DNA of 64,000 nucleotides from Minisyncoccia bacterium (lineage in GTDB: Bacteria > Patescibacteriota > Minisyncoccia > Phycocordibacterales > UBA918): assembly GCA_041738755.1 (NCBI GenBank), contig JBGSPE010000007.1, positions 13,079 to 77,078 on the forward strand, in the 5' to 3' direction. Under the pieces are notes generated by a model. It was given only the letters and a program-made list of their open reading frames with translations. It had not been told where the DNA came from and did not search any database. Below, piece by piece: positions 1-64,000 of the stretch; the first letter of the stretch is position 1; each line of letters opens with the position of its first letter. The position numbers were made by a program, and so were the translations under genes.

Positions 1-112
1 CACGATACGGCGATACTTGACATTCATGGTGATGGCATCGTTTCTGCCGACGCGAAAGCGAACGGTACCGGTCTCATCGAAGTGAGTGTTCGGTACCGTC
101 CGAACACCTGAT
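1..112 (+). CDS. 3' end of an unidentified CDS running off the window start (partial)
   Basis: Open frame from position 1 to TGA at 110-112 (…[15 protein letters not shown]), followed by a hairpin plus T-tract terminator. Confidence 0.3.
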
Positions 113-141
113 CTTTAAAATCCATACAGTATGTATGGTGG

Positions 142-174
142 GCCTCGCGGCACGTTCGCGAGGCTCTTTTTTTT
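142..174 (+). terminator. rho-independent terminator
   Basis: gcctcgcg/cgcgaggc 8 bp stem, 7 nt loop, followed by tctttttttt. Confidence 0.6.
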
Positions 175-189
175 GCTATACTCACACTC

Positions 190-1062
190 ATGTCAGAGTC
201 TCAACAACGTATCCAAGAAATTGAAGCAGCGATGCTTCAAGCAACCTTCTGGAACGACCCAAAAGCTGCTCAGGCGATGATTAAAGAGCTCCAAGAGCTC
301 AAGGATGCGGCTAGTGGGGTTGGTAAGTATGATCGCAATGACGCAGTCTTTACCATAGTTGCTGGTGCCGGTGGTGACGATGCTGAGGATTTTGCCCGGA
401 TGCTCACGAGTATGTATCAAAGCTATGGCGAGAAGCGGGGTTGGTCTGTGGTTATTATTGATAGTAATACCAACGACCAGAATGGGTATCGCAATATCAC
501 CTTCGTGATTCAAGGGAAGGGAGCATATGGCACATTGCAGCACGAGTCAGGTGTTCATCGTCTGGTTCGTATTTCACCGTTCAATTCAAACGGCAAGCGT
601 CAAACCTCCTTTGTGCTGGTTGAAGTTTCACCAAAGCTTGAGGACGTGTCCGCGGTTGAGCTTAATGAAGATGATTTAGAAATTTCCTTCGCTCGCTCTG
701 GTGGAGCGGGAGGACAAAATGTAAACAAGCGCGAAACTGCCGTCCGCATTGTTCATGTACCGACCAATCTTTCAGTGAATATCTCTTCCGAACGCTCCCA
801 GCAACAAAATCGTGAAAAAGGGCTGGCACTCTTGGCGGGAAAGATCTTTTTGTTCCAGGAAGAACAACGAAAGCGTGAACTACAAGGTTTGTCGCTGGAG
901 AAGAGTGTTAAAATTGAATGGGGGAGTCAGATTCGCTCGTATGTCCTCCATCCGTATCAATTAGTGAAAGACCACCGTACTAATACTGAGGTCCGGGCTA
1001 TTGAGTCCGTCCTTGCTGGAAATATTGAACCATTTATTACTAGTTCACCGTTAGAGCCATAA
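190..1062 (+). CDS. prfB: peptide chain release factor 2, N-terminally short form with no frameshift site
   Basis: GGQ motif ([11 protein letters not shown]) and SPF tripeptide ([14 protein letters not shown]) typical of RF2; 290 aa; ATG 8 nt after a TATACT -10-like box. Confidence 0.85.
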
Positions 1063-1144
1063 CATCCTGCTTGTAGCCATGCTGTATTAACGGGGTGTAG
1101 GTTATTGCTTCGGCCCTGAGTAAGGTCATGATATAATTATCGCT

Positions 1145-1828
1145 ATGATTTATTTTGATAACGTTTCTAAGCTGTATAACGACAAACGTTCGGCTGCGTT
1201 GCAAGAAGTTACGTTTCAAGTTGCACCAAAAGAGTTTGTCTCTCTCGTCGGACACTCAGGTGCGGGGAAGACGACACTCCTCAAAATGATTATTGCTGAA
1301 GATCAGCCAACCCACGGGCAGGTCTTTTTTGAGTCACTTGATGTCCATCAGATTCCAAAGTCGAAGTTGCCAAACTACCGCCGCAAGATTGGAACAGTGT
1401 TCCAAGATTTCAAACTCCTCCCCCATAAGACGGCCTTTGAAAACGTAGCCTTTGCTATGGAAGCCAACGGACGAACCGATACCGAGATTATGGAAAACGT
1501 ACCGCAAGCGCTCTCACTCGTAGACCTTGATGATAAAATCTGGAATTTCCCGCATGAGCTTTCAGGTGGTGAGAAGCAACGAGTTGCAATTGCGCGAGCA
1601 ATTGTAAATCAACCAGACATTATTATCGCGGACGAGCCGACCGGAAACCTTGACCCAATTGCCACCTACGAAATTGTGCAAATCCTTCGCAAGATAAATG
1701 ATCTTGGTACCACCGTAATTATGACGACGCACAACAAAGGAGTGGTAGATGAGATTGATAGACGAGTGATTACCATGGATGGCGGAAGGATTGTGAGGGA
1801 TGATACTAAAGGAAAATACATTTTATAA
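1145..1828 (+). CDS. ftsE: cell division ABC ATPase FtsE
   Basis: Walker A GHSGAGKTT, ABC signature LSGGEKQRV, Walker B IIIADEPTGNLD; ~225 aa; immediately upstream of an ftsX-like gene. Confidence 0.85.
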   Translation: MIYFDNVSKLYNDKRSAALQEVTFQVAPKEFVSLVGHSGAGKTTLLKMIIAEDQPTHGQVFFESLDVHQIPKSKLPNYRRKIGTVFQDFKLLPHKTAFENVAFAMEANGRTDTEIMENVPQALSLVDLDDKIWNFPHELSGGEKQRVAIARAIVNQPDIIIADEPTGNLDPIATYEIVQILRKINDLGTTVIMTTHNKGVVDEIDRRVITMDGGRIVRDDTKGKYIL

Positions 1829-1833
1829 TCAAT

Positions 1834-2754
1834 ATGGTAACCAGTTTCAAAAGAGTCATAAAAGCAGGGTTTGTTGGGTTTTGGCGTAATGCCTACGTAT
1901 CCCTCGCCTCTATCTTCGTTCTCACCGTCGCTTTGTTTGTGATTGGCGCCACGATGTTTATCGACCAGCTCCTCACTACGTCACTACAAACCCTGCAGTC
2001 AAAGGTAGACATCAATGTCTACTTCGTCCCAGATGCACCACAAGAACGAATTGATCAGCTGGTGACCGCCCTTGAAGCGTTACCTGACGTGGCTTCAGTA
2101 CAACTCACTTCACGTGAAGACGCTTTGCGAGAATACCGTGAACGAAACCAGGGTGATGAGATTGCTATGCAAGCTCTTGATGAGTTGAGTGAGAACCCGC
2201 TTGGTGCCAATCTCGCTGTCCAAGCTCGTGAGACCTCACAGTACGAGCAAATCGCGCAGTTTCTCGATGAACAGCAAGCGCAAGAAGAACCACAATTACG
2301 CGTGATTGATGAAGTGAACTACACCCGAAACAAAGATTCCATTGATACGCTGACCAACATCATCAATGCCGTTGAGCAAGCGAGCTTCTTGGTGCTCGTC
2401 GTACTCCTCATCTCTGCTGTTTTGATTACGTTCAACACCATTCGTCTCGCTATCTACACTGCTCGTGAGGAAATCGCCATTATGCGCTTGGTGGGAGCCA
2501 GCAACATGTTCATTCGTGGCCCATTCATGCTTCAAGGCTTCATGTATGGATTCCTCTCTGGGTTGCTCGCAATGATTATTTTCTACCCAATCATGATTTG
2601 GATTGGTCCTCGTACCGAAACGTTCTTCGAGCTTAATCTTTTGACCTACTACCTCGATAACTTCTTCGTCATCTTCTTCATCCTCGCTGGAATTGGAATT
2701 GCCCTGGGACTCGTTTCAAGTATCTTAGCCGTTGCTCGGTATCTCAAAACCTAA
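1834..2754 (+). CDS. ftsX: cell division permease-like protein FtsX
   Basis: N-terminal TM helix, large extracellular loop, three C-terminal TM helices; operon partner of ftsE. Confidence 0.8.
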   Translation: MVTSFKRVIKAGFVGFWRNAYVSLASIFVLTVALFVIGATMFIDQLLTTSLQTLQSKVDINVYFVPDAPQERIDQLVTALEALPDVASVQLTSREDALREYRERNQGDEIAMQALDELSENPLGANLAVQARETSQYEQIAQFLDEQQAQEEPQLRVIDEVNYTRNKDSIDTLTNIINAVEQASFLVLVVLLISAVLITFNTIRLAIYTAREEIAIMRLVGASNMFIRGPFMLQGFMYGFLSGLLAMIIFYPIMIWIGPRTETFFELNLLTYYLDNFFVIFFILAGIGIALGLVSSILAVARYLKT

Positions 2755-2766
2755 TTCTTTCTGCCT

Positions 2767-4437
2767 ATGAAAAAATCTGTTCAAAAAAAGACGTCAAAAG
2801 TGGCGCCTTCGACGAAGTATATCTTTGTAGTAGGGGGGGTGATGAGTGGCGTTGGTAAAGGAGTGACTTCTTCATCAATTGCACTACTTCTCCAAGCCAG
2901 AGGACTCAATGTCACAGCTATTAAGATTGACCCATACATCAACGTGGACGCTGGCACCATGAATCCGACCGAACACGGCGAAGTGTTTGTCTTAAAGGAT
3001 GGCCTTGAGACTGACCAGGACATGGGGAACTACGAGCGATTTTTAAATAAAAACTTACCAGCCCTCAACTACATGACAACTGGGAGTGTCTATCTCTCTG
3101 TCATTCAAAAAGAACGTAACCTGGAATACGGTGGCAAGAATGTAGAGGTGGTGCCCGACATCCCGCTTGAAGTGATTCGACGGATTAAAACGGCCGGGAA
3201 GGCGGCTGAAGCAGATGTCGTCTTGATTGAAATTGGCGGAACCGTTGGTGAATACCAAAATGTTCTTTTCCTTGAAGCGGTTCGTATGATGAAAACAGAT
3301 GAGCCAGAAAATGTGGCCGTCGTGATGGTGAGCTACTTGCCGGTACCAGGATCAATTGGTGAGATGAAGACCAAGCCCACCCAGACAGCGGTCCGGACGC
3401 TTAACAGTGCCGGAGTATTTGCCGACATGATTGTGGCTCGTAGTCCGGTTGGCGTCGACCAAAAGCGCAAAGAAAAGATTGCTAAGTTTTGTAACGTACG
3501 GGCGGAAAATGTTATTTCTGCGCCTGATGTTTTAAGTATTTACGATATTCCAGTCAACTACGAACATGACAAGCTCTCGCTTCGTCTCTGTGAATTGCTT
3601 GGTCTTTCAACCAAGAAGCCAGCTGACTTAAGTGCGTGGAAAAAATTTGTCACTCGCTCAAAGAATGATAGTTCACCAGTTAAGATTGCGGTTGTAGGAA
3701 AGTACTTCAGTTCAGGAGATTTTATTCTCTCTGACGTGTACCTTTCAGTGCTTGAAGCTATCAAGTATTCAGCTTACTCGCTTAACCTCAAACCAGAGAT
3801 TACCTACTTCTCAGCCCAAGACTTTACTGACAAAACAAAGCTCAAAGACCTCAAGAAATTTGATGGCGTACTCATACCAGGTGGGTTTGGAAAGACGGGG
3901 ATCGAAGGTAAGCTCAATGTGATTGAGTACGCCCGGAAGCAAAAGATTCCGTACTTCGGGATTTGCTATGGAATGCAGTTGGCGGTTCTTGAATATGCTC
4001 GTAATGTCATGAAGCTCACTGATGCGAGTACTGAAGAAATCAATCCGAAAGCCAAGGACTTGGTGATTGGCGTCATGCCAGAGCAACGAGAGAAAATTGC
4101 GCAAAAAGATATGGGGGGCTCAATGCGTCTTGGAGAATATGAAGCAAAACTCAAAAAGGGCAGTTTAGCTCAAAAGGTATATAAAGCGACTGATATCGTG
4201 GAGCGTCACCGTCACCGCTACGAGGTCAATCCAGACTACATTGAAGCTATTGAAGCAGCTGGACTTATGTTCACCGGTACCTCACCAGACGGACGACTGA
4301 TGGAAATTGCTGAGTTGCCAACGAATGTACATCCATTTTTCCTTGGTGTGCAGTTCCATCCAGAACTCACTGCGAGACCGCTTGCACCACATCCACTTTT
4401 TACGGCTTTTGTGAAAGCAGCCTACGAGTCCAAGTAG
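2767..4437 (+). CDS. pyrG: CTP synthase
   Basis: N-terminal GVMSGVGKGVTSSS synthase-domain motif, C-terminal glutamine amidotransferase (GICYGMQ, HRHRYEVN); 556 aa. Confidence 0.9.
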   Translation: MKKSVQKKTSKVAPSTKYIFVVGGVMSGVGKGVTSSSIALLLQARGLNVTAIKIDPYINVDAGTMNPTEHGEVFVLKDGLETDQDMGNYERFLNKNLPALNYMTTGSVYLSVIQKERNLEYGGKNVEVVPDIPLEVIRRIKTAGKAAEADVVLIEIGGTVGEYQNVLFLEAVRMMKTDEPENVAVVMVSYLPVPGSIGEMKTKPTQTAVRTLNSAGVFADMIVARSPVGVDQKRKEKIAKFCNVRAENVISAPDVLSIYDIPVNYEHDKLSLRLCELLGLSTKKPADLSAWKKFVTRSKNDSSPVKIAVVGKYFSSGDFILSDVYLSVLEAIKYSAYSLNLKPEITYFSAQDFTDKTKLKDLKKFDGVLIPGGFGKTGIEGKLNVIEYARKQKIPYFGICYGMQLAVLEYARNVMKLTDASTEEINPKAKDLVIGVMPEQREKIAQKDMGGSMRLGEYEAKLKKGSLAQKVYKATDIVERHRHRYEVNPDYIEAIEAAGLMFTGTSPDGRLMEIAELPTNVHPFFLGVQFHPELTARPLAPHPLFTAFVKAAYESK

Positions 4438-4494
4438 GGTAGAAGGGGGGTTCAAAGTATCAGAACTTTATGGTAGTCTAGTGGGCGCGTGACT

Positions 4495-4523
4495 TTGTCA
4501 TTTGCAAACAGCGAACAAACAAT
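4495..4523 (+). promoter_or_regulatory. putative sigma70-like promoter of tRNA-Gln (TTGTCA -35, 17 nt spacer, AACAAT -10)
   Basis: Hexamer spacing places the transcription start at about 4530, coinciding with the tRNA 5' end. Confidence 0.35.
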
Positions 4524-4530
4524 AGAATAA

Positions 4531-4601
4531 TGGCGGATCGTCTAATGGTAGGACTACGGTTTTTGGTGCCGTCTATCGGGGTTCGAGTCCCTGTCCGCCA
4601 G
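4531..4601 (+). tRNA. tRNA-Gln (anticodon TTG)
   Basis: Hand-folded cloverleaf: acceptor TGGCGGA/TCCGCCA with the U1:A72 pair typical of bacterial tRNA-Gln, D-arm GTCT..GGAC, anticodon stem ACGGT/GCCGT with loop TTTTGGT, T-arm CGGGG TTCGAGT CCCTG, discriminator G; CCA not encoded. Confidence 0.85.
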
Positions 4602-4678
4602 CACGTTATTTGAGGCTTATTTTCCAATCTAAAATTTAATACCGCTGCCTTACTTTGGAACTTTGGTATAATTTATAT

Positions 4679-5011
4679 ATGAAAGATCTAGAGGAATACA
4701 GAAAAATTAATCTTGCAGTGCGTGAAGATGGAACCTGGTCTGGGGTGAGCAGATGTCTTAGCAAGAAAGATATAGATTCTGAAAAAGTATTTATCGCTTC
4801 TAATTTTGGTGAAGACGGCACAATGGATTATTGGGCAATAATCACACATGATAAAAAAGTGTATGAATTTTATTATTACTGGAGTCCTGACAAAACCTGT
4901 ACTGAAGGTGAAATAACCGAATGGCATGATTATACGAACTCACCTGAAAAGATCTATATGTATGAAGAAGTCAAATTTATTTTGGATAACTTTGACTCAA
5001 TCGTACTATAA
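4679..5011 (+). CDS. hypothetical protein (AT-rich orphan gene next to tRNA-Gln)
   Basis: 110-aa ORF (MKDLEEYRK…), Y/W-rich, no motif recognised; lower GC than neighbours; ATG 8 nt after a TATAAT box. Confidence 0.5.
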   Translation: MKDLEEYRKINLAVREDGTWSGVSRCLSKKDIDSEKVFIASNFGEDGTMDYWAIITHDKKVYEFYYYWSPDKTCTEGEITEWHDYTNSPEKIYMYEEVKFILDNFDSIVL

Positions 5012-5261
5012 AAAAGTTCCAACTTCGTACCATACGGCCAGCAAACAAAAACCACCCCAAAATGAGGTGGGTGTCTGGCCTACTAGAGCGTGCACCTGCC
5101 AGGAGATGTAGAGGCTTGTTTCGGAGCAGACAGATTAATTATACCTAAGAGACCTAAATAATCAAAAAACACTTCCAATATCGTTCCAGACCCCCAGCTA
5201 CGAAAAAAGCGTTTGATGTTAGATTATTGTATACTTAGGTAATACGTTTTAAATAAATACT

Positions 5262-5828
5262 ATGTACTCACTCCTATTTCTTAGTCCACTCGGCACGCTC
5301 AACCTACTCCTTTCGCTGGGTGGTTTGGCTTTGCTTGGAGTGACTGTTGTTTTGGCAGTTGATTATCTGCGGTACGAGAGTCGTTTGTATGCGCGATTTA
5401 TAAAGCCATACGTTGAAGCGATTATCATTGGTACCACAGTAGGGAGTGTGGTGATGACACTGGTGTACTCAGAATACTTTGGTTTTATTCCATGTTCGCT
5501 TTGTTGGTTGCAGCGTGTGGCTCTGTACCCTCAAGCACTCATGAGTATCATAGCTGTAAAAACAAAAGATACGCTCTACTATCCGCTCTATGGAATTGGT
5601 CTCTCAATCTTTGGTTTCATTGTGGCTGTCTATCATTACATCTACCAAATGGTACCGGCTGACGTATTGGCTTCTGGCGGACTACCATGTCTCGCTGATG
5701 GGAGCGCTGACTGTGCCAGTAAGGTGATGAACACCTTTGGCTTTGTGACGTTTCCACTCCTTTCAGCTATTACCTTTTTATTTTTGATTGTCCTGTATTT
5801 GAATATTCGTCGGAGTAATACAAAATAG
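5262..5828 (+). CDS. disulfide bond formation protein, DsbB/BdbC family
   Basis: 4 TM helices; first loop PCSLCWLQRVALYP resembles BdbC PCVLCWYQRIFMYP; second Cys pair PCLADGSADC. Confidence 0.7.
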   Translation: MYSLLFLSPLGTLNLLLSLGGLALLGVTVVLAVDYLRYESRLYARFIKPYVEAIIIGTTVGSVVMTLVYSEYFGFIPCSLCWLQRVALYPQALMSIIAVKTKDTLYYPLYGIGLSIFGFIVAVYHYIYQMVPADVLASGGLPCLADGSADCASKVMNTFGFVTFPLLSAITFLFLIVLYLNIRRSNTK

Positions 5829-5832
5829 TGAA

Positions 5833-5862
5833 AACCGCCGGGCCCAAGGGTCCGGCGGTTTT
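5833..5862 (+). terminator. rho-independent terminator
   Basis: ccgccgggccc/gggtccggcgg stem followed by tttt. Confidence 0.65.
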
Positions 5863-5921
5863 ATAGAGTAGTGAAACTATTCAGGTTTATTTTGATACGC
5901 AATGCGGTAGAATACTCTGCA

Positions 5922-7046
5922 ATGGTTACTCCACGGTACGAATATTCGAAAGCAGTATTACTTGAACGAGCGCAACTACTCATGAACCTCACAGCGCCGT
6001 ATGGGTTGACAGTACGCTACGCCGTAAAAGCAAATCCTCATAAAGATATCGTCGCTTTGCTCCACGATACTGGAATGGAGTTTGATGCAAGTTCGAGTTA
6101 TGAAGCCGCTGATCTGTTGGCGCTAGGTATACCGGGTAGTCATATCTCACTATCGTCACAACAATCGCCACATAACCTAAACGAATTACTCGCAGCTGGT
6201 GTGCACTTTGTGGCGACATCCTTCAAGCAGCTTGAACTATTTCTTGCGTGTCCCCATCGACCACATACGGTAGCGGTGCGAATTAATCCACCTGTTGGTC
6301 ATGGTCACAATAATCGAACCAGTACCGGTGGGACAAATTCAAGTTTTGGAATTTGGCACGAATATATTGGGGAGATACTGACTCGGGTTGAAGCCGCTCA
6401 GGTAGAAATAGACAAGGTTCATATCCATATTGGTTCTGGAGCTGACCCAAAGGTGTGGGGGGAAGTGATGGATATTTCACTTGGTATTTTAGAACAGATA
6501 GAAACAGCTACGATTTTGGACATTGGTGGCGGGTACAAAGTTCACCGGTATGGAAATGAGAAAGAAGCTGATATTAATGCAATCATGAATCTCTTCAGTG
6601 CAAAGTTGGAAGCATTTTATAAAAAGACCGGCAGAAAGATTGCTCTTGAAATTGAACCCGGGACATTTGTGGTAGCTGGGGCGGGAACGCTTATTGCGAC
6701 GGTCGATGATATTGTCGATACAGGTAAAGAAGGGTATCAATTTTTGCGATTGAATACCGGGATGAATGATTTCTTACGGAGTAGTCTCTATGGTGCGCAG
6801 CACGGAATAGAGGTAGTAAATAATTCAGAAGAAACTGACACGTACGTGGTAGTAGGGCATAACTGCGAGTCAGGAGATATTTTGACCCCGGGTCCTGGCG
6901 ACCCAGAAGAAATTCTTCCACGAACATTTAAAAAAGCTACCATTGGAGATGAGGTGAGAATATATGATACGGGGGCATATTGTGCCAGTATGCGGGCTAA
7001 AGGATACAACTCGTTTCCTGATGCGGTAGAGGTGGTTGTTGAATAA
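5922..7046 (+). CDS. PLP-dependent decarboxylase, Orn/DAP/Arg decarboxylase fold (diaminopimelate- or carboxynorspermidine-decarboxylase-like)
   Basis: YAVKANPH PLP-lysine motif, EIEPG motif, C-terminal CESGD motif; start moved to the internal ATG (MVTPRY) because the upstream terminator ends at 5862. Confidence 0.7.
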   Translation: MVTPRYEYSKAVLLERAQLLMNLTAPYGLTVRYAVKANPHKDIVALLHDTGMEFDASSSYEAADLLALGIPGSHISLSSQQSPHNLNELLAAGVHFVATSFKQLELFLACPHRPHTVAVRINPPVGHGHNNRTSTGGTNSSFGIWHEYIGEILTRVEAAQVEIDKVHIHIGSGADPKVWGEVMDISLGILEQIETATILDIGGGYKVHRYGNEKEADINAIMNLFSAKLEAFYKKTGRKIALEIEPGTFVVAGAGTLIATVDDIVDTGKEGYQFLRLNTGMNDFLRSSLYGAQHGIEVVNNSEETDTYVVVGHNCESGDILTPGPGDPEEILPRTFKKATIGDEVRIYDTGAYCASMRAKGYNSFPDAVEVVVE

Positions 7047-7094
7047 ATTTTGAAATAAAGGAAATTATTCCAATAAATTGGTATACTTTCTGTA

Positions 7095-7616
7095 ATGAAA
7101 ACGTTTTTAGGAGGGTTGCTTGTCGTAATTGCGGCTGTGTCGATAGGGATATATACCTTTTCAACGTTTGTGTACGATAGAGATACTGACACTGAGCCAG
7201 TGGTACTTGATGAGGGGTTGGAGATGGAAAACCTACCCGCTGCCAATCAGGTACCGTCTGATGTCATGGCGCAGATTGCTGCTAAAAGTGAGTTGATTTT
7301 GGTTCGAAACCCTACACCACTTTCGGTAGTTTCTAGTCCGCTTCAGGTGAGTGGCATGGCCCGTGGGCAGTGGTACTTCGAAGGGTCCTTTCCGGTTACG
7401 GTGACTGATTGGGACGGCTTGATTATTGGTGAAGGATTTGTGACGGCACAGGCAGATTGGATGACTACAGAATTTGTACCTTTTACTGGTGAAATTACGT
7501 TTACGGTTCCTCCTGAGACGCCCTACAAGCGAGGTATTATTATCTTTCAAAAAGATAATCCATCTGGTCTGTCACAGAACGATGATGCGCTGGAGATACC
7601 AGTGAACTTTGAGTAA
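7095..7616 (+). CDS. membrane-anchored Gmad2/GerM-like immunoglobulin-like domain protein
   Basis: N-terminal TM; C-terminal GQWYFEGSFPVTVTDWDGLIIGEGFVTAQADWMTTEFVPF matches the Gmad2 Ig-like domain pattern. Confidence 0.6.
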   Translation: MKTFLGGLLVVIAAVSIGIYTFSTFVYDRDTDTEPVVLDEGLEMENLPAANQVPSDVMAQIAAKSELILVRNPTPLSVVSSPLQVSGMARGQWYFEGSFPVTVTDWDGLIIGEGFVTAQADWMTTEFVPFTGEITFTVPPETPYKRGIIIFQKDNPSGLSQNDDALEIPVNFE

Positions 7617-7696
7617 CCACCAACACCGTCCAATGGAGTGTCTAGTCGGCTTGACATTTGAGTTCTAAAATGTCACAATGGCCTTATATCACTACT

Positions 7697-7909
7697 ATGA
7701 AAGAAAGCATTGCAAATACAGTACAAGAGCTACGCATAAACGCGACAATGACCCAGGAAGAATTGGCTTCGTCTGTTGGTGTGAGTCGGCAGACTATTAT
7801 TGCTGTCGAAAAAGGGAATTACACCCCATCAGTTTTGTTGGCAATTAAAATAGCGGAAATATTTAAACAACCAGTCGAAAAAATATTCACCATTACGTAT
7901 GAAAAATAA
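7697..7909 (+). CDS. XRE-family helix-turn-helix transcriptional regulator
   Basis: TQEELASSVGVSRQTIIAVEKG…PSVLLAIKIAEIF is a canonical Cro/C1 HTH; ORF as listed starts at 7658, the internal ATG at 7697 is preferred. Confidence 0.8.
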   Translation: MKESIANTVQELRINATMTQEELASSVGVSRQTIIAVEKGNYTPSVLLAIKIAEIFKQPVEKIFTITYEK

Positions 7910-8264
7910 TCTTACACACATTGTTCTGGCTCTTGCTTTAGTAATACTGCTGGTCCTTTTGACTGATCCGTTTATGTACTTTATGCCGCCAACAGCTGCG
8001 TTGGTTGCGCTCCTAATAATTATTGTCTTGGTTGGAGTATGGACAGGGTCAATTTTGCGGGAAGCACCTGGTGATGAGCGAGCAATCATTCATAGCATGA
8101 ATGCAGGGCGGGTAGCGTATCTCTCTGGTGCAATTGTGCTGACAGCAGCGGTTGTCTACCAAGGCTTGGTCCATCATATGGTGGATACAGAAGTCGCTCT
8201 AGCGCTTGGAGTGATGGTGGTGGCTAAGATTGCTGCTCAGCTCTATTTTGAAAAGTATCGATAA
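7899..8264 (+). CDS. small membrane protein partnered with the XRE regulator (DUF2178-like)
   Basis: 121 aa, 3-4 predicted TM helices, overlaps the regulator stop. Confidence 0.55.
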   Translation: MKNNLTHIVLALALVILLVLLTDPFMYFMPPTAALVALLIIIVLVGVWTGSILREAPGDERAIIHSMNAGRVAYLSGAIVLTAAVVYQGLVHHMVDTEVALALGVMVVAKIAAQLYFEKYR

Positions 8265-8283
8265 CACTGTCTCGTGTAAGGAC

Positions 8284-8312
8284 AAAAAGTGAGCATTTGC
8301 TCACTTTTTTGT
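8284..8312 (+). terminator. rho-independent terminator
   Basis: aaaagtgagca/tgctcactttt stem followed by a T-tract. Confidence 0.7.
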
Positions 8313-8409
8313 TATTTTATTGGTTAAGAGTAAACCTGCGGTAGTGTAAATCACAGTTCTTCACTGCTGTCGGTATTTTGCGTCTTCGAGTACGCTATGA
8401 TTAAGGGGT

Positions 8410-8607
8410 ATGGATACACAAATCCTTTACAGTGAAGTCGAATACGCTCGAGTCAAATGGTACCTCGTTAGTAGCGGGAAAGATGGTACGATTGATGATG
8501 TCTTATCAGTCATCCGCCAGGGCTATACCAAAGCTGCTCAAATCCAGGCCCGGCTGCACCAAGAAGGCATTCTTGATCTCAATGAAATTCGGGAGTTTGA
8601 TGAATAA
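8410..8607 (+). CDS. small standalone winged-helix protein resembling the FtsK gamma domain
   Basis: 65 aa; KDGTIDDVLSVIRQGYTKAAQIQARLHQEGIL resembles the FtsK gamma consensus (…SVSLLQRRLRIGYNRAARLIEQME.EGIV); followed by a terminator. Confidence 0.5.
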   Translation: MDTQILYSEVEYARVKWYLVSSGKDGTIDDVLSVIRQGYTKAAQIQARLHQEGILDLNEIREFDE

Positions 8608-8614
8608 ATACTTT

Positions 8615-8644
8615 AAAGCCGGTGCATAATGCACCGGCTTTCTG
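8615..8644. terminator. bidirectional hairpin terminator
   Basis: aaagccggtgca taa tgcaccggcttt perfect stem with A/T tracts on both sides. Confidence 0.7.
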
Positions 8645-8651
8645 TCTTCGT

Positions 8652-8861
8652 TCAGACGCACCGTCGTTTACTATTTTTGGCAGTACATTGCCGGCCAGGC
8701 GCTTTGGCTGGCATGACACTATAGTCATTACTGCTTATTTGTACGCGCGGTGTCATAAATCGTTGCTTATACGTGGGAAGCACTGTAACAACAAAGACGT
8801 AGTATGTTATTACTGCCAGGGCCAGACACCACCAGACACCAAATTTTCGAAACCAGGCCAT
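8652..8861 (-). CDS. small membrane protein (69 aa) with a strong Shine-Dalgarno site
   Basis: Minus strand aaggaggagaaatATG; MAWFRKFGVWWCLALAVITYYVFVVTVLPTYKQ… single TM helix; ends at the bidirectional terminator. Confidence 0.4.
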   Translation of the reverse strand: MAWFRKFGVWWCLALAVITYYVFVVTVLPTYKQRFMTPRVQISSNDYSVMPAKAPGRQCTAKNSKRRCV

Positions 8862-8989
8862 ATTTCTCCTCCTTCTTGTCTCCTTAAAAAACACTCTCAA
8901 ACCTCACTATCTTCTAAAACTTATTGGATGTCAAATAATTATTGTATAAATCCTGTGTACTATATTTATAATTACACCGTAGTAAGAGA

Positions 8990-9048
8990 AGTAATTAAAC
9001 ACATGTTATGATTAAACAAGCAGTAGTCGCTGGAGGATGCTTCTGGGG
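8990..9048 (+). repeat. direct repeat copy A: duplicated msrA ribosome-binding region plus first 14 codons
   Basis: aggtaat(t/a)aaaca…ATGATTAAACAAGCAGTAGTCGCTGGAGGATGCTTCTGGGGT; the 42-nt ATG-containing core is identical to 9164-9205. Confidence 0.9.
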
Positions 9049-9148
9049 TGAGAAAGCGTGGGACGCTTTCGCAAGACCTTGCCAACTAGTTTCGAGCTTG
9101 CGAGAAAATAGTGACAAGGTGTACAGTTCCTGTAAGGAATAAGAGAGG

Positions 9149-9205
9149 TAATAAAACATATCTATGATTAAACAAGCAGTAGTCGCTGGAGGATGCTTCT
9201 GGGGT
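9149..9205 (+). repeat. direct repeat copy B (true msrA start)
   Basis: Second copy of the same ~57-60 nt segment; coding continues in frame as msrA. Confidence 0.9.
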
Positions 9206-9652
9206 CTCGAAGACCTAATCCGCACCCTTCCTGGCGTTATCGCCACCGAAGCTGGGTATACCGGCGGAACCAATGAGAACCCAACCTATCAAAGCCATCC
9301 CGGACACGCCGAGGCGGTCTTGATTGAATATGATGAAGAGAAAATTAGTTATCAGCAAATTCTCGATTTCTTTTTTCAAATTCATAATCCAACAACGTTG
9401 AATCAGCAGGGAAATGATCGAGGAACAGCCTATCGGTCCGCAATATTTTTTGCCACCGAAGAAGAGAAGCGCGTTGCTGAGGAGATGATTGAAATTGTGA
9501 ACGAATCAGAGCGCTGGAGTGATCCGGTAGTTACCACACTTGAGCCACTTGCTCGGTTTTGGCCAGCTGAGGATTATCACCAGGATTATCTGATTAAAAA
9601 TCCTGGCGGGTATACCTGTCACGCGATTTACTTCGATAGTTATCTGAAATAA
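9164..9652 (+). CDS. msrA: peptide methionine sulfoxide reductase MsrA
   Basis: GCFWG catalytic motif at the N-terminus, 162 aa, typical MsrA length. Confidence 0.9.
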   Translation: MIKQAVVAGGCFWGLEDLIRTLPGVIATEAGYTGGTNENPTYQSHPGHAEAVLIEYDEEKISYQQILDFFFQIHNPTTLNQQGNDRGTAYRSAIFFATEEEKRVAEEMIEIVNESERWSDPVVTTLEPLARFWPAEDYHQDYLIKNPGGYTCHAIYFDSYLK

Positions 9653-9688
9653 AAAACCGGCGGCCCCATCAGGGCCGCCGGTTTTTTA
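9651..9688. terminator. bidirectional terminator between msrA (+) and the DEAD-box helicase (-)
   Basis: aaaaaaccggcggccc…gggccgccggtttttt. Confidence 0.75.
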
Positions 9689-9693
9689 TCATC

Positions 9694-10962
9694 TTAGTGC
9701 TTCGGTACAAAGGTCAATGCTTGACCCTTTTGGGTTCCGCGGCCAGTTCGGCCGATACGGTGAACATAATCATCAAAGGTGTTTGGCAGGTCGTAGTTGA
9801 TGACGTGTGTCACGTTATCAACGTGGATACCTCGGGCCGCTACGTCGGTGGCTACCAAGACACGTGCTTGACCACTCTTGAAGTTGGTGAGTGATCGTTG
9901 TCGTTGGCCATGACTCTTATTTCCGTGGATAGATTCAGCTTTGATGCCGTGACTTGAAAGTTCATTGGCAAGCTTTTCAACACTGTGCTTCATTGAACCA
10001 AAGATAATTACACGCTTGAGTTCGTCTTTGGCAAGAAGGGCTAAGAGGCTCGTGAATTTATGAGCGTGCTCATACATGACTACGTCTTGCGCAATACTGT
10101 TTGTGACATCCTTTTTCTTGACTGAGATAGTTGTCGGCTTACGCATGAAGTCGTTGACCAACTTTTCCGCCTCGGCATTCATAGTGGCTGAGAAGAAAAG
10201 GGTTTGTCGGTTTGGTGTGACAGTACTCAAGATTCGACGCATGTCATGGATGAATCCCATATCAAGCATTCGGTCAGCTTCATCAAGCACCACGTTTGAA
10301 ATCTTGTTGGTCTTCAAGTCACCTCGTTCGATGAGGTCCAAGATTCGTCCTGGGGTACCAATCACAAAGTGATTGCCACGTCGTAGCTTCATAATCTGTG
10401 GTCGGATACTCGTACCTCCCACACAGGTGACGGCAAAGAGTTTAAAGGGAGCAGCAAATTTTCGGAATTCAGCTTCAATTTGAAGCGCTAATTCTCGAGT
10501 CGGAGTGAGGATTAACGTAACCTGATTCTTGTCTTTAAGTGTCTTTTGAATAAGGGGAAGCAAGAAGGCCGCTGTCTTACCAGTACCAGTTTGCGCGAGA
10601 CCAATTACATCTTGACCATTGGTGATCAAAGGAATGATTTGGTCCTGAATTGGTGAAGGAGTTTCGATTCCTTGTTTTTCAACTGCCATCGCAATATCTG
10701 GATGGAAACCAAAATCATTAAAGGTGTGCTTTGAGACGTACACTTCTTCAGCTACTTCAGCTGGGTTTTTATTAATGAATTGTGAGGGGTCAAAGGTTGG
10801 TTGCTTTCGGCCACCACCTCGACTGCCGCCACGGCTACTAGTTTGAGGTCGGCCACCACCGCCAAAGCGACGAGTACCACCACTTGAACGTCCAGGTTGA
10901 GCTGAACCAGAGTAAGGACGGCGTCCAGTTTGTGGACGTCGTGAGTTATTTGTTTGCATCAA
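9694..10962 (-). CDS. DEAD-box ATP-dependent RNA helicase with an N-terminal Arg/Gly-rich tail
   Basis: Q motif, AQTGTGKT (motif I), DEAD, SAT, HRIGRTGR motifs; first ~55 residues low complexity, R/G/S-rich. Confidence 0.9.
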   Translation of the reverse strand: MMQTNNSRRPQTGRRPYSGSAQPGRSSGGTRRFGGGGRPQTSSRGGSRGGGRKQPTFDPSQFINKNPAEVAEEVYVSKHTFNDFGFHPDIAMAVEKQGIETPSPIQDQIIPLITNGQDVIGLAQTGTGKTAAFLLPLIQKTLKDKNQVTLILTPTRELALQIEAEFRKFAAPFKLFAVTCVGGTSIRPQIMKLRRGNHFVIGTPGRILDLIERGDLKTNKISNVVLDEADRMLDMGFIHDMRRILSTVTPNRQTLFFSATMNAEAEKLVNDFMRKPTTISVKKKDVTNSIAQDVVMYEHAHKFTSLLALLAKDELKRVIIFGSMKHSVEKLANELSSHGIKAESIHGNKSHGQRQRSLTNFKSGQARVLVATDVAARGIHVDNVTHVINYDLPNTFDDYVHRIGRTGRGTQKGQALTFVPKH

Positions 10963-11180
10963 AAAATTGGTTAATGGAACTAAGAAAATTCTTAAAATTC
11001 CGGGGCGTGCAGGTAGTAAGTAATTCAGAAACCTGAATCAAGTCAGACATCTGCAGCTATTGGCCCCACACGAGTGACAAAAGCGTTCGACTATACTAAT
11101 ACAAAAAGATAATTTGTCAAATCTTGTGATGGGCCAATACTGTACGTGAGTAGTGAGTAAATTAGTAAAAACGTGCTAGC

Positions 11181-11951
11181 ATGGCGATTATGTCAGGTGA
11201 AATTGAATATATCTACGGAAAACATGCGGTTCGTGAGGTGCTTGAAATGCGTCCAGATGTTCTCCATGAGGTACACGTAGTACGAGACTTTGCTGATGCC
11301 AAAATACTAGCGTTATTGGATGGCGCAAAGGTGAGTCTTAAAGTGCTTAATGAAAAGAATCCACCCCGCGGTGTATCGTCAAAAGCGACACACCAGGGAA
11401 TTGTGGCCGGTATTCGGGCGGATAAGTTGACTATTCCGTATAAAACCTTCAAAGAAACATTGCGCGCAGAGCCACACACATCACTCCTGGTTCTCGGTGA
11501 AGTGCAAGATCCTCACAATGTTGGAGCAGTGATTCGTTCGGCAGCTGCGTTTGGTGTAGCAGGAGTACTGATTCCACCCCACAATCAAGCACCGGTGACA
11601 GGAACGGTGGTAAAGGTTTCGGCTGGAATGGCCTTTCGGATTCCTCTCGTCACTATTAGTAATGTAAATACCGCACTGCGCGATTTACAAAGTCTAGGCT
11701 TTTGGGTATATGGACTTGAGGGGAATGGTACGACAAGTACGGTCAGCGAAACATTCTCTCGTCCGAGTGTGTTTGTACTCGGTAATGAAGGCTCAGGTTT
11801 GAGAGAGAAAACGAAAGAATTATGTGATGAATTAATCTCTATTCCAATCCATCCGCAATGTGAGTCGCTCAATGCAGCAGCTGCTACAGCCATTGTGCTC
11901 GCTAGCTGGAGCGCCCAGCATCAAAGCGCTTTGTCGCCCCGTTTGAAGTAG
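11181..11951 (+). CDS. rlmB: 23S rRNA (guanosine-2'-O)-methyltransferase RlmB / SpoU-TrmH family
   Basis: SpoU methylase motifs (DPHNVGAVIRSAAAFG, LVLGNEGSGL, IPIHPQCESLNAAAATAI); N-terminal substrate-binding domain. Confidence 0.8.
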   Translation: MAIMSGEIEYIYGKHAVREVLEMRPDVLHEVHVVRDFADAKILALLDGAKVSLKVLNEKNPPRGVSSKATHQGIVAGIRADKLTIPYKTFKETLRAEPHTSLLVLGEVQDPHNVGAVIRSAAAFGVAGVLIPPHNQAPVTGTVVKVSAGMAFRIPLVTISNVNTALRDLQSLGFWVYGLEGNGTTSTVSETFSRPSVFVLGNEGSGLREKTKELCDELISIPIHPQCESLNAAAATAIVLASWSAQHQSALSPRLK

Positions 11952-12032
11952 TGTATTATTGTTGCTATCGGCACTAGACTGATGATGTGTTACACATCCA
12001 TATTATATTTATTGTAAATTGAACTACGTATT

Positions 12033-12956
12033 ATGACCGAACCCGAAAATCAGCCAGTCACCACTCCTTCTCACGAACCTGTGGTACCTCATCCACCTGC
12101 TCCTGAAGAGCACAAGGATGCTGTTGAAACTCATGAAGCAAGTACAGAATCTGAATCAACCACCATGGAATCCACTGAGGACCATACTCACTCTAATGAC
12201 ATGGTTAGTGGTGACGAGGCTATGCCAGCTACTATGACTGAGACTAAGTCACCGATAAAGTGGCAGTACTACGCTGGAGCAGCAGTAGTGCTTGCAATTA
12301 TTATTCTTGGCGTTTTATACGCTATGGATAGGCAGGGGAGAATGAACATCCCTCTGTTTGATGGAATTGAAAACTTCGCTGCGCGACAAACAGCCGTAGC
12401 ATCAGTAAACGGCGCTGATATTTCGGAGTATGACTTCAATGTGAGTGTAGCTCAAATTACTGCTGGAGCAGAAGCCCAAGGAGCAGATTTGAGTAGTCCT
12501 GAACTACAAACACAAATCAACTCGCAGGCAATCGAAATGCTGGTGAACACAGAACTCTTAAAGCAAGAAGCTGCGCGACGAGGTATCAGTATCACTGATG
12601 AAGATGTGAGCAATCGACTAACTTCACTTGAGGAAGAGGTTGGTGGTGCAGATGTTTTGAAAGAACGAATGGCTCAATTCAATATTAACGACAAGACACT
12701 GCGACGAGATATTTTAAACGAATTGACTATTCAAGCATTACTTGACCAGGTCTTTGAAGAAACCGATATCAATGTAACAGACGAGGAAATCCAAAGTCTG
12801 TACGCTGGAGCGGGTGGTGAAGAGGCTGGACTCCCACCGCTTGAAGAAGTTCGAGAGCAAGTCATTGAACAAATCCGAGGTGGTAAGGAACAAGAAATCG
12901 TTTCAACGTTTATCGCAACTTTGCGCGAGACGGCGACGATTGAAATCCTTATCTAG
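12033..12956 (+). CDS. membrane-anchored SurA-N-domain / PrsA-like chaperone protein with no obvious PPIase domain
   Basis: Pro/Glu-rich disordered N-terminus, one TM helix, then SurA_N-like helical domain (…AIEMLVNTELLKQEAARRGISITDEDV…). Confidence 0.55.
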   Translation: MTEPENQPVTTPSHEPVVPHPPAPEEHKDAVETHEASTESESTTMESTEDHTHSNDMVSGDEAMPATMTETKSPIKWQYYAGAAVVLAIIILGVLYAMDRQGRMNIPLFDGIENFAARQTAVASVNGADISEYDFNVSVAQITAGAEAQGADLSSPELQTQINSQAIEMLVNTELLKQEAARRGISITDEDVSNRLTSLEEEVGGADVLKERMAQFNINDKTLRRDILNELTIQALLDQVFEETDINVTDEEIQSLYAGAGGEEAGLPPLEEVREQVIEQIRGGKEQEIVSTFIATLRETATIEILI

Positions 12957-13024
12957 CTACAAATGACCACCGGCTGTACAGAGGGTACACCGGTGGTTTT
13001 TTGTTTGCTTGTTATACTACATAC

Positions 13025-14278
13025 ATGCATAAGCCGCTGAGTGCGCACGCCAGAACATTAACGTATCGAGCATCCGAACGAATGGCTGTTTTGCGTAGCT
13101 TGAGTGTTCCGGAGCGAAGTGTTGTCTTTCAAGAATTATCACCGTATGTACAACAATCCATTCTTTCTCATCTCAAAGATCAAGAGCTCGTTAACATGCT
13201 CGACAATATGGATATGGACCAGGCTGAGCGAGCGGTCGCACAAATTCCTAATGTAAAACGGCGGAAACGAGTTATTCAGCGGCTGAAAGGGGATATTCGA
13301 GAAAAGATGGATTATTTCTTACGCTTTCATCCGCAAGCATCTTTGTCACTCATTAATTTTAATTATTTATTTTTACCCAGTACTCTGACAATCGGTGAAG
13401 CTGCGGCAGTGATTGATGAACATTATGAAGAAATGGGTAAGTACCCAGAGTTGCTCGTCCACGAAAAAGGACGTTTGGTGGGGGAGGTGCCGTTTGCGGC
13501 AATGGTTCGTGAACGAAATGCCAGTCAATTAAAAAAGCACCTTCATCCAATTCCAACGATTTCATACAAGTCAGACGTTCCTGAGATTATTGAATTATTG
13601 ACGGGAACACAAAGCAAAAAAGTTGTGGTCCTTGATCATGATGAAAGTGTTCTGGGAATAATTTATGCTGATACCGTAAGGCCACTGTTTAGTGACGTAA
13701 GTTCAGAATCGCTCTATGATTTTGCTGGAGTTGATGCGAGTGAACGTGCGAGTGATGGTGTGTGGAAAAAAGTCAACGCTCGATACAAATGGTTGATTAT
13801 AAACCTCGGCACTGGTTTCCTTGCTGCCTCGGTAGTCAGTCTTTTTGAGAATACATTAAATGAGTTAGTGCTACTCGCTATTTACATGCCTATTGTAGCC
13901 GGGATGGGTGGAAACGCTGCTACCCAAACACTGGCCGTTACCGTACGAGGAATTACCATGGGAGAAATTAGTCTTGCAACTGGCCTCAAACCAGTTCTTA
14001 ACGAAGTAGGCGCTGGGTTTATTAACGGAGTCATTAACGGTGTGTTGGTGGCAATTGTTGCCGTACTATGGAATCAAAGTCCTGGTCTAGGCTTTGTAAT
14101 TGGGGTTGCCATGGTCTGCAACTTGGTAATTGCTGGTTTCTTTGGAGCATTCATTCCGTTGTTTATGAAAGCATTAGGTAAAGACCCAGCTACTTCAGCG
14201 ACGATATTTATTACTACCGCTACAGACGTATTTGGGTTCTTTATTTTCTTAGGATTGGCAACTATTATACTTCTATAG
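13025..14278 (+). CDS. mgtE: magnesium transporter MgtE
   Basis: MgtE N-domain, CBS pair, C-terminal 5-TM domain with PIVAGMGGNAATQTLAV; the listed start at 13001 overlaps the upstream terminator, internal ATG chosen. Confidence 0.85.
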   Translation: MHKPLSAHARTLTYRASERMAVLRSLSVPERSVVFQELSPYVQQSILSHLKDQELVNMLDNMDMDQAERAVAQIPNVKRRKRVIQRLKGDIREKMDYFLRFHPQASLSLINFNYLFLPSTLTIGEAAAVIDEHYEEMGKYPELLVHEKGRLVGEVPFAAMVRERNASQLKKHLHPIPTISYKSDVPEIIELLTGTQSKKVVVLDHDESVLGIIYADTVRPLFSDVSSESLYDFAGVDASERASDGVWKKVNARYKWLIINLGTGFLAASVVSLFENTLNELVLLAIYMPIVAGMGGNAATQTLAVTVRGITMGEISLATGLKPVLNEVGAGFINGVINGVLVAIVAVLWNQSPGLGFVIGVAMVCNLVIAGFFGAFIPLFMKALGKDPATSATIFITTATDVFGFFIFLGLATIILL

Positions 14279-14302
14279 ACCGAGTGATATACTAGTTTTT
14301 AT

Positions 14303-14884
14303 ATGAAAACCGCCGAACGAGTTGTCATGGTAGCTATCTTGCTGGTGTTAAGTGGGGGAGTGGCTTTTGTGTATTTCACGATGAAAGCAAATCACCAGGC
14401 TATTCTTGATGGGGTGGCGCGAGGAGATTATGAGATACCGATTGAAACGCCGCCAGCGACAACGACACCCGTTGCTGTTCCAGACAATGAAGATGTATGG
14501 CGTGAAATTTATCCCACAACCGTACCGATAACCATCGCAGACGTGTCTGTAGAGGCTTCGGTTGCGGATACATTGCCGGAACGAATTAAAGGTTTGTCCG
14601 GAACACCGTATCTGCCGATGGGCGTCGTCAAACTGTTTGCCTTTGGTGCGGCTGGTAGTCACTCGATTTGGATGAAAGATATGAATTATGCGATTGATAT
14701 TATCTGGGTTGATGAGACAGGTGTCATTGTTCACCTCGAAGAAAATATTACCCCGGAGTCGTTTCCAGAATCCTTCGGTTCGCCTACGCCGGCGTGGTAT
14801 GTAATTGAAGCAGCCGCTGGATTTGTAGCAGCTAATCAGATTGTTGCAGGAGACCAGGTGGTGCTTCCAGTTGTATTAGAATAG
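14303..14884 (+). CDS. DUF192 family protein (COG1430), membrane anchored
   Basis: N-terminal TM; C-terminal MKDMNYAIDIIWVDETGVIVHLEEN fits DUF192. Confidence 0.6.
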   Translation: MKTAERVVMVAILLVLSGGVAFVYFTMKANHQAILDGVARGDYEIPIETPPATTTPVAVPDNEDVWREIYPTTVPITIADVSVEASVADTLPERIKGLSGTPYLPMGVVKLFAFGAAGSHSIWMKDMNYAIDIIWVDETGVIVHLEENITPESFPESFGSPTPAWYVIEAAAGFVAANQIVAGDQVVLPVVLE

Positions 14885-14895
14885 AGCTTCCATTA

Positions 14896-14916
14896 TTGAT
14901 GTTTGTATTGTATAAT
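14896..14916 (+). promoter_or_regulatory. putative rnpB promoter (TTGATG …TGTATAAT extended -10-like)
   Basis: TATAAT at 14911-14916 about 5-8 nt upstream of the inferred RNase P RNA 5' end; -35 spacing is non-canonical. Confidence 0.3.
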
Positions 14917-14919
14917 GCA

Positions 14920-15255
14920 GACACACGATGATCGCCCTTTCGGGGGAGGAAAGTCCGAACACGCCCACAGTAATGTGGAGTCTGGTAGCGGGTAACGCCC
15001 GTCCGTCATTGACGAGAGGTGCGAGCAGAGACGTCTGGAGCGAAAGCAAAGGAACTCCTTACGTAATATATTATGTAAGGAGTAGTCATTTTGGTAACAA
15101 AGTGGGTGAAACGGCTAAATCCTTACCGGCGTGCAAGGCCGTGCTTCAATATTTTATTGGAGAGAGCCGCAAGAGGTGATTGGCAACAATCACCCCAGGT
15201 ATATGGTCATCCGGGAGTAATATCCTGACAGAATTCGGCTTATGTGTACAAAAAT
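14920..15255 (+). ncRNA. rnpB: RNase P RNA, bacterial type A
   Basis: Conserved P4 strands AGGAAAGTCCG (14945-) and ACAGAATTCGGCTTAT (15228-); GGTAACGCC and GCAAGGCC conserved-region motifs; perfect P12-like hairpin ctccttacgtaatatattatgtaaggag; ends before a terminator hairpin; boundaries approximate. Confidence 0.85.
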
Positions 15256-15277
15256 CACCCGTAAGGGTGTTTTTTGT
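15256..15277 (+). terminator. rho-independent terminator after rnpB
   Basis: cacccgtaagggtg stem followed by tttttt. Confidence 0.6.
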
Positions 15278-15315
15278 TTTATGATAAGAGAACTCATCAG
15301 GTAATTATTATATTC

Positions 15316-17868
15316 ATGTCAGGAAATCTGTTTATACCAAAGACGTTTCAGAGCGATGCTACTTCTCTTAGAACATCTCCCGTGTCGCCGCAGCCAGTGT
15401 CAGCTCCCAAAGTTGATAAAGCAGGAGCTTTGCTCCAAAAAATTCTCCATTATATCCTCATTGGCTTGGCTACACTGCTTCCCGTATTTTTTATTCCCGG
15501 TCTACCTGCGTCACTGAATTTTGATAAAGCCTTCCTGGCTTTGGCGGCTGGTCTTTCGGTGGTATCAGTACTTTGTCTAACAGCACTCCGTTCAAATAAA
15601 TTTGCGACCGTGATTCCAATGGCACTCGTGCTTTTTTGGGGAGTGGTTGTTGCGGCCGTAGTGAGTGCGTTGCTGTCGGGCGATGTGCAGGATGCTTTTC
15701 GAGGTCAGGTGTTTGAACCACTAACAGCAGGATTCTTAGCGCTTATGGCACTCACGATGACAATCCCACTCGTCCTACAAAAGTCTAAAGTGATGAGTCT
15801 GCGGGTCGTGTCTGGGTTTGTGGCCGCTGTTGCAGCTGTTGTTCTGTATTCGATTGTCCGGATATTCTTTGGGGCAGGTTTTCTTTCATTGGGAAGTTTT
15901 GGTGCTGTTACCAGTTCACCGATTGGAGGGTTCAACGACTTAGCTATCTTGAGTGCCCTCTCAATTATTATTGGATTAATAACATTATTACTTTTGCCTT
16001 TACGAAAAGGACTGCAAATTGCCATTTTTATACTTACTATTTTGGCGACATTTTTGATGGCAATGGTAAACTTCTTTTACCTTTGGATTGTTGTGGGATT
16101 TTTTGGACTACTCCTTCTCGTGTACATCCTCTCTCGCAATACGCTTTTCCCTGGAACCGGAGAAGCTGACTCGACAGTTCCGCCACTCCTTACGATTGCT
16201 ACAGCTTTTGTCTGTGTCGTGAGTGTCGTATTTATTTTTGCGGGTGAGTTTGTCGGTACACAAATTTCAAATGCAACTGGTGTCAGTTACCTTGAAGTAC
16301 GTCCCTCAGCAGCAGCTACAATTGATATTGCAAAATCTGTGTACCAAGAAGACATTCTTCTGGGAATTGGTCCAAATCGATTCGCCGATGCTTGGAGTCT
16401 CTACAAAGACAGGAGCATCAACGAAACACTTTTTTGGTCAGTTGATTTCACTGCCGGATACAGCTTTATGCTGACTCTGTTTATTACCTTAGGTGTACTT
16501 GGCACAACATTACTGATTGCTTTTCAGGGTTGGTTCTTGTATCTCGGTTACCGAATGCTCTTAAAGAGTCAAAACACTGACCCGTTTTGGAATTACTTTG
16601 GGGTAGTCACGTTTGTTGGAGCGGTTTTCCTTTGGGGGATGTCATATGTCTATGTACCAAATGCTACGACATTACTACTCACTGCACTATTTACAGGATT
16701 AACCTTTGTTGCTTACCAAGCCTTGGTTCCGCAAGCAATCAAAGTTCTCCCGCTGGTTACTACTAGAAGTCGAGGGTTTGCCCTTATGACGGTGTCAATA
16801 ATTGCAATTGTGGGTTCGGTAAGTATTCTTTTTTCAGTAGGAAAGCAATACGCTGCTCAAGCTACGTTTACTCGCGCCCAGACGGCTGATTCAATTGAAC
16901 GATTTGATCAACAACTACAAGCCGCCACGATACTGTTTCCAGATGATACGTTCATTGGTTTGCGAGCCCAAGCTCGTTTAGCTCAATTACAAGAGATTGC
17001 TGCTATTGCAGAACCAACCGAACAAGATCAAGAACGGTTTGTCGCACTTGCTGAAGAAGCAATTATCTTGGCTCAAGGTGCTCTTAGCCTTGACCCAAGT
17101 AATCCTGATTTACACGCTGTACTCGGCGGTGTCTACAGTATTCTAGCGGTTGCTGGCTTAGCTGATGCAGAAGCCAGAGCCACAGCAACCTATGGTGACG
17201 CACAGTTTCGAGATCCTCTCAACCCTTCATATTCACTCATGAAAGCCTATATGGCGGTTCGACTTAACGACCTGGGGCGGGCTCGTGAAGAAATTAGTGC
17301 CGCGCTTGCTTTAAAACAAAATTACACCGAAGCACTCTTCTTACTTTCACAGCTTGATATTCAAGAAGGGAATACAGATGCGGCCATTGCTACAACTCGT
17401 CAAATTATCACCCTTGAACCTAATAACCCTACTCGGTATTACCAACTTGGTATCTTGCTCAATGCAGCCAATGATCAGGGTGGAGCAATTGCAGCCTTCG
17501 AGGCAGCTATCGCGCGAGATACAAACTTTGCGAACGCCCGCTACTTACTTGCGTTGACGTACGTTCAGGTAGGTCGACCAGAGGACGCCTTACGTGAGCT
17601 TCGGATTGTTGAAGAATCTAATCCAGATAACGCTGAACTACGTGATGTTATTGCTCAGATTCAATCAACCGGTACGGTAGCTGTTCCGCAGTCTTCAGCA
17701 CTTGAGCCGTCAGTAACTGAGGGCTCGCCTACGCAAGCAAATGGTGAAGGTGTTACGGCTGAAGAAGCTCCAGATACCGATCTTATTTCTCCAGTTAATA
17801 CACCACCAAGTAACTCAGAGCAATCGTCAACAGTCGCACCCCCAACTTCTTCGTCTGATACTGAGTAA
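15316..17868 (+). CDS. large polytopic membrane protein, O-antigen ligase/polymerase-like N-domain with C-terminal TPR repeats
   Basis: ~12 predicted TM helices in the first ~500 aa, then TPR-like repeats (…YYQLGILLNAANDQGGAIAAFEAAIARDTNFANARYLLALTYVQVGRPEDAL…) and a Ser/Pro-rich tail. Confidence 0.6.
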   Translation: MSGNLFIPKTFQSDATSLRTSPVSPQPVSAPKVDKAGALLQKILHYILIGLATLLPVFFIPGLPASLNFDKAFLALAAGLSVVSVLCLTALRSNKFATVIPMALVLFWGVVVAAVVSALLSGDVQDAFRGQVFEPLTAGFLALMALTMTIPLVLQKSKVMSLRVVSGFVAAVAAVVLYSIVRIFFGAGFLSLGSFGAVTSSPIGGFNDLAILSALSIIIGLITLLLLPLRKGLQIAIFILTILATFLMAMVNFFYLWIVVGFFGLLLLVYILSRNTLFPGTGEADSTVPPLLTIATAFVCVVSVVFIFAGEFVGTQISNATGVSYLEVRPSAAATIDIAKSVYQEDILLGIGPNRFADAWSLYKDRSINETLFWSVDFTAGYSFMLTLFITLGVLGTTLLIAFQGWFLYLGYRMLLKSQNTDPFWNYFGVVTFVGAVFLWGMSYVYVPNATTLLLTALFTGLTFVAYQALVPQAIKVLPLVTTRSRGFALMTVSIIAIVGSVSILFSVGKQYAAQATFTRAQTADSIERFDQQLQAATILFPDDTFIGLRAQARLAQLQEIAAIAEPTEQDQERFVALAEEAIILAQGALSLDPSNPDLHAVLGGVYSILAVAGLADAEARATATYGDAQFRDPLNPSYSLMKAYMAVRLNDLGRAREEISAALALKQNYTEALFLLSQLDIQEGNTDAAIATTRQIITLEPNNPTRYYQLGILLNAANDQGGAIAAFEAAIARDTNFANARYLLALTYVQVGRPEDALRELRIVEESNPDNAELRDVIAQIQSTGTVAVPQSSALEPSVTEGSPTQANGEGVTAEEAPDTDLISPVNTPPSNSEQSSTVAPPTSSSDTE

Positions 17869-17876
17869 TACCTAGT

Positions 17877-19553
17877 ATGGTTCGGCGAGTCTTTAATTTT
17901 ATGTACAAGGAAGTACGCGGCTTACACCAAGCTGCGTATATTCTTGCCTTATTTGCCATCGGTTCACAAATATTAGCCGTCGTGCGAGATAGGCTTTTGG
18001 CTCATATGTTCGGCGCAGGACCTGAGCTTGACCTGTACTACGCTGCGTTTCGAATCCCAGATTTGTTGTATGTGCTCTTTGCGTCTGTACTCTCAGTATA
18101 TGTACTACTTCCGTTTGTCAGTCGGTACACAGAGCAAGTTAATAGCGCAGCCGGCGCTCGTGTTATCTCGCAAGTGTTTTCACTGTTCTTGATAGTGTAC
18201 AGCCTTGTAGCGCTAGGACTTTTTATTGCTGCTCCATTTGTCGCCCCAGTACTTTTCCCCGGCTTTATGGAGCAGATGGGAGAGCTGGTGTTACTGATGA
18301 GAATACTACTGTTACAAGTATTTTTCCTCGGCCTCTCTAGTTTATGTGGAGTCGTGACACAAATCAGTCACCGCTTTGTGCTCTACGCCATTAGTCCGCT
18401 TTTATATAACATCAGTATTATTTTCGGTATTATTTTCCTCTTTCCTTGGTTTGGTTTGGTTGGATTGGTCGTTGGTGTGGTGGTCGGGGCTCTCGGACAT
18501 CTCCTTATTCAAATACCCTTTGTACTGAAGAGTGAGTATCGGTTCGGTTTCTTTTTCGCGTTTGATTGGAAATTACTCCGAGAAGTATTGTGGGTATCTA
18601 TCCCTCGAGCATTTACGCTCTCAATAAACCAAATTGTTTTACTTATTCTTATTGGAGTGGCGAGTACGATGGCGGCAGGTTCTGTCTCAGTATTTCAGTT
18701 CGCTTTTAATCTCCAGTCAGTACCATTGGCAATTGTAGGGATGAGTTATTCAGTAGCTGCGTTTCCAACCCTTTCGACGCTCTTGGCAAAAAATGATATT
18801 AAGGAATTTAATCTTCAGTTATTAACTGCACTACGACACATAATTTTTTGGTCTGTTCCTATTATCGTATTAATAATCGTGCTGCGTGCTCAGATTGTCC
18901 GAGTCTTGCTCGGTACAGGATCATTTGATTGGGCTGATACGAGACTCACAGCAGCTGCCCTGGCAGTGTTTGTCGTTTCACTTGTTGCACAATGTGCGCT
19001 CTTGCTGTTAATACGCGCTTTCTACGCTGGGGGAAGAGCATTCACACCATTGTTTGTTTCGCTTGGTACGGCCGTAGTATCAATTGCTTTGGCACTATGG
19101 CTCCGTACTCTCTATGTAGCTAATAGTGACTTTCAATTCTTTGTCACTGATCTGTTCCGTCTCGAAGGAGTACCAGGAACAGAAGTTCTCATGCTCGCAG
19201 TCGCCTTTGTGTGTGGACAGCTTCTACAACTAACGATTCTATTCATCGTTTCTGAACGTGTCTTTGGGATTAATTATCGACCATTATGGAGACTCTTCTT
19301 TCAATCATGCGCGGCTGGAATTGCTGGTGGCGTCTCGGCATATGCAGCACTTATTTTTGTGGTTGACGGTATTAATCAAAACACGTTCATCGGGATTTCT
19401 CTCCAAGGCCTCGTAGCTGGTTTGATGGGTGTGACAGCTGTTATATTAGTATATCGATTATTCAACTCTCCTGAGCTCTTTGAAATTTACCGTTCATTCC
19501 ATTCGCGAATCTTTAAAACTGATGTGATTGCACCGCAACCAGATAGCCTCTAG
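17877..19553 (+). CDS. murJ: lipid II flippase MurJ/MviN
   Basis: 14-TM protein; N-terminal …ILAVVRDRLLAHMFGAGPELDLYYAAFRIPDLLY… matches MurJ. Confidence 0.85.
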   Translation: MVRRVFNFMYKEVRGLHQAAYILALFAIGSQILAVVRDRLLAHMFGAGPELDLYYAAFRIPDLLYVLFASVLSVYVLLPFVSRYTEQVNSAAGARVISQVFSLFLIVYSLVALGLFIAAPFVAPVLFPGFMEQMGELVLLMRILLLQVFFLGLSSLCGVVTQISHRFVLYAISPLLYNISIIFGIIFLFPWFGLVGLVVGVVVGALGHLLIQIPFVLKSEYRFGFFFAFDWKLLREVLWVSIPRAFTLSINQIVLLILIGVASTMAAGSVSVFQFAFNLQSVPLAIVGMSYSVAAFPTLSTLLAKNDIKEFNLQLLTALRHIIFWSVPIIVLIIVLRAQIVRVLLGTGSFDWADTRLTAAALAVFVVSLVAQCALLLLIRAFYAGGRAFTPLFVSLGTAVVSIALALWLRTLYVANSDFQFFVTDLFRLEGVPGTEVLMLAVAFVCGQLLQLTILFIVSERVFGINYRPLWRLFFQSCAAGIAGGVSAYAALIFVVDGINQNTFIGISLQGLVAGLMGVTAVILVYRLFNSPELFEIYRSFHSRIFKTDVIAPQPDSL

Positions 19554-19590
19554 TTTTTTTCTGGTTCTAAGGTAGAGTAGTGCAACACGT

Positions 19591-21378
19591 ATGAGTAAAA
19601 ACATCAGAAATTTCAGCATTATTGCTCACATTGACCACGGAAAATCAACCTTGGCTGATCGTATGCTTGAGCTCACCAAAACCGTTGAGCAGCGAAAAAT
19701 GAAGGATCAAGTACTTGATTCGATGGATCTTGAGCGTGAACGGGGTATCACTATCAAAATGCAGCCGGTAAAAATGCGCTATGAGCACGCTGGTGAGGTG
19801 TATGAGTTTAACCTCATTGATACTCCAGGACATATCGACTTCTCATACGAAGTGTCCCGAGCGCTTAAGGCCGTCGAGGGAGTATTGCTCCTTGTCGATA
19901 GCACCCAAGGCGTGCAGGCTCAAACCCTGACTACGCTCCAGATGGCAATCGATCAATCGCTCACTATTATTCCGGTATTGACCAAAACTGATATGCCTCA
20001 CTCCCGTGTAGAAGAGGTGGGCGAGGAAGTGATGCGTCTCTTAAATTGTGAGCGCGAGAGTATCTTGCTGGTATCAGGTAAGACGGGTGAGGGTGTACCA
20101 GAACTCTTAGCTACTATTTGCGATAGAATCCCGGCTCCCGAACAAAAAGTCATTGGCGATTACCGGGGGCTCATTTTTGATTTTCAATACTCAAACCACC
20201 GAGGGATTATTGTTTTTATGAGAGTCTTTGATGGAAAGGTAAAGAAGGGTGATATGGTGAAGTTTGCGGTAAGCGGTCACCAATTCACGGTTCTTGAAGT
20301 AGGGGTGGTTACTCCGCAAGAGACACCACAGGACGAGCTATCGTCCGGACAAATTGGCTATATTGTAACGGGTATCAAAGAGCCAGGAGTTGCAACAGTA
20401 GGGGATACCCTTGTCCCAGCTCGTTCTCAAGCAGTTGCACTGGCTGGCTATCAACAAGCGCGACCTGTTGTATGGTCTTCAATTTTCCCTGAGAATCAAG
20501 ACGAGTTTACTCAGTTGCGACATTCGCTTGATAGACTTCGTCTCTCAGACTCGTCGCTATCGTTTGAAGAAGAGTCTTCTGGAGTTTTGGGCCGAGGATT
20601 TAGGTGTGGGTTTTTGGGAATGCTCCACATGGAAATTATAACCGAACGCCTCCGTCGTGAGTTCAATATCGATATTATCATCACCGCTCCGTCTATTTCC
20701 TATGAAGTGACATGGCCTGACGGTCGGATTGAGTCAGTGTATGCTGCCAACCGTTTCCCCGAACATGGTGAGAAGGTAACGGTCAGAGAACCATGGGTCT
20801 TGGGTCAAATTATTTTACCGGGAGACTATATGGGTAATATCCTTACCTTGCTCTATGAGCATGAGGGAAGTGTGATTGATACTGAGATATTTGGCGATGG
20901 ACGTACGATTTTGACAGTTGAGATTCCTTTACGGGAGCTTATGCGTGGTTTCTTTGATAAATTAAAAAATGCTAGTAGTGGATATGCTTCATTATCATAT
21001 GAAATTGCAGAGCTTCGTCCAGCTACGGTAACAAAGCTCGACGTCCTGATTGCTGAGGAGGAGGTGCCAGCCTTTTCTCGAGTGGTGGGTATGATGCGGG
21101 CTGAGACTGATGCGCGCGCCATTGTCGATAAGTTGTATGCAGCACTCCCACGACAACAGTTTGTGACTAAAATTCAAGCCAAAGTTATGGGCAAAATTAT
21201 CGCTACCAAAAAACTCTCAGCGGTTGGGAAAGATGTAACTGCACACTTGTACGGAGGGGATATTACGAGAAAGATGAAGCTCCGGGAGAAACAAAAGAAA
21301 GGGAAAGCGAAGGCACTCGAGCGTGGTAAGGTTCATATTTCTCAAGATGTCTTTATGAAAATGATGAAGAGTGATTAA
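19591..21378 (+). CDS. lepA: elongation factor 4 (LepA)
   Basis: IRNFSIIAHIDHGKSTLADR G-domain; 595 aa with LepA-type C-terminal domain. Confidence 0.9.
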   Translation: MSKNIRNFSIIAHIDHGKSTLADRMLELTKTVEQRKMKDQVLDSMDLERERGITIKMQPVKMRYEHAGEVYEFNLIDTPGHIDFSYEVSRALKAVEGVLLLVDSTQGVQAQTLTTLQMAIDQSLTIIPVLTKTDMPHSRVEEVGEEVMRLLNCERESILLVSGKTGEGVPELLATICDRIPAPEQKVIGDYRGLIFDFQYSNHRGIIVFMRVFDGKVKKGDMVKFAVSGHQFTVLEVGVVTPQETPQDELSSGQIGYIVTGIKEPGVATVGDTLVPARSQAVALAGYQQARPVVWSSIFPENQDEFTQLRHSLDRLRLSDSSLSFEEESSGVLGRGFRCGFLGMLHMEIITERLRREFNIDIIITAPSISYEVTWPDGRIESVYAANRFPEHGEKVTVREPWVLGQIILPGDYMGNILTLLYEHEGSVIDTEIFGDGRTILTVEIPLRELMRGFFDKLKNASSGYASLSYEIAELRPATVTKLDVLIAEEEVPAFSRVVGMMRAETDARAIVDKLYAALPRQQFVTKIQAKVMGKIIATKKLSAVGKDVTAHLYGGDITRKMKLREKQKKGKAKALERGKVHISQDVFMKMMKSD

Positions 21379-21390
21379 GTACCAAAATAA

Positions 21391-21426
21391 TGTAAAAGGC
21401 GGTTCGCATGCGAACCGTCTTTTACA
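21391..21426. terminator. bidirectional hairpin terminator
   Basis: gtaaaaggcggttcgc at gcgaaccgtcttttac. Confidence 0.65.
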
Positions 21427-21442
21427 TAGTAACCATACTCTT

Positions 21443-21565
21443 TATAGGGGCACTCCAGAGCCTCCAGAATAGGCAAATACCATACTGATAACAATTAAGA
21501 TAGCCAAGACTGCCCAGACCCATTTAATAGCTTTTTTGGTTCGTTGATCAAATAAGAAACTCATG
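21443..21565 (-). CDS. possible 40-aa single-TM micro-protein
   Basis: Minus-strand ORF MSFLFDQRTKKAIKWVWAVLAILIVISMVFAYSGGSGVPL between lepA and ftsB-like, ends at the terminator; below the 60-aa ORF-track cutoff. Confidence 0.3.
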
Positions 21566-21618
21566 ACTGCTATTCTACCGTATAGGGAAGAATAGTAAAA
21601 TAGGGGTATAATTACAGC

Positions 21619-21990
21619 GTGTTAGATTTTCATCAAAAACGAAAACTCCGAGTTCTCGCCAGTTCACGTCTGGTGCAGCTATTATTCCTGGTGATAGTGA
21701 TTGGGGTGCTTTTTAGCGCCTTTACTCGTTACCAAATGGCCGCAGAGATGGCAGAACGTCGTGAGCTAGAGGAAGCGACGGTGGAAACGCTTCAAAAGCG
21801 AAAAGATGATTTAGAGAAACAGGTGCAGTATTTGTCAGATGAGCGGGGAATTGAAGCTGAAATGCGCCGGCAATTTGATGTGGCGCTTGAAGGTGAGCAA
21901 GTGGTAGTGATTGTTGATCCACCTGAACCAGAGTCTTCGGAACAAATTGTGCCAGAGGAAGAACCAGCTTGGTATGAGTTCTGGCGTTAG
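21619..21990 (+). CDS. septum formation initiator, FtsB/DivIC family
   Basis: N-terminal TM helix, coiled coil (…EEATVETLQKRKDDLEKQVQYLSDERGIEAEMR…), acidic C-terminus. Confidence 0.7.
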   Translation: MLDFHQKRKLRVLASSRLVQLLFLVIVIGVLFSAFTRYQMAAEMAERRELEEATVETLQKRKDDLEKQVQYLSDERGIEAEMRRQFDVALEGEQVVVIVDPPEPESSEQIVPEEEPAWYEFWR

Positions 21991-22033
21991 TCAAAAAGTG
22001 TTATACTATCTTGGTTAATATTAAAGTCAACGT

Positions 22034-22270
22034 ATGGATACAGTAGTTACAATTTATAGTACCCCAGTGTGTCATTTTTGCCATGCTGCAAAGGAATTTT
22101 TTAAGGAAAATAATGTTGCGTACACAGAGTATGATGTTGCGTCTGATGCAGCAAAACGAACTGAGATGATTGATATGACAGGGCAAATGGGCGTACCTGT
22201 AATTCAAATCGGTGATGATGTGATTATTGGTTTTGATGAGCCAAAGATTAAAGAACTTCTCAAGCTGTAA
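22034..22270 (+). CDS. glutaredoxin-like / NrdH-type redoxin
   Basis: 78 aa, CHFC active site near the N-terminus, GVPVIQIGDDVIIGFD thioredoxin-fold motif. Confidence 0.8.
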   Translation: MDTVVTIYSTPVCHFCHAAKEFFKENNVAYTEYDVASDAAKRTEMIDMTGQMGVPVIQIGDDVIIGFDEPKIKELLKL

Positions 22271-22289
22271 GGTAAAACCAGACAAACAA

Positions 22290-22313
22290 AAACGCCCTTC
22301 GGGGCGCTTTTGT
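22290..22313 (+). terminator. rho-independent terminator
   Basis: aaacgccc ttcg gggcgcttttgtt. Confidence 0.7.
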
Positions 22314-22409
22314 TATTGTGCCCTTGGCAGGAATCCCCTCCGGGCCTGGATAATTGTCATAAATATCAAATCACCCTTCGATTCCTGACAGAAGTAAAAC
22401 TATTTACTT

Positions 22410-22454
22410 CTGCCAGAGGCACATTTAAAAATCTTTTAAATGTGCCTCTGGCAG
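22410..22454. repeat. perfect 17-bp inverted repeat whose right arm is the 3' end of tRNA-Arg
   Basis: ctgccagaggcacattt (22410-22426), loop aaaaatctttt, aaatgtgcctctggcag (22438-22454); the right arm covers the tRNA acceptor 3' strand plus trailer. Confidence 0.9.
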
Positions 22455-22514
22455 GAATCGAACCCACATCTCCCCCTTAGGACGGGGTAGCTCTATCCAT
22501 TGAGCTACAAAGGC
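22443..22514 (-). tRNA. tRNA-Arg (anticodon CCT)
   Basis: Reverse complement folds: acceptor GCCTTTG/CAGAGGC, D-arm GCTC AATGGATA GAGC, anticodon loop GTCCTAA, T-arm GTGGG TTCGATT CCTGC, discriminator A; A27·G43 mismatch noted. Confidence 0.75.
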
Positions 22515-22579
22515 TTCTGTGGCCTCTAGGGTAGCATAAATCAAGCAAAGGTGGCAGATGGTTTGGTATACTACCCAAT

Positions 22580-22825
22580 ATGGATTCAAATCACCAAGAC
22601 CACGACACAATCGAAAAGTTGATGGTAGAGAACCAAAGGCTTCTGGCTGAGAATAATCTTATTCTTAAAAAACTCCAACGGGGCGCAACGTGGGGCTTCT
22701 GGTTTCGTATTGTATGGATAGCTGTACTCCTTGGGCTTCCATTTGTCACCTACTTCTACTTCGTGGCTCCGTACACTGATAATCTCGAATCAATTATCCG
22801 CTATTTGGCACCACTCGTTATCTAG
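22580..22825 (+). CDS. small membrane protein with an N-terminal coiled-coil segment (hypothetical)
   Basis: 81 aa; helical N-terminus, C-terminal TM helices. Confidence 0.5.
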   Translation: MDSNHQDHDTIEKLMVENQRLLAENNLILKKLQRGATWGFWFRIVWIAVLLGLPFVTYFYFVAPYTDNLESIIRYLAPLVI

Positions 22826-22893
22826 TTCCCCATGATTGAAATAATTGTGAAAACAGGTACAATAGCCGGCACTGATTCACATATTCAGTCCTT

Positions 22894-22966
22894 GCTTGGG
22901 TAGCTCAGTTGGTAGAGCACTCCCCTGAAGAGGGAGGGGTCAGCAGTTCGAGCCTGCTCCCAAGCA
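22894..22966 (+). tRNA. tRNA-Phe (anticodon GAA)
   Basis: Acceptor GCTTGGG/CCCAAGC, D-arm GCTC AGTTGGTA GAGC, anticodon stem CTCCC/GGGAG with loop CTGAAGA, T-arm AGCAG TTCGAGC CTGCT, discriminator A. Confidence 0.9.
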
Positions 22967-22974
22967 CAAAACAA

Positions 22975-23006
22975 AAAATTGCCACAATTCTGTGGCAATT
23001 TTTTGT
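22975..23006. terminator. bidirectional terminator (tRNA-Phe on + and hsp20 on -)
   Basis: aattgccaca attc tgtggcaatt flanked by A- and T-tracts. Confidence 0.75.
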
Positions 23007-23522
23007 TTACTTATGACCTGCGTTACTTCTGACCTTAAGTTGTGTTGTGCGGTGTTTGTCGAGCTTGGGAAGTTTGATTTCAAGCATGCCGTGTTTTTCT
23101 TGTGCCTCGGCTTCGTCAATCGCAACTTCTTCTGGTAAGACGAGTGTTCTTGAGAAACCACCCCAGAATAATTCTCGATGGAAGTATCCATCGTCATGGA
23201 CTTCTTGAAATTCTTCTCGCACACCACGGATGGTGACCATGTCGCGGGTGATAGAGATTTCAAGGTCAGTTGGACTTACCCCAGCGACAAGGGCTCGAAT
23301 CACAATACTCTCATCAGTTTGGTACATATCGACAGGTAGTTCACCGTCTTGCGTACTGCCCGTTGATTCTTGGTCATCCCAAGCATCATCTTCTTGATAA
23401 CTGTCTTCAACAGCAAGGTTATCTTCTTCACCAAATTCATGATTTTCATCAAGGATTCGGTCGTAGTCGCGATCTTGTTGATTGCCACCAGTGAGTCGGT
23501 CTAGAAATGAGGGTTTTTTCAT
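23007..23522 (-). CDS. Hsp20/alpha-crystallin small heat-shock protein with a long acidic N-terminal extension
   Basis: C-terminal alpha-crystallin domain (…PVDMYQTDESIVIRALVAGVSP…GYFHRELFWGGFSRTLVLPEEV…LEIKLPK); first ~60 residues D/E-rich. Confidence 0.85.
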   Translation of the reverse strand: MKKPSFLDRLTGGNQQDRDYDRILDENHEFGEEDNLAVEDSYQEDDAWDDQESTGSTQDGELPVDMYQTDESIVIRALVAGVSPTDLEISITRDMVTIRGVREEFQEVHDDGYFHRELFWGGFSRTLVLPEEVAIDEAEAQEKHGMLEIKLPKLDKHRTTQLKVRSNAGHK

Positions 23523-23528
23523 AATTGT

Positions 23529-24227
23529 TTAACAGGTGTTGGGATTATGGGCACATTCAAGTTGTTTAATTTTTTCGAAGAGAAGAAATAAAATTATAAC
23601 TCCCATCCATACAAAGAGAAAGACGCCTAGAATGGTTTCTCCGCTTGCATCCATTATAAAAAAGTTAAATAGGGCATGCAACACAACAGCCATGAACAAC
23701 CCAATTGTACCAGCAATAACCTGGGTAATTTTTGAGCGGTAATAGGTTAGAGCAAGGAAGACACCGATGGTACCTGAAGCTAGTACATGGAGAAGGGTAG
23801 CGCCCAAGAAGCGGAAACTACCGGTGAGAGCGGAGTTGAGATAGTCACCTGCCACAAGAGGATTAAAGATAAATAATGAGTTTTCGAGAGCCGCAAACCC
23901 GAGCGCAATCATAATCATGTAGATCACCATATCAATCGGCTCATCGACTTCTTTGTTCCACATCACAATTGCCAGAGCGGCAGCGTACTTGAGTAATTCT
24001 TCAATAATTACCCACACCAGGATGACATTAGCTCCGACATATAAATCAATGGCCAGTTTTTGCAACGGTAGGGCCATCGGCACAACTGCCATCCCAGCGA
24101 TAAAGCTGATGGCCAAAAGAATGTATGGTTCTGGTTGGCGATTATCTTCTCGTAGCCAAAACCATACCCAAAATAACGCCGGTATGAGTCCCGCTAAAAA
24201 AGCAATCGCAAAATATGTCGATTCCAT
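23529..24227 (-). CDS. PrsW-family intramembrane metalloprotease
   Basis: Polytopic membrane protein with EELLKY, ALENSLF and HALFNF motifs (PrsW E-E-x-x-K / F-x-x-x-E / H-x-x-x-N pattern). Confidence 0.75.
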   Translation of the reverse strand: MESTYFAIAFLAGLIPALFWVWFWLREDNRQPEPYILLAISFIAGMAVVPMALPLQKLAIDLYVGANVILVWVIIEELLKYAAALAIVMWNKEVDEPIDMVIYMIMIALGFAALENSLFIFNPLVAGDYLNSALTGSFRFLGATLLHVLASGTIGVFLALTYYRSKITQVIAGTIGLFMAVVLHALFNFFIMDASGETILGVFLFVWMGVIILFLLFEKIKQLECAHNPNTC

Positions 24228-24244
24228 TTATCACTATTGTAGCA

Positions 24245-24277
24245 AAAGCCGGCCGGAGCTTTGCTCCGGCCGGCTTT
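24245..24277. terminator. hairpin terminator between valS and prsW
   Basis: aaagccggccggagc tttg ctccggccggcttt. Confidence 0.7.
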
Positions 24278-24289
24278 ATAAAGGGGATA

Positions 24290-26503
24290 CTATGACGAAG
24301 GCCACTTTGCTACTAGTAACATCTCAGAATCTTTCATTTCCTTTGGTAGTTCTTGCCAGATGGCTTCCGTCACGTACGGCATAAATGGATGGAGCAGTTT
24401 GAGGGAAGTAGTGAGACATTCAATCAATACCTTCTGGCGCGCTTGCTTTGCTGCCATATCTTCTCCAGCCAGAATTGGCTTTGATTCTTCAAGTACCACG
24501 TCTGCTAATTCGCCCCAAATATAGTGATACGCTTTTTCACCGGCTAGATAGAGATTAAATTTTTCAATTTCGGCTGATACCTCCGCCACTGTAGTCTTGA
24601 GTGTCGCTAAGATTTCTTCATCTCGACTACTCAAAGTAACAGGTAATGTAGTGTCTGTATCAATTGTGTGAGTGAGTACGAAACGACTTATGTTCCAAAC
24701 TTTATTCGCAAAATTCTTATACCCCTTCACCTTACTCTCAGATAACGGCATATCATTACCGGGAGCAGCACCGATAACTAAAGACAGACGAGTCGCATCA
24801 GCTCCAAACTTTTCAATCATCGTGAGTGGATCAATTACGTTTCCAAGTGATTTACTCATCTTCTTGCCTTTCTCGTCACGTACGAGACCGTGAAGATAGA
24901 CGTTTTTAAAGGGAACCTGACCGACCAGGTACGTACTCATAAGTATCATGCGGGCCACCCAGAAAAAAAGAATGTCATAACCAGTTTCAAGAACAGTGGT
25001 GGGGTGATAGGTCTTAAGATCTTTTGTTTGCTCTGGCCAACCCAGAGTTGACATGGTCCATAGGCCTGAAGAAAACCAGGTGTCGAGGGTGTCAGGATCT
25101 TGTTTCCAACCCTCGCCAGGGGAGGTAGTCTGTACTTTCACTTCACCATCCTTAAACCAAGCAGGAATTTGGTGTCCGTACCAGATTTGTCTTGAAATAC
25201 ACCAATCATGCAGATTATTTATCCAGTTATAGTACACGCGCTCAAAGCGCTCAGGTAAAATAGATACGCCGTTATTTTCAACTGACTTAATCATCAAAGT
25301 CTTCAGTGTCACCGTATCACCTTGGTTCACTCCAGGAATCTCAGATGGTCCCATTGTAAACTCTTTATTTACATCGATAAACCACTGCTCTTTGATTTGT
25401 GGTTCAATTGTGCCACCGCCACGCGAGTTCGTGGCTACCTTGTTTACGTTTGTTTCATCGATTTTTTCAATCAAACCCTTCTCTTGCATTTTCAGTATAA
25501 TTTCTGCCCGGGCTTTCTTGATGTGTTGTCCGGCAAATTCTCCAGCAATTGGAAGTAAAATACCTCGCTCATCAATGATTTGTTCACGCTCAAGTCCATG
25601 ACGCTCAGCAATTTCAAAGTCAACCTGTGAGTGCCAAGGGGTAATGGTCATGACGCCAGTACCCATCTCCGGGTCAGCCGCTTCGTCTTTGATGACGGTC
25701 GCAGTAATAGGTCCATTTATCCATTCCACTTCAATTTGTTGTCCGTGTTCGTATTGGGCGTAGCGCTTGTCTTCTGGGTGCATCACGACGTACTTGTCAC
25801 CAAATTTTGTCTCTGGTCGAACTGTACCAATCGTAAAAGGTCCGTACTTGAAGTAATAGAAGGGGGAGTTGGTTTCGACGTATTCCATCTCATCATCGGA
25901 TACTGTCGTCTGCATCGCTGGGTCCCAATTTACACTGCGCGCTCCACGATAGATAAGTCCGTCTGCATACATTTTAATAAATGCTTCCATTACAGCTTTG
26001 TAGCGTGGTTGGTCTAGTGTAAAAGCATAGCGACTCCAGTCCATTGAGGCACCCATCTTCTTGGTCTGGTTGATGATTGTGTTTTTACTGTCTTCTGCAA
26101 ACGCATCAATTCGCTTAAGTAATTCCTCACGACCGATTTCATCACGACGCTTCTTTTCCTGCTTGTAGATAATTCCTTCCACTTTTGATTGAGTAGCCAG
26201 TGCGGCTGAGTCAGTGCCGGGAATCCAGAGGGTACGTTTACCAAGCATGCGGTTATACCGGACCAAAATATCTTCAATCGCGAGCATGGCGGCGTGCCCC
26301 ATATGGAGGGTACCTGTGACGTTTGGGGGAGGTAGGACGATAGAGAATGGTTCTGCGTCAGGGGTAGCTACTCCTTTCTCAACACAGACGTCAGGATTAA
26401 AAAAGCCACTATTTTCCCACATGGCATACAAATCATCTTCGTGCTGTGCCGGATCATAAGGTTTAAGAAATACCTCGGGGATATTTGGTTGCTTATCATT
26501 CAT
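24290..26503 (-). CDS. valS: valine--tRNA ligase, compact form lacking the C-terminal coiled-coil
   Basis: PPPNVTGTLHMGHA (HIGH region typical of ValRS), CP1 editing motif TVRPETKFGD, KMSKS; internal ATG (MNDKQPN) chosen over the longer listed ORF. Confidence 0.85.
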   Translation of the reverse strand: MNDKQPNIPEVFLKPYDPAQHEDDLYAMWENSGFFNPDVCVEKGVATPDAEPFSIVLPPPNVTGTLHMGHAAMLAIEDILVRYNRMLGKRTLWIPGTDSAALATQSKVEGIIYKQEKKRRDEIGREELLKRIDAFAEDSKNTIINQTKKMGASMDWSRYAFTLDQPRYKAVMEAFIKMYADGLIYRGARSVNWDPAMQTTVSDDEMEYVETNSPFYYFKYGPFTIGTVRPETKFGDKYVVMHPEDKRYAQYEHGQQIEVEWINGPITATVIKDEAADPEMGTGVMTITPWHSQVDFEIAERHGLEREQIIDERGILLPIAGEFAGQHIKKARAEIILKMQEKGLIEKIDETNVNKVATNSRGGGTIEPQIKEQWFIDVNKEFTMGPSEIPGVNQGDTVTLKTLMIKSVENNGVSILPERFERVYYNWINNLHDWCISRQIWYGHQIPAWFKDGEVKVQTTSPGEGWKQDPDTLDTWFSSGLWTMSTLGWPEQTKDLKTYHPTTVLETGYDILFFWVARMILMSTYLVGQVPFKNVYLHGLVRDEKGKKMSKSLGNVIDPLTMIEKFGADATRLSLVIGAAPGNDMPLSESKVKGYKNFANKVWNISRFVLTHTIDTDTTLPVTLSSRDEEILATLKTTVAEVSAEIEKFNLYLAGEKAYHYIWGELADVVLEESKPILAGEDMAAKQARQKVLIECLTTSLKLLHPFMPYVTEAIWQELPKEMKDSEMLLVAKWPSS

Positions 26504-26593
26504 AGATAAATTCGATAGTAGCACGAAAAAAGCCTTATAAAAAGGCATAGTAGAGATTATCATTTGAAAGACAGTAACATCAGATAAAAGAAA

Positions 26594-26619
26594 AAGCGGG
26601 GGATAGTTCCCCCGCTTTG
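26594..26619 (-). terminator. hairpin terminator after the Fis-type HTH gene
   Basis: aaagcggggg atagtt cccccgcttt. Confidence 0.6.
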
Positions 26620-26639
26620 TAAACACCTCATGGACTTAT

Positions 26640-27086
26640 TTAAGCCGCAATTCTCAACATGTTAAGTATCTGAAGTTCCTCTGCCTCTCTGGCTAGTTTA
26701 GCCAAGTACAATCTTCTTTCGGCTGACAAGAAATATAGGCCGTGATAGGCCATTTTTTTCTTGAGAGTCATTTCGTCAATCTGAAGCATGTCGCACAGCT
26801 CACTGGTATCCGAGGTGATCTGAAGAGAAGTTCTTATATTCTCCCTTTCTTCATGTTTTGCTTGCCTTGCTGATACTCTTAACTCGTTGACGTAGTCCCG
26901 CAGATCATACTGGTCTAGTTTTTGATACAGGGTTGAACGGCCAATGCCAAGTAGCCTGGCTGCTTTTGACCAGTTCATGGTCAACTCAAGAGCTTTCATG
27001 ATGTGAAGTTTTTCAGCCTCGTCTAAGCGAGTAAAAGAACCGTCGGGGTTGATAAAAGCTATCGAATCAGACAATTTATCAGGCAT
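26640..27086 (-). CDS. small Fis-type (HTH_8) DNA-binding protein
   Basis: ALELTMNWSKAARLLGIGRSTLYQKLDQY matches the Fis/NtrC C-terminal HTH; 148 aa standalone. Confidence 0.6.
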   Translation of the reverse strand: MPDKLSDSIAFINPDGSFTRLDEAEKLHIMKALELTMNWSKAARLLGIGRSTLYQKLDQYDLRDYVNELRVSARQAKHEERENIRTSLQITSDTSELCDMLQIDEMTLKKKMAYHGLYFLSAERRLYLAKLAREAEELQILNMLRIAA

Positions 27087-27131
27087 GTAACCTCCGTTTA
27101 AAGCGACCAGGAGAATAACACAGATTTTTGA

Positions 27132-28304
27132 TTAGGCAAGGCTTTTGTTCCCGTCAGCCCTGATGACATCAGCGCCACGAGGAGCGAGGGCACTCGCTGC
27201 TCTCGCATGGCCAGCAAGGGCAATCATGATACTGTTGTCGGTCGAGAGCTTTGGTTGGGGGAAGTAGACGGTTACATCAGGTGCTTCAGTGAGGAAGGTT
27301 GATTCAAACATTCGCTTCAGGTGTTGATTGGCACTGACACCCCCGCCAACGATGAGTGTCTGCGCATTGTGGGTAGTTACAGCAGCGAGAGATTTTTTAA
27401 GGAGTACTTTTGTGACTGCATCTTCAAAGTCGCGAGCAATAGCTTTAATGTCGGTTTCAGACAGTTCTAATCCTTGTGTTGCGTATCGTACTGCCGTCTT
27501 TAGACCAGAAAAAGAAAAGTCCAAGTCACCAGAATTCAACATAGGAGTCGGAAAGTCAGCAAACTTTGGAAGCTTTTCTTTGCGAGCGGTTTCAGCAAGC
27601 TTGGCTATTTCTGGTCCGCCAGGATAGGGGAGGCCAAGCATGCGGGCGACTTTGTCATACGCCTCACCAACGGCATCGTCTCTTGTTTGTCCAACCTTTT
27701 CATACTGAGCCCAATCCTTCATCAGGATAAGTTCGGTGTGTCCACCAGAGATGAGTAATGAAATAGCTGGAAACGGAATATCAGCTAGCTGATCATCCCG
27801 CTCTGCGTCAAAGATACTGGCGAGGACATGTCCTTCCATATGATTAACCGGCACAATTGGCACGTCCCACAAGAGGGCGAGTGCTCGGGCAAAATTCACT
27901 CCTACCCACAATGCTGGTTCGAGTCCTGGACCATTGGTGACCGCAATCAAATCAAAGGCATAGGCACCACGTTCTTCATGGAATTTTAATAACGCTTCAG
28001 CCAGTGATGGTTCTCTAATAAGTAGTGTCCGTATTTCGTCTTTAGCGTGAGGACTAAGTTCTGGGCTATCGGTGGCCTCAATACCAGATTCGGCGAGGGC
28101 TTTCTCAAGCATAGGAATGACGGTGATGACGTGCTCGCGCTTGGCTAACATCGGGAACACACCACCATATTCTCGGTGGATATCAATTTGTGACCAGAGC
28201 GCATTACCAAGAATTTGGTAGGTCGCGTGGGGGAATTCGCCTGAAACTTTGACAATACTCAGAGCCGTCTCGTCACAGGAGGTTTCAATGCTTAATAACA
28301 ACAT
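27132..28304 (-). CDS. tsaD: tRNA N6-adenosine threonylcarbamoyltransferase TsaD (Kae1/Gcp family)
   Basis: MLLLSIETSCDETALSIV N-terminus, metal-binding H-x-E-G-H region (VNHMEGHVLA), C-terminal ~50 aa extension. Confidence 0.85.
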   Translation of the reverse strand: MLLLSIETSCDETALSIVKVSGEFPHATYQILGNALWSQIDIHREYGGVFPMLAKREHVITVIPMLEKALAESGIEATDSPELSPHAKDEIRTLLIREPSLAEALLKFHEERGAYAFDLIAVTNGPGLEPALWVGVNFARALALLWDVPIVPVNHMEGHVLASIFDAERDDQLADIPFPAISLLISGGHTELILMKDWAQYEKVGQTRDDAVGEAYDKVARMLGLPYPGGPEIAKLAETARKEKLPKFADFPTPMLNSGDLDFSFSGLKTAVRYATQGLELSETDIKAIARDFEDAVTKVLLKKSLAAVTTHNAQTLIVGGGVSANQHLKRMFESTFLTEAPDVTVYFPQPKLSTDNSIMIALAGHARAASALAPRGADVIRADGNKSLA

Positions 28305-28341
28305 GTGAGCACTATAGCGGAGATATTGTCCTTACGCAAAA

Positions 28342-29232
28342 GTGTGGTACCGTAATTCGATGAAAAAAATTGTCACTCATGATGGACGCTTTCATGCAGA
28401 TGAAATCTTTGGGGTCGCAGTACTCCAATTAGCACTGGCGTCGGAGGAGTTAGAAATAGTACGAACCAGAGAACAGTCTGAAATTGAACGAGCGGATATC
28501 GTCCTTGATGTTGGGGGAGTGTATGAACCAGTTCGGCAACGGTTTGATCATCATCAAAATGGAGCACCGGTTCGGGAGAATGGTATCCCATATGCGGCAT
28601 TTGGCCTCGTATGGAAAGCGTATGGTGAGCAGGTCGCAGGCTCAAAAGAAATTGCCGAGAAAATTGATACACGCCTCGCCCAAGTAATCGATGCTGGTGA
28701 TAATGGGATGGCTTTGTATACGGTAAATGAGTACAGTATTCCGCCACTGGAATTATTTTCTTTTTTAGAGTCATTTATGCCACCGCTTGGCTCAGACGCT
28801 AGTCAAGATGAGGCTTTTTTCAAAGCGGTAGAGGTTGCTCGGAATTATCTCGTGCGAGTCATTGAAAATTACAAAACCAAGGAAATTTTGAAAGCTGAGG
28901 CGACTCGAGTATATGATGAAGCTGAAGATAAACAGGTTTTGGTATTTGATAGTCCGATGAAGCGAGGAATCTTTAGTGATTTTGAAGGAGTACTGGCCAT
29001 AGTGACACCAGTAGGTAATGAAGGAGACAAATGGTCGGCTCAAGTAGTACCTTCGGATGATGAATCATTTGCTGCTAGGTCACTTTTTCCGGCTGAATGG
29101 GCGGGACTAAAAGATGAAGAGTTGGAGACTGTCTCTGGTATTAGTGGAGCCCTATTTTGCCACAAAGGACGATTTATGTTCATGTGTAAGACAAAGGAGG
29201 GAGCAATCGCAGCAGCGAAGCAGGCAAAATAG
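28342..29232 (+). CDS. MYG1/UPF0160 family metal-dependent hydrolase
   Basis: THDGRFHADE hallmark motif near the N-terminus; ~290 aa. Confidence 0.75.
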   Translation: MWYRNSMKKIVTHDGRFHADEIFGVAVLQLALASEELEIVRTREQSEIERADIVLDVGGVYEPVRQRFDHHQNGAPVRENGIPYAAFGLVWKAYGEQVAGSKEIAEKIDTRLAQVIDAGDNGMALYTVNEYSIPPLELFSFLESFMPPLGSDASQDEAFFKAVEVARNYLVRVIENYKTKEILKAEATRVYDEAEDKQVLVFDSPMKRGIFSDFEGVLAIVTPVGNEGDKWSAQVVPSDDESFAARSLFPAEWAGLKDEELETVSGISGALFCHKGRFMFMCKTKEGAIAAAKQAK

Positions 29233-29247
29233 CAGAAGAAAACAAAG

Positions 29248-29288
29248 GGCCCTGGATTCTAAAAGAATCCAGGGCCCTTTGTTCGATT
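29248..29288. terminator. bidirectional terminator
   Basis: aaagggccctggattc taaaa gaatccagggcccttt. Confidence 0.75.
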
Positions 29289-29309
29289 TCACAATGAATC
29301 AAATGTGTG

Positions 29310-29382
29310 TGACCGATACAGGACTTGAACCTGTGACCTCTACAATGTCAATGTAGCGCTCTACCAGCTGAGCTAATCGGTC
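29310..29382 (-). tRNA. tRNA-Val (anticodon GAC)
   Basis: Reverse complement: acceptor GACCGAT/ATCGGTC, D-arm GCTC AGCTGGTA GAGC, anticodon stem CTACA/TGTAG with loop TTGACAT, T-arm ACAGG TTCAAGT CCTGT, discriminator A; flanks gtgtgt/cacaca extend the acceptor helix in the precursor. Confidence 0.85.
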
Positions 29383-29547
29383 ACACACATTTCATTCTAA
29401 AGAACTCTTCAATGAGATGGTAAAAATGTCTGGGAGACATTTTTACCGCTACCACTCTACTAATCGCACAAATAAATCTAACGACGAGAATGTTACCATA
29501 TTATTTAATAATTGGAATCAAGTGTTGCTTAGGGTACTATTTAGGAT

Positions 29548-30294
29548 ATGGAAAATATACCCAAAGTACAACATTCGACTGACTTTGAATCTACCGAAAC
29601 TCCAACTGAGCACGTAGAAGATGTGGTGGTCGCGCTCGATAGAGCTCTGCAGCATTGTCGTGCCCATCCTGATGATATGTCTTGTGATTGTTCGGTATTA
29701 CATGCAAGGATTTGTCATACAGAAATACAGAATCTTTTTGAACACTACGAGCGACATGAAATTCTAACTTACGATGATATTCAAAGCAGTCTAGAAATTG
29801 TATTGCAAAAATTAACCACAGAGCTTGAGGCCGATCCCGAAGATGAAGAGATGCGAAAAGGTTTTCAGATTCTTAAAGAACGAGCGCGCGAGATAAGGTT
29901 TGCTACCAGAAGATATGTCCAAACCATCGCTAAGTTTCATCATATTAAAGAGCAGCAGTTTCGAATGGATCCGAATGAGTTCGTGGCTGAGTTTCAGAAT
30001 ATTGATCAGATTCGTCGCAATGCTCACAATGGGTTAATTGATACTCTAACTATCTATACAAAGACAATCAACGAATTACAGCGGTACGGAGCATTAGATG
30101 GGTTAGAAATTGTTGAGTGGCATATTACTGACCGTTTTGCAGATGATTCAGAAACTGACGGAAAAATCCATGTATTTTCAGGAGACGTACTTCGGAACAG
30201 GGATCTCGTGAAGGATTGGGCAATTAGTGCTCATATGCATGAAAAACTGCAACAAATTGAAGCATTGCAAAAGGAGCACTCAAACAGTGTTTGA
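29548..30294 (+). CDS. hypothetical protein (AT-rich, adjacent to tRNA-Val)
   Basis: 248-aa ORF, no motif recognised; acidic, helical; convergent with a 69-aa ORF. Confidence 0.5.
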   Translation: MENIPKVQHSTDFESTETPTEHVEDVVVALDRALQHCRAHPDDMSCDCSVLHARICHTEIQNLFEHYERHEILTYDDIQSSLEIVLQKLTTELEADPEDEEMRKGFQILKERAREIRFATRRYVQTIAKFHHIKEQQFRMDPNEFVAEFQNIDQIRRNAHNGLIDTLTIYTKTINELQRYGALDGLEIVEWHITDRFADDSETDGKIHVFSGDVLRNRDLVKDWAISAHMHEKLQQIEALQKEHSNSV

Positions 30295-30300
30295 GTGCTC

Positions 30301-30510
30301 CTACTCCGAGCGGAGTTTTTTGGCATATGAAATGATAAGATGACGCATAATATCAGCGTCAGTCAGATTGGGTATTTCACGCTTAACCTTTTCAGATAAA
30401 GCGAGAAAACGTTCCGATTGTAAGACTTCTTTGATTGACCTTTCGCAGGTATCCTGGAAAATTATGCTTGCCTCCTCACGAATGGCTGAGGCCAGCGCGG
30501 TACTTACCAT
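30301..30510 (-). CDS. hypothetical small protein (69 aa)
   Basis: Convergent ORF MVSTALASAIREE…; no recognisable domain. Confidence 0.3.
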   Translation of the reverse strand: MVSTALASAIREEASIIFQDTCERSIKEVLQSERFLALSEKVKREIPNLTDADIMRHLIISYAKKLRSE

Positions 30511-30602
30511 TGCTAATATCCTTAAAGATCAGAATGCTTGGCGACTAATAAAATAGCACATAGTCATAAAAAGTCAATATTAATAGATAACGGAGTACTA
30601 AA

Positions 30603-32375
30603 ATGATAAGAACATCTCATAAAACTATTCCCAATACCCCGTTACGTTTTTTATGGTATTTGGGCTCTAAGTATAAACTTTTAGGCACCTCAGTATTCTT
30701 GCTGGTTTTATTTGCAGAAACACTCAATGTCTTAATTTTTTATGTTTCATCGCAGCTCATTGATGTTTTTACTGCTGCACCAACCCTGATTGAACAAAAA
30801 GAGACTCTTCTATTTTGGGGAGGATTATTTTTATTGGTTTCATTTAGTAATAGTATCTGTTACCGGTTAAGTGGCTTTGCGCTCATAATGTGGGTTATTA
30901 AGTTCCAGCGTGATGGATACGCTGAGCTATATGAATACCTTACGCGCCATAGTCATACGTATTTTAGTAATCGGTTTGCGGGTGCTCTTTCTAACAAAGT
31001 TTCAAATGCTGTTGACGGTAGTGGGGGGATGGCGTTTCAGATTGTCTGGACCTTCTTTTCTGAGTTTGTTGGGTTGCTCGTGACATTGATTTTGTTCTTT
31101 ACAATTGATTATCGAATTGGACTGGTGCTACTTTGCATGTTCTTTATTGTATTAGGGTTTAATATTTGGGCTGTACATTGTCGTCGGCCGTTTGTTATCG
31201 CGTACGCAACTGCTTCTTCAAAAGCTCGAGGTGAAGGAGTCGATACGATTACCAACATGAGTATTGTCAGGCAATTTTCGCAGCGAAATTTTGAATTACG
31301 TCGGCTCAACAGAGTCTTTGATGACCGAGCTGAAAAAGATATAAAGCAATCAATTTTTGGTGAGTGGATTATGCTGATTAATGCCTTTTTTGCTGTTTTT
31401 ATGACAACGACAGTTTTGGTCATGTTGTATGTCTTGCTTGATACGGGAGCGATTACAGCCGGGGTATTAGTATTAGTACTCGGTTTACTCGGTCGGGTAG
31501 GGTATATGTTTACTATTATTGGACAAGCCCTCAATCGATTTATTCGCGAGTACGGAAATGTTGAAGAGGGCCTTGAAGAAATTTTGCAGGAGATGGAGTT
31601 AACAGATCAGCCTGGAGCCATAGAACTTTTAGTCCCCCGTGGTGAGATTGTATGGAAGGATGTTGTCTTTGAATATGGAGTAAATAATATTTTTAAACAT
31701 TTTAATCTGATAATTTCACCTGGTCAGAGACTCGGTTTAGTAGGGCCATCAGGCGCCGGAAAGAGTACATTTGTCTCACTGCTCTTGCGGCAAAATGATA
31801 TAAGCGGTGGAAGTATTTTGATTGATAATCAAGCTATTGATACGGTAACACAGGATTCTTTGCGGAGGAATATCGCTATCGTTCCACAAGAGCCAGCCCT
31901 TTTCCATCGTAGTATTAGAGAAAATATTGCATATGGTAGACCAGATGCAACTGAAGCAGATATTGTTGAAGCCGCAAAACGCGCTCAGGCTCACGAGTTC
32001 ATCACTGCACTTGAGTTCGGATATGACACCATGGTGGGTGAACGAGGCATCAAGCTATCAGGTGGCCAAAAGCGGCGAGTAGCCATCGCTCGGGCCATAC
32101 TCAAGAATGCTCCGATCTTGGTGCTTGATGAAGCTACTTCCGCGCTTGATAGTGAAAGTGAAGTAGCGATTCAGGCAGCGCTTTCAGAGCTGATGACTGG
32201 TAAGACTGTAATTGCGATAGCGCACCGTCTCTCAACGTTGCGCGAGATGGATAGAATCTTGGTACTTGAACAAGGTCAGGTCGTAGAAGATGGTACGCAC
32301 GATGCTCTCAAATCAGCTGGAGGAGTATATCAACGTTTGTGGGAGCACCAGGCTGGAGGCTTTCTGACTGAATAA
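30603..32375 (+). CDS. ABC exporter, fused permease-ATPase (MsbA/MdlB-like)
   Basis: 6-TM N-domain; Walker A GPSGAGKST, signature LSGGQKRRVAIARAIL, Walker B ILVLDEATSALD. Confidence 0.85.
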   Translation: MIRTSHKTIPNTPLRFLWYLGSKYKLLGTSVFLLVLFAETLNVLIFYVSSQLIDVFTAAPTLIEQKETLLFWGGLFLLVSFSNSICYRLSGFALIMWVIKFQRDGYAELYEYLTRHSHTYFSNRFAGALSNKVSNAVDGSGGMAFQIVWTFFSEFVGLLVTLILFFTIDYRIGLVLLCMFFIVLGFNIWAVHCRRPFVIAYATASSKARGEGVDTITNMSIVRQFSQRNFELRRLNRVFDDRAEKDIKQSIFGEWIMLINAFFAVFMTTTVLVMLYVLLDTGAITAGVLVLVLGLLGRVGYMFTIIGQALNRFIREYGNVEEGLEEILQEMELTDQPGAIELLVPRGEIVWKDVVFEYGVNNIFKHFNLIISPGQRLGLVGPSGAGKSTFVSLLLRQNDISGGSILIDNQAIDTVTQDSLRRNIAIVPQEPALFHRSIRENIAYGRPDATEADIVEAAKRAQAHEFITALEFGYDTMVGERGIKLSGGQKRRVAIARAILKNAPILVLDEATSALDSESEVAIQAALSELMTGKTVIAIAHRLSTLREMDRILVLEQGQVVEDGTHDALKSAGGVYQRLWEHQAGGFLTE

Positions 32376-32378
32376 AAC

Positions 32379-32408
32379 AAAGGCCCCGTCTCTGACGGGG
32401 CCTTTCTT
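32379..32408 (+). terminator. rho-independent terminator
   Basis: aaaggccccgtc tctga cggggccttt. Confidence 0.7.
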
Positions 32409-32465
32409 TATAACTTTTTGGCAGTAGTTCAGGTATTATTAGTATATACAATAAGTAATTTATTT

Positions 32466-34280
32466 ATGTGCGGAATTTTTGGCTACGTCGGGACGAGAAC
32501 AGCAATGCCGCTTTTGGTTGAGGGTTTACGCACCCTTGAGTATCGAGGTTATGACTCTTCAGGTATCTTCATTCCGGGGCAGCAGGCTGTAAAGACAGTT
32601 GGTCCAATCGATTCTCTGGCAGCTAAGTTGTCTGAGACTATTCCGGGCACATCTGGAATCGCGCATACCAGGTGGGCGACACACGGTGCACCGACAGAAA
32701 AGAACGCTCACCCACATTTTGATATGAGTGGTTCAATTGCGATTGTTCACAATGGCATCATCGAAAATTACCGAGAACTTAAAGAAGGACTTGTCGTGCG
32801 AGGAATCAGCTTTGAGTCTGATACAGATAGTGAAGTGTTCGCCAAGCTCATAGGTACGGTATACACCGGAGACTTACTACAAGCCGTCAGACGGGCGCTA
32901 CAGATGGTTCGAGGTACCTATGGTGTAGCGGTGGCTTCTCACCATAATCCAGAACAAATTGTGGTTGCTCGCATGGGGAGTCCGATTGCTATCGGGGTTG
33001 GAAGAGATGGAAACTTCGTCTCGTCAGACCCGTCGGCACTCCTCACTCACACCAAGGATATTATCTTCCTTGAAGATGGTGAATGTGCCGTTATTGAAAA
33101 AGACAACTATAAGCTCTATTCGATAAAGGGAGAGCTTTTTACTCGCAAGCCGGAAACGATTGAATGGGCTATCGAGGACGTGCAGAAAAATGGCTATGAA
33201 CACTTCATGCTGAAAGAAATTTTTGAAGCACCGCAGGTAATTGAAAATGCGATTCGCGGTCGCTTGGTGGTGGATAAGGGAAGAGTAAAGCTTGGCGGTC
33301 TTGAAAGTGTCCTTGAAACCCTTACCTCGATAAATCGTCTGGTTATCGTTGGCTGTGGGTCTGCTTATTATGCTGCGCAAGTGGGACGCTATTTCCTCGA
33401 GGAATACGCCAATCTGCCGGTTGAGGTGGAGCTTGGGAGCGAATATCGCTACAAGAAAAATCTACCCGATAGTAATAGCGCGGTCTTGGTAGTAAGTCAG
33501 TCAGGTGAGACAGCTGATACGCTTGCTTCACTTCGTTTTGCCAAACAGCAAGGTCTCCTCACTATCGGTATCATCAACGCCGTTGGTTCAACCATTGCGC
33601 GCGAGACCGATGCTGGGGTCTATAACCATGCTGGTCCAGAAATTGCAGTAGCCTCAACCAAGGCCTTCATCTCACAACTTACCGTCTTTGCACTCCTAAC
33701 CGTACTGATAGGTCGTGAGAAGGGGATGACCCAAGCTGAAGGTGAAGTGATTACGAGGGAACTCGAAGCATTGCCGAAGATTGTTACCGAGTACTTGAAG
33801 CAAACCGATGATATAAAACGGATTGCTAAAAAGTATGCTCAGTACCGTGACGCAATGTTTATTGGACGAAAGTTCCATGCACCGATTGCGTACGAAGGTT
33901 CATTAAAATTAAAAGAGGTGACGTACCTGCACGCTGAAGCCTACGCCGGAGGAGAATTGAAACACGGCTCGATTGCCTTGCTTGATAAAGATTTTCCAGT
34001 CATAGCTATTGCACCAAAAGATGATGTGTACGATAAGATGGTTTCAAATATAGAAGAGGTAAAAGCTAGAAATGCACCGATTATCATGGTGGCGACTCAC
34101 GGTGACTATACGGCACCAAATTTGGCAGATGACGTTATATACATCCCCAAAGTCTCGCCACTCTTGCAGCCAATCATTACGACCATTCCGCTACAGTTGT
34201 TGGCCTACTACATAGGGGTAGAACGAGGTCTCAATGTAGATCGTCCTCGTAATTTAGCCAAAAGTGTGACGGTAGAATAA
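32466..34280 (+). CDS. glmS: glutamine--fructose-6-phosphate aminotransferase
   Basis: MCGIFGYVG N-terminal nucleophile (Cys2), two SIS domains, C-terminal …NVDRPRNLAKSVTVE; ATG at 32466 preferred over the upstream TTG of the listed ORF. Confidence 0.9.
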   Translation: MCGIFGYVGTRTAMPLLVEGLRTLEYRGYDSSGIFIPGQQAVKTVGPIDSLAAKLSETIPGTSGIAHTRWATHGAPTEKNAHPHFDMSGSIAIVHNGIIENYRELKEGLVVRGISFESDTDSEVFAKLIGTVYTGDLLQAVRRALQMVRGTYGVAVASHHNPEQIVVARMGSPIAIGVGRDGNFVSSDPSALLTHTKDIIFLEDGECAVIEKDNYKLYSIKGELFTRKPETIEWAIEDVQKNGYEHFMLKEIFEAPQVIENAIRGRLVVDKGRVKLGGLESVLETLTSINRLVIVGCGSAYYAAQVGRYFLEEYANLPVEVELGSEYRYKKNLPDSNSAVLVVSQSGETADTLASLRFAKQQGLLTIGIINAVGSTIARETDAGVYNHAGPEIAVASTKAFISQLTVFALLTVLIGREKGMTQAEGEVITRELEALPKIVTEYLKQTDDIKRIAKKYAQYRDAMFIGRKFHAPIAYEGSLKLKEVTYLHAEAYAGGELKHGSIALLDKDFPVIAIAPKDDVYDKMVSNIEEVKARNAPIIMVATHGDYTAPNLADDVIYIPKVSPLLQPIITTIPLQLLAYYIGVERGLNVDRPRNLAKSVTVE

Positions 34281-34352
34281 GGCTTTAAACATAGCTTTCC
34301 CAAGATGGCCAATACTTGATTTTAATATAAATATATGTTATAATATATTTAT

Positions 34353-35714
34353 ATGCCGTTAGCTATTGCTGTTATTGGATTTTTGGTCCTCCTTGGGTTA
34401 AGTGGGGGTATTGAAGGTGGGTTGGCTCCGCAATCAAATGCGAGTACTACAGTAGAGCGTGAAGTCTCTCGCTCTACACCTGCTCGATCAAACAATGAAC
34501 GAACTTCACTTTCAGATCGATTTGATAATCAGTTCAGACGCTCTGGCGAGGTGCAAGGAGTTTCTCTTGATACGCGTCTACCTAGTGTAGAAACTCTTGC
34601 AGCTCGCAACCTTGAGTCCACGAGTGCAACTGTCCGTGGTTCAGCTATGCTCCGAACCTATAAAGATGGAGTTGTGTTTGTCGTGTACGGCTACAATGAA
34701 GGAAGAGTGGAACTATTAGCTAAAAATTACCGTAGTACTAATGTTGCACCAACTACTGATGATCGAGCTCAGGTACTTATCCTCGACCGACGTGCTAATG
34801 GCTCTGAAGCGTATGAACGCCGTGTGAGTAATTTAGCAAAAGATACACAGTACTATTTCAAAATTTGTACCGAATACCAAACACTGGCTGGTACAAAGGC
34901 GGTGACGTGTGGCTCTACCAAGACGTTTGTCACCAATCCAACCTTTTCCGTATCGAATGATAGTTTTCGAACACCGCGTATCAGTCTTCGTGCTCCGCTA
35001 AACATCACTGATAGCGAAGCATCGTTTTCAGGTCAGGTTACGATGAATGATGGTGTCGATGGTATTCCATTTTTAGTCTATGGTGAATCCGAATCTTTGG
35101 TACGAGCCGTATCTGAAAACAATCGTACCTTCAGTAGTGTGCGAGAAGATGATGAAGAGTTGCAAAAAGTTCGAATCGCGACTGGCTTGCGGGGACAATA
35201 TGAATTCACCCTGCCGCTGGATGGTCTTGATAATGGTCAGCAGTACTTCTATCGAGCCTGTGTTGAGTATGATGGAGAACGAGATGGACTGGTCTGTGAT
35301 AGTGTACGGAATTTTGTCACCGATGGACGAGACCGAAGCAATAAGCCAACCGCAACGACTGGTACTGTGACCGTCTCAGGTACTCGTGCAACTATTACTG
35401 GGTCAGCGGATATGGAAGACTTCTTCGATGGTGTAGCCTTCTTTGTGTACGGCACTGACAGAGCTGGTATTGAAGGCGTGGTTGAGCGGGGCTCGTTTGC
35501 ACGGATTAGTCAGTCTATTGATCGTCTCCAGCGAGTCAGTGTTGATGATGACCTTGATGGCCGAGATAGTTTTACTCGTACTATCTCAGACTTACTCCCA
35601 GGCACTACATATCACTACCGAATGTGTGTGCAGTATGAAGACCAAGATGATCGAGGAAGAGATACCTTTTTCCTCCGCTGTGGCACTACGCAGACTTTTA
35701 CTTCAGGACAATAA
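34353..35714 (+). CDS. secreted/anchored protein with three ~130-aa internal beta-rich repeats, each with a conserved Cys pair
   Basis: N-terminal hydrophobic signal/anchor; repeats share G(V/I)xFxVYG…YYF(K/R)xCxEY…C(G/D)(S/T)xxxF motifs (residues ~100-200, ~230-320, ~340-450). Confidence 0.6.
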   Translation: MPLAIAVIGFLVLLGLSGGIEGGLAPQSNASTTVEREVSRSTPARSNNERTSLSDRFDNQFRRSGEVQGVSLDTRLPSVETLAARNLESTSATVRGSAMLRTYKDGVVFVVYGYNEGRVELLAKNYRSTNVAPTTDDRAQVLILDRRANGSEAYERRVSNLAKDTQYYFKICTEYQTLAGTKAVTCGSTKTFVTNPTFSVSNDSFRTPRISLRAPLNITDSEASFSGQVTMNDGVDGIPFLVYGESESLVRAVSENNRTFSSVREDDEELQKVRIATGLRGQYEFTLPLDGLDNGQQYFYRACVEYDGERDGLVCDSVRNFVTDGRDRSNKPTATTGTVTVSGTRATITGSADMEDFFDGVAFFVYGTDRAGIEGVVERGSFARISQSIDRLQRVSVDDDLDGRDSFTRTISDLLPGTTYHYRMCVQYEDQDDRGRDTFFLRCGTTQTFTSGQ

Positions 35715-35745
35715 AAATAAGCACCGAACGGTGCTTATTTTTTAT
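35714..35745. terminator. bidirectional terminator
   Basis: aaaataagcaccg aa cggtgcttatttt. Confidence 0.75.
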
Positions 35746-36922
35746 TAAAGAGTAATTCGAGTGGGTGTGGTTTTTGCAGGAGTGTATGTACTCCATATGA
35801 AGCTGTGGCAATACATCCAATTTGGAGACCTGCTCCATTAATAGTAAGTTCCTGTTCATTGTGTAGCTCTACAATAGGTAATCCTTTGGTGGTGAGAGCA
35901 TACGGAGCACTCCAGGCGCTCTGTAAAGGTAGGTCTAGCGTAGGGAAATTTGCGGTAAGGAATTGTTCAATTTTTTTTACATGTGGTAGATATGCTGGGT
36001 AGGAAAAATTCTTTTTTGAAACTGGCTTGTCACCATAGCCAACGAGTAGTCGATTGTCAGAGGTGACCTTTCCATAATGAAACGAAGGCCGAGTAGTACT
36101 ATTTTCAAACATATCTTTATCTAAAAGACCAATCATACCCAACTCCTTTTTGGTGAGTTTACGGGTGACACCGATGGTGGTGAGAAACGGGGTAATTGCG
36201 TTATGCGGTTCGCTTGTTCCCCGGCAATAAATAATATGTTTATACGTAATGATACCTCCGTCAGTCTGTACAGTGGTTGGAGACAGTTTTTTAAGGAGGG
36301 CAGTGTGTTCATAAATCTGCACTCCCTTTGCTTCTAGGTATTTCCCAAATCCACGAGCAAACGCAAGCGGGTTTACTGAAATGTTGTGTCGGCGACTTCG
36401 TCTTACTGCAGTATAGAGGGTAGAGGCGAATTCACTCTTGAGTGCTGTGTCAGTAAGTAGTTCAAGCTGTGAATCGAGAGTTTTCTGCACTGTGCGATAG
36501 TTCATATAAAATCCGCTGCTACTTCTCTCCTCCTCGTCGCTCAGATGAAGGTAGTCATGTTCAACAAAATCACAAGGGATGTTGTTTTGGACAATGATTC
36601 TTTTCACTAGTTTGGTTGCTTGAATATGGGCTTCAAAATACGCTTTTGTAGCTTTGGTACCGTAGGCAGTGATGAGTTCATACCAATTGGCATGTTCTGG
36701 TTCATGGACCAACATGCCTGCTGAGTGACCGGTAGAACCTGAGCCAACAGTGTTTTTCTCAATAATCACCACTCGCTTTTTTCGATGTGTGGTAAGGAAG
36801 TAGGCTGTTGCAAGACCAGTAATTCCACCTCCGACTATGAGATAGTCTGCTTCAATTGATTTCTTGAGAGCGGGGAAGGTTTGTTTTTCTGGATTTCCCC
36901 AAAAGAGTTCACGTTTGTTCAT
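35735..36922 (-). CDS. FAD-dependent oxidoreductase (DAO family)
   Basis: N-terminal dinucleotide-binding DYLIVGGGITGLATAYFL; ~395 aa. Confidence 0.75.
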   Translation of the reverse strand: MNKRELFWGNPEKQTFPALKKSIEADYLIVGGGITGLATAYFLTTHRKKRVVIIEKNTVGSGSTGHSAGMLVHEPEHANWYELITAYGTKATKAYFEAHIQATKLVKRIIVQNNIPCDFVEHDYLHLSDEEERSSSGFYMNYRTVQKTLDSQLELLTDTALKSEFASTLYTAVRRSRRHNISVNPLAFARGFGKYLEAKGVQIYEHTALLKKLSPTTVQTDGGIITYKHIIYCRGTSEPHNAITPFLTTIGVTRKLTKKELGMIGLLDKDMFENSTTRPSFHYGKVTSDNRLLVGYGDKPVSKKNFSYPAYLPHVKKIEQFLTANFPTLDLPLQSAWSAPYALTTKGLPIVELHNEQELTINGAGLQIGCIATASYGVHTLLQKPHPLELLFNKK

Positions 36923-36946
36923 AGTACCCAGTATAGCAGGGGTGTT

Positions 36947-37519
36947 TTAGAGAGTTTTCAGCAGTTCTCGCATAGCCTTAATCTCTTCTGATTGAGTGGT
37001 GATAATTCCTGCTGTAAAGCCACGCAACTCGTCTCTGGTAATATGTGGCTGGACACTTTCGGCCATCATAAGAGCGCCTTGGTGGTGCGGAATCATGTCT
37101 TCAAGAAATGCCTTGTCGAGTTCGGTTCCCGTGAGTGAGCTCAAGTCTCGCATCATAGGTGTATAGGTATTACTTGGTTCATAAGCGCTCCCGAACCACC
37201 GTATATGCCAATCCATCATAGTGGTAACCTCTTGTTCTTGAGCAATCAAGATATTTTCAGCGAGGAGTATAATTTCTGCCGAACTGCTACTAGCCGCCAA
37301 GATAATCTTTGCTGAATCAATCGCTTCTTGATGATGAGGAATCATCATCGTAATAAACTCCTCTTCGCTATTTACCATCATTGAGTGGTCCATAGTTCCA
37401 TCTTGCACATGGTCTTCCTTGGTCATAGAAGAAGTGTGGTCGGTGTGTTGCCTTGTGGCAAGATAAGCTCCAACCAAAATGAGTATTACAGCTCCACCAA
37501 TAAGTGTTTTTTGTTTCAT
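36947..37519 (-). CDS. DUF305 family protein (secreted/lipoprotein-like)
   Basis: Two copies of the MIPHHQ(E/G)A(I/L) DUF305 motif; N-terminal TM/signal. Confidence 0.7.
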   Translation of the reverse strand: MKQKTLIGGAVILILVGAYLATRQHTDHTSSMTKEDHVQDGTMDHSMMVNSEEEFITMMIPHHQEAIDSAKIILAASSSSAEIILLAENILIAQEQEVTTMMDWHIRWFGSAYEPSNTYTPMMRDLSSLTGTELDKAFLEDMIPHHQGALMMAESVQPHITRDELRGFTAGIITTQSEEIKAMRELLKTL

Positions 37520-37596
37520 GTTAACAGTATAGCGTTCACTGTGAGACCTGCAACAGCAACGGCCACAATGTATTCACATTGTGGCCGGCTGATTTG

Positions 37597-37668
37597 TGAT
37601 CCTACGGAGAATCGAACTCCGATTTCCAGGATGAAAACCTGGCGTCCTAACCGTTAGACGATAGGACC
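37597..37668 (-). tRNA. tRNA-Glu (anticodon TTC)
   Basis: Reverse complement: acceptor GGTCCTA/TAGGATC (one G·U), D-arm GTCT AACGGTTA GGAC, anticodon stem CCAGG/CCTGG with loop TTTTCAT, T-arm CGGAG TTCGATT CTCCG, discriminator A. Confidence 0.85.
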
Positions 37669-37802
37669 AAATGCTACCGTAATGTAGCAAGTGGTTTGAA
37701 ACGTTTTGCGGGCGGTATATATTGCGTGCCAGCAAAGGTACGCAAAACGTGCCCGAAATAATAGCAGATTATTCCAAAAAAGCTAGTGAGTATATTCGAA
37801 GA

Positions 37803-38225
37803 CTAGTGGCTATGCTCTGCTTCGGTCGCTAGGGCATCTTCAGAGGTCTTGTGAATGGTGCCTTTAGGGTGATGAGGTGGGGCGTAGATTGAATACACCT
37901 TGAGTGCTGTGTCGCCAGTATTGATGATATTGTGCCACATGCCTGATGGAATAAAGATAGCAAAGTCTGGTCCTGCTTCGGAGGTAAAGTCCGCTGTTTC
38001 TTCTGTAGCACCCATCTTTACTAACGCTGCACCTGCTTCGATGCGGATAAATTGGTCGGTGCCTTGGTGAATCTCAAGACCAATCTCACCTCCGACTGGG
38101 ATTGACATGAGGGTCATCTGCAAGAACTGTCCGGTCCACGCGGTGGTGCGAAAATTGGTGTTTTCGGTTGTGAGTGCCTCTACATGTACAACGTAGGGCT
38201 TTGGTCCGTGATCGTCAGTATGCAT
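37803..38225 (-). CDS. cupin domain protein
   Basis: Cupin_2-like two-motif core (…PVGGEIGLEIHQGTDQFIRIEAGAA…PSGMWHNIINTGD…). Confidence 0.65.
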   Translation of the reverse strand: MHTDDHGPKPYVVHVEALTTENTNFRTTAWTGQFLQMTLMSIPVGGEIGLEIHQGTDQFIRIEAGAALVKMGATEETADFTSEAGPDFAIFIPSGMWHNIINTGDTALKVYSIYAPPHHPKGTIHKTSEDALATEAEHSH

Positions 38226-38313
38226 ACGAGTGTTTGTTAGGTAATAAGTATTTTTATTATACGCTTTTGAGTAAAAAAGTCATTGAAGGTTTTTGTGGTA
38301 TGATGTGGCCACT

Positions 38314-39042
38314 ATGCAAACAAAACAAAATATCTTGGCGGATAAATTCGCTGAATACTTCAAGGAAGTAATTTATGGAGGAATTGACGGAATTGTAACC
38401 ACGTTTGCGGTGGTGGCTGGTTTTGCCGGGGCGGCGATTTCAAACAGTGAGACGACCCAATTGTCATTTGCAGTGGTGTTACTTTTTGGACTTGCGAACC
38501 TTTTTGCTGATGCTGCTTCTATGGGGTTAGGAAACTTCCTTTCAGTTCGTTCAGAAAAGGATCTCTATAGTGCAAAGCGGGGAACTGAGTTGTCTGAAAT
38601 GAAAGCAAATCCAGAGACTGAAGTGGCTGAGACACTGATACTACTTCGACAAAAAGGGTTCACAGAGACAGATGCAATTACGCTCGCTGGGATTTATCGT
38701 ACGAATGAAGAGTACTGGCTCGACTTCATGATGAATAATGAACATGAAATGTCTGATCCAAGAGGAGAGAACGAAGTCTTCACTGGTCTTGCCACCTTTT
38801 TATCATTCATGGTATTTGGTGCGATTCCGCTTCTACCATTCATGCTGCAAAGCTCGGGAGATCCAAAGACTGCGTTTGTGTATTCTTCAGTTGGCACCTT
38901 GATTGCGCTCATTGTGCTTGGGCTTATGAAGTGGAAGGTGGTGGGAAGTGGTTTCAAATCATCGCTCATTGAGGTGGTATTAGTGGGTGGTACTGCCGCT
39001 CTCTTGGCTTACTACGTTGGTACCTTCTTCGCTGGTCTCTAG
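38314..39042 (+). CDS. VIT1/CCC1 family iron/manganese transporter
   Basis: GGIDGIVTTFAVVAGFAGA N-terminal motif and 5 TM helices typical of the VIT family; internal ATG (MQTKQNIL) preferred. Confidence 0.75.
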   Translation: MQTKQNILADKFAEYFKEVIYGGIDGIVTTFAVVAGFAGAAISNSETTQLSFAVVLLFGLANLFADAASMGLGNFLSVRSEKDLYSAKRGTELSEMKANPETEVAETLILLRQKGFTETDAITLAGIYRTNEEYWLDFMMNNEHEMSDPRGENEVFTGLATFLSFMVFGAIPLLPFMLQSSGDPKTAFVYSSVGTLIALIVLGLMKWKVVGSGFKSSLIEVVLVGGTAALLAYYVGTFFAGL

Positions 39043-39302
39043 AACAAAAATCACGCAATTTGCACTAAGGCGCCTAGTCGACTTATCCGCATAGTTATAT
39101 CCAGACTTTTCCTAGGGCTTTTATACAGGGTTATACACAGGTTTTCCCCTAAACCCTTAAAATACGTCATCTGCATTTTAAATTGACTATTTTGCCTGGT
39201 ATGAGAACCTTGTAATAGGTTTGCACGGTGGTGAAGTATTCTATACTTACGCTCGAGGCTACGAGCAAAGCGTGCAGGCCGAAGCTCTACGTTGTACAAA
39301 GC

Positions 39303-39335
39303 AAAAGCACCCTGGAGGGGGTGCTTTTGTGTTTT
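39303..39335. terminator. hairpin terminator downstream of trxB
   Basis: aaaagcaccctggagggggtgcttttgtgtttt. Confidence 0.7.
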
Positions 39336-39353
39336 ATGTTGGACTTTCTATTA

Positions 39354-40283
39354 TTACTTGGTTTTTAGCGTCACGTAGATGTCTTCAAGAGCCCGGACAG
39401 CGTCTCCGGCTGCAATGTTGTTTTGGTGGTATTTCACGTTGGTACAGTCTCCAGCGGCCCAGATATTATTCGCGGACGTTTTCTGAGTCCACGGGTCAAT
39501 GGCGATGCGCTTGTAGTCGTCTAAGGCAACAATATCACTCACAAAGTCCGTGTTCGGGAGCATACCAATCTCCACAAAAATACCAGTGACGTTGAGGGTG
39601 TGGAGTTCACCAGTGAGCTTATCCTTGTAGGTGAGGCCTGACACAAATTTATCACCGTGTATTTCAGTTGTCTCAGTGTTTGTAATACCTCGCATGTTAG
39701 GGTGTGAGAGTACCTTTTCAACTGTGACCGGGTCGGCTTTATACGCCGGACCATTATTCAAGAGCGTTACGCTTTTGGTGTAGGCGAGTAACTGAGCTGC
39801 TGTTTCAAAGCCAGCATTACCACCACCAATCACCACTACATCTTGTCCAGCAAAGAGTGGTCCGTCGCAGGAGGCACAGTAGGTAAGACCTTTGTGTTCA
39901 AACATGTCGGCGTTGAGAGCTGTCAGACGACGACGATTTGAACCTGCTGTAAGTAGTACCGCTAACGCTTCTTGTGTCGTGCCGTCCGATAGGGAGGCGA
40001 GATACGTACCAGCTTCAGTCTTTTCTACTTTCACTACGGTTTGACCACTCACGATATCGACACAGTCTCCTGCGTACGTTTCAAGGTGGGTGCGGAGACT
40101 CTTGGCGAGATCGTCACCACTAATGTGTGGACTACCAATCCAGTTTTGGATATCAGGTGAGACGGTACTTTGACCACCCCATTCTTTCGTAACGAATAAG
40201 GTACGGAGTTGCTTTCTAGAGGCGTAGACACCAGCGGCAGTACCGGCTGGTCCACCACCGATAATAATCAGATCGTAAGTCAT
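39354..40283 (-). CDS. trxB: thioredoxin-disulfide reductase
   Basis: IIGGGPAGTAAGVYASR FAD motif, redox-active CASCDG, VVIGGGNAG NADPH motif; internal ATG (MTYDLIIIGGG) chosen. Confidence 0.9.
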   Translation of the reverse strand: MTYDLIIIGGGPAGTAAGVYASRKQLRTLFVTKEWGGQSTVSPDIQNWIGSPHISGDDLAKSLRTHLETYAGDCVDIVSGQTVVKVEKTEAGTYLASLSDGTTQEALAVLLTAGSNRRRLTALNADMFEHKGLTYCASCDGPLFAGQDVVVIGGGNAGFETAAQLLAYTKSVTLLNNGPAYKADPVTVEKVLSHPNMRGITNTETTEIHGDKFVSGLTYKDKLTGELHTLNVTGIFVEIGMLPNTDFVSDIVALDDYKRIAIDPWTQKTSANNIWAAGDCTNVKYHQNNIAAGDAVRALEDIYVTLKTK

Positions 40284-40380
40284 TTTTGAAATATTAATGT
40301 AAACGTGAATAGTATACCAGATTGTTTGAAGATGTAAAGTTAACTGTACATGTGTATCTTCAGGTATCGTCATATTTGAT

Positions 40381-40408
40381 TTAACAAAACCGCTAGAAAG
40401 CGGTTTTG
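40381..40408. terminator. hairpin terminator between ftsZ and trxB
   Basis: aaaccgc tagaaa gcggttttgtttgg. Confidence 0.65.
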
Positions 40409-40569
40409 TTTGGTGTGTAGAGGTTGGTAGGAACCGGTCACGAGTTACTAACCAAAATATTTATTTTATTATAAATATTTTGCTAAGTACTCGCGACCCC
40501 AGCTCGCTGTTCAGTGCGGCGGGCCAGAGCCGCACTTCACAACGCTCCGCTTCGCAGTTCCGTCAAAGC

Positions 40570-41793
40570 TTATTTAAGCTTTGACCTTCTTAAGAAGGCC
40601 GGAACGGCGCCCCAGTCGTCTTCGTCATCGGTGTCGTCTTGTTGATCAACTGGTTTTGGATCACGCTTTGGGATGTCGTGTACATTTGGGGTGGGTTCAG
40701 GAATTCTTGTTTCATCAGCTTTACGTGGAAGTGAGTTGAAGATTTTTCCGCGGTTTACTGGTTCAGCTTCTACCTCTGGCTCTGGTTCATTTTGGATACT
40801 TGGTGCTCGACGAGCAATATGACTCCGGGCAGCCGCTTCTTCGGGGAAGCCGGTAGCGATAACCGTTACCTTGATTTCATTCTTCTTCAACTTGTCGTCC
40901 TTGATAGCTCCAAAGATAACCTTAGCTTGTGAGTCGATTGATTCGGTAATCACACGAGCAGCATCTTGGATTTCAAGCATTCCGAGGTCATCGCCCCCAG
41001 CAATCGCAAAGAGGACGCCCTTGGCTCCCGTGATAGAAACTTCAAGGAGTGGGGAATTGATAGCACTTCGAGCTGCTTCTTCGGCTCGCTTTTCACCTGA
41101 TGAGACACCGACACCCATAAGGGCTGAACCAGCATTCTCCATAACGCTTCGAATGTCAGCGAAGTCGACGTTGATGATACCAGGCATGGTAATAAGGTCT
41201 GAGATACCCTCAACTGCTTGTTTCAAGACATTGTCACACTGCTCAAAAGCATTACGTACGGTAGTTTCCTTATCAACGATAGCAAGGAGTCGGTCATTTG
41301 GAATGGTGATGAGGGCATCTACTTCTTTCTTGAGTTCCTCGATACCTTGGAGAGCCAGTCGCATTCGTTCTTGTCCTTCAAACAAAAATGGCTTGGTGAC
41401 AACAGCAATCGTAAGCGCTCCGCTCTCGCGAGCAATCTTAGCTACAACCGGTGCTGAACCAGTTCCGGTTCCACCACCCATACCTCCGGTAATAAAGATC
41501 ATATCTGACCCCTTGATTGCATTAGCGATTTCTTCACGAGTTTCCTCTGCGGCGCGACGACCCATGTCAGGGTTACCACCAGCTCCGAGTCCTCGAGTAA
41601 GATTTTTACCAATGTGAATTTTTTTCTTCGCGAGTGAGTGATGGAGATCTTGTGCGTCACTGTTGATAGCAATGAACTCCACTCCTTTCACTTTTGAAGA
41701 CACCATGTGATTGACGGCGTTCTTTCCAGAACCACCAACACCCACCACACGAATGCGGGCGAAGGATTCAACGTCTGATTTTATTTGTTCCAT
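40570..41793 (-). CDS. ftsZ: cell division GTPase FtsZ
   Basis: [13 protein letters not shown] tubulin signature, T7 loop, long disordered C-terminal tail. Confidence 0.95.
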
Positions 41794-41942
41794 ACAGAAT
41801 AATTACTAAGTTCCATTTCTTCTACCGATACCCACCCCTGAGTACGAGTAGTCTTATAACCTAGCTATCATACACGTCATAAAATTATCTGTCACCATAT
41901 TGACAGACCTGACTTCTGTGTAATTGACAAAAGTATAAAATG

Positions 41943-43112
41943 TTATGGAAGAAACTGACTGAGCCAAGAAACGAGGCTTCGTTTTGTATGTTTTACAATC
42001 CCGATAGTAGAAGCTTCTTCGGTGTCACTGGCACCCCACATACAGAGGCCGTACGCGACTGCCCAAGAGGCATCTTTTACTTTGAGATTTTTTCCAATTT
42101 CCAAGGTGGCGGTTCGGGCAGGGAGGGAGAGAGATGTTTTGGCAACCTCAACTACTTGTGGGTGGTTTGATCCGCCCCCGGTCAAGATAACGCCTGCAGG
42201 TAATAACCCATCACGTTTGATTTTTTTCAAATGATTATCGACGAGTCCAAAGATACTCTGTAGTCGCTCTGTCACAATTTCGTCAACCCGCTTCTTAGAG
42301 AAGGTGGCGCTTGTCATTGCTCCGCGCTTAATCTTCTCTGCGTCTTCTAGGGTGACACGTAAGCCGAGAGCAATATCATTCGTGATGTCAGTGGAACCAA
42401 CAGGGAAGATTTTGAGAGAGATTGGAGTAGTGTCTTCAAAGATAACGATGGAGGTTGTCTCAGCTCCAATGTTAGCCAGGATACAACCAGCACGCTTTTG
42501 GGCTTTTGAAAGAAGGACAAAGCTGGCCGCGAGTGGGGAAGCAATCACATCTTCCACATACACTCCAAGGCTTTCGATAGTTTTTATGAGGTCATTAACA
42601 TGCTGTTCAAAGGTGGTGATGAAAAGACTATCGACTTCTAGTTTGGTACCACGAAGACCTTGTGGGCGTCCCATGACCGGTCTCCCGTCGATGCTGTGGC
42701 GAAGGGGGATACCGTGAAGGATGCGACGATTGGGAATGTTATCCATCACCCGGTCCTCACTATCTTGCATGAGCTTTTCAAGATCAGATGAGGTAATCTC
42801 TGAATCTGCTCGTGCTGGGATAATTTCACCATGAGAGTAGACTTCCTCAAGACCGATGCTCCCAATAGCCACGTGAGCTCGCTTCACAACCACACCAGCG
42901 GCCTTCTCAGCCTGTGCGAGGGCGCTTTTGATACTTCGGGCCACATCGCCTTCTTGCATGATGTAGCCGCTCTTGAGGCCGCGACTCTCAGCTAAGCCAG
43001 TACCGATGATTTCCGGCTTGGCTTGGCTTCCGGCGTTTCTAGGTAGGCGAGCAATCGCCACTTTTACATGGAAGGTTCCTACATCGATACCGGTGATAAT
43101 ATGATCTGACAT
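41943..43112 (-). CDS. ftsA: cell division protein FtsA
   Basis: Actin-fold ATPase MSDHIITGIDVGTFHVKVAIARL…; immediately upstream of ftsZ. Confidence 0.9.
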   Translation of the reverse strand: MSDHIITGIDVGTFHVKVAIARLPRNAGSQAKPEIIGTGLAESRGLKSGYIMQEGDVARSIKSALAQAEKAAGVVVKRAHVAIGSIGLEEVYSHGEIIPARADSEITSSDLEKLMQDSEDRVMDNIPNRRILHGIPLRHSIDGRPVMGRPQGLRGTKLEVDSLFITTFEQHVNDLIKTIESLGVYVEDVIASPLAASFVLLSKAQKRAGCILANIGAETTSIVIFEDTTPISLKIFPVGSTDITNDIALGLRVTLEDAEKIKRGAMTSATFSKKRVDEIVTERLQSIFGLVDNHLKKIKRDGLLPAGVILTGGGSNHPQVVEVAKTSLSLPARTATLEIGKNLKVKDASWAVAYGLCMWGASDTEEASTIGIVKHTKRSLVSWLSQFLP

Positions 43113-43122
43113 TACGTGTGTA

Positions 43123-43503
43123 TTAGGTTATCCGAAATCGCTTCAGATATTTTTTTTCCTGTGCATCCATTGTATCCCCATGGTCCAAGCCTTTCAAATG
43201 TAAGAGGCCGTGGATAAAGAGAAAGGCAATGTATCCGTCAACACTTAAATTAAAATTCTTGGCTTCTTTCTTGGCAACAGTCGGGCAAATATAGACCTCA
43301 CCGACAGTTGGGGTAAGAGGGAATGAGAGAACGTTAGGAACGTAGTCTTTTTGACGATATGCTTGATTAAGCTGCTTGGCTTTGGTGGCACCGATAAAGG
43401 TAAGGCTCACTTCATACCGTTTACCCATAATCGTATCCTTCATAGCGAGAAACGGCTGTGTGGGAGTATAGGCGACGGTGCTGGTAATAATAAGAGATGA
43501 CAT
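43123..43503 (-). CDS. ybeY: rRNA maturation endoribonuclease YbeY
   Basis: NVLSFP motif and H-G-x-L-H-L-x-G-x-D-H zinc motif (HGLLHLKGLDH). Confidence 0.8.
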   Translation of the reverse strand: MSSLIITSTVAYTPTQPFLAMKDTIMGKRYEVSLTFIGATKAKQLNQAYRQKDYVPNVLSFPLTPTVGEVYICPTVAKKEAKNFNLSVDGYIAFLFIHGLLHLKGLDHGDTMDAQEKKYLKRFRIT

Positions 43504-43574
43504 AGGTGTGCGTACCATTATACACGGGCCTGAAATCAAAAAAACCGCTCATGTGATTATGAGCGGTTTTTTCT

Positions 43575-43817
43575 TTAACGTCGTGGTCGGAATTCTTGAA
43601 TCTTTCCGAGTTTGACCAACTTTTCGTAGGTAACTCGTTTTACAAGTTTTTTGAGTTTTGCTGTCCGTTGGACATTGCGACTCTTAATTCTTGTGTGGTA
43701 TCGACCACTTCGAACTTTTGGAACGATACCCGCTCCCTGGACGCGCTTGGTGAACCGTCGAATGACGTTTGCGCTACTTTCGTTATTGTTTTTAACGACT
43801 TGAACATTGGTTGCCAT
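43575..43817 (-). CDS. rpsU: 30S ribosomal protein S21
   Basis: NVIRRFTKRVQGAGIV resembles S21 (ALRRFKRSCEKAGVL); basic; ~80 aa. Confidence 0.6.
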   Translation of the reverse strand: MATNVQVVKNNNESSANVIRRFTKRVQGAGIVPKVRSGRYHTRIKSRNVQRTAKLKKLVKRVTYEKLVKLGKIQEFRPRR

Positions 43818-43863
43818 ATGTGGCCAAGAGCATATCACTTACTACAAATATACGCAAGGGGCT

Positions 43864-45036
43864 CTAAGCGACTACAGGACTTTTCCGCTTGAGACGCTTC
43901 AAAAGAGTGTCATGGTCAACGTACTCTTGATTACGGACGTTCATATCACGGAGGATGACGGTATTATCAACAAATTCTTTTTGACCAATAATCAAGGTGT
44001 ATCGAACACCTCTCGCCTCCGCTTCTCGTAATTGGGTTGAGAGTGAGTCACTCGCGAGGTTGTGGAATACCGGTATACCAGCTCGACGTAAGGTATCAAT
44101 GAGCATCAGGCTGCGAATTTTTGGACCAAAACCTAGTTGGACAACAAACACCGCTGGAGTGGTTGTTTTTGGCCTTGGGACACGAGCTGGAGCTTTGTTG
44201 TTCTTGAAGACAATAACAGCACCTACTCCTGGAGTCTTGGTCCGCGTCGTTCGTTGTAAGAATTCATTGAAGCGACCACCCTTGATACTGAGTGGAGCAG
44301 GAGATCCGTCTTCAGTAACGATATCAACTGAAAAGATAGCGTCTGAGTAGCACTCATGATGAGCCATCATTTTTGGATCAATCTCATACGGTGTTTCACT
44401 CATATCGAGGTATTCGATAATTTCACGGAAATGTTTACGACTAGGGTCGCTCAAATATTCCAGCGGACTTGGACTGCGACTCGCCATATCATGTTCGATT
44501 TCAATCAGGTGAGAAAGGGCACTGAGTGGGTGTTCTTTCATGAGCTCTCGAGCAGTACTTGGCATCGTATCAAGTCGCTTCTTGAGATAGTTGGTGAGTT
44601 CTCTCGTGTATCGTGTCAGTGAGTCTTTGTCACCGAGGGAGTTGATGCGTACGGTGTGGTCGGTGTGACCAAGTTCGGTGGCTAGCGCTCGTGAAGCTTG
44701 GATGAGAATCGCTTCTGCAATGCTTCGTTCAACATTAAAAATATGGAACGTAACTGCCGGTTCGCCGGTGCGTGGTGTTTGCTCGAGAGAATAGAGGAGG
44801 ACTGGTCGGCCAAGGGCATGGAGTCGTTCATCACAATATGTCACCACCCCGTTACTCAGAAGTCCGCCGTGAGCATCAGTCTTTTTGTTTGTAGCAGTAA
44901 CAGTGTGCGGAATAGTTGTAATACAATCTTTGCATTCAGGTTCTTTGCGTAGTTGCTCAATGGTCTGAAAGCCGAAGTGTTCAGCGGTAGCGTGGGCGAC
45001 TTTTAGAAATTCGGTGGGAGAGTATGACATGAACAA
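43864..45036 (-). CDS. histidyl-tRNA synthetase-like class II aaRS with anticodon-binding domain; motif 2 appears degenerate
   Basis: VRINSLGDKDSLTRYTRELTNYL vs HisRS ELNSIGSLEARANYRDAL; GGRFNEF vs motif 3 GGRYDGL; C-terminal HGTP anticodon-binding fold; the FRxE…GRxREF motif 2 position reads YSLEQTPRTGEPAVTF. Confidence 0.55.
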   Translation of the reverse strand: MFMSYSPTEFLKVAHATAEHFGFQTIEQLRKEPECKDCITTIPHTVTATNKKTDAHGGLLSNGVVTYCDERLHALGRPVLLYSLEQTPRTGEPAVTFHIFNVERSIAEAILIQASRALATELGHTDHTVRINSLGDKDSLTRYTRELTNYLKKRLDTMPSTARELMKEHPLSALSHLIEIEHDMASRSPSPLEYLSDPSRKHFREIIEYLDMSETPYEIDPKMMAHHECYSDAIFSVDIVTEDGSPAPLSIKGGRFNEFLQRTTRTKTPGVGAVIVFKNNKAPARVPRPKTTTPAVFVVQLGFGPKIRSLMLIDTLRRAGIPVFHNLASDSLSTQLREAEARGVRYTLIIGQKEFVDNTVILRDMNVRNQEYVDHDTLLKRLKRKSPVVA

Positions 45037-45041
45037 ATTGA

Positions 45042-45662
45042 TTATTCTTGACTAGTAACTGCTTCGTCTTCAATGGCTCCGGGTAAAAACTCAATCATCG
45101 TCGGCGGGAAGAGTCTGAGCCACGCGCGGCCGACGATTCTATCCTCCTGGAGGACGCCCCAGCTGCGAGAGTCAGAGCTCTCGCCTCGATTGTCACCCAT
45201 GACAAAGTATTCACGTTCACCCAAGGTCTCCATGAGTGGAGCAGCCGGTGGCATCAGTTCAATATATGGTTCATCTAGGATATAACCTTCAGGATCAGCT
45301 TCATTACTAATGCGAACTTGACCGTTTTCGATAGTAATAGTATCTCCCGGGAGACCAATCACCCGCTTAATAAAGAATTTTGAGGGGTCACGCGGGTACC
45401 GGAAGATAATCACTTCGCCTCGAACCGGGTCATTAAAGTAATGAGTCACTTGGTCAACGATAAGGTACTCGCCAGTATGAAAGGTTTGTTCCATGGATGC
45501 GCCAGAGACGATAAATGGTTGAGCAATAAACATTCGGATTGGGATAACAATCAAAATAGCAATAAGGGAGAAGCGGACGATTTCTAAGAAGGGATGAGGT
45601 TCTCGATGGTTGAGTGATTCTTCATCAATTGAATCAGTTTTTTTGTTAGAGAATAGCTGCAT
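45042..45662 (-). CDS. lepB: signal peptidase I
   Basis: SGASMEQT (catalytic Ser), KRVIGLPGD (catalytic Lys), GDNRGESSDSR boxes. Confidence 0.9.
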   Translation of the reverse strand: MQLFSNKKTDSIDEESLNHREPHPFLEIVRFSLIAILIVIPIRMFIAQPFIVSGASMEQTFHTGEYLIVDQVTHYFNDPVRGEVIIFRYPRDPSKFFIKRVIGLPGDTITIENGQVRISNEADPEGYILDEPYIELMPPAAPLMETLGEREYFVMGDNRGESSDSRSWGVLQEDRIVGRAWLRLFPPTMIEFLPGAIEDEAVTSQE

Positions 45663-45768
45663 AGCGATTAGTAATGAGCATTATACGCAATAAAAAATAC
45701 GAACACAAATTTTGTGGAAAATGTGTGTCTCACTACGCGTCAGGAAGTTTTTTGTGTACAATACTTTT

Positions 45769-46356
45769 ATGTATTATCTTGTTGGGCTCGGGAACCCTGG
45801 TGAAAAATATCAGGACACGCGACACAATGTGGGGTGGCAGATTCTCGACTCTATTTGCGAGAAAGCTTCTCTGCCAGAAGCACTGCTGCAGAAGCAGCTG
45901 AGTGGTCGAGCAACGAGTGGCAAAATCGCTGGACAACTTGTCTCAGTGCTCTACCCAGATACCTTTATGAATAATTCTGGCAGTGCAGTGGTGAAATTAC
46001 TTCCAAGAGACGAGATGGAACGATTGATTGTAATTCATGATGACATCGACTTACCACTTGGTGAGCTGCGGCTCGCGAAAGGAAGAGGGGATGGTGGTAA
46101 TAACGGGATTAAATCCATTATTGATAAAACAGGAACAAAAGAATTTATCCGCATGCGGATTGGGATCGCTCCTCGGAGCTTATTTACTGGTGCAGTGAAG
46201 CGACCAAAGGGCGGAGGACCGCTTGAACGGTTTGTCTTGAAGTCGTTTACCAGAAGTGAAATGGCGAAGCTTGAAATAGTAAAGGAGTCTGCCTATCTTG
46301 CCTTGCAAGAACTTCTTAAAAACGGCCTTCAAAGTGCAATGAATAAATATAATTAG
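45769..46356 (+). CDS. pth: peptidyl-tRNA hydrolase
   Basis: YLVGLGNPGEKYQDTRHNVG N-terminal motif; ATG at 45769 preferred over the upstream extension. Confidence 0.9.
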   Translation: MYYLVGLGNPGEKYQDTRHNVGWQILDSICEKASLPEALLQKQLSGRATSGKIAGQLVSVLYPDTFMNNSGSAVVKLLPRDEMERLIVIHDDIDLPLGELRLAKGRGDGGNNGIKSIIDKTGTKEFIRMRIGIAPRSLFTGAVKRPKGGGPLERFVLKSFTRSEMAKLEIVKESAYLALQELLKNGLQSAMNKYN

Positions 46357-46389
46357 TGGGCATCTCGATGTGTTTTTGATGAGTAACTA

Positions 46390-46422
46390 AAAAGTGGCCA
46401 GAGCAGTGCTCTGGCCACTTTT
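46390..46422. terminator. bidirectional terminator
   Basis: aaaagtggccagagc agtg ctctggccactttt. Confidence 0.8.
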
Positions 46423-46427
46423 ACGAC

Positions 46428-46547
46428 TTAGTCGTGGTAACCACCTTGATCACCCTGGTAGTAACCTGAGTTCCTGTCACGGTTTGTCTGGTTATTTTGG
46501 GTTTTCTGCGTGGTTTGTGTGGGTTCCGAATTTATTCGCTTTTCAAG
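46428..46547 (-). CDS. possible 39-aa Q/N/G-rich micro-protein with a strong SD
   Basis: Minus strand ggaaggagaagaggcATG…; MPDLEKRINSEPTQTTQKTQNNQTNRDRNSGYYQGDQGGYHD*; stop abuts the terminator hairpin. Confidence 0.35.
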   Translation of the reverse strand, partial: LEKRINSEPTQTTQKTQNNQTNRDRNSGYYQGDQGGYHD

Positions 46548-46743
46548 ATCAGGCATGCCTCTTCTCCTTCCAAAAAATAGTAGCACACATTCACATTCTG
46601 CCTAGGCCGGTCCTAGAGAGTTTAAGAATGTCTTAAATCTTCCAAGTGCAAGGCGACAAAACAAAAAGCCGCGAATGGGACGAGTTGTCCAGTGAGCGGC
46701 TTTTTGTTGCGGTCAACGCAGCAATCGGAGATTTTAGACCTTC

Positions 46744-47841
46744 TTACGCTTCGTTCGCTTCTTTGTATGACAGTGTCATCTTCTGATCGTTTGGTTCGAA
46801 GAGGGTAATCTTGAACTTGTAGACAGAACCGAGTGAGAGATTGCTCTTGAGCTTCTCTTCGGTTTCAAATTCTGATACGTGTACGAGACCAGCAACTCCT
46901 TCTTCGATTGAGGCCAAAGCACCATGCTTGTTGTACTTAATAACAACCGCATCAACCACCTGGTCCTTCTTGAACTTCTTAGACGCTGACACCCATGGGT
47001 TTTCCTTGAGTTGTTTGATTGAAAGAGAAATTTTGTCATCCTTCACTTCAATCACCTTGACTGATACCTGGTCACCAACGCTGAAGAGCGACTTCGTATC
47101 TTCAACAAGACCCCAGTCAATTTCTGAAATGTGTACCAACCCTTCAAGACCCGGTTCAAGCTTAACGAATACGCCAAAGTCCACCGCACCGGTGACTTCA
47201 CCAGCCACAATTGAACCAACTTCGTACTTGTTAACCTTTTCACCCTTCTCTTCTTTTTCTTGGAGGCTCTTTTCAGAGAAGATGAGTTTGTGTTCTTTCT
47301 GGTCTGCTGTAATCATCACGACTGAAAGATGCTTACCAATGAGGTCATTGAGGGCGGTGAGGATTTTATCCTTATCACCGTCTGAAACTCGTGGGTAATT
47401 TTCAGCAGAGAGTTGTGAAGCTGGGAGGAATCCTTGGATACCTTGCCATTCAATAATAAGTCCGCCCTTGTTAGCGTCTTTCACTTCAAGACTCATGACA
47501 TTACCTTTCTTCACTGCTTCTTCAGCATCAGCCCAGATGAGGGCTTGTCGCGCTTCTTTGAGTGAAAGTTCGATGTAGCCATCTTCATTTTCGGTACTCA
47601 CCACCTTTGAAGCGATGGTGTCGCCTGGAGATACTTTGCGGAGAATATCACGAGCATTCATGTATTCACGTCCATAGATAAGACCAGTACCGTATGGTGG
47701 TACATCGATGTATACGCGGGCTCGGCCCACAGCTGATACAGTTCCTTCAACAATTTGTCCATCTACCAATGGGGCAGGGGAATTATCGAGGTAGGTTTGC
47801 ATAATGCTCGGTTGTCCGGCAGTTGCAGTTACTTCTGACAT
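46744..47841 (-). CDS. rpsA: 30S ribosomal protein S1 (short form, 4 S1 domains)
   Basis: Repeated S1 OB-fold domains (…GTVSAVGRARVYIDV…, …GEVTGAVDFGVFVKL…); internal ATG MSEVTATAG chosen. Confidence 0.85.
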   Translation of the reverse strand: MSEVTATAGQPSIMQTYLDNSPAPLVDGQIVEGTVSAVGRARVYIDVPPYGTGLIYGREYMNARDILRKVSPGDTIASKVVSTENEDGYIELSLKEARQALIWADAEEAVKKGNVMSLEVKDANKGGLIIEWQGIQGFLPASQLSAENYPRVSDGDKDKILTALNDLIGKHLSVVMITADQKEHKLIFSEKSLQEKEEKGEKVNKYEVGSIVAGEVTGAVDFGVFVKLEPGLEGLVHISEIDWGLVEDTKSLFSVGDQVSVKVIEVKDDKISLSIKQLKENPWVSASKKFKKDQVVDAVVIKYNKHGALASIEEGVAGLVHVSEFETEEKLKSNLSLGSVYKFKITLFEPNDQKMTLSYKEANEA

Positions 47842-48059
47842 ATTATTATTTATGTATTTATTCCGACGACACGCGTCTGCACAACCTTGTCGCAAGGGTG
47901 GAAGAATCTCTGTGAGATTCTTCCACCCGGCCATAGTTCGTGAGTGCAGGGTTAAACGTGTGTCGCGAGAAACTATTAAACCTTTCGGTGCGTGCAATAT
48001 ACCAGAATACGATTATTTGTCTACTCTAATGATGGTCAAAATAAAAAGCCCTTAGGCAG

Positions 48060-49300
48060 AGGTGGTTGTACCTCTATCTAAGGGCCACGGCGTTTCTGCC
48101 GATTTTTATTCAACTCCATTCAGCTTCGCTGGTGATCAGGCGGATTGTTCACCATATCGCCCATTTGGTCTGGTACCAACTTTCCATAATCGATATCATT
48201 TACGTTGCGATACTTATTATCATCTGGTTCATTGGAAGCGTACATGTTGAGACCTTTCTAGAACTACGGCTCACTATGTTACGGTTTCAGTATAAAAAGT
48301 CAATAATATTAATAGAAAACGCCACCCAGAAATTGAGTGGACGTGTGGAATGTCTGAGGGGAGTCATTTGCAAACTGCTTTCAGCAAGGCTGACAAGTGT
48401 TTGACGTAATGAATCTCCCCTCATGACCGGGTGAATGCCGTTTCAGGTTCAATGTGTGTCACAGGCGGCAACCAGGACAGGCACCTTACTACTAGAGGCA
48501 AATCAAAGATTGATTTATTTTAAGAACGGATGTTTGGCGCCGTTCCCCCTGCGTACCTAACACTTTAATGGTTAGTTGGACAGAGGGCAAGTCTCTCGCA
48601 TTTTCATGTCGCGGGTTCTCCCGAAAAGTCGACGATTGTGGCGGTGGGCCGGTGTCAGGAATAGAGTTCCTGCCACCGGCCCTGATCCGTGGCGCGCGGT
48701 ATGTCTTTAGCCATGCAGGCAGATAGACATCCGGAGACGGGCGGGGCGCAGTTCGCCGCGACCAAGTGCCTAGGGATCAGCTGTCAAAACAACAGCCCTC
48801 ATAATGTAGCATATTATTGTAATAATGTCAAGCATTCCTGACAACAGAGAAAGCACGACAAGCAGTTTTGGTTTTAAGTATAGAAAGCCCCATCTTTCCG
48901 CTTGAAAGCGTAAAGATGGGGCGCTTGGAATAGGGTCTGTACCCTTGGTTCTGGATTTTCCCGAGAGATAAAATGGACGGTATTCCTCTCAACCCAGCTC
49001 AGCAGCATTGCTACTGAGAAAATGTACTGTACTTGGCCATGTTAGAACCTCCACGGGGTACTCTGCTTACGCAGAGACTTGTCGGCATCGCGTTGATCAG
49101 GTCAGGTCGGTCGCGGTCGTCGCAGCAACGAGCATGGCAGCACTGGCGTTCGTTGCCGGCCGGCTCGTCGAGGTCATGGAGCGATGGCTCATGATGATTC
49201 TCCTTCAGATGGACTTTGCTTGCAGCGGCTTCTCGTGTATATTCGATCCTCTCTGCAATTTCGATAGTACTAAAAATTTATTATGTTGCAAGTAGATTGT
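48060..49300. other. ~1.2 kb ORF-free region with locally elevated GC and numerous stable hairpins (candidate structured ncRNA(s) or degraded locus)
   Basis: No ORF of 60 aa or more has a recognisable product; hairpins at 48045-48090, 48636-48682 (gggccggtg…caccggccc with an inner caggaa/ttcctg stem), 48888-48925 (ccccatcttt…aaagatgggg nested), 49121-49158; tandem GGTCG repeats at about 49100. Confidence 0.5.
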
Positions 49301-49364
49301 GCACATCGACACAGCCCCCAAAACACTTCGTGTTTTGGGGGCTGTGTCGTATACTGTTGTCACT

Positions 49365-49985
49365 ATGATTATTACGTATCACGGCGGGCAGTGTTTTAAA
49401 GTATCTTTTGGAAACACTACCTTGGCCTTCAATCCAATTTCCAAAAAATCAAAGCTTGAAAGTACTAAATTTGGTTCAGATGTAGCACTGGTTTCAATGT
49501 GGCACCCAGATTTTAATGGGGTTGATCAGGTGGCGCACGGTAACAAACAACCGTTTGTGGTTGATGGTCCGGGTGAATATGAGATTGGCTCAGTGATTGC
49601 TCGTGGATTTGGCGTTAAAACTATTTACGACAAACAACCTATTTTTAACACTATCTACCAGGTGTGGCTCGAAGACATGAATATCGTCTTCCTTGGTGCC
49701 TTGGCCGATATTGAAATTGACCCAAAGATATTGAGTGAACTGGGTGACATCGATATATTGTTCGTTCCAATTGGTGGCGGGGAACTCTTAACTGTACCGC
49801 AAGCCAGTAAGTTGGCCGTTAAGCTTGAAGCTAAGTTGATTATCCCAATGCACTACACCCCGGATGCGTTGAAGCAGTTTCTGAAAGAAGAGGGGGAAGA
49901 AGGACTAAAGCCAGTTGATAAATTGGTACTCAAGCGAAAAGAAGTACAAGAGCTTAGTGGTTCAGTGGCAGTGTTAAGTAGCTAA
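49365..49985 (+). CDS. MBL-fold metallo-hydrolase (Lactamase_B_3 / UlaG-like)
   Basis: …DVALVSMWHPDFNG…ILFVPIGGGELLTV…IPMHYT pattern of the beta-lactamase_3 fold; internal ATG chosen. Confidence 0.55.
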   Translation: MIITYHGGQCFKVSFGNTTLAFNPISKKSKLESTKFGSDVALVSMWHPDFNGVDQVAHGNKQPFVVDGPGEYEIGSVIARGFGVKTIYDKQPIFNTIYQVWLEDMNIVFLGALADIEIDPKILSELGDIDILFVPIGGGELLTVPQASKLAVKLEAKLIIPMHYTPDALKQFLKEEGEEGLKPVDKLVLKRKEVQELSGSVAVLSS

Positions 49986-49989
49986 TTCT

Positions 49990-50421
49990 ATGAAGCTCCC
50001 AAAAATACAGACGTTGCGGCAGAAATCAAAGGCGGCTCGTAATAACATTGCCTTTGGTGTAGCTTGTACATTTACGGCCGTTGTATTCGCAGTCTGGATT
50101 TTGGTTGACCCGTCTGGAATCAGTGAGTCAGTAACGGCGGTTCCGACTGATCAGCCCCGGATGTTTGGCGGGCTGATTGACCAGATTAAAGAACAAGTAG
50201 CGGGTGCCCAGCAAGCATTTGAAACAGATGAGCAAGTTCCAGAAGAAACAACTCGTGAATCAGATGTAATCATCCCGCCGATTCCAACCGAGCCTGAATT
50301 CAGTACCGCTACAAACTCACAAGCGAGTACAACCGGAAGTACGACACCACGAGAAGTCCAATTGTTTATTGATACAAGTGCTACTACTACTCCGGCTGAT
50401 ACTTCAGGCAGGGTTCAGTAA
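49990..50421 (+). CDS. membrane-anchored hypothetical protein with a Thr/Ser-rich C-terminus
   Basis: N-terminal TM helix, then an acidic low-complexity extracellular region. Confidence 0.5.
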   Translation: MKLPKIQTLRQKSKAARNNIAFGVACTFTAVVFAVWILVDPSGISESVTAVPTDQPRMFGGLIDQIKEQVAGAQQAFETDEQVPEETTRESDVIIPPIPTEPEFSTATNSQASTTGSTTPREVQLFIDTSATTTPADTSGRVQ

Positions 50422-50460
50422 TGTGCTATACTAGCGAGTAATTTTTAGATTGTCAGAATA

Positions 50461-52953
50461 GTGCGTTATATGCCGAAAAAGTCACCTCAAGCAGCTCCAG
50501 AACCAATCGACCACATGCGTGGTGTCGTCTCACAAAGCATTACGGGCGAAATGGAAACCGCCTACCTAGACTACGCTATGTCGGTTATTACGATGCGTGC
50601 CTTGCCTGACGTACGTGATGGTTTAAAGCCAGTTCACCGACGAATCCTCTACTCAATGCGCCTTAATGGACTCACTGCTACCGCTAAATTCAAGAAATCG
50701 GCTACTGTCGTAGGAGACGTACTCGGTAACTTTCACCCGCACGGTGACTCGGCTGTCTATGAGTCAATGGTAAAGCTTGTCCAGCCGTTTTCCACACGAT
50801 ATCCACTGGTTATTGGACAAGGGAACTTCGGTTCGGTTGATGGCGACTCGGCTGCTGCGTATCGATATACCGAAGCTAAAATGTCTCGGATTGCTGAGGA
50901 GCTCCTTCGCGATTTGGAGAAAGATACGGTGGATTGGCGACCAAACTTTGATGGTACTAAGAAAGAACCAGTAGTGCTTCCAGCCGCAGTGCCAAACCTT
51001 CTTCTCCTTGGTTCGCTTGGAATTGCGGTTGGAATGGCCACAAATATTCCACCCCACAATCTCCGTGAAGTGTCTGAAGCCGTAGCGTATCTAATTGATA
51101 ATCCAGAAGCCTCAACTGACGACTTACTTAAATTTGTAAAAGGTCCTGACTTCCCAACGGGAGCGATTGCGTTTAATCAAAAAGATATTACGCACGCTTA
51201 CTCCAATGGTCGGGGAGGTGTGACGGTTCGTGGTGAAGCAGAAATTGTTGAAGATAAACGCGGCGCCTTCTCAATCATTATTACGTCAATTCCGTATCGA
51301 GTTAACAAGGCTGACTTACAAGAAAAGATTGCTAACTTGGTCCGTGAAAAGAAGATTGAAGGGATTCGAGAAATGCGCGATGAGTCTACTAGTGATATCC
51401 GGGTTGTGATTGAACTCAAGACCGGAGCGCAACCACAAACCGTTTTAAATAAATTATACAAACACACCCAGCTTGAGGATACCTTCCACTACAACATGGT
51501 GGCATTGGTGGATGGTGTGCCGCAAACCTTATCGCTCAAGGTGATTTTGCAAGAGTACGTGAAGCACCGAGCGGATGTAATCCGCCGTCGAACTCAATAC
51601 GACCTCAACAAAGCGCAGGACCGTGAACATATTTTGCTCGGCCTCAAGAAAGCGCTCGATCATATTGATAAAATCATTAAGCTTATTCGAGCTGCCAAAG
51701 ATGTTCCAACCGCCCACGCTTCGTTGATGAAAGAATTTAAATTCTCAGTCATCCAAGCGCAAGCAATCCTCGATATGCGGTTGCAGAAGCTCGCTGGTTT
51801 GGAACGCAAGAAGATTGAAGACGAGTTGGCGGAAATTCAAAAGTTAATTAAGGCTTTGGAAGCAATTTTGAAGAGCAAAGCCAAGATGATGGGAATCGTA
51901 AAGTCTGAACTCCTTGAGGTAGCAGAAAAATATGGTGATGAGAGACGAACTAAAATCGTAAAGGGTGGCGTCAAACAAATCAATCCCGAAGATCTTATTC
52001 CGGATGAGGAAAGCGTCTTGGTCTTAACAGCTGGTGGTTACGTAAAACGAACTAATCCAGAAGAATACAAAACCCAAAAGCGTGGCGGCGTGGGAGTGAT
52101 TGACCTTAATACCAAAGAAGAGGATGTGGTCACGACACTGCTTACAACCTCTTCCCACAGTGACTTACTCTTCTTTACCAATGCCGGTAAAGTCTACCAA
52201 TCAAAGATGTATGAAATCCCAGAAGGGAAACGTGCTACCAAGGGTAAGTCGATTATGAACTTCCTCTCAATGGGAAGTGAGGAGCGGGTTACCTCAGTCT
52301 TAGCGGTTCGTCGTGAAGAGTGGGATGGCGAGTGGGGACTCATCATGTTTACCAAAAATGGTGTAGCCAAGAAGAGCGACGCATCAGTTTTCAAAGATGT
52401 CAGACGGAGTGGTCTTATTGCCATCACCCTCAAGGATAATGATTCATTAATTGCCGCTCGATTTGTCGGTAAGGGTGATGAGTTGTCACTCGTGACAAGT
52501 AAGGGGCAATCAATTCGCTTCAAGGAAAGTGATGTTCGAGAAATGGGACGGACTGCTTCAGGTGTCGCTGCGATGAAGCTCGGTAAGGGCGATGAGATAG
52601 TTTCGGCAGATGTCTTCACCAAGGGTGTGAAGGACAGAGAACTTTTGATTGTGACTGAACATGGCTACGGTAAGGTTACGCCAGCTAAAGAATATAAATT
52701 GCAAAAACGAAGTGGGTCAGGTATTAAAACCGCCAAGGTAACTGACAAGACGGGACAAATAGTCTGTGGAATTGTCTTAAGTCAAGAAGAACATAAAGAA
52801 GGTGAGCTCGTCATTATGAGCAAGAAGGGACAGGTGATTAAGTTGCCACTCAAGGATGTCCCGACGCTCGGTAGAGACACGCAAGGAGTCCGTGTGATGA
52901 AGATGCGAGCGGGAGATGCGATAGCGAGCGTGGTATTTGTAAAGACTGAGTAG
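50461..52953 (+). CDS. gyrA: DNA gyrase subunit A
   Basis: [28 protein letters not shown] active-site region with Tyr, GyrA-box-like QKRGGVG in the C-terminal beta-pinwheel, 830 aa. Confidence 0.9.
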
Positions 52954-52960
52954 TGACGGT

Positions 52961-53004
52961 AAAAGCCGCCAGAAACCCTTAAGGGTTTCTGGCGGCTTTT
53001 GTTT
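52961..53004 (+). terminator. rho-independent terminator
   Basis: aaaagccgccagaaaccctt aa gggtttctggcggcttttgtttt. Confidence 0.8.
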
Positions 53005-53032
53005 TACACATCTCATAACCGCAACCGACTCA

Positions 53033-53602
53033 TTGCCCTATATAATGTATGTAATGAATCCAATTCTTGGCGGGCAGTTTGTAAAACCTGAAATCGTCGT
53101 AACTCATTTTCATTTGCGTGAGGGTGATACTGTGGCTGATTACGGTACGGGGAGTGGTTTCTTTTTGAGATCACTTTCCACTTCGGTCGGAGCAACCGGC
53201 CGCGTGTATGCCTGCGAGATACAAAAAAGCCTGGTTGAAAAAATTGGTGAACAAAGTCGTCAATCAGGTCTGACTAATATTCAAGTCCTTTGGTGTGATC
53301 TTGAAGAGTTGGGTGGGTTAAAAATTGCTGACAATGCGCTCGATGCCGGAGTCCTTGTAAATACGCTTTTTATTTTGGAAGATAGAGAGACTGCGGTGAA
53401 AGAAATAGCGCGAACACTGAGGTCGGGCGCCAAGTTATTTGTTATTGATTGGACTGAATCATTTGCTGGTATGGGGCCGATGCCTGATCATGTAATTACC
53501 GAAGCTGAAGCTACGGTCCTGTTCGAAGCCAATGGGTTTATTTTTGAACGTAATTATCCAGCTGGAGAACACCACTACGGCTTAGCTTTTAGAAAGTTAT
53601 GA
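53033..53602 (+). CDS. class I SAM-dependent methyltransferase
   Basis: Motif I VADYGTGSGFF, motif post-I acidic residue, ~185 aa. Confidence 0.7.
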   Translation: MPYIMYVMNPILGGQFVKPEIVVTHFHLREGDTVADYGTGSGFFLRSLSTSVGATGRVYACEIQKSLVEKIGEQSRQSGLTNIQVLWCDLEELGGLKIADNALDAGVLVNTLFILEDRETAVKEIARTLRSGAKLFVIDWTESFAGMGPMPDHVITEAEATVLFEANGFIFERNYPAGEHHYGLAFRKL

Positions 53603-54903
53603 ATTTAAGACCATTTGAACTAGGCCTCATCATCGTATTCATCGTTTTGATTGCCGGATCATTATTGTTCCTTTCGGTGTATAGTCCAGGTAATGATAAC
53701 GATGGTCTGCCACAGGTTGGTACAGTAACTATCTGGGGTACCTTGCCACAGTCAGGCATGGAGCAAGTACTACGGGGGATGGCTGAAGTTAACGAATCTT
53801 ATAACGGCGTCTCGTATAGAGAAATTAGTCCAGCAGATTTTTCAAATGAACTGGTTAACGCTTTGGCAGATGGGACTGGTCCTGATTTACTCCTGGTTCC
53901 CCATGAGCGCCTCGTTGAGTTTCGTCGACGCTTACAGGTTATTTCATATGATTCTTTTCCCTTGCGAGATTTCCGAAGTCTCTACCTTGATGGGGCTGCA
54001 GTTTTTGCCTTAAACGATGGCGTCTATGCCTACCCGATTGCTGTTGATCCGCTCATGATGTACTGGAATCGCAATATGCTAGCCAATAATAATCTCCTGA
54101 CACCCCCAGCTACCTGGGAAGCGCTTGTTAATACCTACGTACCAACACTTATTCAGCGACAGGCTGATAGATCTATTACGCAGAGCGTGGTAGCAATGGG
54201 GGAGTATAGTAATATTCGAAATGCGTTCGGGATTATCTCAGCTCTCTTGATTCAGGGTGGCTCTGCAATGGTAACAGAACAAAATACTGAGTATGTTATT
54301 CAGCTCGATAGTTCACTCCAAGGCGGTGACCGACCATTTCAAAGCGTGGCTGACTTCTACACACGCTTCAGTCGCCCTAGTAACGCACTGTACTCATGGA
54401 ATCGATCATTTCCACCAGACCGAGACCGCTTTGTGAGTGAAAACTTAGCATTATATTTTGGGTATGGAAGTGAAGGAAAGGAGCTTGAGCGACTCAATCC
54501 CAATCTCAATTTTGATATTGCTGAATTACCGCAAGGCGGAGCCGCAACCGTCAGGCGGACCTATGGTCAGTTCTATGGATTGTCAGTCCTTCGTTCGTCA
54601 GATAATTTTCCTGGAGCCGCTATTGTCCTCCGTGATTTAGCGAGCGCTGATATCAGTAAGCAAATAGCTGACACGTACAATTTGGTACCTGCTTTGCGTA
54701 GTTTGGTCGCAGCCGGTAGTAACGATACCTATGGGCGACTTAATTACACTTCGGCAGCCATTACCTACGGTTGGTTAAATCCAGATTTAGCCGGGACCAA
54801 TACTATTTTTGAAACAATGGTTCGTGACATTAATGAAAATCGAAATGATGTCGGTGGTGCAGTGACTGACGCCGAAGATCGTTTAGAGTTAGAGTATAAT
54901 TAA
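53599..54903 (+). CDS. membrane-anchored ABC-type substrate-binding protein, MalE/SBP_bac_1-like, orphan (no permease or ATPase adjacent)
   Basis: N-terminal TM anchor; GTVTIWGTL…ALADGTGPDLLLVPHERL…GVYAYPIAVDPLMMYWNRNML…TPPATWEAL matches the family-1 SBP pattern. Confidence 0.6.
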   Translation: MNLRPFELGLIIVFIVLIAGSLLFLSVYSPGNDNDGLPQVGTVTIWGTLPQSGMEQVLRGMAEVNESYNGVSYREISPADFSNELVNALADGTGPDLLLVPHERLVEFRRRLQVISYDSFPLRDFRSLYLDGAAVFALNDGVYAYPIAVDPLMMYWNRNMLANNNLLTPPATWEALVNTYVPTLIQRQADRSITQSVVAMGEYSNIRNAFGIISALLIQGGSAMVTEQNTEYVIQLDSSLQGGDRPFQSVADFYTRFSRPSNALYSWNRSFPPDRDRFVSENLALYFGYGSEGKELERLNPNLNFDIAELPQGGAATVRRTYGQFYGLSVLRSSDNFPGAAIVLRDLASADISKQIADTYNLVPALRSLVAAGSNDTYGRLNYTSAAITYGWLNPDLAGTNTIFETMVRDINENRNDVGGAVTDAEDRLELEYN

Positions 54904-54906
54904 TTT

Positions 54907-55341
54907 ATGAAATTTACACATTTATTCTTGGTAGTGGTTATGGCCTTCGGGGTGGCGTTACCAAGTATTTCATTGTCTCAAGGTACAACCCCAAACGGTC
55001 CACCAGCAAACCCACCAACTACACCAAACGGTCCGGCTGCAACACCTCCAGTCACACCAAATGGTGGAGGTGGCGGTTCTCGAGCCTTGGACAATCCTCT
55101 CCAGGTTGATTCACTTGAAGACTTGCTGGTAGCTATCCTTCGAATTGTGATTGTTCTCGCTACGCCGATTGTTGTACTCTTTATTATTTTGGCTGGCTTC
55201 AAGTATGTGACTGCAAGAGGTGATGCTGCAAAGACAAAGGAAGCCACCCTTGCCCTTACTTATGCAGTCATCGGTGGAATACTCATTATAGGCGCGGTCG
55301 CTATTGCGGAGATTATCGGTAATATAGTAGAAGCTTTTTAA
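54907..55341 (+). CDS. VirB2/TrbC-like pilin-family small membrane protein, paralog 1 (signal peptide, TPNGP repeats)
   Basis: Signal peptide, Pro-rich TPNGPxxxPP repeats, then two hydrophobic helices separated by a Lys-rich loop (…FKYVTARGDAAKTKEATLALTYAVIGG…). Confidence 0.5.
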   Translation: MKFTHLFLVVVMAFGVALPSISLSQGTTPNGPPANPPTTPNGPAATPPVTPNGGGGGSRALDNPLQVDSLEDLLVAILRIVIVLATPIVVLFIILAGFKYVTARGDAAKTKEATLALTYAVIGGILIIGAVAIAEIIGNIVEAF

Positions 55342-55347
55342 TCCGGT

Positions 55348-55599
55348 ATGGAAACTCCAAAAGATTTTGCAGGGTTGGTGAATTTTTTTCTCAGTTTTAT
55401 TGGTATTCTTATCCCAGCACTCTTCGCAGTTTTATTTGTCTATATTATGTACAAAATCTTTGATGCCTGGATTTTGCACGCTGATGATGAGACAAAACGA
55501 AAAGAAGGAAAGTCACTGATTATTGTCGCAGTCCTGGTATTTGTGCTTATGATCAGCACGTGGGGAATTGTGGGTCTTATCCAGCGCTCCTTATTTTAG
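55348..55599 (+). CDS. VirB2/TrbC-like small membrane protein, paralog 2 (no signal peptide)
   Basis: Two TM helices with a DETKRKEGKSL loop; alignable to paralogs 3-5. Confidence 0.45.
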   Translation: METPKDFAGLVNFFLSFIGILIPALFAVLFVYIMYKIFDAWILHADDETKRKEGKSLIIVAVLVFVLMISTWGIVGLIQRSLF

Positions 55600-55652
55600 G
55601 AGTAGCCATATGCAATAAAATATGGTATACTAAAAATTATTACTTAGTGTCT

Positions 55653-56042
55653 ATGTATTCTATGACTCGTATTGTATCCATCTTTTCAGTTCTTGGTATT
55701 GCCTTGTTACCAGGGGTAACTTCAGCGCAGTTGGCAACGTCTGGCAACGCTGGGCCCTTCCAAGACCTCTTGGTAAATATTCTTGAGTTTTCAAACACTA
55801 CCCTCATTCCATTTATTATTGGTATTGGGTTCCTCTTCTTTGTGTGGGGAATGTTTCAATACTTCATCGCTGGTGGCGCCAATGAAGAGTCTAAGCAAAA
55901 GGGGAAGAGTCTGATGATTAATGCTACGATTGGTTTTGTCGTGATTATTATTTTCTTTGGAATCATCAATCTCCTCACCAATAGTACTGGGCTTGAAGGA
56001 GAAGCAATTCAAAATGTCCCACAAATCACCATTCCAGAATAA
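55653..56042 (+). CDS. VirB2/TrbC-like small membrane protein, paralog 3
   Basis: Signal peptide; NILEFSNTTLIPFIIGIGFLFFVWGMFQYFIAGGANEESKQKGKSLMINATIGFVVIIIFFGIINLL; ~65% identical to paralog 4. Confidence 0.5.
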   Translation: MYSMTRIVSIFSVLGIALLPGVTSAQLATSGNAGPFQDLLVNILEFSNTTLIPFIIGIGFLFFVWGMFQYFIAGGANEESKQKGKSLMINATIGFVVIIIFFGIINLLTNSTGLEGEAIQNVPQITIPE

Positions 56043-56164
56043 TTGGTAAGATTTTGTTATACACATGATGGTAAAACCCGGCGTCTCAAGCCGGGTTTTG
56101 TACCATATAATTAAGTAAACGTAGCCGCGTTGTTAATAGCCACATTATTTGCATAAACTAACCT

Positions 56165-56551
56165 ATGAAAAAAATCTTTTACTCAATCAGCAGCCTTAGT
56201 CTTTTGGCACTTCCGCTTGTTTCATCTGCTCAACAAGGTCAGGGTTTCCAGCCAGACGGCGGAGAGCTTGGTGATTTCTTTACAAACATTCTCCTTTTCT
56301 CAAATAACGTCCTTATTCCATTTATTCTTGGAATCGGATTCTTGGTATTTGTGTACGGAGTATTTCTTTACTTTATTGCCGGCGGAGCCAATGAAGACAA
56401 ACAAAAGCAAGGAAAGAGCCTTCTTATCTACGCTACGCTTGGTTTCGTAATTGTGATTATTTTCTGGGGAGTAGTGAATCTTCTTGCTCAAGGTACAGGG
56501 TTTGATAACGACAATCTTGAAAATATTCCAGACCTACCGACCACTCGATAA
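56165..56551 (+). CDS. VirB2/TrbC-like small membrane protein, paralog 4
   Basis: Signal peptide; NILLFSNNVLIPFILGIGFLVFVYGVFLYFIAGGANEDKQKQGKSLLIYATLGFVIVIIFWGVVNLL. Confidence 0.5.
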   Translation: MKKIFYSISSLSLLALPLVSSAQQGQGFQPDGGELGDFFTNILLFSNNVLIPFILGIGFLVFVYGVFLYFIAGGANEDKQKQGKSLLIYATLGFVIVIIFWGVVNLLAQGTGFDNDNLENIPDLPTTR

Positions 56552-56566
56552 GTTTCCTTCGGAAAC

Positions 56567-56590
56567 AAAAAAGCCCTTCGGGGCTTTTTT
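56567..56590 (+). terminator. rho-independent terminator
   Basis: aaaagcccttcggggctttttt. Confidence 0.75.
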
Positions 56591-56640
56591 GTTTCCCCAT
56601 GAAAAAGCTTTTTGACAGTGTGACGTGCTAAAATCCTAGT

Positions 56641-56976
56641 ATGTCTCCCGAAGATAGAGCAGTTGGTGAAGCCGTTAGTTTTGTTGCTACGGTCAATGAT
56701 GTGATTATTTTTCCCCTCATCGCACTTCTAACAGGAATTGCCTTCTTGGTATTCCTTTATGGTTGCGCTGAATTTATCTTTAACGCTAGTAACGAACAGG
56801 GTCGTAAGCAGGGGACTCAACATGTCATGTACGGTATTATTGGTTTGGTTGTAATGTTGAGTGCTTGGTCAATTCTCCAGATTGCTACTGCAACCTTCGG
56901 GCTTAATGATGAACTGGATTGTGCGAATAACCCTTCAGCTAGTGGGTGTGCGGAGAAGTTTGAGCTCCAACAATAA
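56641..56976 (+). CDS. VirB2/TrbC-like small membrane protein, paralog 5 (no signal peptide, C-terminal Cys pair)
   Basis: IIFPLIALLTGIAFLVFLYGCAEFIFNASNEQGRKQGTQHVMYGIIGLVVMLSAWSIL core alignable with paralogs 1-4. Confidence 0.45.
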   Translation: MSPEDRAVGEAVSFVATVNDVIIFPLIALLTGIAFLVFLYGCAEFIFNASNEQGRKQGTQHVMYGIIGLVVMLSAWSILQIATATFGLNDELDCANNPSASGCAEKFELQQ

Positions 56977-56977
56977 A

Positions 56978-57016
56978 AAATAGAGCCCTTGGTACAAGTA
57001 CCAAGGGCTCTGAGTT
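56978..57016. terminator. bidirectional terminator
   Basis: agagcccttggtac aa gtaccaagggctct. Confidence 0.8.
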
Positions 57017-57036
57017 TAAAGATCGATTGAAAAGGA

Positions 57037-57771
57037 TTATTTGCAGTCTTCTTCCTTGAAGACGACACCTTCAGCAGTGGCTTCTGCCTTGGTGAAGGGG
57101 TCCACCATGACCTCGAGAGGTTCGGTGAGATCGGATTTCACCAGAAGCGTCCGCTTGCGACCGCTGTACGGCCCTTGGACGAGATAGTCCATCCACGAGC
57201 CACGGTTGATTTCATCGACCGTGGCAGTTGGAATGTAGTTACGGAAGCCACAGGTGTTGGCGGGGACGGTGAAGGTCAGGCTTTTGGTGCCTGGCTCAAA
57301 CACCAGGAGCATCCCTTCAGCCGGAACGTCCGGCATCTTGCTCCCATCCGTGGCTTCAGCTTCAGACTTTTCAGTCTCCGCTTCGGGCTTCGCTGCTTCG
57401 GTCACCTTCGCTTCGGCCCAGTTGGTGGTAGCAATGGTCCACTGACCGAAGCCAGAGAAGAGCATCGTCACTGCAAAGGTGATGCCTCCGCCTAAGCGAA
57501 GTACGGTGCCCCAAGGCTGGACGGCAGGAAACTTCAGTTCGTGAAGCTTGTTGCCGCCCCAGAGCATCACAGCTGCGATGATGAGGTTCCAGGCAAAGCC
57601 AAGCTTTGCCCAGGCCAGCAGAACGCCGATCCCAGCAAAGGCGATGCCGATGCCGATGTTGATAGCCAGCTTGGTGGTTGAGCTCATGGTGTTTCCGCGA
57701 TTGGTGGTCGCTTGGGTCGCTTGAGCTTGTGTATTGCCAGCGATGCCAGCAACAGGAGGATTGGTTGTCAT
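57037..57771 (-). CDS. membrane protein with a C-terminal soluble beta-rich domain (possibly NfeD-like), translationally coupled to the SPFH gene
   Basis: 2-3 N-terminal TM helices, Ala/Glu-rich linker, C-terminal ~100-aa domain; ATGA overlap with the upstream SPFH gene; GC-rich. Confidence 0.5.
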   Translation of the reverse strand: MTTNPPVAGIAGNTQAQATQATTNRGNTMSSTTKLAINIGIGIAFAGIGVLLAWAKLGFAWNLIIAAVMLWGGNKLHELKFPAVQPWGTVLRLGGGITFAVTMLFSGFGQWTIATTNWAEAKVTEAAKPEAETEKSEAEATDGSKMPDVPAEGMLLVFEPGTKSLTFTVPANTCGFRNYIPTATVDEINRGSWMDYLVQGPYSGRKRTLLVKSDLTEPLEVMVDPFTKAEATAEGVVFKEEDCK

Positions 57772-58859
57772 GAAGTTTTCCCTTTCGGTTTGGGTTTACC
57801 TTTTGCCTGGCCGGTGACGCGAGATGCGAGTGCCCGGCCTTCAGGTGTGCGGAGAATTGCAGCGATTGCCTTGGCTGCTTCAGGGTCGAGACCATGAAGT
57901 GACAAGTCAATTTCTGTGCGGTTGATTTGCATCCCCTCAAGGTTACCCGAGATAGAGAGGAATCGGTCACGTGCGAGATTGACGTCAGCTTGGGTCATGC
58001 GACCTGCAGTAATCTCTGCCTTGAGTTCATCCTTGGTTAGGCCGAGGATGATTAGAGTACCGCTCGCGATAGCTTCAGCTTCGCCGATGGCTGACATCGT
58101 CTTCTGCATATCTTCGCTCGGGAGGAGTTCTCTCACTGTCACATCAGAGATTCTAATTCCACACCTTTTTTCGATAGGATGTTTCTTCTTTCTGAATTTC
58201 TTGTCAAGGATATTATTGAGATCCTTGTAGAGATTTAGTGCCTCCCGGACAGTCTTATCTTTAAACTGTTCAGCGATTTCACCGATGATGAGGTCGGTGA
58301 TATCGTTGGCTACGCCAGAGACACTGCCGAGAAAGGTGACCGGATTATTTTGGTCCGGACGCAGGCGGAAGGACCCTTTTCCTTTGATGGTTCCATCCTT
58401 ACATTGGATGGTAAAATCAAAGTCATTGGATGCTTCTTCCAGGGAAATATTGTTTTCGCCGAGGCGACGTTCCCATGGAAAGCTGACATGCGTCCCCGGC
58501 CCGTAGAAGACGTTGGGATTTTGAACCCCTCGCAGAGTGGCAAGGGTATCTTGGGTGACGAACATCCCAATGGTGGGATTCCTGATGATAAACCATTTTC
58601 CAATGGAGTACACCAGAATGCCAGCTGACAACCCAAGGCCGATGAACCAGAAAATCATTCCTGCCAGTGACGTTTGAACGTCAAGGGTTTCTGCACCGGG
58701 TAAAGGTTCGGTGGGGAAAAATTGTTCCCCAAACCACTGGACTATGGTCGGAACCAACCACAACACCAAGATGGTGTATACGGCCAGAACTAACCAACGG
58801 TCAATCTGGCTGCGGTTGCTGATGTCGGCATCGGACGGCTGAGTGAATTGATCGGCCAT
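57768..58859 (-). CDS. SPFH/band-7 (stomatin/flotillin/HflK-like) membrane protein
   Basis: N-terminal TM helices, SPFH core (…FDFTIQCKDGTIKGKGSFRLRP…), coiled-coil and Lys-rich tail. Confidence 0.7.
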   Translation of the reverse strand: MADQFTQPSDADISNRSQIDRWLVLAVYTILVLWLVPTIVQWFGEQFFPTEPLPGAETLDVQTSLAGMIFWFIGLGLSAGILVYSIGKWFIIRNPTIGMFVTQDTLATLRGVQNPNVFYGPGTHVSFPWERRLGENNISLEEASNDFDFTIQCKDGTIKGKGSFRLRPDQNNPVTFLGSVSGVANDITDLIIGEIAEQFKDKTVREALNLYKDLNNILDKKFRKKKHPIEKRCGIRISDVTVRELLPSEDMQKTMSAIGEAEAIASGTLIILGLTKDELKAEITAGRMTQADVNLARDRFLSISGNLEGMQINRTEIDLSLHGLDPEAAKAIAAILRTPEGRALASRVTGQAKGKPKPKGKTS

Positions 58860-59035
58860 GATATGTAATCCTTTTCAATTTTCAAAGGTCATTTCCTGTA
58901 AAGGGTGACCGAACAAGCTGTTATTATAATAGCATAGAATTTGCTAAAAGTCAATAAAAACCTTATAAATCAAGGATAGTTTCTTAAAAGAAGGCTTATA
59001 ATATACGTACTTTATTTGCTATATGTGTCTGGGTT

Positions 59036-60094
59036 TTGTATGATTTGAGCCACATGAGTACTGCTACGTATAAAGACCTGAGAAGTCGGGAAGAAAAGCA
59101 GCTGGCGGCGAAAGCTGATACACGTCCACGAGTGACCTTGTCGTTCTATCGATATGTGCAAATTGCTGATCCTGAACAGTTTCGTTTGGAGCTATTAGAG
59201 GCCTGGAGTAGCTTAGAATGCCGTGGTCGTATCTACGTCGCACACGAGGGTATTAATGCGCAAATGGATGTGCTGAAGGAGCAGTGGGACGCCTTTGACG
59301 CTTTTGTGCAGAGCCGACTGGAGCTTGCTGCAGTGCCATACAAGATAGCGGTAGAAGAAGGTGAACTGCCGTCGTTTTTTAAGTTGACAATCAAGGTCAA
59401 AGATAAGATTGTGGCGGACGGTCTTGATGATGCCTCATTTGATGTGACTGATACAGGAGTGTATCTGACAGCGGCTGAAATAAATGCGTATGTCGAAGAC
59501 CCGGATGCGGTAGTGGTTGATATGCGAAATTCTTATGAGAGTGAAGTAGGTCATTTTGAAGGAGCTATTACTCCAAATGTAGAGACGTTTCGGGATGAGC
59601 TTGCTTTAGCACCTGCTCTCCTTGAACCATACAAGGATAAGAAGATTGCCCTCTACTGTACTGGTGGCATTCGTTGTGAAAAGGCCAGTGCCTGGCTCAA
59701 GCATAACGGTTTTAAGGATGTACGACACTTAAAGGGTGGGATTATTGACTACGCTCATCAAGTGAATGAGGAAGATTTAGAGAATAAATTTAAAGGGAAA
59801 AATTTTGTCTTCGATGAACGTCTCGGTGAGCGAGTGGGAGGGGAAGTGATTGCTCATTGTCACTTATGTAAAGTTACAAAGAGCGACACACACCACCATT
59901 GTAAAAATGAAGTGTGCCACGCTCTATTTATTGGATGTGATACCTGTATAGAAAAGAAACAGGGATATTGTGGAATTATCTGTCAGTTGACTGATAGATT
60001 ACCAAAGGGAATGAAAAAGCGGTACGCCAGATTCTATAACCAAGTCATCCGTAAGCGCATGAAATTTAAGAAGACGAGGTTGGTGAGTATTTAA
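59036..60094 (+). CDS. trhO: rhodanese-domain tRNA uridine(34) hydroxylase (TrhO/YceA, UPF0176)
   Basis: UPF0176 N-domain, rhodanese active-site loop YCTGGIRCEKAS, C-terminal Cys-rich tail. Confidence 0.75.
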   Translation: MYDLSHMSTATYKDLRSREEKQLAAKADTRPRVTLSFYRYVQIADPEQFRLELLEAWSSLECRGRIYVAHEGINAQMDVLKEQWDAFDAFVQSRLELAAVPYKIAVEEGELPSFFKLTIKVKDKIVADGLDDASFDVTDTGVYLTAAEINAYVEDPDAVVVDMRNSYESEVGHFEGAITPNVETFRDELALAPALLEPYKDKKIALYCTGGIRCEKASAWLKHNGFKDVRHLKGGIIDYAHQVNEEDLENKFKGKNFVFDERLGERVGGEVIAHCHLCKVTKSDTHHHCKNEVCHALFIGCDTCIEKKQGYCGIICQLTDRLPKGMKKRYARFYNQVIRKRMKFKKTRLVSI

Positions 60095-60118
60095 AAAACT
60101 GCCACAGGCAGTTTTTTA
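60094..60118 (+). terminator. rho-independent terminator
   Basis: aaaaaactgcc aca ggcagtttttt. Confidence 0.8.
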
Positions 60119-60218
60119 AATTGCGCGTGAGAGAGGCTCGGTCACAAATAATTTTGCAAACAAAATTTTCTCGACCCGTAAAACAGTGTATAGACACTGT
60201 TTTACCATTTGTTCACAA

Positions 60219-60270
60219 GCTCACATCATTCCGGCTTTCGAGTCCCCACGGTAGCAAAGCAGTTTGCTAC
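60219..60270. repeat. repeated intergenic hairpin element, copy 1 (palindrome ggtagcaaa gcag tttgctacc at 60249-60270)
   Basis: Shares …tcacaag…catc at(t/g)ccggct…caaagcagtttgc… with copy 2; contains ttcgagtcc, a same-sense copy of the tRNA-Leu T-loop/T-stem. Confidence 0.7.
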
Positions 60271-60272
60271 CT

Positions 60273-60334
60273 TCTCACGCACAGACAAAAATCGCCCTCA
60301 TAAATGAGGGCTGATTTTTGTATCTGTGCGTGAG
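60273..60334. repeat. long imperfect inverted repeat enclosing a terminator hairpin and overlapping the tRNA-Leu 3' end
   Basis: ctcacgcacagacaaaaatc [gccctca taaa tgagggc] gatttttgtatctgtgcgtgag; the right arm includes the tRNA discriminator plus acceptor 3' strand. Confidence 0.8.
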
Positions 60335-60407
60335 AGAGGACTCGAACCTCCACAGGTCACCCTACTAGTTCCTAAGACTAGCGCGTCTACCATTCCGCCA
60401 CTCACGC
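60327..60407 (-). tRNA. tRNA-Leu (anticodon TAG), long variable arm
   Basis: Reverse complement: acceptor GCGTGAG/CTCACGC, anticodon stem CTAGT/ACTAG with loop CTTAGGA, variable arm ~TAGGGTGACCTGTGG, T-loop TTCGAGT, discriminator A. Confidence 0.8.
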
Positions 60408-60593
60408 AATGTGGGCGAGTATAGCAGATTTCTTTGTTGGTTGCTACCAACTTGGAAAAGTCTTCCAAACATTCTAAGTCCGGACAAAAATAAAAACCCT
60501 TTCGGGTCTTTATCGTCGTCACAAGTCCTCAGAAAGTATATTCCTTACAGTCATTACTTTCTTGGCTCGCGACCCCGCCTCACTCGTAGCAAA

Positions 60594-60644
60594 GCTACAT
60601 CATGCCGGCTCGGACAGCCGTCGCAAGCAAAGCAGTTTGCTTGC
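60594..60644. repeat. repeated intergenic hairpin element, copy 2 (palindrome gcaagcaaa gcag tttgcttgc at 60623-60644)
   Basis: Same core and loop as copy 1 with two compensatory base-pair swaps in the stem; contains cggacagccg, complementary to the tRNA-Lys 3' end/trailer on the other strand. Confidence 0.7.
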
Positions 60645-60649
60645 TAATT

Positions 60650-60685
60650 AAAACAACCTCAGACTAAAAAGTCTGAGGTTGTTTT
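60650..60685 (-). terminator. hairpin terminator downstream of tRNA-Lys
   Basis: aaaacaacctcagac taaaaa gtctgaggttgtttt. Confidence 0.7.
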
Positions 60686-60696
60686 AATTCCGGCTG

Positions 60697-60769
60697 TCCG
60701 CCCTCCAGGACTCGAACCTGGGACCATCTCGTTAAGAGCGAGCTGCTCTACCAACTGAGCTAAGGGCGG
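60697..60769 (-). tRNA. tRNA-Lys (anticodon CTT)
   Basis: Reverse complement: acceptor CCGCCCT/AGGGCGG, D-arm GCTC AGTTGGTA GAGC, anticodon stem GCTCG/CGAGA with loop CTCTTAA, T-arm CCAGG TTCGAGT CCTGG, discriminator A. Confidence 0.85.
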
Positions 60770-60824
60770 ATTGGTTGGTCAAGCGAGTTTACAACAAAGT
60801 AGACCTCGACACAAGTCACTTTTG

Positions 60825-60897
60825 AGTCCTGGGTGGGAGTCGAACCCACGTATGGCGGTTTTGCAAACCGCAGCGTTAACCACTTCGCCACCAGGAC
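60825..60897 (-). tRNA. tRNA-Cys (anticodon GCA)
   Basis: Reverse complement: acceptor GTCCTGG/CCAGGAC, anticodon stem GCGGT/ACCGC with loop TTGCAAA, T-arm GTGGG TTCGACT CCCAC, discriminator U (as in bacterial tRNA-Cys). Confidence 0.85.
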
Positions 60898-60988
60898 AGT
60901 ACGGCCCACTATATCACCATTTACCTAAAACAAAAATAACAATTTGGGGGAATACTTGTTATTATGTGAGTATAATCACGTTTACCAT

Positions 60989-61477
60989 ATGGCAACACGT
61001 CGTTGGACAATTAAAGACTTAAAGACAGCAGTGAAATCATCTCACAGCACCCGTGAAGTTATTTTTAAATTAGGTTTAATCCCAGCGGGTGGGAATTATG
61101 AGCAAATAAAAACCGCAATATTTGAGAATAAAATTTCAACTACACATTTTACCGGTAAGGGATGGCGAATAAACCGGACGTTCGCACCAAACCCGCGCAT
61201 CCCACTTTCAAATATATTGGTAGGTCACTCAAAATTTCAAAGCTTCAAACTCAAAAAGCGATTATTTACAGAGGGTTTAAAGTTACAAAAGTGCGAGCTG
61301 TGTGGCTGGGCAGAACAATCACAAGATGGTAGAATCCCTCTCGAACTCGATCATATCAATGGTGACCGTTATGACAATAGAATAGAAAATCTAAGGATTC
61401 TCTGTCCAAATTGTCACAGCTTACAACCTACGCATCGAGGGATGAATCAAAAACGCCGGGTGAAGCAGAAGCCCTAG
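60989..61477 (+). CDS. free-standing HNH endonuclease (homing-endonuclease-like) between tRNA genes
   Basis: C-terminal HNH motif [25 protein letters not shown] with CELCGW…CPNCH zinc ligands; basic N-terminal putative DNA-binding domain; TATAAT at 60971-60976 just upstream of the ATG at 60989. Confidence 0.8.
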
Positions 61478-61483
61478 CAATAG

Positions 61484-61566
61484 GCCAGGGTGGTGGAATG
61501 GTAGACACGCGACACTTAAAATGTCGTGGGAGAAATCCCGTATGGGTTCGAGTCCCATCCCCGGCA
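61484..61566 (+). tRNA. tRNA-Leu (anticodon TAA), long variable arm
   Basis: Acceptor GCCAGGG/CCCCGGC (A4·C69 mismatch), anticodon stem CGACA/TGTCG with loop CTTAAAA, variable-arm hairpin GGGAGAAATCCC, T-arm ATGGG TTCGAGT CCCAT, discriminator A. Confidence 0.75.
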
Positions 61567-61617
61567 CAATAATTGTCAAAAACCCCGGCCAGTATGGCCG
61601 AGGTTTTTGTTTGTCAC

Positions 61618-61959
61618 TTACTTCAAACTCTGCTTCTGAATTTCTTGGAATACTTCATCGACATGTTGTCGGTGTCGTTCACCGGCATCAACCATGAAAT
61701 CAAAGTGGGGGATACGTTTCATTCGAGCCTTCTCCTTAATATAGTTTCGGACACTGGTGCCGCTTCGTTTGAGGAAAATAAGGGCATCAGCTTCCTTTCC
61801 ATCTGGAATAGTCGTAAAGAATACAATCGCTTTTTTAAGGTCAGGTGAAACGTCTACTCGCGTAACAGTAATCATCGGGCTGGTGTTAGCCTCGTGTAAG
61901 ATAAAGGTCGCTACATGCTCCTTCAATAAATTTCCAACTTTTGCTTGGCGTTCTGACAT
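61618..61959 (-). CDS. rbfA: ribosome-binding factor A
   Basis: ~113 aa KH-like RbfA pattern (…[16 protein letters not shown]…[20 protein letters not shown]…); directly downstream of infB. Confidence 0.8.
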
Positions 61960-61965
61960 ACTAGT

Positions 61966-63477
61966 TTAGGTAATTACGATATCGTGAGGCTTGAGGACGT
62001 CACCAGGGGCAATTTCAGTTCGGGTCTCGAGCTGCATGCCAAATTCTCCTTCTTCAACGTGCTGTACGTCAGACTTGTATTGTTGAAGGTTCTTAACTGT
62101 ACCGTGACCAATTTCAATATCCCGACGAAGAATGGTTACTCGTTGGTTCATTTTAATAGTTCCTTCTTCTACTCGAGCACCGAGGACGTGGGTATACTTC
62201 TGGGTACTGAAGTGCTTGAGGATTTTGGCTGCTCCAGTAATAACTTTCTCCTCTTTTTTTGGCGTTCGGTTCTTGAGGGCGGTATTGAGCCACTCTGAAA
62301 GTTCATAAATAATTGAGAAGGTATCAATCTCAACTCCAAGTCGTTCAGCTAAGTCTTTAGCTGGGCGTTCAACTTTTACGTTAAATCCTACAATGATAGA
62401 GTTTTCCGTTGCACTCACATTCTGAACGTCACTGACACTGATATCTCCCACACTGGTTCCGATGACACGGACCGTGATGCGGTCTGATTCAAATTTACTG
62501 AGTTCGTGTTGGATAGCTTCAATAGTCCCGTTCACATCTGCCTTGATAAGGATAGGGACGGTAGGGAGGCTTGATCGCACCACAATCTCATTTGGTTCAG
62601 GTACTGAGGTATCGGCCGCAGTCATGGCAGCCTCGGCTTCTTTTTTGTTTGCGTAGGCAAAGAATCGTGTCCCTACTTCTGGGATACTATCAAATCCTAC
62701 AATCTGAACTGGAGCTGAGAGACTAGCTTCTTTGAGAGTCTTGCCTTGGAAATCTTCCATGATACGAACGGGTGCTAGAGCGCTACCAGCAATCACGACC
62801 TGACCGCTTTTGAGAGTACCGTTTGTAATGAGTAAGGTTGCTGTGTTGCCTCGTTTGGTATCGAGATTACTTTCGATGATATGTCCGGTAGCGAGCGCTC
62901 CCGCATCACCAGTAAGTTCTTGCAGGTCTGCAGTAAGGATAACGAGATCAAGGAGGTCATCTATACCAGTCCCGGATTTAGCAGAAATCGGTGTCCATGG
63001 AATATCACCACCCATGCCTTCAATATAGATTTCATGTTCAATGAGGCTTGCTTGGGTGCGAGGGATGTCGGCTCCTGGCTTGTCGATTTTGTTGATAGCC
63101 ACAATGTAGGGAATATTGGCTTGCTTGATTGAGGCAAGGGCTTCCATAGTTTGTGGCTTTACGCCGTCCTCAGCCGATACAATCAAAATCGCGACATCAG
63201 CGACGTCAGCGCCACGCAGACGCATCTTTTGGAACGCTTCGTGACCGGGAGTGTCGAGGAAGGTAATAGTCTCATGATTACCATCTTTAGTCGTATGTGG
63301 CACCACATAAGCAGAAAGGTGCTGGGTAATACCACCAGCTTCGCCATCAACGATGTTACTTTTGCGAATCGTATCAAGCAGCGTTGATTTGCCATGGTCA
63401 ATATGGCCCATCACCACCACAATCGGCGGTCGCTTGATGATTTGTTCGATTTGTTTTGTTTTCTTGGCCATAGACAC
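61966..63477 (-). CDS. infB: translation initiation factor IF-2 (short form lacking the N-terminal extension)
   Basis: G-domain VVVMGHIDHGKSTLLD, DTPGHEAF, NKID; 503 aa with C-terminal beta-barrel domains. Confidence 0.9.
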   Translation of the reverse strand: MSMAKKTKQIEQIIKRPPIVVVMGHIDHGKSTLLDTIRKSNIVDGEAGGITQHLSAYVVPHTTKDGNHETITFLDTPGHEAFQKMRLRGADVADVAILIVSAEDGVKPQTMEALASIKQANIPYIVAINKIDKPGADIPRTQASLIEHEIYIEGMGGDIPWTPISAKSGTGIDDLLDLVILTADLQELTGDAGALATGHIIESNLDTKRGNTATLLITNGTLKSGQVVIAGSALAPVRIMEDFQGKTLKEASLSAPVQIVGFDSIPEVGTRFFAYANKKEAEAAMTAADTSVPEPNEIVVRSSLPTVPILIKADVNGTIEAIQHELSKFESDRITVRVIGTSVGDISVSDVQNVSATENSIIVGFNVKVERPAKDLAERLGVEIDTFSIIYELSEWLNTALKNRTPKKEEKVITGAAKILKHFSTQKYTHVLGARVEEGTIKMNQRVTILRRDIEIGHGTVKNLQQYKSDVQHVEEGEFGMQLETRTEIAPGDVLKPHDIVIT

Positions 63478-63581
63478 GATACATTGGTAAAACCACCAGA
63501 CTTTGGTGGCACTGCTAAATTAATGTGTGGCAGTATAGCAGAGATTTACATATTTATCACGTCGTGTCATGATTTTGGGTA

Positions 63582-64000
63582 ATGTTTAAAAAGCCCCGGG
63601 TCTATCTTGACTATGCTGCAGCCACACCGCTCTCCCCGGCGGCATTTTCGGCAATGAAGCCGTGGCTCTTGGATAGCTACGCAAATGCGAGCGCGATACA
63701 CGCTGAAGGCCTGGCTGCGCGTCAGGCGGTAGAGGCAGCACGCGAGCAGGTAGCTGATGTAGTAAAAGTTCGACCTGAGTACGTGACATTTGTGAGTGGA
63801 GGAACTGAAGCAAACAATCTAGGTCTTTTTGGAACGGTTGAGTATCTCAAAAACCAAGGTCGAACCTATGAGTCGATGGAAGTTATTACGACTGCGATTG
63901 AGCACCCGTCTATTACTGAAGCAATGAAGGAGCTCACAAGTAAGGGTGTGAAGGTCTTAACAGTTAATGTAAATTCAGAAGGAAAAATTGATCGTAACCA
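63582..64000 (+). CDS. cysteine desulfurase (NifS/IscS/SufS family), 5' part; gene continues beyond the window
   Basis: MFKKPRVYLDYAAATPLSPAA…NASAIHAEG…VTFVSGGTEANNL matches the class V aminotransferase / cysteine desulfurase N-terminus. Confidence 0.8.
   Translation, partial: MFKKPRVYLDYAAATPLSPAAFSAMKPWLLDSYANASAIHAEGLAARQAVEAAREQVADVVKVRPEYVTFVSGGTEANNLGLFGTVEYLKNQGRTYESMEVITTAIEHPSITEAMKELTSKGVKVLTVNVNSEGKIDRN

Follow-up and report, generated by a model that had tools for sequence, protein, structure and literature searches.

Tandem genomic islands and CIMEs at tRNA and tmRNA genes use tyrosine or serine recombinases (PMC3146451; bioRxiv 10.1101/2020.11.02.365908). They insert in the T-loop, supply the gene with a new 3' end and leave the old end downstream as a direct repeat of about 20 bp; successive insertions produce tandem arrays, and members devoid of a recombinase exist (PMC3146451; bioRxiv 10.1101/2020.11.02.365908). 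For the CTX-phi IMEX, the published accounts (PMC3442271, PMC3089051) describe an attP site made of a single-stranded DNA hairpin that mimics the chromosomal site.

The DNA considered here is a stretch of 64,000 nucleotides (the window) from a member of the CPR/Patescibacteria. Two hairpin elements within a tRNA cluster of the window are copies of a non-coding unit of about 105-310 nt. Four such units are present: at tRNA-Leu, at tRNA-Lys, at tRNA-Arg (in a minimal form) and directly after ftsZ. On the target-gene strand, a unit comprises, in this order, the gene end (in tRNAs, the segment from T-loop to discriminator plus the trailer), a terminator-like long hairpin, a hairpin with a 9-bp stem and a 4-nt loop, an inverted copy of the gene end and a conserved two-arm folded domain ending in GTGAC. 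Because the gene end is repeated in inverted orientation, it forms a palindrome or a three-way junction with its copy. Downstream from the unit there is usually a displaced, decaying copy of the gene's 3' end. The same architecture is found at Leu-tag, Leu-taa, Cys, Arg and Lys tRNAs in many contigs, and every model match whose neighbouring gene was read is co-oriented with the gene upstream. The family was found in one clade of CPR/Patescibacteria, which are ultra-small bacteria, and short non-coding inserts of this kind have apparently not been described so far. The units contain no ORFs; a coding role was rejected, the sole candidates being short overlapping frames that mirror the nucleotide repeat.

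A preliminary description of the tRNA cluster had reported minus-strand tRNA genes accompanied by two elements of about 50 nt. The tRNAs are indeed there (Leu-tag, Lys-ctt and Cys-gca), but the elements measure about 200 nt, the 50-nt core representing only the junction of the unit. The two additional units of the window lie at 22318-22441 and 40383-40609. The coordinates of all features are collected in Table 1.

Table 1. Units and associated genes in the window, with the observations on which individual entries rest.
Feature	Position	Strand	Remarks
Unit 1 (tRNA-Leu-tag), displaced, slightly decayed copy of tRNA-Leu 3' end, T-loop to discriminator	60121..60138	-	12-nt exact core
Unit 1, interior domain, variant without ACUUAG repeats	60139..60236	-	GTGAC at junction with displaced tRNA end
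Unit 1, inverted copy of tRNA-Leu T-loop and T-stem 3' strand	60237..60249	-	ttcgagtcccc on + strand; 10-nt match, 2 mismatches
Unit 1, hairpin, 9-bp stem, 4-nt loop	60250..60271	.	loop GCAG on + strand, CUGC on tRNA strand
Unit 1, inverted tRNA-Leu acceptor 3' strand, discriminator and trailer	60272..60293	-	19-21 nt, 76-89% complementary to 60313-60335
Unit 1, terminator-like long hairpin, palindrome centre	60287..60318	.	core GCCCTCAT..ATGAGGGC, 60294-60311
tRNA-Leu(tag)	60326..60407	-	3' part 60327-60344 = left arm of palindrome; brought in by the unit on the insertion reading
Unit 2, terminator-like hairpin directly after the unit	60485..60511	-	U-run on tRNA strand only (AAAGACCCGAAAGGGUUUUUAUUUUUG); direct reading, fold
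Unit 2 (tRNA-Lys), conserved interior domain	60516..60610	-	R1 69.6 bits, E=4e-15; covariation; fold
Unit 2, closing stem 3' strand	60611..60620	-	perfect complement of tRNA-Lys end and trailer
Unit 2, hairpin, 9-bp stem, 4-nt loop	60623..60644	.	
Unit 2, terminator-like long hairpin	60646..60689	.	perfect 20 bp
tRNA-Lys(ctt) (60696-60769) and first trailer bases	60691..60769	-	60691-60700 = closing stem 5' strand
Unit 3, minimal form at tRNA-Arg(cct)	22318..22441	-	tRNA at 22442-22514
Unit 3, displaced 3'-end copy	22318..22335	-	41-nt interior next to it
Unit 3, inverted T-loop copy	22377..22387	-	
Unit 3, hairpin	22390..22411	-	agaagtaaa-acta-tttacttct
Unit 3, inverted acceptor and trailer	22412..22430	-	
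Unit 4, 3' end of ftsZ	40383..40609	-	ftsZ ORF at 40570-41793
Unit 4, closing stem	40600..40609 with 40553..40562	-	
Unit 4, two hairpins in or over last ftsZ codons	40585..40598; 40564..40583	-	
Unit 4, interior domain	40435..40564	-	
Unit 4, decayed displaced end	40419..40436	-	
Unit 4, terminator	40383..40411	-	

The hairpin noted twice in the preliminary description was recovered at both places (ggtagcaaa-gcag-tttgctacc at 60250-60271 and gcaagcaaa-gcag-tttgcttgc at 60623-60644), together with the core CATCATnCCGGCT that had been reported alongside it. The motif ACATCAT(T/G)CCGGCT lies at 60223 and 60597, and a 16-mer, AGCAAAGCAGTTTGCT, is common to both elements, which are its sole exact matches in the 64 kb. 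The two stems had been said to differ by double substitutions that preserve pairing. This proved correct and is part of a wider pattern of covariation: further copies of the hairpin occur in related CPR/Patescibacteria contigs, so it is not confined to this DNA, and in the 15 distinct versions found there all pairs (9/9) show double changes. Altogether, 94.7% of the cells in these 15 versions are paired. The covariation score is 0.99, as compared to 0.24 in shuffled controls, none of which (0/500) reached the observed value. A chance origin of the pattern was ruled out, since the shuffle controls fail to reproduce it.

The hairpin fills a 25-26-nt insert that separates the inverted copies of acceptor and T-stem in 12 of 12 rows, corresponding to 9 distinct elements; unit 1 has it exactly at this place. 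At tRNA-Lys, hairpins with differing stems and an identical loop occupy the same position in L005, L008, L025, L043 and L020. The closing stem of the tRNA-Lys unit is retained in 7 lineages with differing sequences, and the 11 closing stems tabulated comprise 105 Watson-Crick pairs, 1 G.U pair and 2 mismatches in 108 cells. Hairpin and closing stem together have a G.U share of 1.3% versus 14% in the interior domain (p=2e-7). Attempts to assign the 9-bp hairpin to a strand failed: G.U pairs are nearly absent and some of the loops are GNRA-like on the strand opposite the tRNA, where two hairpin G.T pairs also fall. The hairpin has no U-run.

The segments resembling tRNA pieces were examined against the genes themselves. 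The 16/17-nt copy of the tRNA-Leu 3' end lies at 60123-60138, and the real 3' end does belong to an inverted repeat (60273-60293 with 60313-60335, 19-21 nt). Likewise, ttcgagtcc is a T-loop copy in inverted orientation, and cggacagccg (60611-60620) pairs perfectly with the end and trailer of tRNA-Lys at 60691-60700. The octamer ctcacgca (60273-60280), on the other hand, had been taken for a tRNA 5'-end copy in its own right but belongs to the inverted copy of the 3' end. In relatives, the inverted T-stem copy covaries with the local tRNA (ttcgaTtcccc in L003). As judged by direct reading, the inverted copies match the 3' strand of the tRNA and not its 5' strand, and tandem duplication of the tRNA is therefore excluded. 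Split or permuted tRNAs and a T-loop intron were set aside along with it, the inner copy being the reverse complement of the 3' strand and the decayed copy being the downstream one. A primer-binding site of the retroviral type was also rejected because the copies include the genomic trailer instead of CCA.

Displaced gene ends lie consistently on one side of the genes. A 17-nt copy of the tRNA 3' end (up to 3 mismatches) was found downstream of 14 of 72 tRNAs and upstream of none. In unit 1 the copy adjoins the bidirectional terminator of trhO (60089-60121); relatives show the same tRNA-Leu-type arrangement, with an 18/18-nt copy in L003 and exact 22-nt copies in L008. The latter contains exact repeats of 18-22 nt and triple arrays. 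After every displaced copy comes the old terminator belonging to it; in L037 the old palindrome arm of the copy is there as well. By direct reading, the insertion junctions map around positions 53-57 of the tRNA, in the T-loop, and a direct repeat of the tRNA 3' end bounds the insert as in tRNA-targeting islands. The repeats copy each local target, with lengths ranging from about 8 to about 40 nt, and different lineages have different inserts at the same tRNA. The earlier suggestion of scars of repeated recombination at tRNA ends captures part of the picture, in that the tRNA fragments appear as products of insertion at the DNA level, tandem arrays included. The tRNA-Lys units have no displaced 3' end, and their position is shared by 7 lineages; this fits vertical inheritance of a functional element as well as mobility.

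The ftsZ locus bears on the other suggestion made at the time, namely a family of tRNA-associated structured RNA elements. The family and its covarying structure are borne out; the strict association with tRNAs is not, one copy following ftsZ. This copy (unit 4) was detected by nhmmer (E=1e-13) and by covariance model R1 (93.9 bits). The window has a single unit at ftsZ and L094 has two in tandem, while the ftsZ-trxB spacer is free of the element in L099 (72 nt) and L097 (131 nt). In L094, a displaced ftsZ coding end, '…RRSKLK*', comes right after the GTGAC of each copy, one of them reading 'GSNLSRRSKLK*'. The live ftsZ end of L094 can be read directly to differ from the displaced one at most codons, including switches between Arg and Ser codon families. 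A diversity-generating retroelement was considered and rejected, as the ftsZ codon changes are not adenine-specific.

The interior domain was shown to fold on the gene-sense strand. Its 12 pairs are 90.7% paired, with a covariation of 0.52 versus 0.23 in shuffles (0/500 reach the observed value), and one G.U pair on the gene-sense strand is conserved in 13 of 18 distinct sequences. In unit 2 this strand folds 23 kcal/mol better than its complement. In the first arm of unit 2, conserved GGA/GA and GA-rich internal loops lie between a short closing helix of 3 bp and a variable hairpin; the second arm is a long hairpin (GUCGCGAG…CUUGUGAC). The domain of unit 1, which contains the core CATCATTCCGGCT of the preliminary description, scores 43 bits with R1 (E=1e-8) and E=8e-19 with nhmmer. 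A box C/D or k-turn reading of AUGAUG…GUGAG was discarded: direct reading shows tandem G.A pairs without a correctly placed 3-nt bulge, and the segment was kept as an unassigned internal loop. The domain would probably be part of a 3'-extended transcript of the tRNA or ftsZ gene. Against this, the long hairpin looks like a terminator, which would stop transcription before the interior domain. The long hairpins resemble intrinsic terminators in having a G+C-rich stem with a U-run after it, and the one at tRNA-Leu is scored as such on either strand; the interior domain is situated beyond. The terminator-like hairpin after unit 2 does not figure in the list of the consensus terminator scanner.

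Searches for related sequences gave a narrow distribution. The strict motif scan matched one genome among 185,579 species representatives and no metagenome contig; the exact core is rare on these counts, and relatives were therefore reached through synteny. The interior-domain model had no match in 510 kb of TrhO loci from other phyla. With Rfam, no family was obtained at the gathering threshold or at E values up to 10, tRNAs alone passing; the best non-tRNA match within 59900-61700 reached 30.8 bits against a cut-off of 60, and a known RNA family was rejected on this basis. ARAGORN and the tRNA covariance model found no cloverleaf in the units, and the fold of the Leu-type unit shows just two tRNA-like helices, one acceptor-like and one T-like, on either side of a single hairpin. 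A phage or plasmid origin was rejected likewise: blastn against phages and plasmids gave no match to the units, nor did the interior-domain pattern match viral contigs. No recombinase, transposase or reverse transcriptase was seen within a unit or beside one, and a Pfam search of the L008 island ORFs detected no such gene and no integrase. Listed ORFs of the other tRNA clusters, judged by eye only, included none that was recombinase-like, and no autonomous partner element was seen in the loci fetched.

Taken together, these findings make it fairly probable, though far from assured, that both elements belong to a family of small, non-coding, non-autonomous insertion modules found in one CPR/Patescibacteria clade. 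A unit would enter a gene end by recombination in the T-loop, or in a T-arm-like site of ftsZ, and would itself provide the replacement end; the gene would stay intact while its old end is pushed downstream, where it would decay. Repeated entries would generate the tandem arrays. The joining would be done by a recombinase encoded elsewhere, and the donor site may be a folded mimic of the target end. Candidate enzymes would be a tyrosine, serine, HUH or DEDD recombinase or an HNH_3 protein that occurs in the tRNA cluster. The units retain both att repeats, have no recombination genes and accrete in tandem with related elements, as cis-mobilizable elements do. Counting against mobility, neither an excised or free form nor an event between near-identical genomes was seen. 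Moreover, double-strand recombination would be difficult with circles as small as 105-300 bp, and insertion of modules does not explain how one family could have come by matching direct and inverted copies of different targets.

Three other explanations were weighed. The units could be passive scars, left where integrase-bearing islands or prophages settled in tRNA genes and were later deleted nearly completely, so that only att-proximal DNA persists between the tRNA and the 3'-end repeat. Integrases that target tRNA genes classically leave direct repeats of the tRNA 3' end that begin in the T-loop, tandem island arrays are known (bioRxiv 10.1101/2020.11.02.365908; PMC3146451), and some inter-repeat intervals of L008 contain cargo ORFs. 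Independent deletions, however, would not leave five tRNAs and ftsZ with a common hairpin position and a common covarying interior fold. The sizes are consistent (105-310 nt), selection on pairing is evident in same-position copies across lineages, and no integrase remnant was found by Pfam in the L008 ORFs. We consider this origin quite unlikely. Template switching at terminator quasi-palindromes, which would copy the tRNA end across the hairpin and leave the remainder as unrelated spacer, may keep the two arms of a palindrome matched, and the arms are almost perfectly Watson-Crick. In many tRNAs of this clade, terminator palindromes do reach the acceptor strand even without the hairpin or the interior domain (13 of 71 tRNAs, at most 1 mismatch in 11 nt), with examples in L026. 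Yet such a process cannot yield downstream copies in direct orientation, a conserved interior domain, a hairpin at a fixed position or tandem units at ftsZ, and we regard a mere mutational by-product as very improbable.

The last alternative views the units as functional RNAs of the host that arose in situ as the 3' external spacers of tRNA operons, acting in processing, termination or stabilisation or giving rise to spacer-derived small RNAs; their tRNA-like segments would serve to base-pair with the end of the tRNA or to imitate a tRNA in processing by RNase P/Z. Several features point this way: the gene-sense-strand fold with its conserved G.U pairs, the constant location of the tRNA-Lys unit across 7 lineages, where the stem comprising the tRNA end has undergone compensatory changes, the tRNA-strand-specific terminator after unit 2, and the hairpin of the Leu, Arg and Cys units, which sits where the D and anticodon arms would leave the acceptor/T-stem stack. 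But such an origin accounts neither for the decaying displaced gene ends, nor for the tandem copies and empty sites at ftsZ, nor for the varying inserts at one tRNA across lineages. The inverted copy would in addition compete with tRNA folding, and a near-pure Watson-Crick hairpin and closing stem (1.3% G.U) is unusual for helices selected only as RNA. It too seems quite improbable to us.

If the units are insertion modules, CPR bacteria, whose minimal genomes have few recognisable mobile elements, harbour a very small and previously undescribed kind of integrating element, one that remodels tRNA gene ends and the end of a cell-division gene. This would explain assembly breaks in tRNA clusters, hypervariable tRNA spacers and recoded ftsZ ends. 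The compact folded domain lends itself to experiment and may act as a cofactor of recombination, as a signal for processing or as a stabiliser. Since the target is spelled twice inside the unit, directly and inverted, the family could reveal a new way of choosing integration sites. A bolder and rather unlikely version would make it a new mobile-element class: units of 100-300 nt, devoid of genes, whose single-stranded form (DNA, taken up or replicated, or RNA) folds to mimic the end of an essential gene while the structured domain recruits a host enzyme. Such units would insert themselves in tRNA T-loops and comparable sites and at the same time repair the invaded gene; the target would be specified by their own paired copies and not by a protein.

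The insertion modules can be set against described systems. Short, non-coding, dispersed, hairpin-forming and non-autonomous sequences co-transcribed with their neighbours include MITEs and the Correia, REP/BIME, RUP, BOX and ERIC repeats. In MITEs the terminal inverted repeats are specific to the element and the target duplications are short and of fixed length, whereas the repeats of the units copy the target itself, over 8-40 nt and differently at each site, and insertion of a unit would restore a gene end. 3'ETS-leuZ and mascRNA are structured RNAs located just downstream of a tRNA or flanked by tRNA-like helices. The units resemble them in having a structured segment next to a tRNA that tRNA-processing enzymes could release; unlike the units, these are single loci without displaced gene ends, and they have no sequence or structure in common with the interior domain (no Rfam match). 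CTX-phi is a 7-kb phage that uses XerCD at dif, with functional mismatches in attP. The likeness is in a folded stem of two inverted copies imitating the duplex target, inverted copies being present in the units as well, in inverted halves that stay adjacent at one end after integration, and in elements that pile up in tandem. The targets of the units, however, are tRNA T-loops and ftsZ codons instead of dif, their stems are perfect, and their single-stranded intermediate and enzyme are hypothetical. With tandem islands and CIMEs the units share the T-loop junction, the displaced 3' end and the tandem arrays. The islands are at least about 3.5 kb long and carry genes, while the units span 105-310 nt and carry none; no integrase was found nearby with Pfam in the L008 ORFs. 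The units add an inverted copy of the target end, a fixed covarying hairpin and a conserved folded domain, and one family of them serves several tRNAs and a protein gene.

The region 60121-60700 is flanked by trhO and the rbfA-infB block. A preliminary description had noted here two hairpin elements with a CATCATnCCGGCT core, a direct 16/17-nt copy of the tRNA-Leu 3′ end, an inverted repeat holding the real tRNA-Leu 3′ end, and a perfect 10-nt complement of the tRNA-Lys end and trailer; all were confirmed, coordinates included. The two hairpins belong to short non-coding inserts at gene ends, designated unit 1 (at tRNA-Leu) and unit 2 (at tRNA-Lys). A search of Rfam, extended to E = 10, returned no family other than tRNA.

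Scanning one genome per species with a strict motif yielded one further copy (locus L003, from a MAG labelled Candidatus Saccharibacteria), and a metagenome motif scan none. Relatives were therefore reached through synteny, using TrhO homologues of 62-83% identity and their contigs. These share the block gyrA … pilin genes – Band_7 – trhO – [tRNA cluster] – rbfA – infB, in which the tRNA cluster is highly variable (1.5 to 5.5 kb). Because the public labels of the MAGs disagree (Saccharibacteria, Paceibacteria, others), we refer to the group as a CPR/Patescibacteria clade; its loci carry L numbers.

Coordinates of the features discussed (window unless a locus is named)
Feature	Position	Strand	Remark
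43-nt direct repeat	9007-9049 / 9163-9205		perfect
MsrA-like ORF	9164-9652
Unit 3	22318-22441		third in window, at tRNA-Arg(cct); minimal size
Unit 4	40435-40564		at ftsZ
trhO	59054-60094	+	rhodanese-type gene
tRNA-Leu(tag)	60326-60407	minus
−10-like box TGCTATACT	60418-60426	minus	extended
TCGTCACAAGTC	60516-60527		3′ end of unit 2
tRNA-Lys(ctt)	60696-60769	minus
TCGACACAAGTC	60806-60817		tRNA-Cys/tRNA-Lys spacer
tRNA-Cys(gca)	60824-60897	minus
HNH_3 ORF	60989-61477	+	past tRNA-Cys
tRNA-Leu(taa)		+	after HNH_3 ORF
HNH_3 ORF, L014	9485-9979
HNH_3 ORF, L022	9272-9787
HNH_3 ORF, L040	9700-10215
tRNA-Leu(taa) 5′-end repeat, L008	15696-15717, 15803-15824		22 nt, exact
Family B and loop-motif sites, L008	13536-13658, 15508-15629, 11488-11600
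Family B and loop-motif sites, L094	7970-7990

Read on the tRNA strand, the parts of unit 1 recur in the same order in L003, L005, L008, L026, L033, L036 and L037. The tRNA is followed by its trailer, a long terminator-like hairpin and the reverse complement of trailer and acceptor 3′ strand; after 1-3 nt comes a second hairpin (stem 9(-10) bp, loop 4 nt) and, 1-2 nt further, the T-stem 3′ strand and T-loop in reverse complement. The interior, 40-200 nt long and ending G(U/G)GAC, leads to a tRNA 3′-end copy in direct orientation that starts in the T-loop. This second hairpin occupied a gap of 25 or 26 nt in 12/12 rows (9 distinct elements) in a search that allowed 15-39 nt. All tRNA-derived segments vary with the local tRNA (ttcgaGtcc in the window, ttcgaTtcc in L003). 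At tRNA-Arg, whose T-stem contains wobble pairs, the inner copy agrees with the complement of the 3′ strand rather than the 5′ strand, which identifies it as a genuine inverted copy and rules out a second tRNA. Unit 2 is a variant, found at an identical position in seven lineages: its 9-bp hairpin directly follows the long hairpin, and the next 8-13 nt are predicted to pair with the last four tRNA bases and the trailer, forming a three-way junction. Many tRNAs of the clade, even those without a unit, have terminator palindromes reaching into the acceptor 3′ strand.

Other features of the cluster deserve mention. The −10-like box, followed by CGCC(C/T/A)(A/G)CATT and the 5′ end of tRNA-Leu(tag), is conserved in this arrangement in L005 and L043; thus, tRNA-Leu has its own predicted promoter just downstream of unit 2. 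The window tRNA genes read, tRNA-Leu(tag) and tRNA-Lys(ctt) included, all lack an encoded 3′ CCA. TCGACACAAGTC is identical to TCGTCACAAGTC at 11/12 positions and, on this resemblance, may be the remnant of a unit lost from tRNA-Cys. An HNH_3 ORF (162-171 aa) also lies within the variable cluster of three related loci and may be either a homing gene in its own right or a factor that acts on the tRNA genes. In the Logan assembly of the same sample (SRR28170465), one contig ends ~107 nt past trhO (~60200) and the next begins 120 nt before the HNH ORF (~60870), the tRNA/element region between being unassembled, as expected for palindromic repeats.

The compensatory stem changes reported from the first two hairpins extend to the further copies: among 15 distinct hairpins, 94.7% of cells are paired and 9/9 pairs show double changes. 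The covariation score is 0.99 versus 0.24 in shuffles (0/500 reach the observed value), and sliding the registers lowers pairing to 27-42%. In the 11 closing stems tabulated (seven tRNA-Lys units, one related insert and three ftsZ units), 105/108 cells are Watson-Crick; between most tRNA-Lys lineages this stem is preserved despite trailer identity of only 2-3/6. The interior domain, a two-arm fold ending GTGAC, was aligned, folded and modelled as covariance model R1, which gave 22 matches in CPR loci and none in 510 kb of TrhO loci from other phyla. Every match whose neighbouring gene was read has the orientation of the upstream gene. Pairing across the 12 consensus pairs of the domain is 90.7%, and covariation is 0.52 versus 0.23 in shuffles (0/500). 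A 3-bp helix occurs as GCC/GGC, GGC/GCC, AGC/GCU and GAC/GUC, and another pair is G-C together with GGAG…CGAG but A-U together with GGAA…UGAG.

The long 3′ hairpin of the interior has a G.U pair in 13/18 distinct sequences, and G.U accounts for 14% of the interior's paired cells versus 1.3% in hairpin and closing stem (p=2e-7). This places the interior fold on the gene-sense strand alone, whereas hairpin and closing stem keep complementarity on both. The predicted fold of unit 2 has −111.8 kcal/mol versus −89.0 for its complement. The G.U result identifies the folding strand but not its chemistry, since G.T wobble is tolerated in single-stranded DNA too. Three observations, namely co-orientation, the strand-specific fold and a terminator confined to one strand after unit 2, indirectly suggest that the units would be transcribed as 3′ extensions of the tRNA or ftsZ.

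The proposed association with tRNAs held for the units at tRNA-Leu, tRNA-Lys and tRNA-Arg but not for a fourth window copy, found by profile (E=1e-13; R1 93.9 bits) directly past the ftsZ stop codon and ahead of a terminator. This unit is predicted to fold into the same architecture, with a closing stem formed by ftsZ codons (CGCCGUUCCG) and CGGAACUGCG, two hairpins partly made of the last codons, and then the two-arm domain. Presence and copy number of units vary: the ftsZ-trxB spacer is 72 nt in L099 (FtsZ 88% identical to that of the window) and 131 nt in L097 (84%), both lacking units, 196 nt in the window with one unit, and 488 nt in L094 (97%) with two in tandem. Both L094 copies end GTGAC, followed at once by a fragment still translating as the FtsZ C-terminus (one reads 'GSNLSRRSKLK*'). 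Most codons differ between the live L094 end and the outer fragment, including Arg and Ser codon-family switches; the coding bases of the live end and the unit start together make up a long palindrome, with the former as its left arm, and the live end of the window resembles the L094 outer fragment. The ftsZ site is thus the protein-gene equivalent of the tRNA picture: a new gene end comes with the unit, and the former end is displaced.

Duplication and displacement of gene ends are also evident at tRNAs. Of 72 distinct tRNAs whose flanks were long enough, 14 are followed within 600 nt downstream by a 17-nt copy of their own 3′ end (≤3 mismatches); no upstream copy was found. L008 carries three tRNA-Leu(taa) ends, two tRNA-Lys ends and a 22-nt exact repeat for tRNA-Leu(tag). 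Displaced copies retain their old terminators and one, in L037, its old inverted arm, as would be predicted if successive units were stacked. Lineages differ in the inserts they carry at the same tRNA-Leu(tag). The tRNA-Leu(taa) 5′ end of L008 is duplicated around an insert of ~85 nt, the upstream counterpart of the 3′-end events. A 43-nt repeat in the window spans the start codon and first 14 codons (MIKQAVVAGGCFWG) of the MsrA-like ORF; the 3′ end of its 113-nt insert is homologous to a second short-insert family, B, lying between L008 tRNA 3′-end repeats, so small inserts that duplicate gene ends also occur at the 5′ ends of genes. Family B ends GTAC(C/A)GTTCCTGTA(G/A)GGA. A ACGTAGTAAAA(A)T loop motif lies between gene end and inverted copy in the L008 tRNA-Lys insert, and also in the L094 ftsZ units.

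That the units are plain deletion scars seems quite improbable, as this would explain neither the shared covarying fold nor the fixed hairpin position. A host RNA that arose in situ is a fair reading for the tRNA-Lys unit, whose vertical conservation it fits, but it leaves displaced ends, tandem copies and empty sites unexplained. Template switching at quasi-palindromes may be what maintains the match between the arms, in line with the acceptor-strand palindromes at many tRNAs here; it could create neither direct copies nor the interior domain.

We file the units, as a variant, among site-specific integrative elements at tRNA genes. Integration would take place by recombination within the T-loop or, at ftsZ, within a T-arm-like site (GCCGUUCCGGC). 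We found no description of such units in the papers searched on Saccharibacteria/Patescibacteria tRNAs, repeats, miniature inverted repeats or tRNA-like elements. That they are a new kind of element, with the target encoded in its own fold, is unlikely. The T-loop is a classic symmetric sublocation for tRNA-targeting integrases (bioRxiv 10.1101/2020.11.02.365908), and insertion in the ssrA T-loop is known with tandem islands and cis-mobilizable members (PMC3146451). The units differ from such islands in being 10-30 times smaller than any and in lacking genes. No recombinase was found among the L008 island ORFs searched or other tRNA-cluster ORFs inspected by eye, so the units would be non-autonomous. 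Ordinary integrase biology leaves their inverted target-end copy unexplained. This copy recalls CTX-phi, in which a folded single-strand attP mimics the chromosomal site (PMC3442271, PMC3089051); a similar mechanism may apply to the units.

Follow-up and report, generated by a model that had tools for sequence, protein, structure and literature searches.

A free-standing HNH gene, probably a homing endonuclease of the phage tRNA-cluster type, at the tRNA-Leu(UAA) gene of Patescibacteria chromosomes

Free-standing homing endonucleases are known among the tRNA genes of the lytic phages T4 and T5. Among the HNH endonuclease genes in the tRNA region of T5 is hegA (T5.075; PMC2330249). The T4 tRNA cluster carries SegB, a homing endonuclease of the GIY-YIG family (PMC2330249; PMC13096335), which cuts inside a tRNA gene of an endonuclease-less relative (PMC2330249). 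The segB ORF runs up to the next tRNA, so that maturation of this tRNA severs the mRNA at the stop codon and keeps expression in check; such a limit has been proposed for both T4 segB and the F-Tfl genes of T5 (PMC2330249). Here we describe what is probably a gene of this kind, resident in bacterial chromosomes, across the huge and poorly understood radiation of the Patescibacteria, at one essential tRNA gene. A search of the literature for a pairing of HNH genes with tRNA-Leu in Patescibacteria found none. The gene was recognised in a 64,000-nucleotide stretch of DNA, analysed as a whole and referred to as the window. With a probability of roughly 0.7, we read it as a free-standing HNH homing endonuclease gene of the T5 hegA type (PHROG 10822), belonging to a chromosomal lineage tied to tRNA-Leu(UAA).

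The HNH gene, its protein and its neighbours

The gene, the domains that it encodes and the surrounding elements are as follows.

60989–61477, plus strand: HNH endonuclease gene (162 aa plus stop), free-standing and probably of homing-endonuclease type (ORF, Pfam, PHROG)
61010–61126, plus strand: N-terminal three-helix module, aa 8–46, putative DNA-binding domain (AF2 model, alignment)
61292–61420, plus strand: HNH/His-Me finger with CxxC...CxxC zinc site, aa 102–144 (Pfam, alignment, superposition)
61484–61567, plus strand: tRNA-Leu(taa), conserved partner and presumed endonuclease target, 6 nt past the HNH stop codon
61577–61609, no strand assigned: hairpin and T-run after tRNA-Leu(taa), likely a bidirectional terminator common to rbfA
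60824–60897, minus strand: tRNA-Cys(gca), upstream neighbour, inverted relative to the ancestral Cys(+)-Leu(+) tandem
60696–60769, minus strand: tRNA-Lys(ctt), member of the ancestral tRNA cluster, inverted and relocated upstream in the window's clade
60326–60407, minus strand: tRNA-Leu(tag), member of the ancestral tRNA cluster, inverted and relocated upstream in the window's clade
60273–60291, no strand assigned: inverted copy of the tRNA-Leu(tag) 3′ end (repeat family D1/I5 analysis)
60122–60136, no strand assigned: direct copy of the tRNA-Leu(tag) 3′ end (repeat family D1/I5 analysis)

A preliminary description of this DNA had placed the gene between tRNA-Cys and tRNA-Leu(TAA), as we confirm, and had given its product as 163 aa. 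The frame is open as described, but its 163 codons include the stop, so the protein has 162 aa; the end coordinate of 61566 takes in the tRNA, since tRNA-Leu(taa) occupies 61484–61567. The ORF encodes an intact CxxC...DH...N...CxxCH HNH-Zn motif. Both strings from which the motif had originally been recognised, CELCGW among them, are present, and aa 102–144 score above the Pfam cut-offs for HNH_3 (30.7 bits versus 24.8) and HNH (24.0 versus 21.4). Residues C102, C105, D121, H122, N134, C139, C142 and H143, which comprise the catalytic His, Asn and His and the four zinc cysteines, are invariant in an alignment of 31 sequences, and the earlier assignment of a catalytic His/Asn thus holds on alignment. 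The AF2 model (pLDDT 84) predicts the beta-beta-alpha elements of the HNH domain (strands 119–122 and 135–138, helix 140–144), and this modelled domain superposes on the ScoMcrA HNH domain with an rmsd of 2.8 over 55–57 residues. Judged by profile scores, catalytic residues, zinc ligands and modelled fold, the predicted protein is a member of the HNH/His-Me finger superfamily.

The putative DNA-binding module is modelled as helices 8–16, 21–27 and 34–46; Foldseek returned weak helix-turn-helix matches for it, and three copies of it align within relatives of 272–284 aa. The protein matches PHROG 10822 'HNH endonuclease' over its full length (aa 2–160, E 2.7e-41). Homologues form more than 5285 clusters, and members from across the classes of the Patescibacteria radiation are 58–81% identical to the window protein. 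Some homologues are labelled 'McrA' by JGI.

The neighbours of the gene are tRNAs, rbfA and infB, and no partner genes lie nearby. This bears on the suggestion, made in the preliminary description, of an accessory defence nuclease. An enzyme with this role would cut the tRNA-Leu(UAA) genes of invading phages or supply the nuclease activity of a system such as Zorya, in the manner of ZorE, or of McrA-type restriction. The HNH core does weakly match ZorE and McrA-type folds, there are the 'McrA' names in JGI, and tRNA-Leu(TAA) has been reported in a patescibacterial phage; however, with the NCBIfam ZorE model the score is 27 bits, where the cut-off is 600, and the match takes in the catalytic core only. 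PADLOC ZorE matches are limited to aa 101–159, and the resemblance to the McrA fold does not extend beyond the HNH core. The best PADLOC match is a generic 'homing endonuclease' model (4.5e-22), and fixed adjacency to a single tRNA is not a trait of defence islands. A defence role was thus not borne out, and we consider it very improbable.

The gene is free-standing, with complete tRNAs on both sides and outside any intron or intein, and no second copy occurs within the 64-kb window. Copies of tRNA ends had been said to fill the locus, and this was borne out in part: the two tRNA-Leu(tag) 3′ end copies and a 16-nt exact repeat at 60253 and 60626 stood up to analysis, but the other short repeats are no more than chance would give, including several of 12 nt and one of 13 nt that flanks tRNA-Leu (61447, 61576). 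The last 21 nt of the ORF (61454–61474) resemble a tRNA 5′ end weakly, and we set this resemblance aside. A clear duplicate of the tRNA 5′ end is present at the ORF end in locus L040, a relative of the window.

Occupancy and inheritance of the site across Patescibacteria

The site lies in an ancestral cluster, infB-rbfA-tRNA-Cys-tRNA-Leu(taa)-Lys-Leu(tag), and its position is fixed: the HNH gene is found −8 to +39 nt 5′ of tRNA-Leu(taa) in 78 of 82 homologue-carrying Patescibacteria loci. Of 119 loci, 70 have an ORF that extends into the tRNA. The conserved protein core ends 51–53 nt past the CPNCH codon, which is exactly the tRNA start, and downstream of the ORF the tRNA is complete and uninterrupted in every locus. 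For an unbiased scan of occupancy, tRNA-Leu(taa) genes were matched in metagenomes by tRNA pattern. The HNH gene is directly upstream in 51 of these and absent from 59, with several decayed sites besides, and the distance from tRNA-Cys to tRNA-Leu is 1–100 nt in empty sites versus about 530–570 nt in occupied ones. Decayed copies (L088, L090, L157 and L167) include truncated and frameshifted types, and the copy in L120 is split by an insertion. Occupied and empty sites interleave in the IF-2 tree. There is, therefore, a presence/absence polymorphism at one defined site, with decaying copies, and a site that is half occupied and otherwise empty or decayed shows the behaviour of a selfish homing gene, in agreement with the original proposal of a selfish, free-standing homing gene. 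Universal conservation at this position, which the same proposal had taken as a sign of a housekeeping role, is not found and is approached only in the window's clade, where all 18 loci placed by IF-2 are occupied; this full occupancy also fits a host-beneficial role there.

The closest comparison of alleles is between the empty L159 and the occupied L040, which are 89% identical in DNA over 185 nt; over long flanks, no occupied/empty pair in this sample is more than 90% identical. Occupied and empty alleles cannot be told apart by any position of the tRNA, which counts against the homing reading, under which an occupied allele has to escape re-cutting, and which led us to reject a tRNA immunity polymorphism.

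The protein is under strong purifying selection, with dN/dS of 0.04–0.15 in close homologue pairs. The nearest HNH neighbour has a median IF-2 rank of 2, and since the HNH protein is mostly congruent with host phylogeny at shallow depth, transfer is rare or takes place mainly among relatives. Loci L005 and L007 depart from this, their IF-2 proteins being 94% identical and their HNH proteins only 66% identical. Over the range of IF-2 identity from 0.3 to 0.6, HNH identity is flat at about 0.61, a plateau that could partly reflect saturation under strong constraint (conservation reaches 90% or more in 37% of columns). A further possible sign of a non-vertical history is found in L098, where an additional HNH copy is joined to a tRNA-Leu that is truncated. 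Phage vectors of the Patescibacteria alleles were considered and rejected, the best IMG/VR relative being only 51% identical.

An alternative that these data bring into focus is domestication, that is, an ancient insertion inherited vertically since early Patescibacteria and needed by the host, for example as promoter and 5′ leader of the essential tRNA-Leu(UAA) or as a repair or recombination nuclease, the absences being losses. Losses would have to account for about half of the comparable tRNA-Leu(taa) sites, several of them with decayed copies, whereas the very strong purifying selection, the 58–81% identity across classes and the usual coincidence of nearest HNH and nearest IF-2 neighbour are what domestication would predict. 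So are the 18 of 18 occupied loci in the window's clade, the inverted tRNA-Cys there, which leaves the HNH promoter as the obvious driver of tRNA-Leu, and the conservation of the promoter and its motifs (below). The apparent allele replacement between L005 and L007 argues the other way, as do pseudo-tRNA 5′ halves that are foreign to the resident tRNA (below), the independent pairing, in other orientations, of the HNH family with tRNA(UAA) in phages and in high-GC bacteria, and the classing of phage relatives, T5 hegA included, as homing endonucleases. Overall, we judge domestication unlikely.

Promoter motifs, tRNA footprints and a proposed mechanism

The following elements precede the gene.

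60949–60955, plus strand: motif A, GGAATAC here, consensus GGTATAC, matching the D-loop part of the decayed tRNA-Leu 5′ half
60957–60965, plus strand: alternative extended −10, TGtTATTAT
60971–60976, plus strand: TATAAT −10 box, 12 nt before the ATG
60980–60986, plus strand: motif B, GTTTACC here, consensus GTNTACC, an inverted copy of motif A

The TATAAT box lies exactly 12 nt upstream of the ATG, matching the approximate distance first reported, and this spacing implies a leaderless or near-leaderless mRNA; a −10-like box is present 11–20 nt ahead of the start codon in most of 103 homologous loci. Motif A, allowing one mismatch at most, occurs at −60 to −30 in 68 of the 103 loci (14.7 in shuffles) and motif B in 28 (2.7 in shuffles). 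In the window motif B is positioned exactly 31 nt downstream of motif A and overlaps the predicted transcription start; across loci the spacing has a median of 31 (interquartile range 30–31), with no covariation beyond the motif itself. Since complementarity within a locus is no better than between loci (10.2 versus 9.8, of 15), a hairpin between A and B was rejected and both are treated as sequence motifs rather than structure.

A decayed copy of the tRNA-Leu 5′ half lies upstream of the HNH gene. Long pseudo-tRNA copies are retained in about 10 loci (~10%), and elsewhere a core of about 13 nt is left. The pseudo 5′ halves span the tRNA from position 1 to about position 36, in the anticodon, and match tRNA-Leu of other lineages better than the resident one (25/25 versus 17/25 in L057); in L035 the 3′ strand of the tRNA pairs perfectly with the pseudo-fragment and not with the resident 5′ strand. 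Going by these sequence comparisons, the upstream footprints locate the presumed original insertion within the tRNA gene's 5′ half, as far as the anticodon region. Chimeric-tRNA scars were rejected as a general signature: occupied sites show no excess of acceptor-stem mismatches (7 of 119 versus 2 of 57 empty), and the prediction fits L035 only.

The anticodon of tRNA-Leu(UAA) is the classic group I intron site in cyanobacteria and plastids, and footprints ending at about position 36 would also be left if a group I intron of the anticodon loop had once harboured the gene and its ribozyme had since been lost. There is no intron RNA signal, however: as the preliminary description had noted, the tRNA-Leu(taa) of the window is uninterrupted, and it gave no Rfam group I match at E≤1. 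Moreover, a complete tRNA follows the ORF in every locus, and the phage relatives are free-standing between tRNAs. The intron link drawn at the outset therefore finds no support as such, although the footprints do put the insertion in the tRNA 5′ half, and we give an intron-endonuclease relic only the slightest chance. The further suggestion that the gene explains local rearrangements finds correlative support, in that all 14 rearranged loci are occupied versus none rearranged among 17 empty loci (Fisher p=0.010, phylogeny uncorrected).

We return to the preferred reading, in which, with the same probability as given above, the gene is a variant of the HNH homing endonuclease genes of phage tRNA clusters that is chromosomal and targeted to tRNA-Leu(UAA), and for which we infer cleavage, target site and autoregulation. 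On an empty allele, the enzyme would recognise the tRNA-Leu(UAA) gene or DNA adjoining it, and would then cut or nick there. Repair would copy the HNH gene from an occupied allele using the conserved tRNA-Leu, and usually also tRNA-Cys, as homology arms, which would permit the element to cross between distant lineages. The founding insertion may have entered the 5′ half of the tRNA gene, bringing a replacement 5′ half, because of which the tRNA stays whole, with the old half surviving as the upstream pseudo-fragment. Expression would be driven by the element's own −10 box, giving a leaderless mRNA, and would stay low, since RNase P, in processing the tRNA that the ORF abuts or overlaps, would remove the mRNA 3′ end. 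By analogy with I-TevI (see below), the inverted motifs A and B at the promoter are probable binding sites of the HNH protein itself, leading to autorepression. With tRNA-Cys inverted in the window's clade, transcription of tRNA-Leu(UAA) there probably has to pass through the HNH gene, and this dependence would favour retention of the gene.

A broader picture, which we offer tentatively and regard as possible rather than probable, is that of a mobile cassette, phylum-wide in its spread, that enters the essential tRNA-Leu(UAA) gene by homing, in the 5′ half, and leaves it unbroken, bringing a replacement half fused to the end of its ORF. The tRNA genes would then serve as universal homology arms across distant Patescibacteria, and perhaps phages; the cassette would throttle itself through copies of its target motif at a leaderless promoter and through mRNA cutting by RNase P, and in some clades, the window's included, it would drive tRNA transcription and promote inversions of the tRNA cluster.

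The locus offers a natural system for studying how a selfish nuclease persists when genomes are streamlined to about 1 Mb. It can reveal how such a gene spares an essential tRNA and whether conserved tRNA genes are landing pads through which genes flow between distant lineages. With its 162 aa the enzyme is small; it has over 5000 natural variants and presumably a long conserved DNA target, and is therefore a possible source of site-specific nickases. For annotation, it provides a simple explanation for ORFs that read into the tRNA, for assembly breaks and for flipped tRNA blocks at this locus.

Comparison with relatives and known systems

The HNH protein is matched by 259 phage records. Ten of 12 phage homologues lie within tRNA clusters, often abutting the next tRNA, IMG/VR relatives adjoin tRNA-Leu(taa), and in each of 6 loci from high-GC bacteria the long variant (272–284 aa) and tRNA(UAA) are convergently oriented. 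By homology, and by an ORF end that abuts or overlaps the next tRNA, the predicted gene is one of the phage tRNA-cluster HNH endonuclease kind.

I-TevI is intron-encoded and represses itself by binding an operator at its own promoter that resembles its homing site. The pair of inverted, target-like GGTATAC motifs, a segment of the tRNA-Leu D-loop, 31 nt apart at the promoter of the window gene recalls this arrangement, although the nuclease families differ, the window gene is not intronic and binding to the motifs is predicted here. T4 segB resembles the window gene as a free-standing gene among tRNA genes and is tied to segmental duplication of tRNA regions, with which L177 and L098 may be compared; in contrast, its GIY-YIG fold is unrelated to HNH, and phage co-infection, rather than a cellular chromosome, is the setting in which it spreads. 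The phage members of PHROG 10822 (Gordonia GodonK, Rhodococcus Dorin and Francesca, Synechococcus S-CRM01 and the Felix O1-like mistaenkt) are homologous over the full length with 36–46% identity, and their genes are wedged between tRNAs, the ORF end often touching the next one. Their partner tRNAs vary (Glu, Ile, Gly, Leu), unlike the single partner in Patescibacteria, and they stay below 50% identity to the window protein, as against 58–81% for the Patescibacteria members.

T5 hegA encodes 227 aa, differs from the window gene at the N-terminus and has a further domain at the C-terminus; its home is a lytic phage rather than a bacterial chromosome, it is without a tie to tRNA-Leu(UAA), and no pseudo-tRNA footprint is known there. 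Its nuclease half, however, is homologous to that of the window protein (49% identity over window-protein aa 77–160, E 1e-22), with the common string SxKLK...CExCG...ELxHxxGN...NLxxLCPNCH...THxGxN. Like the window gene, hegA is free-standing in a tRNA cluster and adjoins a tRNA, and the ORFs of T5 hegC and hegD overlap the downstream tRNA too.

The HNH gene and its control region

The gene's upstream neighbour, 92 nt away and on the other strand, is tRNA-Cys(gca); downstream, tRNA-Leu(taa) starts 6 nt past the HNH stop codon on the same strand, and rbfA and infB come next, on the minus strand. Its reading frame is open and single-copy in the whole 64-kb window, and the product matches Pfam HNH_3 and HNH above the curated cut-offs (aa 102-144) and PHROG 10822 'HNH endonuclease' over its whole length (E 2.7e-41), which confirms the free-standing HNH gene reported in the preliminary description. 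In the AF2 model (mean pLDDT 84) a bundle of three helices at the N-terminus (aa 8-46) is joined by a linker to an HNH finger of beta-beta-alpha type. The structural matches of the model, all weak, are solely to HNH cores of McrA-type enzymes. A role as a defence nuclease is not supported, since similarity to ZorE and McrA is confined to the HNH core and partner genes are absent at the locus. Nor is an origin as an intron relic, since an Rfam search of the locus returned four tRNAs only and detected neither a group I intron nor any other family.

Features of the HNH gene and its control region in the window
60949-60955: motif A
60971-60976, plus strand: TATAAT box, 12 nt ahead of the HNH ATG
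60980-60986: motif B, overlapping the predicted transcription start
60989-61477, plus strand: HNH endonuclease reading frame, open, 162 aa

No Shine-Dalgarno sequence is visible before the ATG in the window. Our survey of the sequence upstream of the HNH start codon in 103 loci revealed a -10-like box, often TGnTATAAT, 11-20 nt ahead of the start codon in most of them, a position implying that the mRNA would be leaderless or nearly so. Motif A (GGTATAC) occurs at -60 to -30 in 68 of the 103 loci, against 14.7 in shuffles, and its inverted form, motif B (GTNTACC), at -30 to -10 in 28 of 103, against 2.7. The A-to-B spacing is nearly constant (31 nt, interquartile range 30-31). The two show no covariation beyond the motif itself, so that predicted protein-binding sites are a better fit than a hairpin.

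Several further features of the locus were recorded. In an independent assembly with an identical HNH gene (Logan contig L001), the contig ends 120 nt ahead of the ATG, within the tRNA-Cys region, suggesting that strains differ at this junction or that it holds a repeat. tRNA-Leu(taa) (61484-61567) carries an A4.C69 acceptor-stem mismatch (5' GCCAGGG, 3' CCCCGGC) that is kept in at least six genomes of the window's clade (window, L002-L004, L011, L194), while relatives have GCCGGGG. Directly downstream of tRNA-Lys(ctt), before tRNA-Leu(tag), a perfect 20-bp inverted repeat with a 4-nt loop (60646-60689) looks like a terminator; Rfam sRNA matches there are weak and under threshold.

Distribution at the tRNA-Leu(taa) site across Patescibacteria

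The HNH protein has more than 5285 homologue clusters, mostly 60-80% identical, and the named homologues belong to Patescibacteria, Nomurabacteria and Kaiserbacteria among them. Since the C-terminal tail of many resembles translated tRNA, 80 loci from species-representative genomes were scanned for tRNAs. Seventy-eight of 82 loci have the gene co-directional with tRNA-Leu(taa) and -8 to +39 nt upstream of it, in genomes of Paceibacteria, Saccharibacteria, Magasanik-, Woese-, Doudna- and Levyibacteria; the four exceptions are one masked tRNA, one contig end and two rearranged loci. The commonest upstream neighbour in these 82 loci is tRNA-Cys(gca). The tRNA start coincides exactly with the end of the conserved protein core, 51-53 nt past the CPNCH codon. 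The reading frame extends into the tRNA in 70 of 119 loci (median overlap 34.5 nt), and in the rest the stop codon falls 0-5 nt before it.

The preliminary description proposed to look for presence/absence polymorphism, and this was found. The search of metagenome contigs used an anticodon-arm pattern from these tRNA-Leu(taa) genes that takes no account of the HNH gene; among evaluable loci in this unbiased scan, the gene was present directly upstream in 51 and absent in 59. The distance from tRNA-Cys(+) to tRNA-Leu is 1-100 nt in empty loci versus about 530-570 nt in occupied ones, and hence the HNH gene fills the Cys-Leu spacer. Decaying copies were also observed: one in three frames with an internal deletion (L088), one reduced to aa 104-154 (L090), one to two fragments (L157) and one to the last 30 nt, coding PTHRGRNRKR, beside the tRNA (L167). 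In L120 the gene is interrupted by a ~1.4-kb insertion (about 245-1620) bearing a 430-aa ORF on the opposite strand, which may be an insertion sequence. Occupied and empty sites are intermixed in several clades of an IF-2 tree of 69 loci. All 18 loci of the clade to which the window belongs (IF-2 identity of 66% or more) are occupied, three of these loci coming from the unbiased sample. Among this clade's relatives, however, the locus L159 (Cys(-), 106-nt spacer, Leu(+)) is empty, and it shares 89% DNA identity with the occupied L040. Across Patescibacteria the HNH/tRNA-Leu(UAA) variant is widespread, and its presence is polymorphic; the searchable literature yielded no account of this pairing. 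Five empty loci (L148, L160, L162, L173, L178) have a T-arm and acceptor-like 3' end (...GGGTTCAATTCCCATCATCTCCAC) without a tRNA call about 25-30 nt upstream of tRNA-Leu(taa), which may be the 3' end of tmRNA.

Inheritance, possible insertion traces and rearrangement

At shallow depth the gene appears to be inherited mostly vertically, because its nearest neighbour is usually the IF-2 nearest neighbour (median rank 2 out of 49) and HNH and IF-2 are correlated (Mantel r = 0.44). L005 and L007, with IF-2 94% and flanking DNA 78-82% identical, have HNH proteins only 66% identical, each nearer to alleles of other genomes. HNH identity stays flat near 0.61 as IF-2 identity drops from 0.6 to 0.3, in the unbiased sample alike; this could partly be saturation, since conservation reaches 90% or more in 37% of columns.

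Motif A is a D-loop segment of tRNA-Leu, and at its position about ten loci retain a longer decayed copy of the tRNA-Leu 5' half (positions 1-26, some to 36); such pseudo-halves score at least 12 in 11 of 117 loci and in none of 102 control regions. These pseudo-halves match tRNA-Leu of other lineages better than the resident gene (L057, 25/25 versus 17/25; L035, 23/26 versus 18/26; L116, 15/16 versus 10/16). In L035 the resident 3' acceptor strand is fully complementary to the pseudo-half but has a mismatch with the resident 5' strand, as would be expected after 5'-half replacement. In L040 the HNH ORF is fused to a 22-nt repeat of the tRNA 5' end, and in L098 (1-290) a second HNH allele, unlike the first, is fused to a tRNA-Leu that ends prematurely at nt 63. 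Together, these traces suggest that a founding insertion entered the tRNA gene in its 5' half and would have brought a replacement 5' half of its own, with tRNA-Cys and tRNA-Leu possibly serving as homology arms in later transfers. L177 (1736-2423) shows a tandem duplication of tRNA-Leu(taa) and the start of the downstream gene; this and the second L098 allele resemble the segmental amplification that the endonuclease SegB is reported to drive in T4/T6. The L005/L007 pair, the flat HNH identity, the foreign pseudo-tRNA fragments and the pairing with tRNA(UAA) in differing settings point to movement besides vertical descent.

The dN/dS ratio of 0.04-0.15 in 11 close pairs indicates strong purifying selection, yet half of comparable genomes manage without the gene. 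A purely domesticated housekeeping gene would be consistent with this selection, with fixation in the window's clade and with promoter capture of tRNA-Leu; it is at odds with the sites that are empty or hold decayed copies, with the replaced allele and with the foreign pseudo-halves. The selfish and domesticated views can be compatible, with a selfish element co-opted locally.

The ancestral order, infB+ rbfA+ Cys+ [HNH+] Leu(taa)+ Lys(ctt)+ Leu(tag)+, is retained in all 17 empty loci with infB, whereas rearrangement affects 14 of the 51 occupied ones (Fisher p = 0.010, without phylogenetic correction). The earlier suggestion that the nuclease promotes local rearrangement thus has correlative support. 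The window's clade has an inverted tRNA-Cys, and Lys and Leu(tag) vary in place and strand between genomes; the tRNA-HNH block is inverted relative to its flanks between the window and L002 and between L005 and L007. Short copies of tRNA 3' ends lie in the window's spacers. The D-arm regions of tRNA-Leu(tag) (minus strand, 60373-60401) and tRNA-Leu(taa) (plus strand, 61490-61518) form a 29-nt inverted repeat, 83% complementary, that flanks Lys, Cys and HNH and could act as substrate for the inversions observed between close relatives.

Kinship with phage tRNA-cluster endonucleases

A protein search of phage genomes returned 259 records that match over the full length, with identities of 36-46%. 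Ten of 12 inspected loci place the homologue within a tRNA cluster, where its 3' end often abuts or overlaps the tRNA that follows (GodonK Glu, S-CRM01 Ile, mistaenkt Leu(tag), V45v66 Gly, Dorin Gly); the closest relatives among IMG/VR phages are found either 48-109 nt downstream of tRNA-Leu(taa) or 3 nt ahead of it. Variants of 272-284 aa with three copies of the N-terminal module, from high-GC bacteria (64-75% GC), are convergent with tRNA(UAA) in 6/6 loci (L202, L218-L222), each with a 76-84-nt tRNA of anticodon UAA 0-37 nt from the stop codon and an adjoining alpha/beta-hydrolase gene.

The empty and decayed sites, allele replacement, foreign pseudo-halves and phage tRNA-cluster kin support the preliminary reading of a selfish homing-endonuclease gene. 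On sequence comparison, the HNH gene belongs with the phage tRNA-cluster HNH homing endonucleases, as a variant that resides in the chromosome and is associated with tRNA-Leu(UAA); its enzyme activity, target site, homing and autoregulation are predicted. hegA of the T5 tRNA region is 49% identical to the window protein (aa 77-160, E 1e-22), and the T5 hegC and hegD ORFs overlap the downstream tRNA as at the HNH loci. [quoted passage not shown] The architecture of these T4 and T5 genes is that seen at the HNH/tRNA-Leu(taa) locus.
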